64,000 nucleotides of DNA, taken from Eledone cirrhosa (lineage: Eukaryota). The position numbers and the translations under genes are program-made. The notes beneath the pieces were generated by a model. That model was not told the DNA's origin and ran no database searches. It saw only the letters and a program-made list of their open reading frames with translations. How positions within the stretch are numbered: position 1 is the first letter of the stretch; each line of letters begins with the position of its first letter. Below are positions 1 through 64,000 of this stretch, piece after piece. Location: positions 101,370,001 through 101,434,000 of the forward strand of contig OZ024746.1 in assembly GCA_964016885.1 (NCBI GenBank), given 5' to 3'.

Positions 1-706
1 CCAACTATCTTGCTCGGGGTCTACCCCTGGGTCTCCTGCCAATTGGTTTGGCCTGTAAAATCTGTCCAGTGATTCTTTCCTGAGACATTCTAACCACATG
101 CCCATAGTATTGGAGCTGTGATTTCTCAATTGGAAAAACTAGCAGCTCTACCTGGAGTGATTCTCTGATCTCCCAGCCACACACTCTGTCCAGTAACATT
201 ACTCCAAAGACCCTTTGGAGGAATCCCATTTCGGCCGCTTGTATTTGTGATCATATTCTTTCAGTAATTACCCAAGATTCATAACCATAGGTAAGGGTTG
301 GCATGAATACCGAACTGAAGACAGCACTGCACCAGCTCCTGCAATTCTTGCACTTAATTCAGTCTCCTGCCTTCTATAACTCATAAATATGGCCCTGAGA
401 TACTTGAACGTCTCCACCTGCTTCAGTGGAACACCAATCACATTGTGCACTGTGCAGGCTTCTTTGAAAAGACAAGTGTCTCAGTCTTCACATAGCTGAT
501 TTTCATTCCAGCCATGTCGCACTTGGCATCAAACCTATCAAGTGCATATCATCTACCAATTCCAGCCGATTGATTCTACACTTGCCAGTCATGATATTAC
601 TTCCAACCGAACTGTGCATATCAATTCTGTTCGTGAAAATAATGAACAGGAGAGATGACAGCATGCACCATTGACGGAGTCCAACTCCCACATTGAATAA
701 TTTCAA
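1..706 (-). mobile_element. Degraded RTE-type non-LTR retrotransposon fragment (RT C-terminal half)
   Basis: Broken ORFs carry RT-like motifs: FNVGVGLRQWCMLSSLLF, VETFKYL, QYYGHVVRM, RRPRGRPRAR. Confidence 0.85.
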
Positions 707-1284
707 TTAGTACCATTTATAGATAACTAGATGGTGCTTAGTTGACTGCTCAGCTCCTCTCTGGGTGATAAAATACGAGATAAGTTTTGTAGAATGGATA
801 TTAAAAATGATGCTATGATATCTTGATGTTATATTTTCTATTAAATAACTTTTTGTATGTTAATCTCATTTAGAAATCATTAATCTCACTTTGAGATGAC
901 GTGCTCATTTAGAATTACAAATATTATAGTGCTCTTTTCTTTTATGAAGCCCAGTGCCTTAACAACTTTTATTTTATTGACTACATTGTACTAGTGGTAC
1001 AATGATCTTACTTTATTGACTACATTGTACTAGTGGTACAATGATTAAGAACCTGCAAATAGAAGATATGAAACTCAATACTGCCTAAGATTTAGACCAC
1101 AGCTTTACTAGTTGAGATAATTTTACATAATCTAATGTCTACATACAATAGGTTTAGTAAAGACTACTGATCCTCCTCATAAAAGACTGACATAAAAGTT
1201 AAAATCTAATATTTCTTTACATAAATACACACATGCACTAAATAATGAAATAATAAACCTCACACATTTATTGGGTTTCTATAT

Positions 1285-1420
1285 GTACAATGTATATATT
1301 TCTATATATACAATGTTGGTATATATTTCTATATACACAGTGTATATATTTCTATATATACAATGCTGGTATATATTTCTATATACACAGTGTATATATT
1401 TCTATATATACAATGTTGGT
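1285..1420. repeat. AT-rich minisatellite (~50 bp unit), resuming near 1995-2030
   Basis: Repeated tatatatttctatatatacaatgttgg / tatatatttctatatacacagtg. Confidence 0.7.
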
Positions 1421-1975
1421 ATCATCATCATCATCACTGTTTTACGTCCGTTCTTCCACGCTAGCATGGTTTAGACGGGTTGTCCTGTTGTGGGCAGTGT
1501 CCGGTCGGCTGACCATGCCTTGCTCATACGGGAACTGATTCTTGCTTGATTTCTACAGCTGGATGCCCTTCCTAACACCAACCTCATTTACAGTGAGTGC
1601 TGGGTGCTTTTTTGTCATGACATCTCCATAACCACTTTGCAGTGGGAGGGGAGGGGGCATATTGTCTATATGTTTCAGCTTCAGCTTGTTCCCATGGGGC
1701 TCAGGTCTTCTGTATTACTGCGTGACGCCAGAGGTCATGGTCGTGTGTCATTGGGTAAGGTCGGCTTTTATCACCTCATCCCAGGTCTTCTTGGGTCTCC
1801 CCACTCCGCGGCTTCCAACGAGTTCTAGTGCTCTGCACCTTTTTATGCAGCTGTCATCCTTCATATGCATCACATGTCCATACCAACGTAACCTCCTCTC
1901 CTGCACACAGCATTTGAATCCTCTTTTGCTCAGTCTCTCTCTCAATTCATTTATGCTTTCCCTATTACACACCCA
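1421..1975 (-). mobile_element. RTE LINE 3' fragment with (GAT)n tail
   Basis: ORF 1748-1972 reads ERRLRWYGHVMHM...GRPKKTWDEVIKAD; 3' UTR resembles the 53737-55393 copy; (ATC)n on + at 1421. Confidence 0.88.
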
Positions 1976-2675
1976 TCAGAGCATGCAGGCTTCATATATA
2001 TTTCTATATATACAGAGTTGGTATATATTCCAGTCTAACAAAGTATATCTTACTATTACACCACATAAGAAGGACAGCTTTAAAATGCAAAAAAGGATCA
2101 CTTGACTAATTAATTGAATACCAGTAAATTACATTTACAAATCAGCTGAGCATAGATAGGGTCTTCTCTGTAGCATATAACATCCCACTCCTTTCTCTCA
2201 TATATAGTACCCCACCCCTTTCTCTCATGTATAGCACGCCACCCATTTCTCTCATATATAGTACGCCCTTTTCTCTCATACTGATATATAACACCCCACC
2301 TCCCCACATGGAATTATATTGATTTCTAATTTAGGCAAATTTGGGAGGACAAAATTGATTAAATCAACCCCAGTTTGTTACTGGTACTTCATTTTATTGA
2401 CCTCGTAAGGATGAAAGTTAAAGTTGACCTTGGTGGGATTTGAACTCAGAATGTAAACAACCAGAAGAAATACCACGGTACTTTATCTGACACTCTATCA
2501 ATTCTGTCCACCATCCTCTGGTGTCATGCAGTAATACAGAAGGCCTGACCCCCCACAGGTACAAGCTGAAGCTGAAGCACATAGACAATATGCTCCCATC
2601 CCCTCCCACTGCAAAGTGGTTGTGGAGGTGTCATGACAAAAGAGCACCCAGACCACACTGTAAAGTGGATGTGTA

Positions 2676-3925
2676 GGTGGGCCACATTGCTCTTGTCAGT
2701 GGGCCACATTGCTATGCAGTGTCTTGTCAGTGGGCCACATTGCTCTTGTCAGTGGGCCACATTGCTCTTGTCAGTGGGCCACATTGCTATGCAGTGTCCC
2801 GTCAGTGGGCCACATTGCTATGCAGTGTCTTGTCAGTGGGCCACATTGCTATGCAGTGTCTTGTCAGTGGACCACATTGCTACACAGTGTCCCGTCAGTG
2901 GGCCACATTGCTATGCAGTGTCTTGTCAGTGAGCCACATTGCTATGCAGTGTCTTGTCAGTGGGCCACATTGCTACACAGTGTCTTGTCAGTGGACCACA
3001 TTGCTATGCAGTGTCTTGTCAGTGGGCCACATTGCTATGCAGTGTCCCGTCAGTGGGCCACATTGCTACACAGTGTCTTGTCAGTGAGCCACATTGCTAT
3101 GCAGTGTCTTGTCAGTGGGCCACATTGCTATGCAGTGTCCCGTCAGTGGGCCACATTGCTACACAGTGTCCCGTCAGTGGGCCACATTGCTATGCAGTGT
3201 CTTGTCAGTGGGCCACATTGCTATGCAGTGTCCCGTCAGTGGGCCACATTGCTATGCAGTGTCTTGTCAGTGGGCCACATTGCTATGCAGTGTCCCGTCA
3301 GTGGGCCACATTGCTATGCAGTGTCCCGTCAGTGGGCCACATTGCTACACAGTGTCCCATCAGTGGGCCACATTGCTATGCAGTGTCTTGTCAGTGGGCC
3401 ACATTGCTATGCAGTGTCCCGTCAGTGAGCCACATTGCTATGCAGTGTCCCGTCAGTGAGCCACATTGCTATGCAGTGTTTTGTCAGTGGGCCACATTGC
3501 TATGCAGTGTCCCGTCAGTGGGCCACATTGCTATGCAGTGTCCCGTCAGTGGGCCACATTGCTATGCAGTGTCCCGTCAGTGGGCCACATTGCTATGCAG
3601 TGTCCCGTCAGTGGGCCACATTGCTATGCAGTATCCCGTCAGTGGGCCACATTGCTATGCAGTGTCCCGTCAGTGGGCCACATTGCTACACAGTGTCCCG
3701 TCAGTGGGCCACATTGCTACACAGTGTCCCGTCAGTGGGCCACATTGCTATGCAGTGTCCCGTCAGTGGGCCACATTGCTATGCAGTGTCCCGTCAGTAG
3801 GCCACATTGCTATGCAGTGTCCCATCAGTGGGCCACATTGCTATGCAGTGTCCCGTCAGTGAGCCACATTGCTATGCAGTGTCTTGTCAGTGGGCCACAT
3901 AGCTATGCAGTGTCCCGTCAGCGGG
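2676..3925. repeat. 31-bp minisatellite, ~40 copies
   Basis: Unit gtcagtgggccacattgctatgcagtgtccc; explains the repetitive ORFs here. Confidence 0.97.
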
Positions 3926-4643
3926 CCATGATATCAAATAAGGAATGACAACATATGTAAAAACGAAAACAGTAATATGATTAAAATACTGATACTGTGA
4001 CAAAACCCCGACACCTGGCGGAGTATTTAGATCAGGGTTGCCATTTGTTCAATGAAAAACTTTACTTCCAATAAAACTGAACACTTTTAATATAGAAAAA
4101 TATGTAAACATTGATTATTATGAAATACAGTCACAGATGTTTTACTACCAGACAGCTAACTCAAATGGAAGATTTTGAGGATGAAATGAAATAACTTTAT
4201 GTCAGACACACTGACTTGATTTTGGTAAGTCTGGGTCGTTCCACATCCCTGCCATACATATACTATGTATGTACGTATATACACTTACACACACAGTCTC
4301 CTTGACCTCGATGTCTGACTATTCTCTCTGTCTGAGTTTGATTGTTTGTTACTGTCACATTAAAACATTAAGTTCAACTGAGTCTTGTGGCCAGACATGT
4401 TCTCTGGTCGGTTTTATAATCAGGGATTACTTAGCCTAAGACTGAAACCTGTTGACGGACCGCTGTTCTATAACATAATTGTAATGCTACATAGTTGCTT
4501 CAACTGCTAGAATTAACAGTCAAATTACCCTAATAAAAATTGGAGATGAATATAGTGGATAAAATATTTCTGCTATATGTGAGAGAGAAGATATTTACAG
4601 CAGCTAGAATGTTAGTTGATCAATGACAACAAAAACATAAGTA

Positions 4644-4830
4644 ATAATTGTTTCTACTTTTGGCACAAGGCCACCAAATTACCCAGTCTATTACTGGTAC
4701 TTTATTTTATCGACCCCGTAAGGATGAAAGGCGAAGTTAACCTCGGCGGGATTTGAACTCAGAATGGCAAGGGCCGTAACTCTATGCGTCAACACATGGC
4801 GTCCGACCCTCTCCCGATACTGCCAATCCA
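4644..4830 (-). mobile_element. tRNA-derived SINE (family A)
   Basis: Minus strand has B-box GAGTTCAAATCCC and a gcctttcatccttacggggtcgataaaat core; about 10 copies in the window. Confidence 0.85.
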
Positions 4831-5435
4831 CGTTAATAATAATTACACATTCACAATGATGATGTTCAGTTACATGATTTAAGTTAAAACATCTTAACAT
4901 AATCTCAAGTCAATTGAAATGTTAGCAACTGGTCAAGCAATAAGAGAAATATGAGCAATATATATTTACCTAGCTTTATATGTGTGTCAATGTCTACATG
5001 TATGTGTGTGTGTGTGTGCACCAAAACCACTTGGCAATGCATGTAGGGTATGTTTTTCACATGGTATGTAGGGTATGGAAAGAATTTTTTCTGAATTCAC
5101 CAGTTTCAACAATGACATTCTTTTCTAATGATTAAAAAAAAAACAGAAATATATAGCATTTTATTATTGTTAAACATTTACAGTGGCATTTATCTAAGAT
5201 CTTATTGTCCTTTTCTGGTTTGCTTAAGTCACTCAACACTTTTGATGACCTTCTTACAAAAGAAACATTCAGTTAACTGAAATCTGCACTAATACTATAA
5301 AGGCTTTTAAGTATGAAGTACTTAGTAGTCATAAAACTAGTGTAGCCTAAAAGATGGAACCTTCTACTGATTGTTTGCTCAAATACCTCTTCATATTATT
5401 ATAGTCACTATGTCTGTTTGTAGAAATACATATAT

Positions 5436-5555
5436 ATATATGTCTTTCTCTCATTCTCTCTCTCTCTGAGGCCATGCTGGGGCACCACCATTATATATAT
5501 ATGTCTTTCTCTCATTCTCTCTCTCTCTGAGGCCATGCTAGGGCAACACAATTAT
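5436..5555. repeat. ~61-bp tandem repeat (2 units; third unit at ~6885-6940)
   Basis: atatgtctttctctcattctctctc...gaggccatgctggggcaccaccattat repeated. Confidence 0.85.
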
Positions 5556-5564
5556 ATATATATA

Positions 5565-6002
5565 CAGTGGCAGACTGGGTCTAAAAATATTGGTTGCCAG
5601 GAGATAAAGGGAGCCCACCCATATATAGAATGCTATCGTTTAATTTTTATAATGAATAAATAACATTTTCAAAAAATACATAAGTGAAAACATAACAGCG
5701 CAATCAAATTTTTGCGGGAAAAAATGCGTATCTTTTTACTAACTATAGTGTAATATATTACTAACTATAGTGTAATATACTATATATTACTAACTATAGT
5801 GTAATATACTGTACATAGTACTGGCAGTATACAGTAATACTAAATGTTAATACAATGTTATGATTGAATTTTTAAATAACTGTGAATGTATAGCATACTG
5901 TTATTTAGAGTAGAATATGCACATATATATATACACACATATATATATACACATATATACATATATATACATATATATATATATACACATATACACATAT
6001 AC

Positions 6003-6035
<33 letters not shown>

Positions 6036-6052
6036 TATATACACATATACAC

Positions 6053-6124
<72 letters not shown>

Positions 6125-6874
6125 ATATATATGCAAGTGACCGATCTTACTTCTCCAATAAAAAATATACACATCCAGAGACTTTCAATAATTGTTTCTA
6201 CTTTTGGCACAAGGCCAGCAATTATCCCAGTACATTACTGGTACTTTATTTTATCGACCCCCGTAAGGATGAAAGGCAAAGTTAACCTCGGCGGGATTTG
6301 AACTCAGACCATAAAGGGCCGTAACTCTTTGCTATAAAGCATGGTGTCCATGACCTTTGGTCTTTCACACTCACTCAATATAAATCGGGCTGTGGTGGGT
6401 GTATGTGTGTATATGTACATGTGTATATATAGATTTATATACTGTATATGTATACATACTTGTTTTCAACTTGTACAAACATTACTTGGTGACTCATTCT
6501 CCCTAGGGACTTTAGACTGAAGAACTGCCACTAATTGATTTTACATGTTTTTAACCCATTGATATAAAAATTATTTGGCCAGTAGCTCCTGTGTATATAT
6601 ATATATATATATATATTTGTGTGTGTTCATGCATGCATACAGTAAGCCAGTGATTCTAACTAATATATTTTGGTTTCTATTAATTCCCTATTAATTCTAT
6701 TAATTGATCAAATGCTTTGTTTATTTGTTTATCTATTTTAAAAAAAAATGTTATTCTTTCTCTAAGACATTTAAAAAAAGATATTTTTATCAAAGCAAAG
6801 CATTGGCCCCTAAAATACGACAGTGGGCCCCTGGAGCCCACTTGCCATTGGACAACCTGGCCAATCTGCCACTA
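5565..6874. mobile_element. Non-autonomous DNA transposon (hAT-like TIRs) with nested SINE and microsatellite
   Basis: Left end CAGTGGCAGACTGG, right end CCAATCTGCCACTA (12/14 inverted match); flanked by (TA)n; interrupts the 61-bp repeat. Confidence 0.7.
6188..6350 (-). mobile_element. tRNA-derived SINE (family A)
   Basis: Near-identical to 4644-4830. Confidence 0.85.
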
Positions 6875-7489
6875 TATATATGTATATATGTCTTTCTCCC
6901 ATTCTCTCTCTCTGAGGCCATGCTGGGGCACCACCATTATATATATTGACTTACACAGCAGTCTTGAAAGCATTGTAATGATGTTAAAATATAAATGGGT
7001 TAAAAGCCCAGACAATACATATTGTGAAATAAAAGATGGTTGTTATTCAACATTTTCTGTCTTAAAAGACATTCCTCAGTGAATCAACATAAGAATCTTT
7101 ATGATGCCAGAAATTGTGGTTTTGTGCTAGAAGTGATAAATCAATAGAAACCATTCATTTTTTCTATTAGTTTTCAGAAGTTCAAGGTAGAAAATATCAT
7201 GCTGGAAAAATTGGCATGGTCTCAGGGTTGAAGCCCGAGGTAGAGTGAAAGTAGCAGAGGCAGTCGATAATAACATGTACTCTCTAGTATAGCCCTGGGT
7301 CAGTTTTAGTAGCACATTTAATGAGTTTAATACAAGAAATACATGGGTTTTTTCTATGAAGAATTTTCAAAAGTTAGAGTAAAAATGTAGTTTATAGTAA
7401 ATTATACTTCTGTTAATGAGAGAAATGTTATCTATGACATATTATCTAGAGAGTAATGATAGACATTGTTTTAGTTAGAAACATTCCAG

Positions 7490-7830
7490 AACCACATCAT
7501 GAGACTTGTGACTGGCAAGCGGCTCAGCGACCGTATCTGTATCAGTGAGCTGGTCAACATTACCAAACTTAGACCAATTACATCTATTGTCAAGTCAAGA
7601 GTACTCAAACTATACGGTCATATAAAAAGATCAACTCGTGGTGTGAATAGGTTATGTTTGGAAGGAAGGTTGGCTGGTAAGAGAAGCAGAGGCCGACAGC
7701 CAAAACATTGGCTTGATAATGTCAACTTATGAACTGGACTTGATCTTTAAACTCTGCTGCTGGTGATGGAACTTTGTGGAGAGAGATATCACATGTTGAT
7801 GCGCAGTCTGCAACTGGTGGAGTTTAGCAT
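7490..7830 (+). mobile_element. RTE-like LINE 3' remnant
   Basis: ORF with LKLYGHIKR...GKRSRGRQPKHWLDN. Confidence 0.7.
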
Positions 7831-8169
7831 CACAAGAGAGAGTTAGAAACTGCTAAACGGTGTATCTTACAGAACAATAGATGCCTATAACCTAATTCCA
7901 ACTTTTAGAAGACAGCTTTGTTTAAGAATTCTTTGATTTCCATTCAATATATGGTAGATCAATTGATTTTTATGTTTGTCAAAATCTATTTCAAATGTTG
8001 TAGCACCAATGTTTGCCTCCTAACCAACCAATATTTCATTTTTTTTTCATCTTAGCAAGTTTGTTTTGTAAGCCTTTTAACAAAATATTGGCTATTGACC
8101 TAATTTAGTGTATCTTTGAAATAATTGGCATCACTGACAATAAACACACACATTAGTGTATATACTATC

Positions 8170-8733
8170 ATATCATCATTATCATCATCATCTTCGTTTA
8201 ACGTCCATATTCCACGCTCGCATGGGTTTGGACGGGGGTTTTCCCACTTGAGGCAAGAGTGGTTGTCTTGCTCGCATAGGACTGTCTGGCGGGTTTTCTA
8301 CGGCTGGATGCCCTTCCTAACACCAACCACAATTACAGTGTGGAACTGGGAGGTTTTTACTGTGTTACCTACACGACCACATTACAGCGTGGACTGTGTG
8401 TTTTTTTGTCGTGACACCTACACAACCTCATTTGTTTCGGGCTGGATGTTGTGGTACCAACATAACTTTACATTGAAAGGGGTGGTGTGGATGGGGTGGG
8501 GGTAGTGGGACGGGGGTGTATTTTGTTAGAGGTGCCTACTGACTGTAATAGGTTTCATTTTGCACTTAGGTAAGGCGGGTCTTCTCTATTACTGTGTAAC
8601 GCCAAAGATCTCAGTCCAGTGACATTGTCTTGGAGAGGTGTAAGTGTGTGAAGTCGGAATTTATCAAGTCGTCCCAGGTTTTTCTGGGTCTGCCTACTCC
8701 GTGGCTACCATCTATTTTTATTGCCCTGCACTT
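8170..8733 (-). mobile_element. RTE LINE 3' fragment
   Basis: Reverse complement closely resembles ~54825-55393. Confidence 0.88.
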
Positions 8734-9673
8734 TTTTTATCATATATATGATATATATGATGATGATATATATATATATAGTAAATATAGTATATATACT
8801 ATTATATATATAGTGTATATACTATATATATATATATATAGTGTATATACTATATATATATATATATAGTGTATATACTATATATATATATATATAGTGT
8901 ATATACTATTATATATATATAACGGCGGCGAAGATTCGAAACCGAATCTGAGCTTTCCCGTCTCTGGGACAAGCAGTGGTAAGTTGTTTATGCTCAAGAG
9001 ACTAACCCCTTGGGAGAGGCTAAACACAGGTCAGAGGTGTTTACGCCTGACAGAAAATAGGTCAGAGGATATATCCATCTTTCTGACTTGTTTACGCTTG
9101 GCAAACTAATCCCTTGGGAGGCTAACCAAAGTTCAGAGGATATATCTATCCTTCTAACTTCAACTCTTATAAATACAGCGGTTGTTTACGCCTCGAATAG
9201 AAAAGAAGTGATATACAGACAAGACAAGTCGCATTTACAAGCTTTAGTCACGAAAAACCAATCTGCCACTTATTCTCACCTTCCAGGCTGATCGCTAACT
9301 CCTGCAATACAAATAAGTAAATATACTGATACGCCGCACACACGCATTCACAGTGAGTTCACACTGTTTGTATTTTTACACACACCATTTCTGTTTATAC
9401 ATATTGTATCTTTCTGATACAGTACAAATTATATTATAATCGTATTCTGTGATACTTGAATTTACGTGGCTCGAAGAGCCACCAAATTATTGTATGAATG
9501 TTTTGTGTTATTGATTTTATCATTCAATATTCAAATTGAATATTGTTATAATAAAATAAACTTTGTAACAACACAATCCTGGTATTTTTCTTTACATCGA
9601 AACCACCATACCAACAGTTACATCCATCCACTTATCGTTACAACCACACATAATATTACGTTACATATATATA

Positions 9674-10213
9674 GTGTACTCTTGTTGCCCATCTATGAAG
9701 TCCAAAATCACCAGCTCAAACCGGACGAGAATAAATCCAGGATGCAGTTGCAGGAAGCCGGACAAATGCCCATTGCAGGGTAGATGTAACACTAAATCTG
9801 TCGTTTATGAGGCTACGATAACACCAGTAATCAACAACCAGCCAGCCAGGAGTGAGCGATATGTCGGTATGACCCAGGACAGGTTTAAAACCAGATTTTA
9901 CTCACATGTCGCTTCTTTTAAGCACTCCGATAAACGAACATCAATGGCCCTCGCAAGTAAGGTGTGGGAACTCAAGGATAGTAACATCCCGTACTCTATT
10001 GATTGGTCTATATTAGACCATTCGAGGGAGTACCAAAGGGGCACAAAGAATTGTTCTTTGTGTACCACAGAAAAGTATAGGATTTTGCTAAACTTGAGAG
10101 ACACTTCCGCTTGCCTTAATTCAAAGACTGAGATCTTCAGATGCTGTCCTCATCTGAGACCGCACCTGATCTGTAACTGGATTGACACTCCTATGAGAAA
10201 TCAACCGCCTTGA
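9674..10213 (+). mobile_element. Penelope-like element, 5'-truncated; GIY-YIG endonuclease coding region
   Basis: CSCRKPDKCPLQGRCNTKSVVYEA...YVGMTQDRFKTRFYSH...CSLCTTEK...LNSKTE, the typical PLE endonuclease C-terminus. Confidence 0.9.
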
Positions 10214-10389
10214 ACTCCTCTCCCGCTCTTTACTTCTGCTACGGCTTTTATTTTACTGTTTCTACGTTCTGTACTCTTGTATACTTACATTTATTATATA
10301 TTTTTTTCTCCCTTACCTCCCCTTATATTTTACCTTCTCCTATGCCCCCCCCTACTTATATTCTTTTTGCCTTGCCCTCCACATACCTA

Positions 10390-10414
10390 TGTGTATGTGT
10401 ATGTATATTTGTGT

Positions 10415-10468
<54 letters not shown>

Positions 10469-10854
10469 ATATATATACATATAGATATGTGTGTGTATGT
10501 GTATGTGTGTATGTATATATGTTTATACGTATGTGTGTGTGTGCCTGTGTGTATGTATTTATATGTGTATGTATTTGTGTGTGTGTGTGTGTATATATGT
10601 GTATGTGTGGATAAGCCAGGTTTCTCTCATCCTGAAGATTGTAGGAAAAATTTTTTTTGCTGTTAAGAAACCCTTGGTAAATGGAATAATTGCCTTATGT
10701 TGCTTTAATACTTTACTACTATATATACGTATATGTAAGGTCCTTATGATTTATCTAAGATTGAGTTTTACATACACACACGCATATACGTGTGTGTATG
10801 CGTATGCATGTGTGCGTGCGTGGTTGTGTGTATGTGTGTATATGTGTATATGCA

Positions 10855-10899
<45 letters not shown>

Positions 10900-10952
10900 A
10901 TATGTGTGTGTGTACATATGTGCGTGTGTATATATTGATAATTGTATATGTG

Positions 10953-11002
<50 letters not shown>

Positions 11003-11394
11003 TGTTCTGTTGTGCGTGTTTATGATATATACGTATTTGTATGTGTATAATTGTTTAGCTATGTATGTATATGTGTGTGTATGTGTACGTGTATATATAT
11101 GTGTGTGTGTACGTTTGTATTTATTTATATATATGTGTGTGTATATGTATGCATATATGTGTGTGTGTGCATATAGTTGTATACACGTGTGTGTGTGTAT
11201 AGATTGTACACTTGTGCGTGGTTTTGCATGTATGTGTATGTATGCGTTTTTGTATTTGTATTTGAAATTTTTTTTATGTGTGAGAGTGTGTGAATGCGTT
11301 GACTATTTCGTGCGTATGTATATGTGCTTTTGTGTGTGTTTCTTACCACGCTTGTCTGTCCAGTTTGCTGCCTTATGTAACGGTCTCAATGTTT

Positions 11395-11433
<39 letters not shown>

Positions 11434-11529
11434 CCTATATTTATTTGCGTGTGTGAATATGTAGAGGAGTGCATTTATGTATGTGTATGCATGTACGTGT
11501 GTATATATGTTTGATTGTGTGAATGTATG

Positions 11530-11599
<70 letters not shown>

Positions 11600-11807
11600 G
11601 GTATGGCTATGTGTACGTATGTGTATGCGTGTACGCACGCGTATATATATATATATGTATGTATATATATGCGTGTATATATGTGTGTGTGTGTGTGTGT
11701 ATATGTGTGTGTATATGTGTGTGTATATATGCATGTGTGTGTGTGTGTATGTGTGTGTGTATGTGTGTGTGTATATATATATATGTATGCGTGTGTGTGT
11801 GTAGATA

Positions 11808-11891
<84 letters not shown>

Positions 11892-12376
11892 AATGTTTGT
11901 ATGTTTGTTCTTAGGGGAACAAAGGCAGACAGATTTCTGTATTCAGATTGGAGCCAATCCTTATCATTAGGTTTCTCTTTAGCTTACAGGTGTCTGTAAG
12001 ATCAGTATGGGGTCAGTCATGGTAGATAGATTTGGAGGAAGGGGAGATTCCTTAAAAGCTAAATTCTTAAAGGTTCTAGTAAATTGACGAAGGTTTAGGG
12101 AATTCTGTAGACATTTTCTAAGTATAATCTAACTCACGAGACACTTGCACGCACACACATGTGTATGGGAGAAATATATTTATATTTGTATACGCGTGCG
12201 TGCGTGCGCGCATACACATGCGTGTGTGTGTGTGTGTGTGTGTATGTATGTGTTTGTATACATATACAGATTCTCATCTATATTAAAACTTTCATGCTCT
12301 GCGGTGTACTGAGTGCCTTGCTTACTGTGGCTGCCTCCGATTCAACCCGGAATAACGTGTGTGTGTATGCGTGTGT

Positions 12377-12410
<34 letters not shown>
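10390..12410. repeat. Extended (TG)n/(TA)n microsatellite-rich region
   Basis: Long perfect and degenerate dinucleotide runs. Confidence 0.95.
10624..10686 (+). ncRNA. Type I hammerhead ribozyme, degenerate (Penelope 3' repeat copy 1)
   Basis: CUGAAGA (10632-10638)...GAAAC CCUUG GUA AAUGGAA; stems imperfect; homologous to 12556-12615. Confidence 0.55.
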
Positions 12411-12413
<3 letters not shown>

Positions 12414-12555
12414 TTTATGTTTTTTCGTGTATGTGTGGTTGTATGTGTAGTCTTATTTTATTTTTCCTTTCCTTCTTCCTTCTCCAGCCTCACTTTCATA
12501 TAGCTTGCTTTTTTTGGTTTTTTAAGATCCAAATTCAATAAACAAACCAGGATTT

Positions 12556-12615
12556 TTTCATTCTGAGGATTGAAAGCAAAACCTTTTGCTTTTAAGAAAC
12601 CACTGGTAAATGGAA
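12556..12615 (+). ncRNA. Type I hammerhead ribozyme (Penelope 3' repeat copy 2)
   Basis: Stem I UUUCAUU/AAUGGAA; core CUGAGGA; 11-bp stem II UUGAAAGCAAA/UUUGCUUUUAA; GAAAC-CACUG-GUA cleavage triplet. Confidence 0.8.
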
Positions 12616-12644
12616 TAATTGCCTTATGTTGTTTATTACATAAT

Positions 12645-12903
12645 AATATATATATATATATATAGTGTATATACTATTATATATATATATATAGTGTATA
12701 TACTATTATATATATATATATAGTGTATATACTATATATATATATATATAGTGTATATACTATATATATATATAGTGTATATACTCTATATATATATATA
12801 TAGTGTATATACTATATATATATATAGTGTATATACTATATATATATATATAGTGTATATACTATATATATATATATAGTGTATATACTATTATATATAT
12901 ATA
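12645..12903. repeat. (TATATATAGTGTATATAC)-type AT minisatellite; also at 8767-8920 and 13822-14030
   Basis: Directly visible repeats. Confidence 0.9.
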
Positions 12904-12904
12904 G

Positions 12905-13815
12905 ACCTAGAGAAAGCCTTTGATAGGGTATCCCGATCTGTCATCTGGTGGTCCCTAAGGAAACTAGGTGTTGAGGAATGGCTTGTGAGGACAGTGCAAA
13001 CTTTGTACGGAGGTACTCTGAGTAAAGTCAGGGTAGGAATGGAGTTTAGTGAGGAATTCCAGATACAAGGAGTACATCAAGGTTCGGTGCTCAGCCCGCT
13101 CTTGTTCATTATAGTCCTCCAAGCCATAACAGAGGAGTTTAAGATTGGCTGTCCATGGGAACTTCTATATGCTGACGATCTGGTTCTTATAGCAGAATCA
13201 GTAGAGGAGCTAGAGAATAAATTCTGGCTATGGAAACAGCAGTTGGAAGCAAGAGGACGAGAGTGAACCTAGCTAAGACAAAAGTGTTGATGAGTAGAAA
13301 AGAGGACAAAACTCTGATTCCGTCAGGGAAATGGCCATGTTAGATATGCAGAAAAGGATCTGGCATAACTTCTATAAAATGCACACAATGCAGATCCTGG
13401 GTACACAAGAGATGTAGCGGGATAGCAGGCAAACTAACAGGTAGGGAGAAATATGTATGCAGTAGATGTACAGGGAAATTAGACAGTAGAAGTCGCATTG
13501 ATAGACACATTTTTCAAATGCAGGAGGGCGCTATAGAAGTGGTGGATAGCTTCCGGTACCTAAGAGGTCAGATTAGCATGGGAGGAGGGTGTTCCGAGGC
13601 CATAGTATCTAGAATAAGGACGGGTTGGAAGAAGTTTAGGGAGCTGCTTCCTCTGCTGACGAAGAAGGGTTTCTCCCTGCGTACTAAAGGCCGGTTGTAT
13701 GATGCCTGTGTGAGGAGCGCGATGCTGCATGGTAGTGAGACACGGGTAGCAACTGCAGAGGATATGCGACGGCTGGAGAGAAATGAGGCAAGCATGCTCC
13801 GTTGGATGTGCATTG
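12905..13815 (+). mobile_element. RTE LINE internal RT fragment (degraded)
   Basis: DLEKAFDRV, GVHQGSVLSPLLF, LLYADDL, MLHGSET motifs; frameshifted. Confidence 0.9.
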
Positions 13816-14097
13816 TAAATGCTATATATATATATATAGTAAATATAGAGTATATACTATATATATATATATAGTGTATATACTATATATATATATATAT
13901 AGTGTATATAGTGTATATAGTATATATATATAGTGTATATAGTGTATATAGTGTATATACTATATATATATATATATATATATAGTGTATATAGTATATA
14001 TATATAGTGTATATAGTGTATATACTATCATATCTTGTGGAGTTCCCCTCCCTTAGCTCTACATTTCCTTTCATTGACTTCTTATTACATCTTAACA

Positions 14098-15210
14098 TGT
14101 GTGTGGCTCTGTCAGTGTGTGTGTGTGTATGTGGCTCTGTCAGTGTATGTGTGTGTGTGGCTCTGTCAGTGTATGTGTGTGTGTGGCTCTGTCAGTGTAT
14201 GTGTGTGTGTGGCTCTGTGAGTGAGTGTGTGTGTGGCTCTGTGAGTGAGTGTGTGTGTGGCTCTGTGAGTGAGTGTGTGTGGCTCTGTGAGTGAGTGTGT
14301 GTGTGTGTGGATCTGTGAGTGAGTGTGTGTGGCTCTGTGAGTGAGTGTGTGTGTGTGGCTCTGTGAGTGTGTGTGTGTGGGTCTGTGAGTGTGTGTGGCT
14401 CTGTCAGTGAGTGTGTGTATGGCTCTGTGAGTGTGTGTGGCTCTGTCAGTGAGTGTGGCTCTGTGAGTGAGTGAGTGAGTGTGTGGCTCTGTCAGTGAGT
14501 AGTGAGTGTGTGTGTGTGGCTCTGTCAGTGTGTGTGTGTGACTCTGTCAGTGTGTGTGTGTGTGTCTCTGTGAGTGAGTGTGTGTGGATCTGTGAGTGAG
14601 TGTGTGTGTGTGGCTCTGTGCGTGAGTGTGTGTGTGGCTCTGTGAGTGAGTGTGTGTGTGTGGCTCTATCAGTGAGTGTGTGTGGCTTTGTGAGTGAGTA
14701 TGTGTGTGTGGCTCAGTCAGTGTGTGTGTGTGGCTCTGTGAGTGAGTGTGTGTGTGTGGCTCTGTGAGTGAGTGTGTGTGTGTGGCTCTGTGAGTGAGTG
14801 TGTGTGGCTCTGTGAGTGAGTGTGTGTGTGGCTCTGTGAGTGAGTGTGTGGCTCTGTGAGTGTGTATGTGTGGCTCTGTGAGTGAGTGTGTGTCTGTGGC
14901 TCTGTGAGTGAGTGTGTGTGTGGCTCTGTGAGTGAGTATGTGTGTGGCTCTGTGAGTGTGTGTGTGTGGCTCTGTCAGTGAGTGAGTGTGGCTCGGTGAG
15001 TGTGTGTGTGTGTGTGGCTCTGTGAGTCTGTGTGTGTGGCTCTGTGAGTGAGTGTGTGTGTGTGGCTCTGTCAGTGAGTGAGTGTGTGTGTGCGGCTCTG
15101 TGAGTGTGTGTGTATGCTAGTGTGAGTGTGTGTATGTGAGTGTGTGTATGCTAGTGTGAGTGTGTGTATGTGAATGTGTGTATGCTAGTGTGAGTGTGTG
15201 TATGTGTGCG
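14098..15210. repeat. GT-rich compound minisatellite
   Basis: Variable-length units ggctctgtgagtga(gt)n. Confidence 0.95.
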
Positions 15211-15268
15211 CTGTAGAAATTCTTCCTAGCTTTGTTTAGTTTCGTTACAAACCATTAAGGACATCCTC

Positions 15269-15522
15269 GTTAAGGGTCACTTCACTCAAGTCACTTCTCT
15301 ACCTGTTAAGGGTCACTTCACTCAAGTCACTTCTCTACCTGTTAAGTGTCACTTCACTCAAGTCACTTCTCTACCTGTTAAGGGTCACTTCACTCAAGTC
15401 ACTTCTCTACCTGTTAAGGGTCACTTCACTCAAGTCACTTCTCTACCTGTTAAGGGTCACTTCACTCAAGTCACTTCTCTACCTGTTAAGGGTCACTTCA
15501 CTCAAGTCACTTCTCTACCTGT
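15269..15522. repeat. 36-bp minisatellite, ~7 copies
   Basis: Unit gttaagggtcacttcactcaagtcacttctctacct. Confidence 0.95.
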
Positions 15523-15817
15523 CCTTATCAACATCTTCAAGTAATCAACTCTGCTTTAAAATAGATGTTTTTTTCTTTCTTCAAATATTGCAGCTGATTT
15601 TACTCAACACAGTTTAAGTTTTCTTATAAAATTCTTTATAAATTCAAATGATGGACATCTTTTCTTTCACTGTTTTCTTTATGAAAACCAACCACAAACA
15701 AAAACAGTTGTTTTTTATAAAATAAATCTATCTCCACATGAAGGAACAAATGAAATTAACAGATATTATTGCCAAAAATATACTACAATGGCATCCAAAT
15801 ATACAGTATAATAATAA

Positions 15818-16010
15818 TAATTGTCTCTACTTTTGGCACAAGGCCAGCAATTATCTCAGTACATTACTGGTACTTTATTTTATCGACCCTGTAAGGATGA
15901 AAGGCAAAGTTAACCTTGGCGGGACTTGAACTCGGACCATAAAGGGCTGTAACCCTATGCTGCAAAGCTTAGCGTCCAACCCTCTACTGATACTGCCAAT
16001 CTACCACCCT
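15818..16010 (-). mobile_element. tRNA-derived SINE (family A)
   Basis: Matches 4644-4830. Confidence 0.85.
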
Positions 16011-16334
16011 TTAATAATAATAGGCTCAGGCTGAATAACATCATAGGTGCCTATAATGAAGCTCCTACAAGATTTGAAATAACTCAGACATCATCAACAA
16101 AACAATAATAAATATAAGAAAACAAAGGGGAAACATAATTGACAAGAACCAACAAGGCCTAAAATAAATTGTATACACGGATCATCCTTATAACATAATT
16201 TTCTTTATTAAAATTGCGACCACGTGAGTAAAAGTCAACAAGTTGAAAATCAGCCGCAACACTTCACAGAGTTTGAAATCAAAACAAACAGAATAACAAT
16301 ACATGTAAGTAACAAACTTTACCGATTGTATTAC

Positions 16335-16970
16335 AAATGTCTATAAGACACAATGAAAAATATACACAATCCCACAGATGTACAGATGTCTGTAAGACAC
16401 AATGAAAAATATACACAATCCCACAGATGTACAAATGTCTGTAAGACACAACGGAAAATATACACAATCCCACAGATGTACAAATGTCTGTAAGACACAA
16501 CGGAAAATATACACAATCTCACAGATGTACAGATGTCTGTAAGACACAACGGAAAATATACACAATCCCACAGATGTACAGATGTCTGTAAGACACAACG
16601 GAAAATATACACAATCCCACAGATGTACAGATGTCTGTAAGACACAACGGAAAATATACACAATCCCACAGATGTACAGATGTCTGTAAGACACAACGGA
16701 AAATATACACAATCCCACAGATGTACAAATGTCTGTAAGACACAACGGAAAATATACACAATCCCACAGATGTACAAATGTCTGTAAGACACAACGGAAA
16801 ATATACACAAACCCACAGATGTACAGATGTCTGTAAGACACAACGGAAAATATACACAATCTCACAGATGTACTGATGTCTGTATTATACACACAACAAA
16901 AAATACACAATCCCACAGATGTACAGATGTACAACAAAAAATATATACAATCCCACAGATGTACAGACAT
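16335..16970. repeat. 49-bp minisatellite, ~12 copies
   Basis: Unit gtctgtaagacacaacggaaaatatacacaatcccacagatgtacagat. Confidence 0.95.
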
Positions 16971-17518
16971 TCTTTGAACTTAAGGAAATAATTGTACGAT
17001 AACAAATGTACACAAAACTGTACAAATCCAGGAGAAGTACAAAAGCCGATACCCAATAAAAATGGTAAAGATCTAAATAATTGGCCAGACACTAATCCTC
17101 AAGTAACACTAATAAAATCAATAAGACACAAATGGACAACCGAGGAATATGTTGCAATCTTACACGTGTACCTTATGGCAACATTATACCCTAAAAATGG
17201 AAACACAACAACACACATCTTGGTAACATAGGTGATGTATAATCAGTCCCCTCTACCCAATCTTTCAGGGACAGCTTCCTTTTGGTTTGTTTCTGTAAAA
17301 AAACTCAGGTAACACTACTACCATGACCCTTTTACCTTTTATTTTCATATCTTGCTTGTGCCAATTTCACATCTTTGTTGGCTAGTGAAATATAGCTCTT
17401 TCTGAGCTGCTATTATGGTAGAAAAAGACATAATTGTGGTGATATTTTTACATGGTGTACTCAAGTAATGGAGCCCACCAATCTCATTGGGTTACAGATT
17501 TTCTGTGATGTTTTAATA

Positions 17519-17624
17519 TAATTGTTTCAACTTTTGGCACAAGGCCAGCAATTACCCAGTACATTACTGGTACTGTATTTTATCGACCCTGTAAGGATGA
17601 AAGGCAAAGTTAACCTCAGCGGGA
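17519..17624 (-). mobile_element. Truncated SINE (family A)
   Basis: 3' part of family A. Confidence 0.8.
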
Positions 17625-17695
17625 TGCTGTTTTATTTATATGTTCACTTTCAAAGGTGTGCTTTCTATGAATACAAATGTCACTATACAACTTAC

Positions 17696-17818
17696 CATAG
17701 CTGAAAAATAGTCTTTCAAGAACTGTTCCTCCAATGACTTGGCACTCTTTAGATTGTCAACACAGGAGTTATATTTCTCCAAAATACGTTTTCCTTCTGT
17801 TGAGATCCATACATTTAA
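17696..17818 (-). CDS. Host gene exon (5th in window), spectrin-like repeat of a Sec14/spectrin RhoGEF-like protein
   Basis: 123 bp, phase 0/0, ccacag|...ATG|gtaagt; LNVWISTEGKRILEKYNSCVDNLKSAKSLEEQFLKDYFSAM with the spectrin helix-A Trp. Confidence 0.88.
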
Positions 17819-17905
17819 CTGTGGCAAGAAAATTAGAAAGAAAGTTTCATTAAGATTTAGTTTAAAAACAAAAGGTAATTAATACTTGGGAATAGATATA
17901 ATATA

Positions 17906-18090
17906 ATAATTGTTTCTACCTTTTAGGCACAAGGCCAGCAATTATCCAGTACATTACTGGTACTTTATTTTATCGACCCCGTAAGGATGAAAGGCAAAGT
18001 TAACCTCGGTGGGATTTGAACTCAGATCATAAAGGGCCGTAACTCTATGCTGCAAAGCATGGCGTCCGACTCTCTACCGATACTGCCAAT
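17906..18090 (-). mobile_element. tRNA-derived SINE (family A)
   Basis: Matches 4644-4830. Confidence 0.85.
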
Positions 18091-18095
18091 AATAA

Positions 18096-18620
18096 TGTGA
18101 TCTCTGGATTGTTGTCACATGACATTCTGTTGTGATCTCTGGATTGTTGTCACATGACATTCTGTTGTGATCTCTGGATTGTTGTCACATGACATTCTGT
18201 TGTGATCTGTGGAGTCTTGTCACATGACATTCTGTTGTGATCTCTGGATTGTTGTCACATGACATTCTGTTGTGATCTCTGGATTGTTGTCACATGGCAT
18301 TCTGTTGTGATCTCTGGATTGTTGTCACATGACATTCTGTTGTGATCTGTGGAGTCTTGTCACATGACATTCTGTTGTGATCTGTGGAGTCTTGTCACAT
18401 GACATTCTGTTGTGATCTGTGGAGTCTTGTCACATGACATTCTGTTGTGATCTGTTGAGTCTTGTCACATGACATTCTGTTGTGATCTCTGGATTGTTGT
18501 CACCTAACATTCTGTTGTGATCTCTGGATTGTTGTCACCTAACATTCTGTTGTGATCTCTGGATTGTTGTCACATGACATTCTGTTGTGATCTGTGGAGT
18601 CTTGTCACGTGACATTCTGA
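18096..18620. repeat. 35-bp minisatellite, ~15 copies
   Basis: Unit tgtgatctctggattgttgtcacatgacattctgt. Confidence 0.95.
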
Positions 18621-18629
18621 ACTGTTGGC

Positions 18630-18975
18630 TGTTGTGAATGGAGTTCCACTGAAGCAGATAGATAAGTTCAAGCATCTCGGGACCCTGTACACAAGTGATG
18701 GAAGGCAGGAGGCTGAATTAAGTGCAGGAATTGCAGGAGCTGGTGTGGTAATACACCAGCTTCAGTATTCAGTAATTAGAAGGGAGGTAGGTGTAAAAAC
18801 CAAACTCGCTATCTTCAATTTGGTATCCGTGCCAACCCTTACCTATGGTCATGAATCTTGGGTAATGACCAAAAGAATACGATTACAAATCAAGCGGCCG
18901 AAATGGGTTTTCTCCAAAGGGTCTGTGGAGTAACATTACTTGATAGAGTGCGTAGCTTGGAGATCAGAAAGTCAT
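18630..18975 (+). mobile_element. RTE-type LINE fragment, same family as 1-706
   Basis: GVPLKQIDKFKHLG...PTLTYGHESWVMT; homologous to the reverse complement of ~150-450. Confidence 0.85.
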
Positions 18976-18979
18976 TTGC

Positions 18980-20410
18980 AGGCCTATCGCTAGTTTTTGC
19001 AGCATGAAATGAAAATTGCAATATATTTTTCAACAGGTGCCTCTACCTTTCTATCACCTTGTCAAAACCCACAAACAAGGACCCTACGTGAAAATAAGGC
19101 CCATTGTATCCTGCACGGAAGGGACCACTTTATAAGATCTCTTGTCCAAAATCCTAAAACCTCTACTGGCCACCCTACCGGGACATGTCAACAGTTCTGA
19201 GGAGATTATACACCAAATTGAAGATGACACCTGAAAGAATAACTGGTATGCCTTCAGCCTTGATGTGGTCACTTTAAACACCTCAGTTTCAGCACTCTCG
19301 GTTGTTGACATACTGATGGAATGAGTCCAGTACACCAACTTGCATTGTTTCAGACTCACCTGCACTAACATCCACCAGCTCCTATCCAGTCTCATAACAA
19401 CACATACTTCGACTTACTCGGCCACACATACCAACAGACCTTGGGAATACTTACAGGGTCAAGCCTATCGAGTGTGCTGGTAATATCGTATATGGACCAA
19501 CTGCTGTCCCCATGCTGCCTTCTTCACAAGATACATCGATGATATCCTCAGGTCTTCCCATGAGATGGATAACGGGATATATGAGCTGTTCAATAATACA
19601 GTTGAGAATATCGAATTCAGCGTGGAGCACCCCACCAATGATGGAACCCTTGCCCTCCTTCACTTCTGACTAAACATCACAGAATATGGCGGGGGGAAAT
19701 GCAGACTTCTACCACAAGGTTGCCTGCAGGGGCCTGTTTGTCCACTTCAAGTCTACCCTTCCTAACAACACTGAGAGAGGATACATCACAACCGAAGTTA
19801 TGTGAATAAAAGATAGATGCAGTGATTCTGTGAGTCATGTCATCGACACCAAGCAGTTCCACAGGGTGTTGAAAGCCAACAGACATCCAGCATCCTTCAC
19901 CAAGGGAATAAAGAACACGAGATACAGGAGGCAGAGAAACCTGATTAACAAGTTCTTTCTAAAGATTCCGCACCTGGGCAGAAGAACCGCCAGCGCTATA
20001 TGAAGGGAAGGTCTTGACATCCAATTGGCCCACTTGGGATCCTCCCTACAGAGGTGCCTCTAAGAAGTACAATATGGATAATATGTGCTCCTTCAGCAAT
20101 TGCCCGATACGCCACACACACTGTTGCTTGTGCACTTATGTCATTTATAAGATTGAGTGAGACAAGTGCAAAGATTATTACTTCGGAAGCAGCTGCACAT
20201 ACAAATCAAGGAGCACGTCAGCACTAAAGCCCCGTCCTTTCGAAAACACATCACCAAATGCGGAAACAAGGATGGAAGACTCACTGTCACAGTGCGAGTG
20301 GCAGAATGCAACATTGGAACTCTAAGGACAAAGAAATCACCTTGGATAAAATAACTGGAACCTCCAATCAACAACAGGTCTGAAAGAAAGGAAATGCTGT
20401 GACTGGTTTA
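18980..20410 (+). mobile_element. Degraded Penelope-like element (RT plus GIY-YIG remnant)
   Basis: Fragments LDVVTL, GHTYQQT, RYIDDI (~19530) and a terminal IYKI...IKEH...PPIN endonuclease-like region; many frameshifts. Confidence 0.7.
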
Positions 20411-21302
20411 ACCCAAACAACGACACACAATGAGTGAATGTTATTGTACATTTTACCAGCATACTAATAAACAAACAGATGGACAGGCTCTACTACTACT
20501 ATGCTGTATCTACCAACATTTCACCCACCTACCATATCAACCTGAACCGCTACCAGACTGTAAGGAGGCAAGAACACTGGTGCCATATCACACCTATTCC
20601 ACACTTTAGTGACTACTAACTTTAATGACCTCTGAATGACTGCATCAATTTCTCATACCCATGCCCAATAGGAAATATTCTTTGACATATTTCAGTCAGT
20701 CTGACACTAACACTAACTACAAACGGCCACATAGATTCTTTTCCAACGAATTTCCAATTTTCATTTGGAACTCCCAACGAGGGATATGAAATCCGAAATA
20801 TAGGGACCAATAAATCGATTCTTACGTAACTCTATCTCTGGTTTTCATTTCATTTTACATTTCTCTTTCTCCTTATCCTCTTTCTTCCTACCTCGACCTG
20901 ATTTTGTTACCCTGCGATTTATCTATCAGCATTGTAGAGGTTTCCAAAACGACCATTTTTCATATTCCAGAATGCTTCAAGCAAACTTAAACACTTTGTT
21001 ATATATATATAATGGGATGCTGCAGATTCTGTTTACCAAATTCCACTATCAGGCAGAGGTCAATGAGAGGCTATAGTAAAAAGACTTGCCTAAGGTGCCA
21101 CTATGGCAGTGAACCCCTTAACCACTCTGCCATGTCTGTGCTTAGATGTAAAGAAACAAAGAATGTTTCATTGAGTTGAGTAGAGGTAATAATTGGTAAA
21201 CTGCAACCATTGTTCAACACTTAGCAGCAATAAAATAGAGAAAACAGGAGAGAAATGTTACTAACTTTTATATGATGCAAAGAATTGAATTAAGACAGTT
21301 TA

Positions 21303-21403
21303 ATAATTGTTTCTACTTTTTGGTACAAGGCCAACAATTACCCAGTGCATTACTGGTACTTTATTTTATCAACCCCGTAAGGATGAAAGGCAAAGTTAAC
21401 CTC
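21303..21403 (-). mobile_element. Truncated SINE (family A)
   Basis: 3' part of family A. Confidence 0.75.
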
Positions 21404-22284
21404 GATAATAGCAACTGCTTAGAGGTGATTTAAAAGATTTCTTCCAAATTGTGTTTAGAAGCAGATTTAAGCTGATGCAAAATTTGGTTTTGGAGTAATA
21501 ATGGTAAAATGTTGTTTAGAGAGACATGAAGAAATTTCTTTTTCATATGATGAAAGAATTTGCCTTTAAGTGATTCAGGAATTAGTTGAGAGAGAGAGGG
21601 GGGGGGGTGAGATTGAGAGAGAGAGTGAGAGATAGTAGAAGAATTTGAATCAAATATATGGTTAGTAAATTTTAATTGAAATTTTGAATGAATCACCTCT
21701 CCTCGTTTCAGTGATAATAAAAATGTAAATGTAGTATAAGAGGCTGTAGTTAGCCTCAGTGTAAAGTAGATTTATATCCCCTTCCATAGGGAGATTTAAA
21801 TCTATTTTAGGAAACATTATCAATGAACCAGAACCTATTTATAAAACAAAAGGATTACTGTTGGTTTTGACAGAGTCTGAACTACTTAATCATTGAAAAG
21901 CCTGTAAGTGGCTGAGTATTCCACAGGCATGTGTACTTTTAATGTAATTCTCAGAGTTTCATGCAGTCTGACAAAGATGAAATTTTAAATAATACGTACA
22001 ATCTCTATAATTTCTACCAACTCAATTTCTCTTACAAGGTTAAAAGATACTTGCTCAAGATGGCAGTGGAGTTGAACTTGAGGCTTTATGGTTGCAATGC
22101 ACTTTTGTAACCCATTTGTAACAGCCAAATGCATTAAAGAAGGTAAATTAAGTATAATTCATATTCATTAAATACACAATAAATTTTCTGCTGTGGATGG
22201 TAGTCCAACACCAAGTCAGACTATTTTAATAAAATTGAGCATGCGCCACTCTGTAAGACCTTTGTCAGCCACTCTCCAGCTATT

Positions 22285-22715
22285 TATTTAAAGCTGTGGT
22301 GCGGCCAGACTTAGAATTTGCATCACCAGTCTAGAACCTCTATCTTGCTCAGAATATTGATCTCCTGGAAACTGTTCAGAGTCGTGCAACCAAATGAATA
22401 CCCTCCATCAGGCATCCACCATACTCTGAATGCCTTGCTTCCTTAGGCATGGCAACTGACTTGGTAAACACACACAAGATTATTAACCATCTTGCCACCA
22501 ACAACCCTGAGCACATTTTTGAATTCCATGTGTCTAACATCCGTGGACATGCCTACAAAGTCAGAAAGCAGCACAGCTCCCATGACTTTCGGAAACATTT
22601 TTTCACAATGCTGAAGCATGGAATAAACTACCTGCATCAGTTGTTAGCTGTCGAAACACTGCATCCTTGAAAACTTCCATGCTTCTGGAAATTCGCCAAC
22701 ATTACACCCGATATT
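22285..22715 (+). mobile_element. CR1/L2-like LINE 3' remnant
   Basis: VRPDLEFAS, LETVQSRAT, RGHAYKV...FRKHFF motifs typical of the CR1 RT C-terminus. Confidence 0.7.
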
Positions 22716-23177
22716 CCCCCTCCATACACACACACACATGTGTGTGTGTTTGTGTGTATATTATGACTCATACACTGTTCACTTTCCTGACATTTGCACA
22801 TTACTCTATGTACTATACATGCATCTTTGATGAATTATAGTGCACCTGAGCACTGTACAGATTAATTTTCAATATTACTATATGCAGACATAGCTGTGTG
22901 GTTAAGTTCACTTTATAGCCATTTTTAAAGCGATGAAATTCCAATGAAGGTTGGAAAATCACTGACGAAGGACTATTTTTATCATATGTAACCCATGTGC
23001 AACCACGCAGTATTCTTTCTTCTCATTTCGCATGTTTTATATATATATATATATATATATAAGTTGTAATATAATGAAACGAAATTTCATTTCTCACTCT
23101 TAGTATGGCACTTACTTAAATGTAAGTATGTATGTATACGTACATACATATATGTATACAGACGTACAGTAGCATGC

Positions 23178-23208
<31 letters not shown>

Positions 23209-23361
23209 CATACAGGTACACATATATATATGTACGTATCAGTTTAGCGAACGTTTATTATAACGCCCACTTTGTCCGTTTGTAAACAAGCGAACAGCCT
23301 GATTTATGCCATACGGTGTTAAGGCAACCACGTCACCTTTTTGTTCAACACTGACACAGGA

Positions 23362-23404
23362 ACGATGTACTAGTTTCAAGCTTGTTAGCTATCATCAGCA
23401 CCGT
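23362..23404 (-). ncRNA. Minimal type I hammerhead ribozyme
   Basis: ACGGUG-CUGAUGA-UAGCUAACAAGCUU-GAAA-CUAG-UA-CAUCGU: 6-bp stem I, AGCU/AGCU stem II, palindromic ACUAGU stem III, GUA site. Confidence 0.88.
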
Positions 23405-23673
23405 ATACCCTTCTGCCAGATAGTTGAACGTTCGAAAGTATATACTTTCCTTATGAAAATTAACGGCTGAGCAGCCTAATTTGCATATCGAGTGAGTTCA
23501 GTAGGCCAGGCGTACCGAAAACGATAAGTTGTAATATAATGAAACAAAATTTCATTTCTCACTCTTAGTACGGCACTTACTTAAATGTAAGTATGTATGT
23601 ATACGTACATACATATATGTATACAGACGTACAGTAGCATGCATATATACATATATATCTGGCAGAAGGGTAT

Positions 23674-23716
23674 ACGGTGCTGATGATAGCTAACAAGCTT
23701 GAAACTAGTACATCGT
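23674..23716 (+). ncRNA. Minimal type I hammerhead ribozyme (inverted identical copy)
   Basis: Same 43-nt sequence as 23362-23404 on the opposite strand. Confidence 0.88.
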
Positions 23717-23921
23717 TCCTGTGTCAGTGTTGAACAAAAAGGTGACGTGGTTGCCTTAACACCGTATGGCATAAATCAGGCTGTTCGCTTGTTTACAAAC
23801 GGACAAAGTGGGCGTTATAATAAACGTTCGCTAAACTGATACGTACATATATATATATGTGTACCTGTATGTATATATATATATATATATGTATATATGC
23901 ATGCTACTATACATACATACT

Positions 23922-23962
<41 letters not shown>

Positions 23963-23966
<4 letters not shown>

Positions 23967-24245
23967 TTAATTAAAAGCATTTTGAAGACCATAAGCCATT
24001 GTTTTAAAGTAGTGACAAATTCACTCACTTTGATCTCAGCAAACAGGGGAGATAAGCCGACAAGACTTGTTTCGCTTTGGTTGAAGCTTATCAAGGCCAA
24101 CTACCCCACCTGTCTACTGAGATCATCGATGTTAAAACAATAGCTTACGGTCTTCAAAATGCTTTTAATTAAGCATAAAGTGTATTGCAAAATACATTAT
24201 ATATACATCCATATATATATTGCTATTTCAGAGCTCCAATTCTAA
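23963..24245. mobile_element. Foldback element with a hammerhead at its apex
   Basis: ttaattaaaagcattttgaagacc / ggtcttcaaaatgcttttaattaa and tgatctcag / ctgagatca inverted arms; related sequence at ~59000-59255. Confidence 0.7.
24055..24098 (-). ncRNA. Type I hammerhead ribozyme, U3:A8 core variant
   Basis: GGCC-UUGAUAA-GCUUCAACCAAAGC-GAAA-CAAGUCUUG-UC-GGCU; GUC triplet; stem I extends into a long rod. Confidence 0.75.
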
Positions 24246-24720
24246 TTTTTATATATATATATATATATATGTCTGTATATATATATAGACATACAAACAC
24301 ACATATATATATATACACATGCATACATACACATATTTACACAAACAAGTTTTTTTTTCTAGAATATAGGCCAAGAGGCACAAAACAAAATTAATCTGTT
24401 GACTGAAATAAGGTGATGGATGAAGAGCTTCAACTTGAAACTGCAGATCAAGGAAATAATTGTTAATCCTACAGTATTCCTCCTCATCTACCAATCTTCT
24501 CCTCCTCCTCTATCAACCCCCTCCTCCCCATCTACTAAGTTCCTCTCAGAGAGCATTAGTTGGAGGATAAGTAGAACACACTCAGTAAAGGTACTATGTA
24601 CTTACAAAGAAAGTTTCTAAATCTCACAACCATGTTTGCACCCAATCATTAATTGATTAATTACTAATCTGCATAATTTCATTAACTAATATTTTAGTTA
24701 AGAGCTTTTAGTCTACTTAC

Positions 24721-24859
24721 TTTATTGCATTCAGTCTCAAAACCTCGAAGTTGAAGTCCTTGTTCAAGCTTATGAAAACGATTTTCAGCAAGTTTAACTA
24801 AATTCTTCATTGAGTTCTGTAATTCTTTGTACATTTTTTTAATTGATGCCAGTTCTTCT
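24721..24859 (-). CDS. Host gene exon (4th in window), spectrin-like repeat
   Basis: 139 bp, phase 2/0, tttcag|A...AAA|gtaagt; EELASIKKMYKELQNSMKNLVKLAENRFHKLEQGLQLRGFETECNK. Not in the ORF track. Confidence 0.92.
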
Positions 24860-25488
24860 CTGAAAGAAATTAATAAAATAATGTATATATATCATCATCA
24901 CTTTTACATCATCTGTTCCATGCTGGCATATATAGTGGTTCCCCCCCCCCATCAGACAGGGTTGTGTAGCTGCCCCCAACCTCTTCAACTGTGTTATCAA
25001 CTATCTGATGACCAAGGTCTGTGAGAGCGTTTCTGGTGTTACCTTTTGGAACTACCATCTTACTGACTTGGAGTACAATGCTACAACCCTATTCAGCAGA
25101 TTGATCACCTTAGTGACGTTGGGTGAAGACCAAGCTGATGCGTGTGATTGAGACCTGACCCTGGAGATCAACTGTGCTCTGGCTACTGGGATCAGAAGCT
25201 CCTTTGGTGCCACTGCTCCGCCTCCTGGAAGACGAAGCTTACTCTTGTTCAATGCAGCAGCTACAGGGTGGACCACAATGGCTCTGCACCACAATGGCTC
25301 TGCACTGGTGGAGTAGGTCGGCTCTACGTATGATGATGCCTCTGGGATCACTGACCTAGGATGACCCCAGTCTCATCAAGCAAAAAGAAGAAGAATATAT
25401 ATATATAAACAAAAAATAGATAGATACAAAAATAAGAAATGAAGAAATAGAAAACATATAGAATAAGTTGATTACTTAAAAGATATTA

Positions 25489-26241
25489 ATGTTAGATCAT
25501 ATCATCTGTGTAGACATTCCTGAAATACTGATTCCATGCAGAGATTTAAATGTTACTATATCAACAAAGACAGCAAACATTGCAATAAACACCCAGTCAG
25601 CTTTAGAAAAAAGAAAAATCCTTTACAAAAGTACAAACTGGATGTTAGCAGAAAAGATGGAGAGAAGGGTAGTGTGTCAACTGAAAATACTCAGCATACA
25701 ATATAAAAACAGACAAACAAATGGACAAGAAGACAAAGGTAGCCAATATTGTCACAACTGTAAAAAGTAGGACACTTGAATAGAAGAAGAGACAGCTGTT
25801 GAACAAGAATTATTATGGGATGACAATTCCCATTGCAGGGAAAAAGAAAATAAGGAAGACGAGAAATTGATCAATGAACAGCCTACTTATTAAATTAATG
25901 GCTGAGTATTTCACAGACACGTGTACCTTCAATGTAATTCTCAGGGAGATTTGGCATGACGTGTGACAAAGCTGCTCCTTTCAATTACAGCTTCAATATT
26001 TTGTTAGTGTTATCCTACCTCTAAAGAGTAAAGTAGTCCATGGAAGAAGTAGAAGAGGTTGGGAGAAGACATATATTGTCAGCCTCAACACCCAGGTTGA
26101 CAACAACTAGAACAACAACAACAACAACAGCAACAGCAACAACAACAATGACAACACCACCACCACCACCAGCACCACTACCACCAGCACCACTACCACC
26201 ACCACCACCACCAGCACCACTACCACCACCACCACCATCAT

Positions 26242-26272
<31 letters not shown>

Positions 26273-27500
26273 ATCAGCACCACCACCACCACCACCACCA
26301 CCACCACTACCACCACCACTACCACCACCATAGATGTGGTGGCCATTGGCAAGACCAGAGTTTCTGATGTAAAAGCCTCTGCAGCCATTTTCACCAGCTA
26401 CAAGGTGAACACATCTCCTAACCACCTGGGATTTGGAGATGGAGTTGCTATGTTGTACTGGAAAGACCTGCATCTTGTAATTTGGACTGTCTTACTGGCT
26501 AGTGGCCATCTATATATTGACAGGGGCCGGATGAACTGAATTCTTTAGGTGCCTGGAGAGATTTCTAGGAAAATCCCGCTCTTTAGTGTTAGTGGGTGAC
26601 TGGAATGGTACCTTGGATGCATGCTAGGACTGTGTGGGACTAGTGGAAAGGGGAGGAGGGTGTAAATGCCTTGCAACACTTTGCTCAAATGTTTGGGAGC
26701 AGTGACAAGCTGAATTGTGGGATGAACTTCACTGCCTACCCTGATAACCTTCTGCTGCTCTTGGCAACAGAGGTGGAGTGTTGTGAAAAGCCGATAACAG
26801 CCGCTGAAACGTGGGAGGCAATGACTGGCTGCACAAGGGGTAAATCACCCAATTTGGATGCTCTGCTCTACGAGCTTTATGTTTATAGACCAAATTTGTT
26901 TGGTGGCCTCTTGGCAGATGTCTACTGCATCTGGCAGAGGAATAGCCCAGTTCTGTGAGCCAAGGAGAAGTAGCACTACTGAGAAAGGACCCAAACAAAG
27001 GGATTATATTCATAATTTCAGGCCCATAACTGTACTAAATGCAGAGTTCAAAATCTTAGCCAAGGTGTTAGCAACGAGGTCAGCACTCATTATCAGTGGT
27101 TTGGTAAGAGAGGTGCAGACATGTGCCATTCTGAAGAAATCCATCCATGACAACCTCCACCTTATGTGATGCATCATAGAGAGGGTGGCTAAGGAACCTT
27201 GCATGAGGGGGGCATTGATAAACTTAGATCAATGAAAAGCATTCAATAGGGTTGACCATCGGTACCTGGCCCTCAAAGTAGCCGGCTTTGGGCCCATTTC
27301 AGAGGGTGGATTGTTGCTATGCACAGTGACATCTGCTCTATGGTTAGAGTGAACAGTCACCTCTCGGAACCATTCAACATCATGCGTTCGGTCCACCAAG
27401 GCTGTCCCCTCACGTCCTTGTATGTATTGACTCTCGAACAACTACTGCTCAAATTGGAGACATTGAAAGGTATGTTGCATGAACATGGGAGATCAGTGTC
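25489..27500 (+). mobile_element. Degraded relic related to the L1/Tx1-type element at 34128-39767
   Basis: CHNCKK*GH knuckle remnant; SRSLVLVGDWNGTLDA; GKSPNLDALLYELY; NFRPITVLNAEFKILAKVLA; RSVHQGCPL. Confidence 0.8.
26099..26330. repeat. (CAA)n/(CCA)n trinucleotide repeat
   Basis: Directly visible. Confidence 0.95.
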
Positions 27501-28059
27501 AATGCCATCAGAGGGCACCGTAGTAGAGTCAAGCAATAAATACATTGATCAGCACTACTGTCATTACTCCCACCATTACCGCCACCACTTCCACAATAAT
27601 AAAAGCTCACATTACTGAAACAACATCAACAACACTAGCAACAGAGCTGAAAGGTTAAACCAAAAAAACAACATGGCAGTGAATACTACCACTGAAGTCA
27701 ATATTAATGGCAATAACATTATCAACAAATTCAAAACCTTCACTCTGATAACCAATGACACCACCACTACGACAAACACCAATATACAAAATATAGTTCT
27801 TTCCACATAAAAACATTCTGTGTATGAAGAGACTAACAAAGGTGTGCTTACATTTGTTTAAAAAAGCTCATCAGCTTTTATCTACATAAAATTAATTTTA
27901 CATCTAATATATGCTGTGTATAATTATTTATCATTTTCTGTAAATTTTATCAGCACCTTATTTTCTATCTTCTCCAACCCCAACTTCAGCAGCAGAACTA
28001 ATGTAAAGGATGTTAAAGAGAAGAACAAGCAACACTCTGAACCGTTAAAAGGCACCTAC

Positions 28060-28307
28060 TTGTAACTCTCTATAGATTTTAGATAAGGGGCTTCTTCTTG
28101 CAACTGATGGATGATGGAATGACCGTCTTGGAGCAGCATCAACTGAGGGGCATCTAATATAGACTGCATCTGTTGCTCATGTTCCCATAATGACTGACTT
28201 GTTTCATCATAAGTGGAAGGAATGCGGTCATAGATGGTCAATTGTTTCAAAGTATCCTGCAAGTATTGGTCAACAAGCTGGCAATCATTAACAAATGGTT
28301 CCAGTTT
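28060..28307 (-). CDS. Host gene exon (3rd in window), post-Sec14 helical/spectrin-like region
   Basis: 248 bp, phase 0/2, tttttcag|AAA...TACAA|gtaggt; KLEPFVNDCQLVDQYLQDTLKQL...LLQDGHSIIHQLQEEAPYLKSIESY; AA+A joins the next exon as Lys. Confidence 0.92.
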
Positions 28308-28947
28308 CTGAAAAATAAAATGCACAAAAATAATGAAAACTGTCAAAATTAATTTTTGAAATACACCAAACATATTTTGTTGCTATTGAAAAAAATCAAG
28401 TTTAAAAATATATATATATATACATATATATGATGATGATGATGGTTGCAACTCAATTTCGAGTAATAACATCGCTTGATACTTAAGTATGAACATCATG
28501 AACATGGCTTTTAGTCCAGCTAGGGACTCACCTATCGCCAGCAATGCCATGTATCGCAAAATATATCACATATCAAGCGATGCCTGTACTTGAGGCTTTT
28601 TTAAGTGAAGAAAGGTTTTGCATGGGGCCAATCCCACTCTCTAAATATTGAATGCATTTACCGAAAAAGTAGAACTGGTCTACATCATTGGATGCAAATG
28701 AAGTCACAGGTTTTATATCAGAGAGACCTTCTCCTAGAGAGATGTCTTAATGAAGACTAGGAGTCTCTCCCTCCACAAAAACAAAAAAAGAAACTTTATC
28801 GGATGGCTGTTGACTCTTTGACAGGCTTTGTTTTTCATCCTGCAGGGTGATTGGGTTGCCGGTTTAGTCGCCAACGACCCGGCCATGCACAGGTTGTACT
28901 GGGTTACATGTTCCCAGTAGCGCTGAAGAGTGACCTGACATACATAT

Positions 28948-29022
28948 ACGGGGTCGATAAAATAAAGTACCAGTAATATACTGAAATAATTGCTGGCCTT
29001 GTGCCAAAAGTAGAAACAATTA
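28948..29022 (+). mobile_element. Truncated SINE (family A)
   Basis: acggggtcgataaaataaagtaccagt...gtagaaacaatt. Confidence 0.75.
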
Positions 29023-29275
29023 TATATATATATATATATATAGGATAACAAGGGATCATTTAAGGTAATCCAGCTAGAGGTTATGAGTACTCTGTGTCGA
29101 GGATAGTTTTAACGTACAGTGTTGTTTGACTCAACAAGAAGTTTCTTTAGTTGTGTGGCCGGTTTAAGTTCCTAGGCAGGTGGTTCTTGGAGTAATAATA
29201 GTAAAAGAATGAAGAATAACATAGTTGGCTGTACAATAGATAATAGTGTAAATATTAATACTGCTTTATATATAT

Positions 29276-29595
29276 ATCATCATTTCATTTTACGTCCGCT
29301 TTTTCCCTGCTTGCAAGGGTGGGACGGGAACTGATTCTGGCTTGATTTCTACAGCTGGATGCCCTTCCTAACACCAACCTCATTTACAGTGAGTATGGGT
29401 GCTTTTTTGCCATGGCACCTCCACGACCACTTTGCAGTGGAATGATAGGGACCCCAGTCCCTATCATCTCATTTCTACAGCTGAGTAAACTGGAGCAATG
29501 TGAAATAAAGTGTCTTGCTCAAGGAAACAACACATCACCCGGTCTGAGAATTGAACTCACAACCTTTCGATTGCAAGGCCAATGCTCTAACCACT
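29276..29595 (-). mobile_element. tRNA-derived SINE (family B) with RTE-derived 3' tail
   Basis: tRNA-like head (tggttagagc...gagttcaattct); tail shared with the RTE 3' UTR at ~1530-1650; second copy at 45517-45865. Confidence 0.8.
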
Positions 29596-29613
29596 ATATA
29601 TATATATACACAT

Positions 29614-29678
<65 letters not shown>

Positions 29679-29965
29679 ACATCTACATGAACACTGTAAA
29701 GTGTAGGTGTCACAACAAAAAGCACCTAGTACTCACTGTAAATGAGGTTGATGTAGAAACCAAGCAAAAATCAGTTCTGTATGAGCAAGATATGGTCACC
29801 TGACCTAGCATTGCCCACAACAAGACAACATGTCTAACCCATTCTAGTGTGGAATATGGATGTAAAACGGTGATGATGATGAAGATATATACACCTAATC
29901 CTAATAAACAGCATGTGAAACCACATGCTCGTATGGATGGTTGAGGAAATGAAGGAGGCCAAGTG

Positions 29966-30205
29966 GTGAGCCTCACTCAATCACAGGGTGAGCCTCACTC
30001 ACCCCCGGGGTTAGCCTCACTCATCCCCAGGGCTAGTCTCACTCATCCACGGGGTCACTCTCACTCATCCATAGGGTGAGCCTCACTCAACCACAGGGTG
30101 AGCCTCACTCATCCACAAGGTCAGCCTCACTCCTCAACAGGGTGAGCATCACTCAGCCAAAGGGTGAGTTTCACTCAGCCAAAGGGTGAGCCTCCCTCAT
30201 CCACC
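29966..30205. repeat. Diverged ~21-bp minisatellite
   Basis: Repeated gggtgagcctcactca. Confidence 0.85.
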
Positions 30206-30742
30206 CAGCATCATGGAGAACAAACATCTCTGTATGACTGCATACCACACAATTAATATGAAATCATGCAGAGTAAAGCAGGTGAGTGAGTCCCAAGTCC
30301 AAAAGACTATGGGTGCTGTATAGGCACATAAAACATACATATCCCGGGGGACAAAATAATTTGTTGCTGTTGTTGTGGTTTTCATTGTTGCTGTTGCTGC
30401 AAGGGTCATATTTTGGAGGACATAACTTGTAATTTTATGTACATCTAATATAGATTTAAAGAGAACATCAGTCACCTTACTTTTGGGACAAATCTTTGGG
30501 AATGACTTAACTAAGTTAATAAATACATGTAAGAAATACTGTAGGTGAAATCAATTCAATAGTATAGGTCTGTTCCGAAATAATTATTTGCAGGTGAGTG
30601 TCAAAATAAATACAATATTGTAGGAGAATATAAAACTAGAAGGTAAGACTATGAGTGACATTTAACAAGTCAATAACGATTTGAAGGTTGTGTTTGACAA
30701 AATGTCATATCAAAAGTAAATGTTAAGACTTTTCTGTAAGTA

Positions 30743-30787
<45 letters not shown>

Positions 30788-31109
30788 ATATTTATATATA
30801 TATATATATATATATAGGACTGTGTCAGGGATATTTTTTCTGAACACGTTATTAAAATAAGTTGGATTTGAATAAATCATGGATGAATATTATGTAATTT
30901 ATTTACTAAATTTTTAGCTCTTAATTAAACATGAATATATAATGTATTGCTTATTTTAAGATTCACTTCTTTACGGTTAGCATTGTTATATAAGACATAG
31001 CCATACGCTATATCACATCACTTATATAAACGTTCATATTGGACCTTTGTTGATATCATAACAATGAAAAGTTGACCATAACAGGTTTTCAACTGTTGGA
31101 ACAAATCAT

Positions 31110-32680
31110 CATGGCTTGGCTTTGTAAATAAAGGTTATGAAGAGGGTGGTCCATGTTGACTGCAGGTACGTTGGTGGCTGTTCTGGATAATGTGACACAG
31201 GCAGGCATGGCCACAGTGGCTGCAGTTAAAGGTCTGGTCAGAGTTTAATGAGTTGATGTTGTGGTTCTTCCTCCTCTGCCTGTTGTCCTTGAGGGAGGCT
31301 CTGCAGGTGTTTTCAAAGGAGACAGCATGGTTGATGTTGAGATGTCAGATGTCACAGTTCTCAGCTAGGGTGGATCACTGGTGATGGTCGATGTGACTAG
31401 CACCAAGGGATTTTCTCAAACAGTCCCTGTATCACTTCGTTGGTGCCCCCTGTCACAGTGGCCAGTGGAGAGTTCATCATACAGCATGATCCTGGGCAGG
31501 TGATGACCCTTCATCCTGGAGATGTGCCCTGCCTTGTGTAGTTGGGACTTCAGCAGCATGGCCTCGATGCTGGTGACCTCCGCCCATTCAAGGACTTCAA
31601 CATTGGTGACAAAGTCTCTCCAGTGGATGTTGAGGATAGTGCAGAGGCAGCGCTGGTGGAAGCACTCGAGGAGTCGAAAGTAGTAGTGATATGTGACCCA
31701 TGACTCTGAGCCACATATGAGGGTGGTAAGGACTATTGCTCTGTACACTCTGATCTTGCTGCCCTTCTTCAGATGTTTGTTGTTACACATGCATCTGTAC
31801 AGTCTGCCAAATGCACTGCTCACCTTTGTCAGTCTGTTGCTGATTTCCCTGTCACTCTAGGCATCAGATGTGATAGTACACCCCAGGTAGGTGAAGTGAT
31901 GGACTGGTTTCAGTTGAATCTCACCAATGGTGATATGGGTAGGGTGGTACTCTTCCTGAAGTACAGGCTGGTTGAGTACGCTGACTTCTTTAAATTGACT
32001 TCCAGGCCAAAGAACTGGGCAGCTCCTGTGAAGCAGGAAGTGATGCACTGCAAGGCTCTTTCTGTGTGAGCAACAAGAGCAGCATCATTGGCAAAGAGGA
32101 GGTCTCGGATCAGTTGTTCCAGGGTCTTTGTGTGGGTCTGTAGGCCATGCAGATTAAATAGGCTGCCATCAAGTTGGTATCTGATGTAGACTTCGTCCTC
32201 ATCATCAAGATCTTCTGTGGCCTGCTTGAACATCATGTTAAAGAAGTTGGTGAACAGAGTTGGTGCCAGGATGCAATCCTGCTTCACTCAATTGATGATC
32301 GGGAAGGGCTCTGAGAAGTCACTGCTGAGTCTGACTTGGCCACACTGGCCTTCCTGAAGCTGGCTGACCATGCTCAGGAACTTTGGGGGACAGCTGAGTC
32401 ATTCCATGATCTACCACATTCCATTTCTGCTGTCACATTCTATCAAAAGCTTTAGTCAAATCAATGAACACCACTTACAGCCCTTTATTTCGCTTTCAGC
32501 ACTTCTCTTGGAGCTGCCTAAGAACAAACACCATGTCTGTGGTGCTCCTGTTGACTCTGAAGAGGTGTTCTTCTGCAATGGTAGGTACCAGACTGTTTAG
32601 CAACATCCTTACAAGGATTTTCCCCGCAACAGTGAGCAGAGTAATCCCCTGGTAATTTGAGCAGTCTGACTTTTCCCCTT
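31110..32680 (-). mobile_element. Degraded RTE-BovB-like LINE (RT to 3' end)
   Basis: KQDCILAPTLF, IRDLLFAND, HFTYLGCTI, LICGSESW, FHQRCL, AGHISRM motifs. Confidence 0.88.
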
Positions 32681-33285
32681 TGTGCAGCTTTCTTCACAGG
32701 GTAAGATGGCTGAGCTAAGTGGGCTTGGTGGGTAGGTCTATTCTTCAACAGAAAATACCACAAAGTATTTTGTCAGATAAATAACTCTGCCAATCAACCA
32801 CCTTTCATAAATAATCAATATCTTAATCTCTCCAAAATAATCAATAGCTTAACCTCTCCCTGCAACAATCCACTATGTCGATATTTCATTTCATATATAG
32901 AAGCATTACATGGTTGCATGAGAACGTTCCATTAGGGATATGATGCAAGTTTTGACTGGTATGAATTTCCAAAATATCTCTTCTGTATTTATTTCAGCTC
33001 TTAGTCCACTCATGCAAACAGAATTAAGATGAGAGGCAAATAAAACATCTACTTCCAAATCCAAGTTTTGATGATTCATTTTCTTAACCTACTACTTCAG
33101 AGGATATTATCAAGATTAAAAACTATAGACATCTTTAAACTCTTTAGCATTTAAACTGGCCGAATCTGGCCAGAATTATCTCACCTCTTTCTCTTCAAAC
33201 CGACTGTAACCAGATGTTCATACTTATGATAAGGTAATGTTCTCAAAATAAATAATATCAAGATCTCATAAATTCGATAAAATAA

Positions 33286-34127
33286 TTATGTGAGGTAAAG
33301 CCTTTACTGTGACAATACAATAGTATATATAGAGTAATGTAAATGTTATGTGAGATATTATGTGAGGTAAAGCCTTTACTGTGACAATACAATAGTATAT
33401 ATAGAGTAATGTAGATGTTATGTGAGATATTATGTGAGGTAAAGACTTTACTGTGACAATACAATAGTAAATATAGAGTAATGTAAATGTTATGTGAGAT
33501 ATTATGTGACGTAAAGCCTTTACTGTGAAAATACAATAGTATATATAGAGTAATGTAGATGGTATGTGAGATATTATGTGAGGTAAAGCCTTTACTGTGA
33601 CAATACAATAGTAAATATAGAGTAATGTAAATGTTATGTGAGATATTATGTGACGTAAAGCCTTTACTGTGAAAATACAATAGTATATATAGAGTAATGT
33701 AGATGGTATGTGAGATATTATGTGAGGTAAAGCCTTTACTGTGACAATACAATAGTAAATATAGAGTAATGTAAATGTTATGTGAGATATTATGTGACGT
33801 AAAGCCTTTACTGTGAAAATACAATAGTATATATAGAGTAATGTAGATGGTATGTGAGATATTATGTGAGGTAAAGCCTTTACTGTGACAATACAATAGT
33901 ATATATAGAGTAATGTAGATGGTATGTGAGATATTATGTGAGGTAAAGCCTTTACTGTGACAATACAATAGTAAATATAGAGTAATGTAAATGTTATGTG
34001 AGATATTATGTGACGTAAAGCCTTTACTGTGAAAATACAATAGTATATATAGAGTAATGTAGATGGTATGTGAGATATTATGTGAGGTAAAGCCTTTACT
34101 GTGACAATACAATAGTATATATAGAGT
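33286..34127. repeat. 60-bp minisatellite, left part (~14 copies)
   Basis: Unit ttatgtgaggtaaagcctttactgtgacaatacaatagtatatatagagtaatgtaaatgttatgtgagata-type with 60-bp period. Confidence 0.95.
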
Positions 34128-34364
34128 GGTTTCTTTATTTGCCACTAGGGCACAAAAGGTAGGGACAGATACAAGGGGGGAAGTTTACATATAATTAACG
34201 AGTACAAAAATATAACAATGAAATAACAACAACAAACGAAGTCCTCAATAGGGAGGGGGCATTAACATGGGTCGCACACACCCCGGAAAAAATGTGTAAC
34301 CCTTCTCCTCAGGAGCACAAAGAGTAGGTGCTTCCCTCGTCTCTGCTTTTTCCTCTTCTTTCAC

Positions 34365-37300
34365 CTACAGGCTGATATAGAGAGAAGACCCATTCACTCT
34401 GGCCATTCTCCCTACTTTCACCCACCTTTCATAAAACTTGCTGGGGTAGAGCACCTCTCTCTCCATTCTGATCCTTCTTTTAAAATGGTATTTGAAAAAG
34501 GGGACCAGTTGTTGGCCGGAGAGAAGGGTGTCTGACCTCAGCCCTTTCAGCCTCGTCCACCATACAACTTCTTTAGCCATGGCTACCACACAGAGAAAAA
34601 CCGCCTCTCCTTCGTTTTTGAAAGGGGGGGGCGGTTTGATCGTGACAATGGACTCGGTGGTCAACCGGATTGGTCCCACCCTCGACAGTAGTCGTTCCAC
34701 ATAGCCCCACAGGTCAGCAATGCCTGGGCAGTGTACGAATGCGTGCGCAACGGTTTCGTCATCATGCACGCATCTCGGACAGATCTTATTCAAAGGATCT
34801 CTACCCAGGCTCCCATGCCTGTGGAGCTTGTCTCGAACGGGTAGAGCCCCTCGGTAGCACTGCCAAGCCAGGGACTTTTGGAAGTTGTCCATCGGTCCAG
34901 GGCCAAACGTCCTACCGAACAGACTGGCCAGTTCATCTTCCTCCATGCCTAGAGCTTCTCCGAGAGCATCGTCGCACCTGCTGCGTACCAACCCTCTATA
35001 GAATGTCGAGGTGGAGTCTCCACTGATTGCCGGGTCCGCTTTCCAGAGGGCCGTGAGCGCCTGGGCACATTCAATGTGCCAGTCGCCCACTTTTCTCGGT
35101 CTTTGCTTGACCCAGGATTGCAGCTCGGTGAGCGAGACGAGTCTGGGAAAGGCTCGCCTCACAAACGGGGCCCACACCGGTTGACCGGTGAGGAATACCT
35201 GGAGGTGCCGTAGCCTTAATGCGTGTTTACGCATCTGTAGCCACGGCATCCCCAGCCCTCCTTTCGAAGGGTGTTGACAGCAGATGGATCTCCTCACCAA
35301 AGGGGTCCGCTTGTTCCAAAGAAATTGGAACAGCGCGCACTCCATTTTGGCGAGTCTTTTCACTGGGCAAGGCACGACGGTCAAGCGGTAGTAGATGACG
35401 GATGCTATATAAGTATTCGCCACCTCCGCTCGACCTTTCAGGGATAGTTTGCACTGGGCCCACTTCTGGGTGAGTGCAAACACCCTGGCCGTTACCTCGT
35501 TCCAGTTTTTCTCCACCTGGAGGTCTGGTCCGAACCAGACCCCAAGCAGCTTCACCGGGCCCTCCGTCCAGCGTCCGACGACGTCGTTGGAGGGCATCGG
35601 TTTGCCTCTCCATGTTCCGAGTTGCAAACCGACGGACTTGTCCCGGTTCAGCTTGGCTCCTGTAAACCTTTCATATTCCTCCAGTAAGGTGCCGATCTCA
35701 CCGATTTGCGAGGTTTTCGACACCATTACTGTCACGTCATCGGCGTAGGCCGACGCCGCTTTCTGCAATCCCGGTTCCAAAGGGATGCCCTGCAACCGCT
35801 CCAACTTCCGCAGTAGTGGCTCAAGAGCCAGCACATACAGTAGGGAGGAGAGAGGGCATCCCTGTCGGATGGATCGCATGATTTGGAACGGCTCCGAGAG
35901 GTGGCCGTTCACCTTGACCCTTGAGCAGACGTTGCTGCTGTGCATCGCAGCAATCCAACCCCTGAAAACGGGTCCGAAGCCTGCCGCCGCGAGCACCGCA
36001 TCCAGGTAACGATGGTCAACCCTATCGAAAGCTTTAGATTGATCCAAGTTGATCAGGGCCCCACCAAAGCCGGGTTCATTCCCTACCCTCTCTATGATGT
36101 ATCGCATAAGGTGGAGATTGTCGTGAATGGACCTGGACGGGATTGCGCATGTCTGCGCTTCTCCCACCAGGTTTCCAACGACAAGCGCCAACCTCTTCGC
36201 TAACACCTTGGCCAAAATCTTTAACTCTGTATTTAGCAGAGTTATGGGCCTGAAGTTACTTATGTCATCCCCCTTGTTCTCATCCTTCCTCACCAGCGTA
36301 ACTACGCCCTTGGTCACAGAACTGGGAATTCTCCCGTTCTGCTGCCAGTTGCAGTAGACCGCTTCGAGGATATCGGAGAACAAGTCCGGCATCGCTACAT
36401 ATAGCTCGTATGGTAGACCATCGAGACCCGGGGATTTGCGTTTGCCGCATTGGCTCAGCGCCGCCCCTATCTCAGCAGCTGAAATCGTCCTTTCGCAGGA
36501 CTTCGCCTCCGCGTCCGAGAGGCGCGGCAGACCGTCGAGGTATGGATTGAAATCCATAGTCTCACCCGGCGCGCCGCCCCTCTCGAACAGTCGTGCAAAG
36601 TGCCGCTGAAAGGCCGCACACATCTGCCCAGGTTCAAGGATCACACGCCCATCCTGGTCCTTCAAAGACCGAATCGTGGACTTGTTCCCACTTTTTGCCT
36701 CTGTCACTCGGGCCCAGCTTACAGCTTTGGCTCCCTCATTACCCAGAGCACGTATTTTACTCCTGACAACGCAGCCTTCATGCTTCACCTCAAAGAACTG
36801 GTCTAAGGCCATTCTTGATGCTAGCATGCCGGCTACATTGCCACTCCTAATCGCCTCTTCTACTCTATCTACTAATTCCCTTTCCGTCTTGTTCCTATCC
36901 CTTGCTAATTCCTGACTAAAACCTATCGATTCTATTCTAATTGCTCTCTTAAGAGAGCTCCACCACCTGTTGTTGACAATTGCCCCTGTCAAACTCTGCT
37001 TAACTAACGTGCTAATCCGTTTACTGTAAGCTTTGCTTCTCGGTAAGGACAAGTTCAGCTTCCAGTAACCGGGTCCCTGTCTATGGGTTCTATCAAGGTT
37101 GGCTATGCAGGTCACTAACTTGTGATCCGAATAGTCAACCATGAACATTTTTGGACAGCTAAATGTGTCCCTATCCTTCTCTCTAACTAGGACCCTATCT
37201 AGGTACGACCTAGATGTTCCACTGCGATTGGTCCACGTCCATAGTGGTACAGTCGGAAAATCTAGTCGATATCTATCGGCCAGGTCAAATCGGCCGATTA

Positions 37301-37801
37301 GCCTTTTGAGGCTTTTACACCCCCCTCTATTGGCACATGCCCCTACATAGTCCCAACGTGCATCCAGGATACCATTCCAGTCCCCCACTAAAAGCAAGGA
37401 GCGGGACGTTCCCAGAAAAGTTTCCAGACGTTGGAAGTATTCCGGCCGCGCTGCCCAAAAAGGGGCGTACACAGCTATTAGTCTAAGGGCTCCACTTTCA
37501 CTACTGCCGACGTCTAAAACCACCAGTCGACCCTCCGGGTCCAGGTGCACCTTCTGTATGGCGAGGCCCAGGTGTTTTCGCAGCAGAACGACAACTCCAC
37601 CCCCACCCCCGGTTGACAGAGAGATGCGAAGATCTCAAAGTCGTCGAAGAGGGGCGCCAGTTGGTGCTCGCTGCTGATCCTGGACTCGCAAATAGCCATT
37701 ACATCCATTCTACGCGACCTGAGATCGTTTAAAAGTTTGCCTTGTTTCCAAGACAGTCCTAGGCCACGTACATTCAGACACCCAACTCTTATATCAGCCA
37801 T
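34365..37801 (-). CDS. Retrotransposon ORF2: APE endonuclease + reverse transcriptase + C-terminal Zn finger; one frameshift near 37595-37612
   Basis: GCLNVRGL..E, VGDWNG, SYLDR, YSDH (APE); KSPGLDG, NFRPITLLN, KAFDRV, IRQGCPLS, AYADD (RT); CPRC..ETVAHAFVHC. Confidence 0.95.
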
Positions 37802-37822
37802 GTTGGTTAAAAGAGGAAGGAC

Positions 37823-39559
37823 CTACCTGTTCGGCTCCTGAGGAGCAGGTTGCACAATATCCATGGGCGTATTGGAGGGGTTGTTTGGTGGGGTGTTGTT
37901 CTGTGGTGGAGTGGGGGTGTTTGGTGAGGTGTGGGTGGGGAAACGTTTCAAGAGGACGCGGTTATAGGGTCGAGTACATGTTTTCCCCACGTCCTCAGGA
38001 AAGTTCTCTCTTAGTTTTGCATAGGTGTCCATTGGGAGTCTTATCATTTTTAAATGCGGTTTGTTGGCCGCGCTTGCAAAGAATTGCCCTTCAGTTTCCA
38101 CCAAAGGGTCTTTGTGTATTGTTTTTACTAGTTCTTTGTTATTTGTGTTAATGTATGTATACTGTTTTATTTGTGTTGTGTTTGTTTGTTGTTCTTGTGT
38201 GTGCTTATGTTTTGTTGTATGTGTTATGTTTTGGGGTGGGGCGGATTTTGTTTGTTCTGTTTGTTTTGTTTTTGTTGGTGGTTGTGTGTTTGTTTCGTTT
38301 ATGTTCGAGTGGTGCTTTCTTTTTTTCCTTTTTACAGGTTGGAAGGGTTCCCCCTCTTCGTCACTAGGTGCCGTTTCCGCTGGGTCCTCGTCCGTGCTGT
38401 CGGGTAGTGGTGTATTTTGGGGTTTTGTTGTATTTGTGTGTGTTTTGGGAGTTGTTTTGGGTGGGGCCGTGTCTTGTGTTATTTTTCCGTGTTGTTTTTG
38501 TTGTTGTTGTGGTGGTGGTGGTGGAGGTGGTGGTGGTGGTGGCGGTGGTGGTGTGTGGGGTGTAGGCAAAAGAGCCTTTTTTTTTGTCAATTGAGGACAA
38601 GCAGCCCTTAGATGACCCCTGCTTGAACAGTAGTAACATATGGGCCTCCTACCCTCGGCTGAAATATATATAAATGTTTCTCCATCGAGGGACACCCTCT
38701 GTGGTATTCTAGCTATTCGTTCTGGTCTCATTTGGACCAGAACCTCCACGCTCAAACCGCCGAAAACGTCTGTGGTGACTTCTCCTACTGAGAGGATTCC
38801 GTCCTCGTCTTCTAAAAATCCTGTTAGTACCCAGGAAATGCATGCATTTGGCCGGATTCCGGAGACCCTTATCTTCTGCGTTCTTTTCCCTAAATATGTG
38901 GGGAAAAATGTATGTAGCTTGGAAACAATTGGTGCCACAGAGTATTTCCTGGCCGTCAGTTGATCCTTCATTAGGACCGTTATATTCCCATAGGGTGGCC
39001 CTTTTTGTATGAACGATATATCACTCCACACATTTTTTAGGACCAGCTCAATCTCTTTTTGGGATAATTGAGTTGGTTTCCTTGTTATGTTGGAAATTGT
39101 TCTGAAAGATATCGTTCTTAGCGTCGTGTCTCTTTTGATTTCTTGTGGGGAGGTGATTGTGAAGTCTCCTCCTTCTTTGAAAGTTACATACTGTTTCGCT
39201 TCCTTCATCTTTTCTCTCAGAGTTGTAATGTCCAGTTGCTTGCAGGTTTGTGTTTTCCGGACCGCCTGTGCAAAGGAGGTACCAGTAGTGGGTTCGCTTT
39301 GTTTGGTGTTATCGTTATTTTTTCCTTGGTTGGTGTTGTGACTATTGCTGTTATTGTCGTTGTTGTTTTTGTCTGCGTTTATGTGACTTTCTGGGTTTTC
39401 ACCCATCTTTACAAATTTTTCTTTTAATTCCGTGTTCCATGTTTCTTTTGCAGAAGTCAGGAGGGAAGACTTAGAGCCTTGTGCTTCTAGCTTCTCTGTA
39501 TCACCTTTCTTAGGGGGCGTGGCTTTCACGTTAGGATGAGATGTGAAAATTCCGTCCAT
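37823..39559 (-). CDS. Retrotransposon ORF1, gag-like with CCHC zinc knuckle
   Basis: Long open frame; first ATG MDGIF; SFAQAV motif; CYYCSSRGHLRAAC; Pro/Thr-rich tail; basic KRKKRKH. Confidence 0.88.
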   Translation of the reverse strand: MDGIFTSHPNVKATPPKKGDTEKLEAQGSKSSLLTSAKETWNTELKEKFVKMGENPESHINADKNNNDNNSNSHNTNQGKNNDNTKQSEPTTGTSFAQAVRKTQTCKQLDITTLREKMKEAKQYVTFKEGGDFTITSPQEIKRDTTLRTISFRTISNITRKPTQLSQKEIELVLKNVWSDISFIQKGPPYGNITVLMKDQLTARKYSVAPIVSKLHTFFPTYLGKRTQKIRVSGIRPNACISWVLTGFLEDEDGILSVGEVTTDVFGGLSVEVLVQMRPERIARIPQRVSLDGETFIYISAEGRRPICYYCSSRGHLRAACPQLTKKKALLPTPHTPPPPPPPPPPPPPPQQQQKQHGKITQDTAPPKTTPKTHTNTTKPQNTPLPDSTDEDPAETAPSDEEGEPFQPVKRKKRKHHSNINETNTQPPTKTKQTEQTKSAPPQNITHTTKHKHTQEQQTNTTQIKQYTYINTNNKELVKTIHKDPLVETEGQFFASAANKPHLKMIRLPMDTYAKLRENFPEDVGKTCTRPYNRVLLKRFPTHTSPNTPTPPQNNTPPNNPSNTPMDIVQPAPQEPNR

Positions 39560-39767
39560 TTCTATTAGTTTGCCGTAATAAATTTTTAACTGGAAAATTC
39601 GCCCCAAAAAGGGGCGAAAATAAATAAACTCAAAGTTTGACGACCAAGGCAAGGGGTTAACGTATATTACAGTATAAAAAAATTAATCAAAACTCACTTT
39701 TGAGTAAGTAAATCCGACTCGGTAGCCGAGCTTGTTCACACACGTCAACACACGTCTCTCGTATACG

Positions 39768-40215
39768 AGATGTTATGTGAGATATTATGTGAGGTAAAGC
39801 CTTTACTGTGAAAATACAATAGTAAATATAGAGTGATGTAAATGTTATGTGAGATATTATGTGTGGTAAAGCCTTTACTGTGATAATACAATAGTATATA
39901 TAGGATAATGTAAATGTTATGTGACATATTATGTGAGGTAAAGCATTTACTGTAACAATACAATAGTTTATATAGAGTAATGTAAATGTTATGTGAGATA
40001 TTATGTCAGGTAAAGCCTTTACTGTGAAAATACAATAGTAAATATAGAGTAATGTAAATGTTATGTGAGATATTATGTGAGGTAAAGCCTTTACTGCGAA
40101 AATATAATTGTTTCTACTTTTGGCACAAGGCCAGCAAATACCCAGTGTATTACTGGTACTTTATTTTATCGACCCCTGCGAAAATATAATAGTATATATA
40201 GAGTAATGTGAATGT
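39768..40215. repeat. 60-bp minisatellite, right part (with SINE fragment at ~40104-40176)
   Basis: Same unit as 33286-34127. Confidence 0.9.
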
Positions 40216-40593
40216 TAAAAGGTTAAGGTGGTTGATTGGCAGGTAATTGTTCCTACTCTAAGCATTCAGATGTCAAATTCTGCTGAGGCCGACTTTTATC
40301 CTTTTGGATAAATAAAATGTCAGCCAAATATTGGTGTTAGTTAATTCAGTCATTTTCTTCCACCCCTCTCTCTTAGAATTGGATGTGTTGTAAGATTGTT
40401 CTGAGTAACTACTCAGTGTTCCTTTCCTCTAAAAATGGAATAGAGTGAGAGAGGGGTCAGTATCCATCTTTCATCTAGTATATCAGAAAAGCATCCCATG
40501 AAACAATAAAACATGTATAGACAGACCAATGTGCTGTATTAAAGTTGATATATTCACATTTGTTAACAAAAGTTGAAATGTAGATGTACATGC

Positions 40594-40659
<66 letters not shown>

Positions 40660-40680
40660 GCTTATTTAGAATTGATATAT

Positions 40681-40849
40681 ACTGTATTTCCCGGCACCGA
40701 AGACACTTCGTCCTCAAGGACACAACCGAATGTTGACAACCAAAAATTTGAAAAAAAATAATAAAAACCTTCGGCCACCTGGATGCACGGTAGATTTTTG
40801 AGACTTATTCTAGGAAAAAAGTAGCGTCTTCGACGCCGGAAATTGCAGT
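40681..40849. mobile_element. Tc1/mariner (Tigger/pogo-like) MITE
   Basis: Imperfect 24-bp TIRs ACTGTATTTCCCGGCACCGAAGAC / GTCTTCGACGCCGGAAATTGCAGT. Confidence 0.65.
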
Positions 40850-40874
40850 CCTTTAGCTAAATAAAGCAACTTAC

Positions 40875-40991
40875 TCGACGAAATCGAAGCCAGCTGTCAT
40901 GGTGGTATTCTAACTGACCATCAAAAGCACTTGGTAATTGGTCAACACCAATGTAGGACAGTAAGACATCAGGAGATAGCAACACCTGAAT
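40875..40991 (-). CDS. Host gene exon (2nd in window), C-terminus of a Sec14/CRAL-TRIO-like domain
   Basis: 117 bp, phase 0/0, ttttatctag|...CGA|gtaagt; IQVLLSPDVLLSYIGVDQLPSAFDGQLEYHHDSWLRFRR fits the QLxxxxGGxLxYxHxxW signature. Confidence 0.92.
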
Positions 40992-41240
40992 CTAGATAAA
41001 ACAAAACATGAGTTAAGAGGGGAAAATGTTTGTTACATTCAATATAGTTATGTTGTGTTGCGTTGCGTTGCATTGCGTTGCGTCGCGTTGCGTCGCGTGG
41101 TGTGGTGTGTGGTGTGTGTGTGTAAGTTGAATAATGTTTGACAAGGAAACAACTTTTCTTTTATGTCACCCAAATAATTCACAGGCTCTTTTACAAAAGT
41201 TAGGACAAAAATAACAAATAAAAATAGATCCAAAACTTAC

Positions 41241-41345
41241 TTTAAAGGGTCCTTGGGCATCATAAAGAGGTGATCCAAAAACTAGTGTTTGATCTAGCTG
41301 GTTTGCCAGGATATAAATTGATTGGAACCCTTGTTCGTAGTTTGA
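41241..41345 (-). CDS. Host gene exon (1st identified), Sec14-like domain
   Basis: 105 bp, phase 0/0, atttcag|...AAA|gtaagt; SNYEQGFQSIYILANQLDQTLVFGSPLYDAQGPFK. Confidence 0.82.
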
Positions 41346-42095
41346 CTGAAATAACAGAAACATGATAAAATGTTAATTGAAGAGAATGCCACTCAGTTAA
41401 AAATTCAACTTAATTCTTTTGATACCTGCCTACCCCATTCCACCCAAACTATCAAACCACACATTTTAAAGTATTCATGTTTAAATTAAAATCTTCCATG
41501 TAAACCTTTTGTTAGGTTATGTATGAACATCATCTTAAAAATGAATAATTTTAGTAAATCTTTCCAAATTATTCATTAATTATTCATTAATTAATTGAAC
41601 TACAGTGTATTTCATTAAAGATATGAACAGGTTAAGGAAAATGAGAGAAGCAGTAATGTAATGGTAAATTAGCTTCATTCTACATCCAGAGTTGGAAGTC
41701 CCACTGAAAACAATGGCAAGAAGAAGATTTTGGATAATATAGTTTGTGGTTAGGTTGTTGGACTTACAATCGTAAAGTTATGGGTTCAATTTCTAGTCTG
41801 GGTTACATGTGTTTTTGAGGAAAACACATAATTTTACATCGTTCCAGTTAATTCAAGTGAAACAGAGTACCAGCAGCTGGGAAATAACCCTGTGGTGGAC
41901 TGGCAACTTATCCAGGGGGGCAGTTTAGTACTTTAATTTGCTTAAATACTAAAGAAACGAGAAGTTCCGGCCTGATGAGCCTCCAGGCTTGGGACAAACT
42001 TTCTTTTAGTGTGAGACTGTCTGGCAGTTAATGAGAGGTTTGTTCAAGGGTTGATATAGGTCTAAACAATAAACTCTGAGAGTAAAAATAAAGAT

Positions 42096-42362
42096 TGAGA
42101 TGACCCTTTAGTTGTGGGGTTGAGATGACCCTTTAATTGTGGGATTGAAATGACCTTTTAGTTGTGAGGTTGAGATGACCCTTTAATTATGGGGTTGAGA
42201 TGACCCTTTAATTGTGGGGTTGAAATGAGCCTTTAGTTGTGGGGTTGAGATGACCCTTTAGTTGTAGGGTCAAGATGACCCTTTAGTTGTGGGGTCAAGA
42301 TGACCCTTTAGTTGTGGGGTTGAAATGACCTTTTAGATGTGGGGTCAAGATGACCCTTTAGT
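42096..42362. repeat. 25-bp minisatellite, ~10 copies
   Basis: Unit gatgaccctttagttgtggggttga. Confidence 0.92.
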
Positions 42363-44204
42363 CTTAGCAAGGAGAAAATAAGATTTCTAGTGCTGGTGCC
42401 ATGATATGTTCCCAGCACCATCTGCTAAGTGGCTGCTGTTAAGAAGGGTATCTAGCCATGGGAATGATACCAGAAATAGAATATACGAGCAAGATGAACA
42501 GGAACTGACCTGTCCAACCCATGCCAGTTTAGAAAGCAGGTAAAGATAATGATGATGATATTGAAGATAAAGATGCAGAAGGGAGAGAGCATAGCATGTT
42601 GATAATGATAAATACAAATATAGTAAAATGTTGAATTAAATACATTTTATGATGCCATTTCTAACCCAAACGAGTTTATTGTAATTAAGGAGCCCCACCC
42701 CCAAAACATAACAACAAAAAATGACCAAAATATTGCAGCAACCAACAGCTTTTATCATACTTATTGGTTTATTTTGTTGATTCTCCTCGAAAGGAGTGAA
42801 CATTTATTGGATTTAACTCATACTCAAATAGGTTGTCATGGGAATTATTGATTTCTTTTGGTGAAGCACCATGTCTTGGAGTCTTTAAACACAACTGCTT
42901 CCTGTTCTCCATCCTCTCTTTTAATAGCAAAGGAATTAAATGAGATGCTACATTTTAAAAGAAAAGTGTGGTTTGTTTAGTATAGTCCTAATTCCACCCC
43001 TTCCTTCTTTTCTCTCCTCAAACTACCATGTTGATATTGGTTAGTTGGAATATCGTTAATTTAATAATATTTGATTTGAGTAAGATGATATGCCTATCAC
43101 TAAGAAGACAACAATGGATTTGATGAAGTTTATTTCTATGAACTTCAGTACCTCAAACATTTACAGTTCAAATCCCATTGGTGTTGACTTTCGTTTCATT
43201 TATTCTAATGAGGTAGTTTGTTGTTGTTGGACCACAATCAATTCACAAGGCCTATATTGACCCATATTACTGGGTTTGGAACAGTTAACTGTACTAGTGA
43301 TGCACAATGTGATCTTGGGGGACCACTACTGGTCTATACCAAAATTTGGGTGACTTCCAATGTGTTTTATTTCCTAGTGTAATATTTTTTACAATTTTAT
43401 ATGTTTTATGAAATTACAAGTTCCTTGAATGTTTACTTCCGGACACTCATAAGCTGGTAGTAGTTGAGAGATAGGGGAGAGGGGGGGGGGGGGGGTAGGG
43501 GGAAGGGGAGTGAGATGGGAGAGAGAGAGAAAGTCGGAGAGAGAGTAAGCCAGAGAAAAACAGTTGGTGCATGTGTGCACATGTGCATGTATGTATTTGT
43601 GTGCATGTGTGCACATGTGCATGTATGTATTTGCATGCATGTGTGCACATGTGCATGTATGTATTTGTGTATGTGTGCACATGTGCATGTATGTGTGCAC
43701 ATGTACATGTATTGGAAGTATTTTCAAGGGAAGACAGAAATATCACCAACAAGGTGGTAAAACAAAGAAATTGTTTCATTGTAACCACTGCAGATATTTT
43801 AGTACTTTATTTACGTAGAATTTGAAGTTGGTGAAAATTGCCAAAATATTGACCCCTGTATATAAGTTGACCACCCACCTCTCACCATCGATTTTTTGGC
43901 CACATATTCATTGGCTTATATTCAAGTATATACAGTACTTTATCATTATTAAGTTGGTATGTGGAACTCAATGATACAACATTATATCTAATTATACATT
44001 CATGCATGTGTATACATATTTTGACAAGGAATATTTCAAGAAAATATTTGATTTTACAGCTTCCGCTCATTAAAAATCTACTTTAGCAATAAGACAAGTA
44101 AACAGGAAGAGGTGACATGTTCCATTGGTTAATCTGATGATGTGTGTGTAGGGACGTAGTGGTCTTAAACATGAGGCTGATTAACAGAATAGTTTTTATG
44201 ATAA

Positions 44205-44561
44205 TATACACCCCAAACCACTACCATCCTCCCTCTCCCACCAACACCACCCTTCTCTGTAAAGTTAATGTTGGTACCACAGAACATCCAGTCCAAACTA
44301 AAGAGGTCATCTAGGTGTCACAATAAAAAAACACCCAGTTCACGCTGTAAAGTGGTCGTGTAGGAGACATAGTAAAAAGTCCAGACTGTAAATATGGTTG
44401 GTGTTAGGAAGGGCATCCAGCTGTAGAAAACCTGCCAGAAACAGTCCTATACGAGCAAGACACAGTCATCTGATCAATCTTGCCACAAGTGGGACTATTC
44501 TTGTCTAACTCATGCTAGCGTGGAAGACAGACGTTAAACAATGAGGATGATGATGATGATG
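44205..44561 (+). mobile_element. RTE 3' UTR fragment
   Basis: Resembles ~55040-55393, with (GAT)n tail. Confidence 0.8.
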
Positions 44562-45516
44562 TCTAGAATTAGCACAAACACATATTTGGGGAAGATTTAA
44601 CTGAATAGTAATTCTTTGCTACTTTATTTGATTGACCCCAAAAAGAGTCAAGGCGAAGTACAAACTATGAAAAAAATGAATGGAAATGGCTTGAACTATG
44701 TACCGCTAGACATTTGTTTCATGATCTACTGATTCTGCCATATATATATCATCATCATCCCCACCGTTTACTATACATTTTTCCATGCTTGCATGGCTTA
44801 GATGGGTCGTCCACCCTGGCAAGTCTGGTCAGAGTTGGCTATGCCGTAATATATATAAAAGTAGGATCAAAGTCACTGTTGTAGCATATATATATAAACT
44901 GCAGTTTGGCTGCTACGGCACTTCTTTTATGTATATACTGTATATACTTAAGTAATAGGTGATCCTATGTAAAAGTTTACCAAAGTATTTCATGGATAAC
45001 AGGCCAACATTTGTGGCTCATCCGGTATGTAGAAATAATACAAAATTGTCGTGAATTTTAAGCAAATTTATTGCATGAAGGAAGGAAAAAAAGAAGGAAA
45101 AGAAGTGTATTTGTCTACAGCCATATTGTTAATAACTGAATTCTAGCTGTCAATGTTATTGCAAAGGAATAGGAGGAAGTCATTAGCCCCTCCCTCTGCT
45201 ACCTCCTGCATGGAAGGAGATGTAACTCAATACAGACTACTCGAGATTTAAATATATATAGAGAGAGAAAGTAAATACATGAAAGTGTCTTATATTTAGG
45301 TTTATTTTCATTTCCATGATATATATTTTGCTGGAGTCGATGGCTAGGAAGTGCTTTTCCGACCCTCTCCAGTGTCAGCTCGTCACATGGTATAAACATT
45401 TTAAAACAATTTCACACAACTTAAAAATCTTTTTATGATACGAGGGACCAGCAGTATGTGTTGTTGGTTCTATGTACACGAGCCCCTGTATATATATATA
45501 TATATATATATATATC

Positions 45517-45865
45517 ACCATCATCATCATCATTTCATTTTACGTCCGCTTTTTCCCTGCTTGCAAGGGTGGGACGGGAACTGATTCTGGCTTGATTTCT
45601 ACAGCAGTATGCCCTTCCTAACACCAACCTCATTTACAGCGAGTGCTGGCTGCTTTTTTTGCCGTGGCACCTCCACGACCACTTTGCAGTGGAATGATAT
45701 GGACCCCAGTCCTTATCATCTCATTTCTACAGGTGAGTAAACTGGAGCAATGTGAAATAAAGTGTCTTGCTCAAGGAAACAACACATCTCCCGGTCTGAG
45801 AATTGAACTCACAACCTTTCGATTGCAAGGCCAATGCTCTAACCACTAAGCCATGTGCCTCCATC
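45517..45865 (-). mobile_element. tRNA-derived SINE (family B), apparently full length
   Basis: Near-identical to 29276-29595; head ggaggcacatggcttagtggttagagc (A-box-like). Confidence 0.82.
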
Positions 45866-46303
45866 TATATATATATACATACATTATATTATAAGAACAG
45901 ATTAAATTTTAAGCAAAGAATCACTGCTTTCACCCTTAACGGGATCCTCTGAAACTAAAAAAAACAATCTGTGAACGCAGAAGTAAATATTTTGAAAAAC
46001 ATTAGAACCAAAAGAAAACACCAATGAACGGAAAAAAAAGCAAGGATAATTACATCGTTATGTTGAGCGATGAGAACAATTTCACGCAAAGACAAACACA
46101 TTTATGGTAGGTATAAAAGGAGTTGTTAGACTAATATTCGATTTAGAATAACCAAATGATTTCCAGCTCCGGAGTTTAAGAATAATGTAAATAAAATTGT
46201 TAAATGAAAATAACAGAGGTTATCAATAATAGTAAAAGTAAATAATGATGAGAACATTAAAGTATAGTTAAGATTTAGGCCTGTGTATACATACACATAC
46301 ATA

Positions 46304-46348
<45 letters not shown>

Positions 46349-46366
46349 GGTTATATTCCCAGGTAT

Positions 46367-49300
46367 ATCTAGACGGTGTAGTCCTACAGTGAAGATCTAG
46401 ATGGTGTAGTCCTACAGTGAAGATCTAGATGGTGTAGTTCTATAGTAAAGATCTAGACGGTGTAGTCCTACAGTGAAGATCTAGATGGTGTAGTCCTACA
46501 GTAAAGATCTAGATGGTGTAGTTCTATAGTAAAGATCTAGACGGTGTAGTCCTACAGTGAAGATCTAGATGGTGTAGTCCTACAGTAAAGATCTAGATGG
46601 TGTAGTCCTATAGTGAAGATCTAGATGGTGTAGTCCTACAGTAAAGATCTAGATGGTGTAGTTCTACAGTAAAGATCTAGATGGTGTAGTCCTACAGTGA
46701 AGATCTAGATGGTGTAGTTCTACAGTAAAGATCTAGATGGTGTAGTCCTACAGTGAAGATCTAGATGGTGTAGTCCTACAGTAAAGATCTAGATGGTGTA
46801 GTCCTACAGTAAAGATCTAGATGGTGTAGTCCTACAGTAAAGATCTAGATGGTGTAGTCCTACAGTAAAGATCTAGATGGTGTAGTCCTACAGTGAAGAT
46901 CTAGATGGTGTAGTCCTACAGTAAAGATCTAGATGGTGTAGTCCTACAGTAAAGATCTAGATGGTGTAGTCCTACAGTAAAGATCTAGATGGTGTAGTCC
47001 TACAGTAAAGATCTAGATGGTGTAGTCCTACAGTGAAGGTCTAGTTGGTGTTGTCCTACAGTGAAGTTCTAGATGGTGTAGTCCTACAGTAAAGATCTAG
47101 ACGGTGTAGTCCTACAGTGAAGAACTAGATGGTGTAGTTCTATAGTAAAGATCTAGATGGTGTAGTCCTACAGGGAAGATATAGATGGTGTAGTCCTACA
47201 GTAAAGATCTAGATGGTGTAGTTCTATAGTAAAGATCTATATGGTGTAGTCCTATAGTGAAGGTCTAGATGGTGTAGTTCTATAGTGAAGATCTAGATGG
47301 TGTAGTCCTACAGTAAAGATCTAGATGGTGTAGTCCTGTAGTAAATGTCTAGATGGTGTAGTTCTATAGTAAAGATCTAGATGGTGTAGTCCTACAGTGA
47401 AGATCTAGATGGTGTAGTCCTACAGTGAAGATCTAGATGGTGTAGTCCTACAGTAAAGATCTAGATGGTGTAGTCCTGTAGTAAATGTCTAGATGGTGTA
47501 GTTCTATAGTAAAGATCTAGATGGTGTAGTCCTACAGTGAAGAACTAGATGGTGTAGTTCTATAGTAAAGATCTAGATGGTGTAGTCCTACAGTAAAGAA
47601 CTAGATGGTGTAGTCCTACAGTGGAGATCTAGATGGTGTAGTCCTACAGTAAAGATCTAGATGGTGTAGTCCCACAGTAAAGATCTAGATGGTGTAGTCT
47701 TACAGTCAAGGTCTAGTTGGTGTAGTCCTACAGTGAAGATCTAGATGGTGTAGTCCTACAGTAAAGATCTAGATGGTGTAGTCCTACAGTAAAGATCTAG
47801 ATGGTGTAGTCCTATAGTGAAGGTCTAGATGGTGAAGTCCCACAGTAAAGATCTAGATGGTGTAGTCCTACAGTGAAGAACTAGATGGTGTAGTCCTACA
47901 GTAAAGATCTAGATGGTGTAGTTCTATAGTAAAGATCTAGATGGTGTAGTTATGTAGTAAATGTCTAGATCGTGTAGTCCTACAGTAAAGATCTAGATGG
48001 TGTAGTTCTATAGTAAAGATCTAGCTGGTGTAGTCCTACAGTCAAGGTCTAGTTGGTGTAGTCCTACAGTAAAGATCTAGATGGTGTAGTCCTACAGTAA
48101 AGATCTAGATGGTGTAGTCCTACAGTAAAGATCTAGATGGTGTAGTCCTACAGTAAAGATCTAGATGGTGTAGTCCTACAGTGAATGTCTAGATGTTGTA
48201 GTCCTACAGTAAAGATCTAGATGGTGTAGTCCTACAGTAAAGGTCTAGATGGTGTAGTCCTACAGTGAAGATCTAGATGGTGTAGTCCTACAGTAAAGAT
48301 CTAGATCGTGTAGTCCTGCAGTAAAGATCTAGATGGTGTAGTCCTACAGTGAAGAACTAGATGGTGTAGTCCTAGAGTAAAGATCTAGATGGTGTAGTCC
48401 CACAGTAAAGATCTAGATCGTGTAGTCCTACAGTAAAGATCTAGATGGTGTAGTCCTACAGTGAAGAACTAGATGGTGTAGTCCTACAGTAAAGATCTAG
48501 ATGGTGTAGTCCCACAGTAAAGATCTAGATCGTGTAGTCCTACAGTAAAGATCTAGATGGTGTAGTCCTACAGTGAAGAACTAGATGGTGTAGTCCTGTA
48601 GTAAATGTCTAGATGGTGTAGTCCTACAGTGAAGATCTAGATGGTGTAGTCCTACAGTAAAGATCTAGATGGTGTAGTCCTACAGTGAAGATCTAGATGG
48701 TGTAGTCTTACAGTAAAGATCTAGATGGTGTAGTCCTACAGTGAAGATCTAGATGGTGTAGTCCTACAGTGAAGGTCTAGATGTTGTAGTCCTACAGTGA
48801 ATGTCTAGATGTTGTAGTCCTACAGTGAAGATCTAGATGGTGTAGTCCTACAGTGGAGATCTAGATGGTGTAGTCCTACAGTGAAGATCTAGATGGTGTA
48901 GTCCTACAGTGAAGATCTAGATGGTGTAGTCCTACAGTGAAGATCTAGATGGTGTAGTCCTGTAGTAAATGTCTAGATGGTGTAGTCCCACAGTAAAGAT
49001 CTAGATCGTGTAGTCCTACAGTGAAGATCTAGATGGTGTAGTCCTACAGTGGAGATCTAGATGGTGTAGTCATACAGTGGAGATCTAGATGGTGTAGTCA
49101 TACAGTGAAGATCTAGATGGTGTAGTCCTACAGTGAAGATCTAGATGGTGTAGTCCTACAGTGGAGATCTAGATGGTGTAGTCATACAGCGGAGATCTAG
49201 ATGATGTAGTCCTACAGTGAAGATCTAGATGGTGTAGTCCTACAGTGAAGATCTAGATGGTGTAGTCCTACAGTAAAGATCTAGATGGTGTAGTCCTACA

Positions 49301-52300
49301 GTGAAGATCTAGATGGTGTAGTCCTACATTGGAGATCTAGATGGTGTAGTCATACAGCGGAGATCTAGATGGTATAGTCCTACAGTGAAGATCTAGATGG
49401 TGTAGTCCTACAGTAAAGATCTAGATGGTGTAGTTCTATAGTAAAGATCTAGATGGTGTAGTCCCACAGTAAAGATCTAGATGGTGTAGTCCCACAGTAA
49501 AGATCTAGATGGGATAGTCCTACAGTGAAGATCTAGATGGTGTAGTCCTACAGTAAAGATCTAGATGGTGTAGTCCCACAGTAAAGATCTAGATGGTGTA
49601 GTCCCACAGTAAAGATCTAGATGGTATAGTCCTACAGTGAAGATCTAGATGGTGTAGTCCTACAGTGAAGATCTAGATGGTGTAGTCCTACAGTGAAGAT
49701 CTAGATGGTGTAGTCCTACAGTAAAGATCTAGATGGTGTAGTCCTACAGTAAAGATCTAGATGGTGTAGTCCTACAGTAAAGATCTAGATGGTGTAGTTC
49801 TATAGTAAAGATCTAGATGATGTAGTCCTACAGTGAAGATCTAGATGGTATAGTCCTACAGTGAAGATCTAGATGGTGTAGTCCTACAGTAAAGATCTAG
49901 ATGGTGTAGTTCTATAGTAAAGATCTAGATGGTGTAGTCCCACAGTAAAGATCTAGATGGTGTAGTCCCACAGTAAAGATCTAGATGGGATAGTCCTACA
50001 GTGAAGATCTAGATGGTGTAGTCCTACAGTAAAGATCTAGATGGTGTAGTCCCACAGTAAAGATCTAGATGGTGTAGTCCCACAGTAAAGATCTAGATGG
50101 TATAGTCCTACAGTGAAGATCTAGATGGTGTAGTCCTACAGTGAAGATCTAGATGGTGTAGTCCTACAGTGAAGATCTAGATGGTGTAGTCCTACAGTAA
50201 AGATCTAGATGGTGTAGTCCTACAGTAAAGATCTAGATGGTGTAGTTCTATAGTAAAGATCTAGATGGTGTAGTCCTACAGTAAAGATGTAGATGGTGTA
50301 GTCCTACAGTGAAGGTCTAGATCACAGGTTCTCAACCCATTTAGGCCAAACACCCACTTTTGTCCCTCGAAATCACGAAACGCCCCCCCCCCCCCGCCTC
50401 CTCTTATGTTTCTATTTTTCAATATACTACTGATTTTTATATCAGTAGATTACTAAAAAATTGATCAACAATATTCCAAAGATGTGTGTATTATCTGATT
50501 ATGTGTTATATGTGGTACTAGATGTGTGTGCTACCCGCTTTTGTCTTTTCTTTTCTTTTTTTATTCCTAATATTATTTATACAATAGGGAATAAAATAGA
50601 TCTACACAGTGTTAACTCGTTACGGTTGAGTCAATAATTTCAGACATGAAATACATTGTATCGGTGAAGGAAAGATAAGATTCTAACTGGCTGCGCTCAT
50701 AGTGTCTTTGACCCAGTTGACTGGGTTTTTCCATTTTTAGGATCTCAATTACCGGTTAACATCTCAATTACCCGACATGCCTGCACACCTGCTCACAGCT
50801 GTGGTCAGACTATAGTTATGCTGTCTGCAAGCTCATTCAAATGCATTCACACTGGCTGTCTCAAAGACATACAAATACGGCTTATAAAACTTACCAAAAT
50901 AAAGAGCTTTCCAGCCCCCCAGCCCCAAACGCCCCCCTAACGCGACCTTGCTCCCAAACGCCCCCCTGGAGTTCCGAAACGCCCCCCGGGGGTGCATATG
51001 CCCCCCGTTGAGAACCTTTGGTCTAGATGGTGTAGTTCTACAGTAAAGATCTAGATGGTGTAGTCCTACAGTAAAGCTCTAGATGGTGTAGTCCTATAGT
51101 GAAGTTCTAGATGGTGTAGTCCTACAGTGAAGATCTAGATGGTGTCGTCCTACAGTAAAGATCTAGATGGTGTCGTCCTACAGTAAAGATCTAGATGGTG
51201 TAGTCCTACAGTGAAGGTCTAGATGGTGTCGTCCTACAGTAAAGATCTAGATGGTGTCGTCCTACAGTAAAGATCTAGATGGTGTAGTCCTACAGTGAAG
51301 GTCTAGATGGTCTAGTCCTGTAGTGAAGGTCTATATGGTTTAGTCCTACAGTAAAGATCTAGATGGTGTAGTCCTACAGTAAAGATCTAGATGGTGTAGT
51401 CCCACAGTAAAGATCTAGATGGTATAGTCCTACAGTGAAGATCTAGATGGTGTAGTCCTACAGTAAAGATCTAGATGGTGTAGTCCTACAGTAAAGATCT
51501 AGATGGTGTAGTCCTACAGTAAAGATCTAGATGGTATAGTCCTACAGTGAAGATCTAGATGGTGTAGTCCTACAGTAAAGATCTAGATGGTGTAGTTCTA
51601 TAGTAAAGATCTAGATGGTGTAGTCCCACAGTAAAGATCTAGATGGTGTAGTCCCACAGTAAAGATCTAGATGGTATAGTCCTACAGTGAAGATCTAGAT
51701 GGTGTAGTCCTACAGTAAAGATCTAGATGGTGTAGTCCCACAGTAAAGATCTAGATGGTGTAGTCCCACAGTAAAGATCTAGATGGTATAGTCCTACAGT
51801 GAAGATCTAGATGGTGTAGTCCTACAGTAAAGATCTAGATGGTGTAGTCCTACAGTAAAGATCTAGATGGTGTAGTCCTACAGTAAAGATCTAGATGGTA
51901 TAGTCCTACAGTGAAGATCTAGATGGTGTAGTCCTACAGTAAAGATCTAGATGGTGTAGTTCTATAGTAAAGATCTAGATGGTGTAGTCCCACAGTAAAG
52001 ATCTAGATGGTGTAGTCCCACAGTAAAGATCTAGATGGTATAGTCCTACAGTGAAGATCTAGATGGTGTAGTCCTACAGTAAAGATCTAGATGGTGTAGT
52101 CCCACAGTAAAGATCTAGATGGTGTAGTCCCACAGTAAAGATCTAGATGGTATAGTCCTACAGTGAAGATCTAGATGGTGTAGTCCTACAGTGAAGATCT
52201 AGATGGTGTAGTCCTACAGTGAAGATCTAGATGGTGTAGTCCTACAGTAAAGATCTAGATGGTGTAGTCCCACAGTAAAGATCTAGATGGTGTAGTCCCA

Positions 52301-52899
52301 CAGTAAAGATCTAGATGGTATAGTCCTACAGTGAAGATCTAGATGGTGTAGTCCCACAGTAAAGATCTAGATGGTATAGTCCTACAGTGAAGATCTAGAT
52401 GGTGTAGTCCTACAGTGAAGATCTAGATGGTGTAGTCCTACAGTAAAGATCTAGATGGTATAGTCCTACAGTGAAGATCTAGATGGTGTAGTCCTACAGT
52501 GAAGATCTAGATGGTGTAGTCCTACAGTGAAGATCTAGATGGTGTAGTCCTACAGTGAAGATCTAGATGGTGTAGTCCTACAGTGAAGATCTAGATGGTG
52601 TAGTCCTACAGTGAAGATCTAGATGGTGTAGTCCTACAGTGAAGATCTAGATGGTGTAGTCCTACAGTGAAGATCTAGATGGTGTAGTCCTACAGTGAAG
52701 ATCTAGATGGTGTAGTCCTACAGTGAAGATCTAGATGGTGTAGTCCTACAGTAAAGATCTAGATGGTATAGTCCTACAGTGAAGATCTAGATGGTGTAGT
52801 CCTACAGTAAAGATCTAGATGGTGTCGTCCTACAGTAAAGATCTAGATGGTGTAGTCCTATAGTAAAGATCTAGATGGTATAGTCCTACAGTGAAGATC
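46367..52899. repeat. 28-bp satellite array (~200 copies) with higher-order structure
   Basis: Unit tctagatggtgtagtcctacagt(g/a)aaga. Confidence 0.98.
50323..51020. mobile_element. hAT (Charlie/Buster-like) non-autonomous element, 698 bp
   Basis: TIRs CACAGGTTCTCAAC / GTTGAGAACCTTTG; perfect 8-bp TSD GTCTAGAT at 50315-50322 and 51021-51028. Confidence 0.93.
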
Positions 52900-53204
52900 A
52901 GGTGATACTGTATGGATATATAGGTACACATACAGCAGGTCGGTGCACAGGTAAGTGACCCTGGTACACCGTCCTAAGGGACTCCCCCACAAGCTCACAC
53001 ACACAGGCATGTGTAGATATGTATATATGCACATACATAAGCAGGCACACGTGCACATATCTACCCATCACGCAGCCACATAAATGTACATACATACACA
53101 AGCACATGTGCACATATACAAATATACACACACATATACATACATACTCAAACATACATGTGAATGACCCACAGATTCATACACAGTATATATGTCTATA
53201 CATA

Positions 53205-53612
53205 TGTCAGTGTATATACACTAAGACATGTCTCTACATACGTCGGTATATATACACTAAGAAATGTCTCTACATACGTCAGTGTATATACACTAAGACA
53301 TGTCTCTACATACGTCAGCATATATACACTAAGACACGTCTCTACATTTGTCAGTAGGCATGTCTCTACACATGTCAGTATATATACACTAAGACATGTC
53401 TCTACATATGTCAGTATATATACACACTAAGACACGTCTCTACATTTGTCAGTATATATACACTAAGACATGTCTCTACATACGTCAGTGTATATACACT
53501 AAGACATGTCTCTACATACGTCAGTGTATATATACTAAGACATGTCTCTACATACGTCAGTGTATATATACTAAGACATGTCTCTACATACGTCAGTGTA
53601 TATACACTAAGA
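53205..53612. repeat. 36-bp minisatellite, ~11 copies
   Basis: Unit gtcagtgtatatacactaagacatgtctctacatac. Confidence 0.92.
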
Positions 53613-53736
53613 CTTTACCTCACATAATATCTCACATAACATTTACATTACTCTATATATACTATTGTATTTTCACAGTAAAGGCTTTACCTCACATAAT
53701 ATCTCACATAAAATTTACATTACTCTATATATACTA
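53611..53736. repeat. Two inverted units of the 60-bp minisatellite
   Basis: ctttacctcacataatatctcacataacatttacattactctatatatactattg is the reverse complement of the 33286-34127 unit. Confidence 0.92.
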
Positions 53737-55393
53737 CAGGAGAAGTACCTAGCTAAAAGTAAACCCCTATACTTAGCTTTTGTTGACTTGGAGAAAGCCT
53801 TAGACAGAGTCCCTCGTTCCATTATCTGGTGGGCTCTTAGAAAACAAGGTGTTGATGAATGACTTGTGAGAATTATACAAGCCATGTATAAAGAAACAGT
53901 CAGCAAGGTTAGAATTAACAACGAATATAGTGAAGAGTTTAGCGTAAAAGTTGGTGTTCATCAGGGCTCTGTCCTAGCACCCCTCCTATTTATTATTGCC
54001 CTTCAGGCCATAACAGAGGAGTTCAAGACCGGCTGCCCATGGGAACTTCTATACGCAGATAATCTAACGCTCATAGCTGAATCAATGGCTGAACTAGAGA
54101 AGAAATTCCAAACATGGAAGCATGGCCTAGAATCAAAAGGCCTTAAAGTTAACCTGTCTAAGACTAAAGTTCTAGTGTGTAGGAAGGAAAATAGGGCACT
54201 GGTCCCATCTGGGAAATGGCCATGCTCAGTGTGTAGGAAAGGAGTAGGTAGAAATTCCATTTTATGTCCGAAATGCAAAGTATGGGTGCATAAAAGATGT
54301 AGTGGGATCACAGGTAAGCTAACTAAGAACATAGATTTTATATGTAGCCAGTGCTCAGGTGCAATAAGTAGCAAGTGCCCACAGGATACTAGCTCCTTCT
54401 ATTGCCCAGATGGTTCTATAGATTTAGTGGACACTTTCCGTTACCTGGGTGACAAAATCAGCAGTGAGGGAGGGCGCTCTGAAAGTACAGTAGCTAGAGT
54501 CAGAACGGGATGGAAAAAGTTCAGAGAGCTTATACCGCTAAAAGTTTCTCTCTAAAAATGAAAGGCAGGCTGTATGATGCCTGCATACGAACAGCAATGT
54601 TACATGGTAGTGAGACCTGGGCATTGTGTGCAGAGGATATACGCAGACTGGAGAGAAACGAAGCTTGCATGCTCCTCTGGATGTGTAATAGTAATATACA
54701 TGAACGGCAAAGCATAAATGAACTAAGTGAGAAATTAGGTAGAAGAGGGATCAGATGCTGTTTACTTGAGAGAAGACTACGTTGGTATGGTCACGTGATG
54801 CGCATGAAAGACGACAGCTGCATAAAAAAGTGCAGGGCGATCAAAATTGATGGATGTTACGGAGTAGGCAGATCCAGAAAAACCTGGGACGATTTGATAA
54901 ATTCCGACCTTACACACTTGCACCTCTCTAAGACAATGTCACTGGACCGAGATCTTTGGTGCTACCCAGTAATATAGAAGACCCACCTTGCCTAAGTACA
55001 AAGCGAAACCTACAGTCAGTAGGCACCTCTTAATCAAATATACACCCCCATCCCACTACCCCAACTTCCCCACTCCCACCAACACCACCCTCTCTCTGTA
55101 AAGTTATGTTGGTACCACAACATCAAGTCCTAAATAAATGAGGTTGTGTAGGTGTCACGACAAAAAAACACACACAGTCCACGCTGTAATGTGGCCGTGT
55201 AGGTAACACGGTAAAAAGCTCCCAGTTCACACTGTAAACATGGTTGGTGTTAGGAAGGGCATCCAGCCGTAGAAAACCTGCAAGACAGTCCTGTACGAGA
55301 GAGACGACCAATCTTGCCTTAAGTGGGACAATTCCCGTCTAACCCATGCTAGCGTGGAAGATAGACGTTAAACGATGATGATGATGATGATGA
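53737..55393 (+). mobile_element. 5'-truncated RTE LINE (RT C-terminal half, 3' UTR, (GAT)n tail)
   Basis: LAFVDLEKALDRV, GVHQGSVLAPLLF, LLYADNL, PHD-like CSVC..CPKC..HKRC, RRLRWYGHVMR; stop codon and frameshift present. Confidence 0.93.
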
Positions 55394-55462
55394 ATTCCTA
55401 TTACCATGGCACCTTTAATCTTGCATGCATTGTTGGGCTTCCAAATATTTAAACTTATTTAA

Positions 55463-55537
<75 letters not shown>

Positions 55538-55578
55538 CGAAACATAAGTCAATTGCATGAACTCATAATCCTTTATTT

Positions 55579-55634
55579 ACTGCTATATATATTTCGATGA
55601 TAGCCATTGAATGGCTATGACCTCATCAGGCAGT
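55579..55634 (-). ncRNA. Minimal type I hammerhead ribozyme
   Basis: ACUGC-CUGAUGA-GGUCAUAGCCAU-UCA-AUGGCUAUCAUC-GAAA-UAUAUA-UA-GCAGU, followed by AAUAAA. Confidence 0.82.
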
Positions 55635-56766
55635 TAGTCAGTTCTTAGATATGCCAGCACTGTGTGTATAGTGTTGATGGTATCAGAGCCTTGGGACATA
55701 TGAGCTTGTTAGGAATACTTTGATGTTGTCAGCAGGAATGGTCTTGATTCTCATTGGTCAGTTTGTAGATGGTAGTAGGTTGGAAATTGACTTCAAAGAG
55801 GCAGGTGGTTCTGTAAGGTTCAAACCGTCAGGCAAGATGACAATAGTTCCACATGACTGATTTTCACAAAAGGCATTCTTGGTCAGATTTATTTTCAAAT
55901 AAGATTAATAGTATGAAATAGATACTACAGGTCATTCTTAAATTGAGGAATTTATGTGGAGTGGTGCTACTGAAAATTATGGCTGGAGTAGAAAGTTTAC
56001 AAATAGAAAGGCTTATGTAGGTTGGCTTGCACTACACTCACACCCACCCCACAGACACACACATTCACACATACAAAAAGTGGGGTGGTAATACTTAATA
56101 TAATGGTTAGAGTCCAATACTTAGATAGTTTAGAAAATTTAGAAATAAAAGGTTTATGCTGGTTCACTTGTACATACACTCACACCTACCCCCTCAAACA
56201 CTCACACATCTACACACACAAATCCATATATATATATATATATATATGAATAAAGTTAGTCCTTCATCAGTGATCTTCCAACCATCATTGGTATTTCATC
56301 GCTTTAAAGACCATATACCTCCGGTTGGTGCGAGCAACGGCTAAAGAAAGTCGTTGGGACACGTAAATAAGGGGAATGAGCGAGAGTGTAAACAAACAAA
56401 GATGGTAAAGCAACGAAAAGTGAGGAAGAAAGAGTCAAGTCCCAGATTTCCATGAATATAAGTTCAGTGAAATCGTGAACGAGAGAGAATAAAGACCATC
56501 AAACCTAGTCGAAATATGAGCAAGGAAGGAATTCTGCACAGGTCAAACGGGAGGAAGAAGGAGTCTAGTCTGTGAATTCAGTGAACATAAGTTCTGTGAA
56601 ATCGTAGATGAGAGAGAGAAAAAGGAAACCAGCCTGGTCAAGCGTGCGTGAGAAAAGAATTACGCACAGGTCAAACGGGAGGAAGTAGGAGAGTATATAT
56701 TATGAAATATATATATATATTATGAAATACTGTTGGCTTCATGCTCACAACAATTTCTATACTTTA

Positions 56767-56838
<72 letters not shown>

Positions 56839-56987
56839 GTATATATATATAGAAATATATATGAGAAAAACCACAAACCCTCTATCTCAATTCTACTTTT
56901 GAAAATCATAAACCTGTGAAACTGGTAAAGGAAACAAATAAATATTCTTAAAAAGACTCCAATTACATTTTAGATTTCATTATATTA

Positions 56988-57170
56988 GATTGGCAGTATC
57001 GGTAGAGGGTCGGACGCCATGCTTTGATGTATAGAGTTACGGCCCTTGCCATTCTGAGTTCAAATTCCGCTGAGGTTAACATTGCCTTTCATCCTTACGG
57101 GGTCAATAAAATAAAGTACCAGTAATGTACTGGGTATTTGTTGGCCTTGTGCCAAAAGTAGAAACAATTA
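56988..57170 (+). mobile_element. tRNA-derived SINE (family A), sense orientation
   Basis: tggcagtatcggtagag...ctgagttcaaattccg...gcctttcatccttacgggg. Confidence 0.85.
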
Positions 57171-57299
57171 TATTCCTTATACTTCCACTGTTTAGTTGGT
57201 TTTTGCTTCTGTATCTTTTATATGTCCATAGTTAATTTATTTGGCAATCAACGTTTATCATTGATTGACCAATGGTTAAAAATACAGATATAAATATAT

Positions 57300-57424
57300 A
57301 ATAATTGAATATAAAAGAAAAACGAACACAGATATATACATATATGTGTTCAAATCGTAAGGGACCAGATTTGAACACATATATGTATATATCCGTGTTC
57401 GTTTTTCTTTTATATTCAATTATA
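57300..57424. repeat. Near-perfect inverted repeat (~57-bp arms, 11-nt spacer)
   Basis: tataattgaatataaaagaaaaacgaacac...gtgttcaaatc-gtaagggacca-gatttgaacac...gttcgtttttcttttatattcaattata. Confidence 0.9.
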
Positions 57425-57530
57425 ATATGCAGCTCGGAAAAATCTCTTTCCTAGAGCTATTTCATTGTAAGAGACTATTTTGAGTTTCTAACTCAATATA
57501 TACCTTTGATATAAATATATATATATATAT

Positions 57531-57582
57531 AGTCTATCAAAGTTCTTTCGTTGCACATCTGCAACATCATCAGTGGTACTAT
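57531..57582 (-). ncRNA. Degenerate hammerhead at the 3' end of a Penelope-like element
   Basis: CUGAUGA-U-GUUGCA-GAUG-UGCAAC-GAAA; stems I and III eroded. Confidence 0.5.
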
Positions 57583-57894
57583 TATTATGTTCCCTCCTAT
57601 TGCATTGTATCGTATTGTATTGTAATGTCTACACCATTTTTATTTTATTTATTTATTTATTTATTTATTTCTTCTTTTCTCCATCTCTGCGCATGCATTT
57701 GCGTGTGTGTATAATGTTTGGTGTGTGTGTTCACGTTTGAGTGTATGTGTTTTGGTTTTTGTATTCTATCTTTGTTCACTAGTATGTGTTTATATGTGTT
57801 TGTTGTTATTGTACTTGTGTATATATTTATTTATTCATTTATTTATATTTCCCTTAAGTCAGTATTGTTTGTTTGGGTACGGTTGTTGTTGTTG

Positions 57895-58700
57895 TTATTC
57901 CATTCGTTTTTTTCTGTTTAACTTTGGTCTTCTAAGCTCTATTTCACTTGCTTCTCTGATTTGCCTACCTGTTGAGTCATTTCTATGTTTAGATATTATT
58001 TTAATTTCTATGTTGTCTATGTTACCGCCATGTTGTTGTCTGGCGAGTTTGTATAGTACTAAACCATTTTTTTGTCCTTTAAATTCCCCCCAGTGTTGGT
58101 CTATTCTTTCTTTTATGCTTTGACCTGTCCCACCTATGTATGTCCTTATGTTTCTGTAAGTACCCTCAGTACCTCTTATACTATAGACTACATTTCTAGT
58201 TTTACAGTTTATCTGGGGGTTCATTTTACATATAACACATTTCCTATTAGTACAGTGGGTTTTCTTAAAGTGGTATGTTTTGCTGATCAGGGATTTTATG
58301 GTAGTTCCTGGCTTTTCTACCACTTTAATCTTTAAGGGCCTTTCTACATTGGTTAACTAATTTCCCCCCAGGAGTAGCGTCCACAAACATGACACTGGTT
58401 GTCATACCATGAAGTGGCTTACTCTATCTTATGTTTAGTCCTATCTAAGCTATTCCATTATTTGCTCCTGTATAATGGGCAAATTCCTTTCATGTCCAGT
58501 TCTATGAGGGTGTTATACTTCTCCGTGGCTCCTTCATATACCCTAATTCTGTCTCTTTGGTTGTAGCCAGAGAACTGCATGCGGTTGATAAAGTGTTGGA
58601 TGTGTCTTTCCATTTCAGTTGGGTCGCACATGCGGGACACATTCTTCATCACTCGTACCAAGTCTGCCATCAGAATATTAAACTTAGCACTATTTCAACT
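57895..58700 (-). mobile_element. Penelope-like element 3' fragment (thumb/linker plus GIY-YIG)
   Basis: FINRMQFSGY; CVICK..NCKTRNVVYSI..TYIGGTGQSIKERIDQH..RQIREA..PKLNRKKR. Confidence 0.88.
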
Positions 58701-58719
58701 TCTTTTTCCTATATATACA

Positions 58720-58896
58720 CACACTGTAAACGTGGTTGGTGTTAGGAAGGGCATCCAGCCATAGAAAACCTGCCAGACAGTCCTATATGAGCGAGACACG
58801 GTCTCCCGACCAATTTTGCCTCAAGTGGGACAATTCCCATCTAAACCCATGCTAGCGTGGAAGATAGACGTTAAACGATGATGATGATGATGATGA
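58720..58896 (+). mobile_element. RTE 3' tail fragment
   Basis: Matches ~55228-55393. Confidence 0.85.
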
Positions 58897-59045
58897 TATA
58901 TATATGTATATATATATATATATCTATATATATATATATATATATATTGCTGGAGCGGCAACCGCTCTGTTTAATCAGCTCTTAAACATTATTGGAATTC
59001 TATAAGGATCCAGCTTCTATAATTCTCAGTAGAAACGTATGGGTA

Positions 59046-59094
59046 AGTAGTCTTGACAACCGCTAACGACCAAGAAACAGGACTGTCGATTACT
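59046..59094 (+). ncRNA. Type I hammerhead, U3:A8 variant with weak stem II
   Basis: AGUAGUC-UUGACAA-...-GAAA-CAGGACUG-UC-GAUUACU; 7-bp stem I; GUC triplet. Confidence 0.55.
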
Positions 59095-59252
59095 CCCTTT
59101 GTTTTTGCCGAGAATAAGTAAGTGACATAGTCACTACTTTAAAATTTATAGCGAATGGTCTTCAAAATGTTTTTAATTAAACATACAGTATATTATCAAA
59201 TATACTATACATACATTCATATCCACATCGTTATTTCAGAGCACCAATACTA

Positions 59253-59285
<33 letters not shown>

Positions 59286-59938
59286 TCATCATCATCATCG
59301 TTTAACATCTATTTTCCATGCTAGCATGGGTTAGACGGGAATTGTCCCACTTGATCAGGTGACTGTGTCCCGCTCGTATAGGACTGTATCTAGCAGGTTT
59401 TCTATGGCTGGATGCCCTTCCTAACACCAACCACATTTACAGTGTGGACTGGGAGCCTTTTTACTGTGTCTCCTACACAACCACATTGCAGTGTGGACTG
59501 TGTGCTTTTTGTCGTGGCACCTACACAACCTCTTTAGTGTGGACTGGATGTTCTGTGGTACCAACATAACTCTACAGAGAAAGGGTGGGGTCGGTGGGAG
59601 TGGGTTGGGGTGTATATTTAGTTAAGAGGTGCCTCCTACTGACTGTAGGTTTAACTTTGTACGTAAGGGAAGGTGGATCTTCTGTATTACTGTGTAGTGC
59701 CAAAGATCTCGATCCAGAGACAATGTCTTAGAGAGGTGTAAGTGTGCAAGATCTGATTTTATCATGTCGTCCCAGGTTTTTCTAGATCTACTCCGTAGCT
59801 ACAGTCTATTTTGATTGCCCCACCCTTTTTTATACAGCTGTCGTCTTTCATGCGCATCACGTGACCATACCAACGTAATCTCCTCTCAAGTAAACAGCAT
59901 CTGATTCCTCTTATTCCTAATTTCTCACTTAGTTTGTT
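59286..59938 (-). mobile_element. RTE LINE 3' fragment
   Basis: Reverse complement resembles ~54715-55393. Confidence 0.88.
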
Positions 59939-60037
59939 TATATATATATATAAGTTTATCCCGGGTTCAATCGGGAGTAACCACAGTAAGTAAGGTACTC
60001 AATAGGTAGCAGAGTATAAATATTTAATATAGAAATA

Positions 60038-60086
60038 GCTTCTACAGGACTAGAACTGTTTCATTCGAGAGAAATCATCAGGAAGC
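60038..60086 (-). ncRNA. Type I hammerhead ribozyme
   Basis: GCUUC-CUGAUGA-UUUCUCUCGAAU-GAAA-CAG-UUCUAGUC-CUG-UA-GAAGC; GUA triplet. Confidence 0.8.
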
Positions 60087-62464
60087 CTGATGATTTCTCC
60101 CGATATATATATTAAATATAAAATAAAATAAGGATGAGGTGTCAAATTTTCATTACGTTTATTGATGTGTGATGCATGTTTCGTGATTGATCAGCTCAAG
60201 GTTCTGTATCGATCAGGCGTGACTCAAAAGCTCATCAGACATCTGTTAGTGCGATGATGGAATGATTCCCGTACAGTAAAATATATATCGCATTTACAGT
60301 TTGTTATTATCACACTCTGCTTAGTACAACCCCAAAGTACATACTGGAGACTTCGCATTGAGTGCTCACTTTGGTGAACCAACAGAAAGTTGACGTTATA
60401 ATCCCTAACTATCATCATCATCGTTTAACATCCATCTTCTACACACACATATATATATATAGAGAGAGGGAGGGAGGTGGGGGTGAAAGAGGGGGGGGGG
60501 GGGTGAGAAGAAAGAGTGAACATGAAAGATTGATTATGTGAGAAAGGAAGAAAGTAAAAAAGAGAGAAACAATATGAGAGTGATTCAACTAATTGTTTGG
60601 ATTTGTTGATTTTATCTCTGTAAAAATTGTCTTTTCATAAAATCTGAAGCCTGTCTCTACAAATGAAAACTAGACCATCCATGCTAACCTAGAATGTTAG
60701 ATCCTTTTGTCAGAAAAAGGAGCATAGTAAATACATCTAGTTTGTTGACTATTCAGGTGTAGAGTTTGTCCTGTTTATTGGTTTTTATATTTATATTTTC
60801 TTCAATAAGACTCATGACCAGCATTGCTAATGTAAAACAAAGATATAAAAATTCAGTTTATATAACATTACATAAAGTAATTTTATTCATAAAACGATTA
60901 ACTCTTTCCTGGTCATATTTATAATAAATTACAATGTATTTGAATTAATGAAATATTTTGAGAGATTTACTAAAATTAATAATTATTTCAGTAAAATGAC
61001 ATTCGTAATACAACTTAACGAAAGGTTATTATATAAAATTATGTTAGAAGATCTAAATTTAAGTAGAAACACTTTAAAATGAAACAGATGGTTATGGTTA
61101 TGGTTGGAATGCCTTTGATCATAGGTTTGCTGGATAATATATTACCTATTATCACATGATCCATATGACAGGTGCAATGTGTCCGAACACGGAAGAGCCG
61201 AACTCCCACCATCATCGCCCCCATCTCTCTTGCCCTCCTCATCTTTCTGTATAGTGAGCAAATAGGGTTCCACGTGCTGGCTGCCCCACAGTCCCGATGG
61301 ACAGAATGGAGAAGGTGTTTCCCCGGAGGATGGTAAGGGAGATGTTCTGGAAGAGCCATAATGGGTGGTTTTGTTCCATAGATCCTCAGGTAATTTTGGG
61401 CCAGTTGATATCAAAAGGGTTAACTGTATCTCAAACTATTCAGCTCAATGATATCTTAGACTATGTCAGTGACTTTGCAACCATCTTTTATCCACCGCGC
61501 AGTGAACAAGGGGATAAAAGTGTTTTAAAAGTTTTATTATACAAAACATAAATTGATTTTAAGATAGAGATGCATGCAATGCAGTTCACCACAAATGAAT
61601 GCATGTGCAACCGTGTGCTGTATAAAAAGAAAACACTAAAGTTTTTAAAACTATCCTGGTAATTTCTGACTCACTGCCATAATTTGCAACATACCTGTAG
61701 TCCATACATGTCATTAAAAATATCTGCTCTATGTGACTGTTTGACGTGCTAGAAACAGCAGCCAAATATCTGCTCTATGTGACTGTTTGACGTGCTAGAA
61801 ACAGCAGCCAAATCACACCTTAAACTATTTAAAAATAGAAAGACACATTGGATAATGTAGTCTTAGTTACTCTGAGTCTGGTGAAAGACAGGATTGTCGC
61901 CGGTGAAAGACAGGATTGTCGCCGGTGAAAGGCCATAATCTTAAGCCCCTTGGTCAGAGCTAGTCTAGGGCTAAACAAAACCTACTTACAATGACCACAA
62001 TTATAACTAAAACAAAATTATTAACAGTTTATACTATATCTTAAATAACATGTGAAAAACGGAACCTCTACACTAGTTGCTTGACCTACTTGAAATAGCA
62101 ACCAAATCTCCCTCATGCTGTCTTTTAAAGGGAAGCAGGTGTAAATAGCAACCAAATGTCCACTCTGCTGTCTTGTAAAAGGAAGCAGGTGTTAGATAGT
62201 CCTAGATATACAAAAAACAAAAACAAAAAAAAACAGTGATGACAGCTGGAATGTCTTTAATTATAGGTGTGCCTAATTAAGGCTGACTTAGGTTTAAACA
62301 ATATAATTGAAACGAATGATTTTAGTAGATGGAAGGGTTAGACAATTCCAACAGTAGAATAAGTTTTATGCGATGAGAAGTTAACATTTCCTTTGTTTCC
62401 AAAAAATGTTTTTCTTTTTTTACTGTTTAATCAGAGAGGGAACGACCATTTGTTTTTTTAAGGT

Positions 62465-62882
62465 ACCCAAGGTTTGTGGTAAGAGAGGGAAGGACTGTTT
62501 GTTTTTTCAGGGCACCCAAGGCTGATGGTAAGAGAGGGAAGGACCGTTTGTTTTTTCAGGGCTCCCAAGGTAAGAGAGGGAAGGACTGTTTGTTTTTTCA
62601 GGGCACCCAAGGTAAGAGAGGGAAGGACTGTTTGTTTTTTCAGGGCACCCAAGGCTGATGGTAAGAGAGGGAAGGACCGTTTGTTTTTTCAGGGCACCCA
62701 AGGTAAGAGAGGGAAGGACTGTTTGTTTTTTCAGGGCACCCAAGGTAAGAGAGGGAAGGACCGTTTGTTTTTTCAGGGCTCCCAAGGTAAGAGAGGGAAG
62801 GACCGTTTGTTTTTTCAGGGCTCCCAAGGTAAGAGAGGGAAGGACTGTTTGTTTTTTCAGGGCTCCCAAGGCTGATGGTAAG
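62465..62882. repeat. 42-bp minisatellite (~9 copies, some with a 7-bp insert)
   Basis: Unit ggtaagagagggaaggactgtttgttttttcagggcacccaa. Confidence 0.95.
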
Positions 62883-63319
62883 AAGTTATCACTAAACTGG
62901 AGACTTAATGTGATTGCACTAGAGAATGGATCCTGGTAAAGACACCTGATGATCAAGTAATGATGTTAAACTGGATAACAAATTAACTCTATGACCCACA
63001 CACTCAGAATGCAAAGAATTAGAACAAATACTGCAAAGCATCTCACCTGATACTCTAACAATTTCAATGATCTACTGCCCTCGACTGGTACTTCATATTA
63101 TGAGTTCCAAAAGTTTGAAAAGCAAAGTTGATCTCTTCAAGTTAACTTAGAGCACAGAGTTCCAGAACAACCCCACAAGGTATTTTGTTCTCCACTTTGC
63201 TGGTTTACTGCCTCGGACTTCTTTAATTCTTCATAGCACAAAATATATTTACCTCAACTACTCTATTTTTATCACTTTTTGCTGCTGCACACATCACTAA
63301 TTTCCCCACATGGGAAACA

Positions 63320-63715
63320 TGGACCTTATCTGTTCGTCTTGAAAGACAGCTGAATGGAGCATATACAAATCTGCTCAGAAGAATCAAAAACATAAGTTGG
63401 AGATCACACGCAACACTTGAAACCATCTATGGAGATTTGTTTCCAATATCCCTCAGACTCAAGCAAAAAAAGACTACAGTTTGCTGGTTACTGTCATCGA
63501 GCTGACAAAGAAATCATTTCATCTCTCCTTCCGTGGCATCTCTCTCGATGTATCTATACACGAAAACTGACTTTCCCAGACACCATAGCTCGGGATTCAG
63601 GGTTGGACATAAGGGATCTGGGGACAACAATGCAGGACTGAACAGTGTGGAAAGGGATTATCAAGAGAGTTCCAACTGCCCGCAGAGGAGTGAAAGGATG
63701 ATTATGATGAATTTC
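63320..63715 (+). mobile_element. Degraded RTE-like LINE 3' remnant
   Basis: LNGAYTNLLR..NISW, RLQFAGYCHR motifs. Confidence 0.65.
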
Positions 63716-64000
63716 TAATGAAAGGTTGTCTTTCACAAATACTCATCAAAACTCTATTACAATGATCAAAGGAGCATTTTCAATGGACTTTATTTCTATG
63801 CAACAGCCTAACACACAAACTCTCTCTGTCTCTCTCACTCTCTCACACACACAGACAGACACAGACACAGACACACACACACACACAGACACACTTATCA
63901 GCAAAAGTGCTAATTTGATTCAGTTACACTAAGCTGCTAATCATGGTGGAAAGTGTGAAAGTTCTGTCTCTATTGTGAATAAATTAAAATCCATGTTTGC

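Follow-up and report, generated by a model that had tools for sequence, protein, structure and literature searches.

What kind of element is a foldback that carries a hammerhead ribozyme with a U3:A8 core pair at its tip? The first-pass annotation of the 64,000-nt stretch of Eledone cirrhosa DNA analyzed here (the window) described such a structure, expected it to be classed as a DNA MITE, and proposed that it may be a rod-shaped self-cleaving RNA element. The hammerhead itself is borne out. A pattern scan and reading of the sequence identify a complete type I hammerhead at 24055-24098 of the minus strand (GGCC-UUGAUAA-GCUU(CAACCA)AAGC-GAA-ACAAG(U)CUUGU-C-GGCU). Stem I pairs 24098-24095 with 24058-24055 and is followed by the core UUGAUAA at 24094-24088 (U3 at 24094, A8 at 24089), stem II at 24087-24074, GAAA at 24073-24070, and stem III to 24060, with cleavage predicted after C17 at 24059. 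The scan returned three motifs in the window, including this one, and none in each of 20 shuffled windows. The element has no match in Rfam at the gathering score, and the gathering threshold of Rfam clan CL00010 was not reached; a full-length match to Hammerhead_HH9 lies below threshold (24.6 bits, E 0.024; gathering score 52). Relatives with canonical cores score even lower on HH9 (19.2 and 17.6), and therefore this model misses this group. The foldback that encloses the hammerhead spans 206 nt (23967-24172) and folds on the minus strand at -119 kcal/mol (z -12), a value equaled by none of 200 shuffles.

A search of the 3.0-Gb genome with the window copy returned 1,068 candidates, whose matches recur at a spacing of 316 nt in both orientations. 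A natural unit from one of these loci (L027) supplies the reference numbering used throughout (core at 109-115, C17 at 144) and, as a query, retrieved near-identical tandem copies (95-100% identity), one array comprising about 26 units. We refer to this group as family A. Among 219 copies that span the ribozyme at 67 loci (3 duplicates having been dropped from 70), U occupies position 3 in 218 and A occupies position 8 in all 219, counts in which young copies are favored because the loci are the top matches. Only 10 of 2,464 core cells differ (0.4%), compared with 1.1-1.9% elsewhere in the unit. The exact core 22-mer occurs 1,302 times genome-wide (control 0), and the same 22-mer with both bases changed does not occur in the genome at all. 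The suggestion that the double change is a family trait rather than decay is upheld by these counts, the pair being fixed in the consensus of family A. One truncated fragment outside the 219 copies (L078) has the core UCGAUGA. The first 100 exact cores map to 45 places, from which we extrapolate roughly 600 family A loci genome-wide.

The 316-nt unit lies within the range of about 150 to 450 nt described for the tandem units of retrozymes, occurs in arrays of up to about 26, and contains a single type I hammerhead. Neither a protein-coding ORF nor an LTR is present in the unit sequence, and RT/EN matches are absent within units; a 28-codon frame in families A and B was dropped, since by reading it is frameshifted in family C. 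As far as DNA alone can indicate, family A would qualify as a non-LTR retrozyme. A compensatory change occurs within family A in stem III (136T with 140A). Folded as a circle, the unit is branched, with 58% of its bases paired (z -7.7 against 60 shuffles). In the nearest-neighbor fold the ensemble is more stable than the active hammerhead conformation by 6.8 kcal/mol; an "off" fold created by U3 was considered and rejected because the C3:G8 families are equally blocked (7.8-9.0 vs. 4.0-6.7 kcal/mol). Contigs of four runs of unrecorded kind list no change at core positions 3 or 8, which carries no weight on expression. Single low-depth contigs of sequencing runs X4 and X5, from two other organisms, match family A closely, one over 284 nt with 1 difference and the other over about 320 nt with 10 differences and the 136T/140A haplotype; relatives, carry-over, and contamination are all possible sources.

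With this unit as the reference, the window hairpin resolves into one truncated head-to-head insertion of the family A tandem repeat. The left arm (23965-24134, minus strand) corresponds to unit 69-236, 5'-truncated and with its 3' end leftward. Its outer end reads CC at 23966-23965 followed by (AT)n, and these two bases suggest the short "284" end after a 36-nt deletion of unit 237-272. The right arm (24132-24251, plus strand) is unit 196-315, likewise 5'-truncated, ends in the long "310-316" end with its tail, and has no differences from the reference copy. The arms overlap by 3 nt at their junction (24132-24134), and the insertion is flanked by its (TA)n target at 23923-23964 and 24252-24270. 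The element's right end is consequently at 24251 rather than at 24245 as annotated, and the foldback arms, which do exist, fail to enclose the whole element, because 79 nt of the right arm run on beyond the stem.

The "rod" (23967-24172) is three things: an intrinsic hammerhead helix, an intrinsic small hairpin, and an outer stem that results from overlap of the arms. The long helix extends stem I (24032-24124, minus strand) and is supported by folding and by compensatory changes between families; it is more stable on the minus strand than on the plus strand (-36.6 vs. -24.8 kcal/mol), G-U pairs favoring the former. The small hairpin (about 24006-24031, minus strand) holds a GTGAGT motif resembling a splice donor (24028-24023). 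Both of these structures are common to every unit. The outer stem of 41 bp (23967-24007 with 24132-24172) exists because both truncated arms contain unit 196-236, and its two differences are G-U pairs on the minus strand. With one hammerhead and less than one unit per arm, the window copy would not release a monomer, and it falls short of the two or more consecutive hammerhead units by which Li et al. define an "active" copy, whereas other loci of the family have 2 to about 26 hammerheads. It is a truncated family member and ordinary debris of a repeat family.

The arrangement of arms was examined in all 99 insertions compared, of which 72 are two-armed and 27 one-armed, and in a position-sampled set of 46 insertions that takes in every locus among the first 100 exact cores independently of architecture. 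Arm lengths range from 58 to 2,069 nt. In two-armed insertions both outer ends are 3' ends of the unit, and where both ends are standard, 53 of 55 pair an end near 284 with one at 310-316 (binomial p 4e-14); one insertion has two short ends, one has two long ends, and 17 of the 72 have a nonstandard end. The position-sampled set contains 33 head-to-head insertions, 28 of them pairing the 284 with the 310-316 end and none with like ends. One-armed insertions carry the short end in 13 cases, the long end in 13, and another end in 1. The two ends differ by a tail of 26-32 nt, and an (AT)5 stretch of the unit itself runs into the target, which blurs the exact place of the 284 end. Most outer 3' ends adjoin (TA)n, indicating a bias for microsatellite targets. 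An inverted 5'-truncated partner (72 of 99 insertions) combined with a one-sided tail (53 of 55) is the footprint of Penelope-like elements (PLEs). The length of the target-site duplication is illegible inside (TA)n, and one insertion outside such a tract (L017) shows a duplication of about 6 nt; this locus had been considered a chimera, a reading rejected because it is an insertion into an older relative of PLE-2.

These data bear directly on the two identities first considered. MITEs and foldback DNA transposons are short and non-coding, with inverted ends and TA-rich targets, and a transposon of this type, with terminal inverted repeats, a TA target duplication, and the hammerhead as a passenger, would account for the inverted ends and the TA-rich targets at this locus. 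Family A insertions, by contrast, have neither a fixed length nor symmetric terminal inverted repeats: their arms vary more than 30-fold in length, their ends differ by the tail, more than a quarter have a single arm, their units are arranged head to tail, and the center of the unit is its most conserved part. Variable length and one-armed copies refute the MITE reading, whose probability we consider negligible, and the earlier preference for an element borne by RNA is sustained by the same features. A self-cleaving RNA that functions as the 206-nt foldback, tipped by the hammerhead, could draw on the high stability of the rod, on the persistence of both outer-stem differences as G-U pairs on the minus strand, and on 10 of 51 junctions in a first sample that resemble that of the window. 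All ten of these came from the window-copy query, however; junctions of similar geometry number 0 of 27 with the unit query and 3 of 33 in the position-sampled set, and none is identical. The 33 two-armed insertions of that set have 32 distinct junctions, the only repeated one being a local duplication, and 21 of the 33 show junction overlaps of 1-6 nt. Since, in addition, the right arm is an ordinary unit that continues past the stem and the unit folds into a branched structure, the proposed rod-shaped element is largely refuted by the spread of junctions and is very improbable, if marginally less so than the MITE.

The identity of the template can be approached through variation shared between arms. 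Opposite arms were compared at 11 polymorphic sites and match in 93-99% of pairs, where 52-86% would be expected (at site 89, in 122 of 125 pairs vs. 0.52 expected), so both arms were copied from one haplotype. In a sample of 77 arms, for which presence of the hammerhead core was required, 69 cross the cleavage site, 28 of them at least twice, and 51 are longer than one unit. The 5' ends do not pile up at the cleavage site, with 2 of 102 junction ends at 140-150. Together, these observations imply that the template was not a cut linear monomer, and a circle or an uncut multimer would both fit. An exponential fit to the arm lengths failed (p 0.001), which says little because the sample requires the hammerhead. 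Variants common to subsets of units in three arrays (L083, L092, and L093) are not accounted for by a single monomer circle and point to multimeric templates or later shuffling. Two arms (L019 1301-1348 and L078 775-881) have 3' ends at 142-143, 1-2 nt short of the predicted cleavage site, and were possibly copied from cleaved RNA, two cases being too few to weigh. At two further loci (L027 2072-2700 and L195 1500-3150) a nonstandard unit end adjoins a piece of PLE that is 5'-truncated and runs in the same direction; these joints are ambiguous between a template switch and a later insertion.

We consider it highly likely that the hairpin is a head-to-head, doubly 5'-truncated insertion of a U3:A8 316-nt non-LTR retrozyme, likely made by the enzymes of a Penelope-like element. 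Directly established are the 316-nt unit and its arrangement in tandem, insertion into (TA)n, two fixed 3' ends with one on each arm, variation among junctions, a haplotype common to both arms, and conservation of the fold. On the proposed route, an array would be transcribed, its predicted hammerheads would cut between units, and a monomer would be ligated into a circle. A Penelope protein with RT and GIY-YIG domains would cut both strands of a (TA)n target, and two cDNAs would be primed on the same template, one at about 284 and the other at 310-316. Each would continue beyond the cleavage site for a variable length before the two cDNA 5' ends joined via microhomology. For the window copy, both cDNAs would have stopped early, overlapping at unit 196-236 to give the outer stem.

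The unit may also contain an intron. Motifs resembling a donor (GTRAGT; in families B and D, GTAAGT) and an acceptor (TTTCAG) are conserved in families A, B, and D and would delimit an intron of 121 nt that contains the 284 start. In the window copy the TTTCAG (24226-24231, plus strand), which is inside the most conserved terminal word of the superfamily, and the donor-like motif are on opposite arms. Family C is without the donor-like motif, conservation of which could be explained by its hairpin alone, a genome search for a spliced DNA copy returned no matches, and the contigs of the four runs contain no splice joint and carry no weight for or against splicing. Given these three observations, the intron is treated as hypothetical. 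A more specific version of the mechanism is tentative and, taken as a whole, rather unlikely. It holds that a Penelope enzyme dimer, acting on both strands of cut (TA)n, makes two simultaneous copies of one circular RNA of 316 nt, each from its own fixed start; that a spliceosomal intron of 121 nt (unit 175-295) is retained in the circle; and that the superfamily would document rolling-circle integration of retrozymes directly in the genome, with C3:G8 and U3:A8 cores swapped more than once in one lineage. Under this version one start site would lie inside the putative intron, so that only unspliced circles could move.

A sister copy in the window (58949-59253) led to family B, and further searches led to families C, D, and F. 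This older family B copy is about 73% identical to the hairpin's sequence, has a U3:A8 core, and lies in an AT tract of another repeat. Parsed cores are U:A in 247 of 250 cases in family A, 22 of 25 in family B, and 5 of 6 in family F (the other being C:G), and C:G in 28 of 29 in family D and 200 of 200 in family C; the counts for A and C are inflated by overlapping loci, and unparsed copies are not counted. When both core columns are masked, a tree of 26 natural copies has well-supported branches that force at least two switches between U:A and C:G, although the tree is unrooted and recombination could affect this number. The change from C:G to U:A may have proceeded by two transitions via a U-G wobble, an array being able to carry a weak unit. 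Across 15 aligned rows, which come from five families and so are not independent, 92.9% of cells are paired and 16 of 28 pairs have changed on both sides, compared with 0-4 in slid controls. A 15-nt terminal word occurs 28,022 times genome-wide (control 4), and all 27 loci examined fall within these families. Family C (L266, L268, L279, L280, and L283) forms very young head-to-head C3:G8 arrays of 310-311-nt units, up to about 16 per array, with a minimal palindromic stem III; it is dense at the start of C1, and in L268 N7 is A throughout. Another common U3:A8 family (UUGAAAA) is built on a different scaffold (L118, L126, L256, L260, L273, and L277).

Searches for an autonomous partner of family A, which yielded none, covered PLE-1 and PLE-2, which have no sequence in common with the 316-nt unit; a loose-end probe, which returned no matches; and the loci examined, none of which contains an RT plus GIY-YIG ORF in or in register with units. 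A Pfam search on two PLE fragments returned no name. The genome does contain a young autonomous Hydra-type PLE (L131-L139; L134 2279-5059), with open frames to about 930-970 codons and the RWK, DKT, and CxCX5C marks of the Hydra clade. It is unrelated to family A, and its insertions have the same architecture, with a U3:A8 core (UUGAGAA hammerhead), insertion into (TA)n, and two fixed ends separated by 164 nt, which makes a tail much longer than the published 30-40 bp. Its C-terminal part has 60,317 first-look candidates in the genome. A second young PLE with many identical copies (L170-L171 and L142) has a 455-codon frame overlapping a 784-codon RT-EN frame and about 1.1 kb between tandem copies, and the hammerhead pattern scan of it was negative.

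The window itself holds other sequences of this kind. An adjacent foldback (23059-23951) is also two-armed and derives from an unrelated unit of about 465 nt; it has canonical CUGAUGA hammerheads near 23681 (plus strand) and 23397 (minus strand), palindromic stem III, and one long and one short end; related sequence is present in 21 of 236 sequences compared. Hammerheads at 12563 (plus strand) and 55629 (minus strand) combine C3:G8 cores with a long stem II and a palindromic stem III, and probably mark the ends of further Penelope-like families. At 9770-10087 lies a GIY-YIG fragment from a Hydra-like PLE, and a degraded RT-like fragment, named by reading only, lies at 26920-27459 and is repeated at 35799-36359. 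Minisatellite arrays with periods of 28/56, 72, and 31 nt occupy 46365-52899, 33285-34127, 39768-40217, and 2677-3928.

Two other accounts keep the link to Penelope-like elements. The same family and the same type of integration could have used an uncleaved linear multimer as the template, with a hammerhead that is slow, protein-dependent, or dispensable and arrays that grow later by unequal crossover; this overlaps the preferred explanation and differs solely in the template step. It agrees with the in vitro behavior of the anole element PAc, whose hammerhead is dispensable for insertion and whose main substrate is unprocessed RNA (PMC11167929), with the local amplification proposed by Li et al. 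(bioRxiv 10.64898/2026.07.22.740005), and with mosaic arrays and local duplications (L061, L077, L083, L087, and L201). Conservation and covariation of the core and stems across families argue against it, as do the one-armed insertions, which by inspection have no common 5' flank of a source locus, and multi-site haplotypes that are usually uniform over all units and both arms. We regard it as a serious possibility but not the probable one. Units could otherwise be detached terminal repeats (pLTRs) of an autonomous PLE left by 5' truncation, rather than an independent family, in line with the relationship of Xenopus retrozymes to pLTRs (bioRxiv 10.64898/2026.07.22.740005) and with splice-like motifs in the unit, as in some pLTRs. 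This is improbable, since at the family A loci examined what precedes a unit on its 5' side is a further unit and never a PLE 3' UTR, arrays are long, and none of the 27 terminal-motif loci adjoins a PLE ORF in register.

A retrozyme integrated by Penelope-type enzymes therefore remains the preferred reading, and family A bears on which enzyme moves animal retrozymes. PLEs have been called "strong" or "likely" movers on the basis of co-occurrence and pLTR similarity (PMC7229834; bioRxiv 10.64898/2026.07.22.740005); in the main texts searched, such mobilization is a stated candidate and no demonstration from end footprints was found. What is possibly new here is evidence from a genome on the integration of retrozymes: the Penelope footprint marks a young family almost without exception, with a short and a long end, one haplotype, and copying through the cleavage site. 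For in vitro tests, family A also offers a 316-nt substrate with defined start sites, and its sister families are natural C3:G8 and U3:A8 versions of a single scaffold. In this genome, families A, B, and F and one young autonomous PLE would escape any search that requires CUGANGA.

The core pair is a compensatory variant, as first annotated, but less unusual than that annotation implied. Natural U3-A8 covariants have been published (PMC3088659), and the pair is fixed in a family of about 1,300 PLE-related motifs of Schistosoma (Cercyon PLE of Schistosoma mansoni, PMC4209133). The Cercyon hammerheads share this compensatory pair with family A; the Schistosoma motifs fit a minimal-hammerhead descriptor and are mostly single, whereas stem III of family A comprises 4 bp, its units are arrayed in tandem, and its homologous sister families have C3:G8.

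Family A resembles the non-LTR retrozymes of metazoans (PMC7229834, Cervera and de la Pena 2020; bioRxiv 10.64898/2026.07.22.740005, Li, Clavereau and Pollet 2026) in its non-coding tandem unit of about 300 nt with one type I hammerhead each, low GC, monomers to multimers, lack of an LTR, and coexisting autonomous PLEs. It differs in the U3:A8 pair and in its mostly head-to-head insertions with two fixed ends in (TA)n. The terms "inverted" and "target site" do not occur in the main text of PMC7229834, and "tail" does not occur in the main text of bioRxiv 10.64898/2026.07.22.740005; the supplements may show inverted insertions. Eight of nine predicted Xenopus retrozyme dimers showed no cleavage in vitro (bioRxiv 2026.07.22.740005), which counts against the preferred explanation.

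Among PLEs, partial tandems, an inverted 5'-truncated copy, and a one-sided tail of 30-40 bp have been described, and Chlamydomonas has non-autonomous derivatives with tandem insertions (PMC8557442, Craig et al. 2021). In vitro work on the anole PLE protein shows cutting and extension of both strands, with two internal starts bounding the tail (PMC11167929, Frangieh et al. 2024). Family A shares with these EN+ PLEs 5' truncation, partial tandems, an inverted 5'-truncated partner, a one-sided tail, (TA)n bias, and a hammerhead in the repeat. It differs in having no ORF, a tail of 26-32 rather than 30-40 nt, full stems II and III in place of a minimal hammerhead, and starts at AT-rich words matching the target, whereas PAc starts at a site non-homologous to the cut DNA (PMC11167929).
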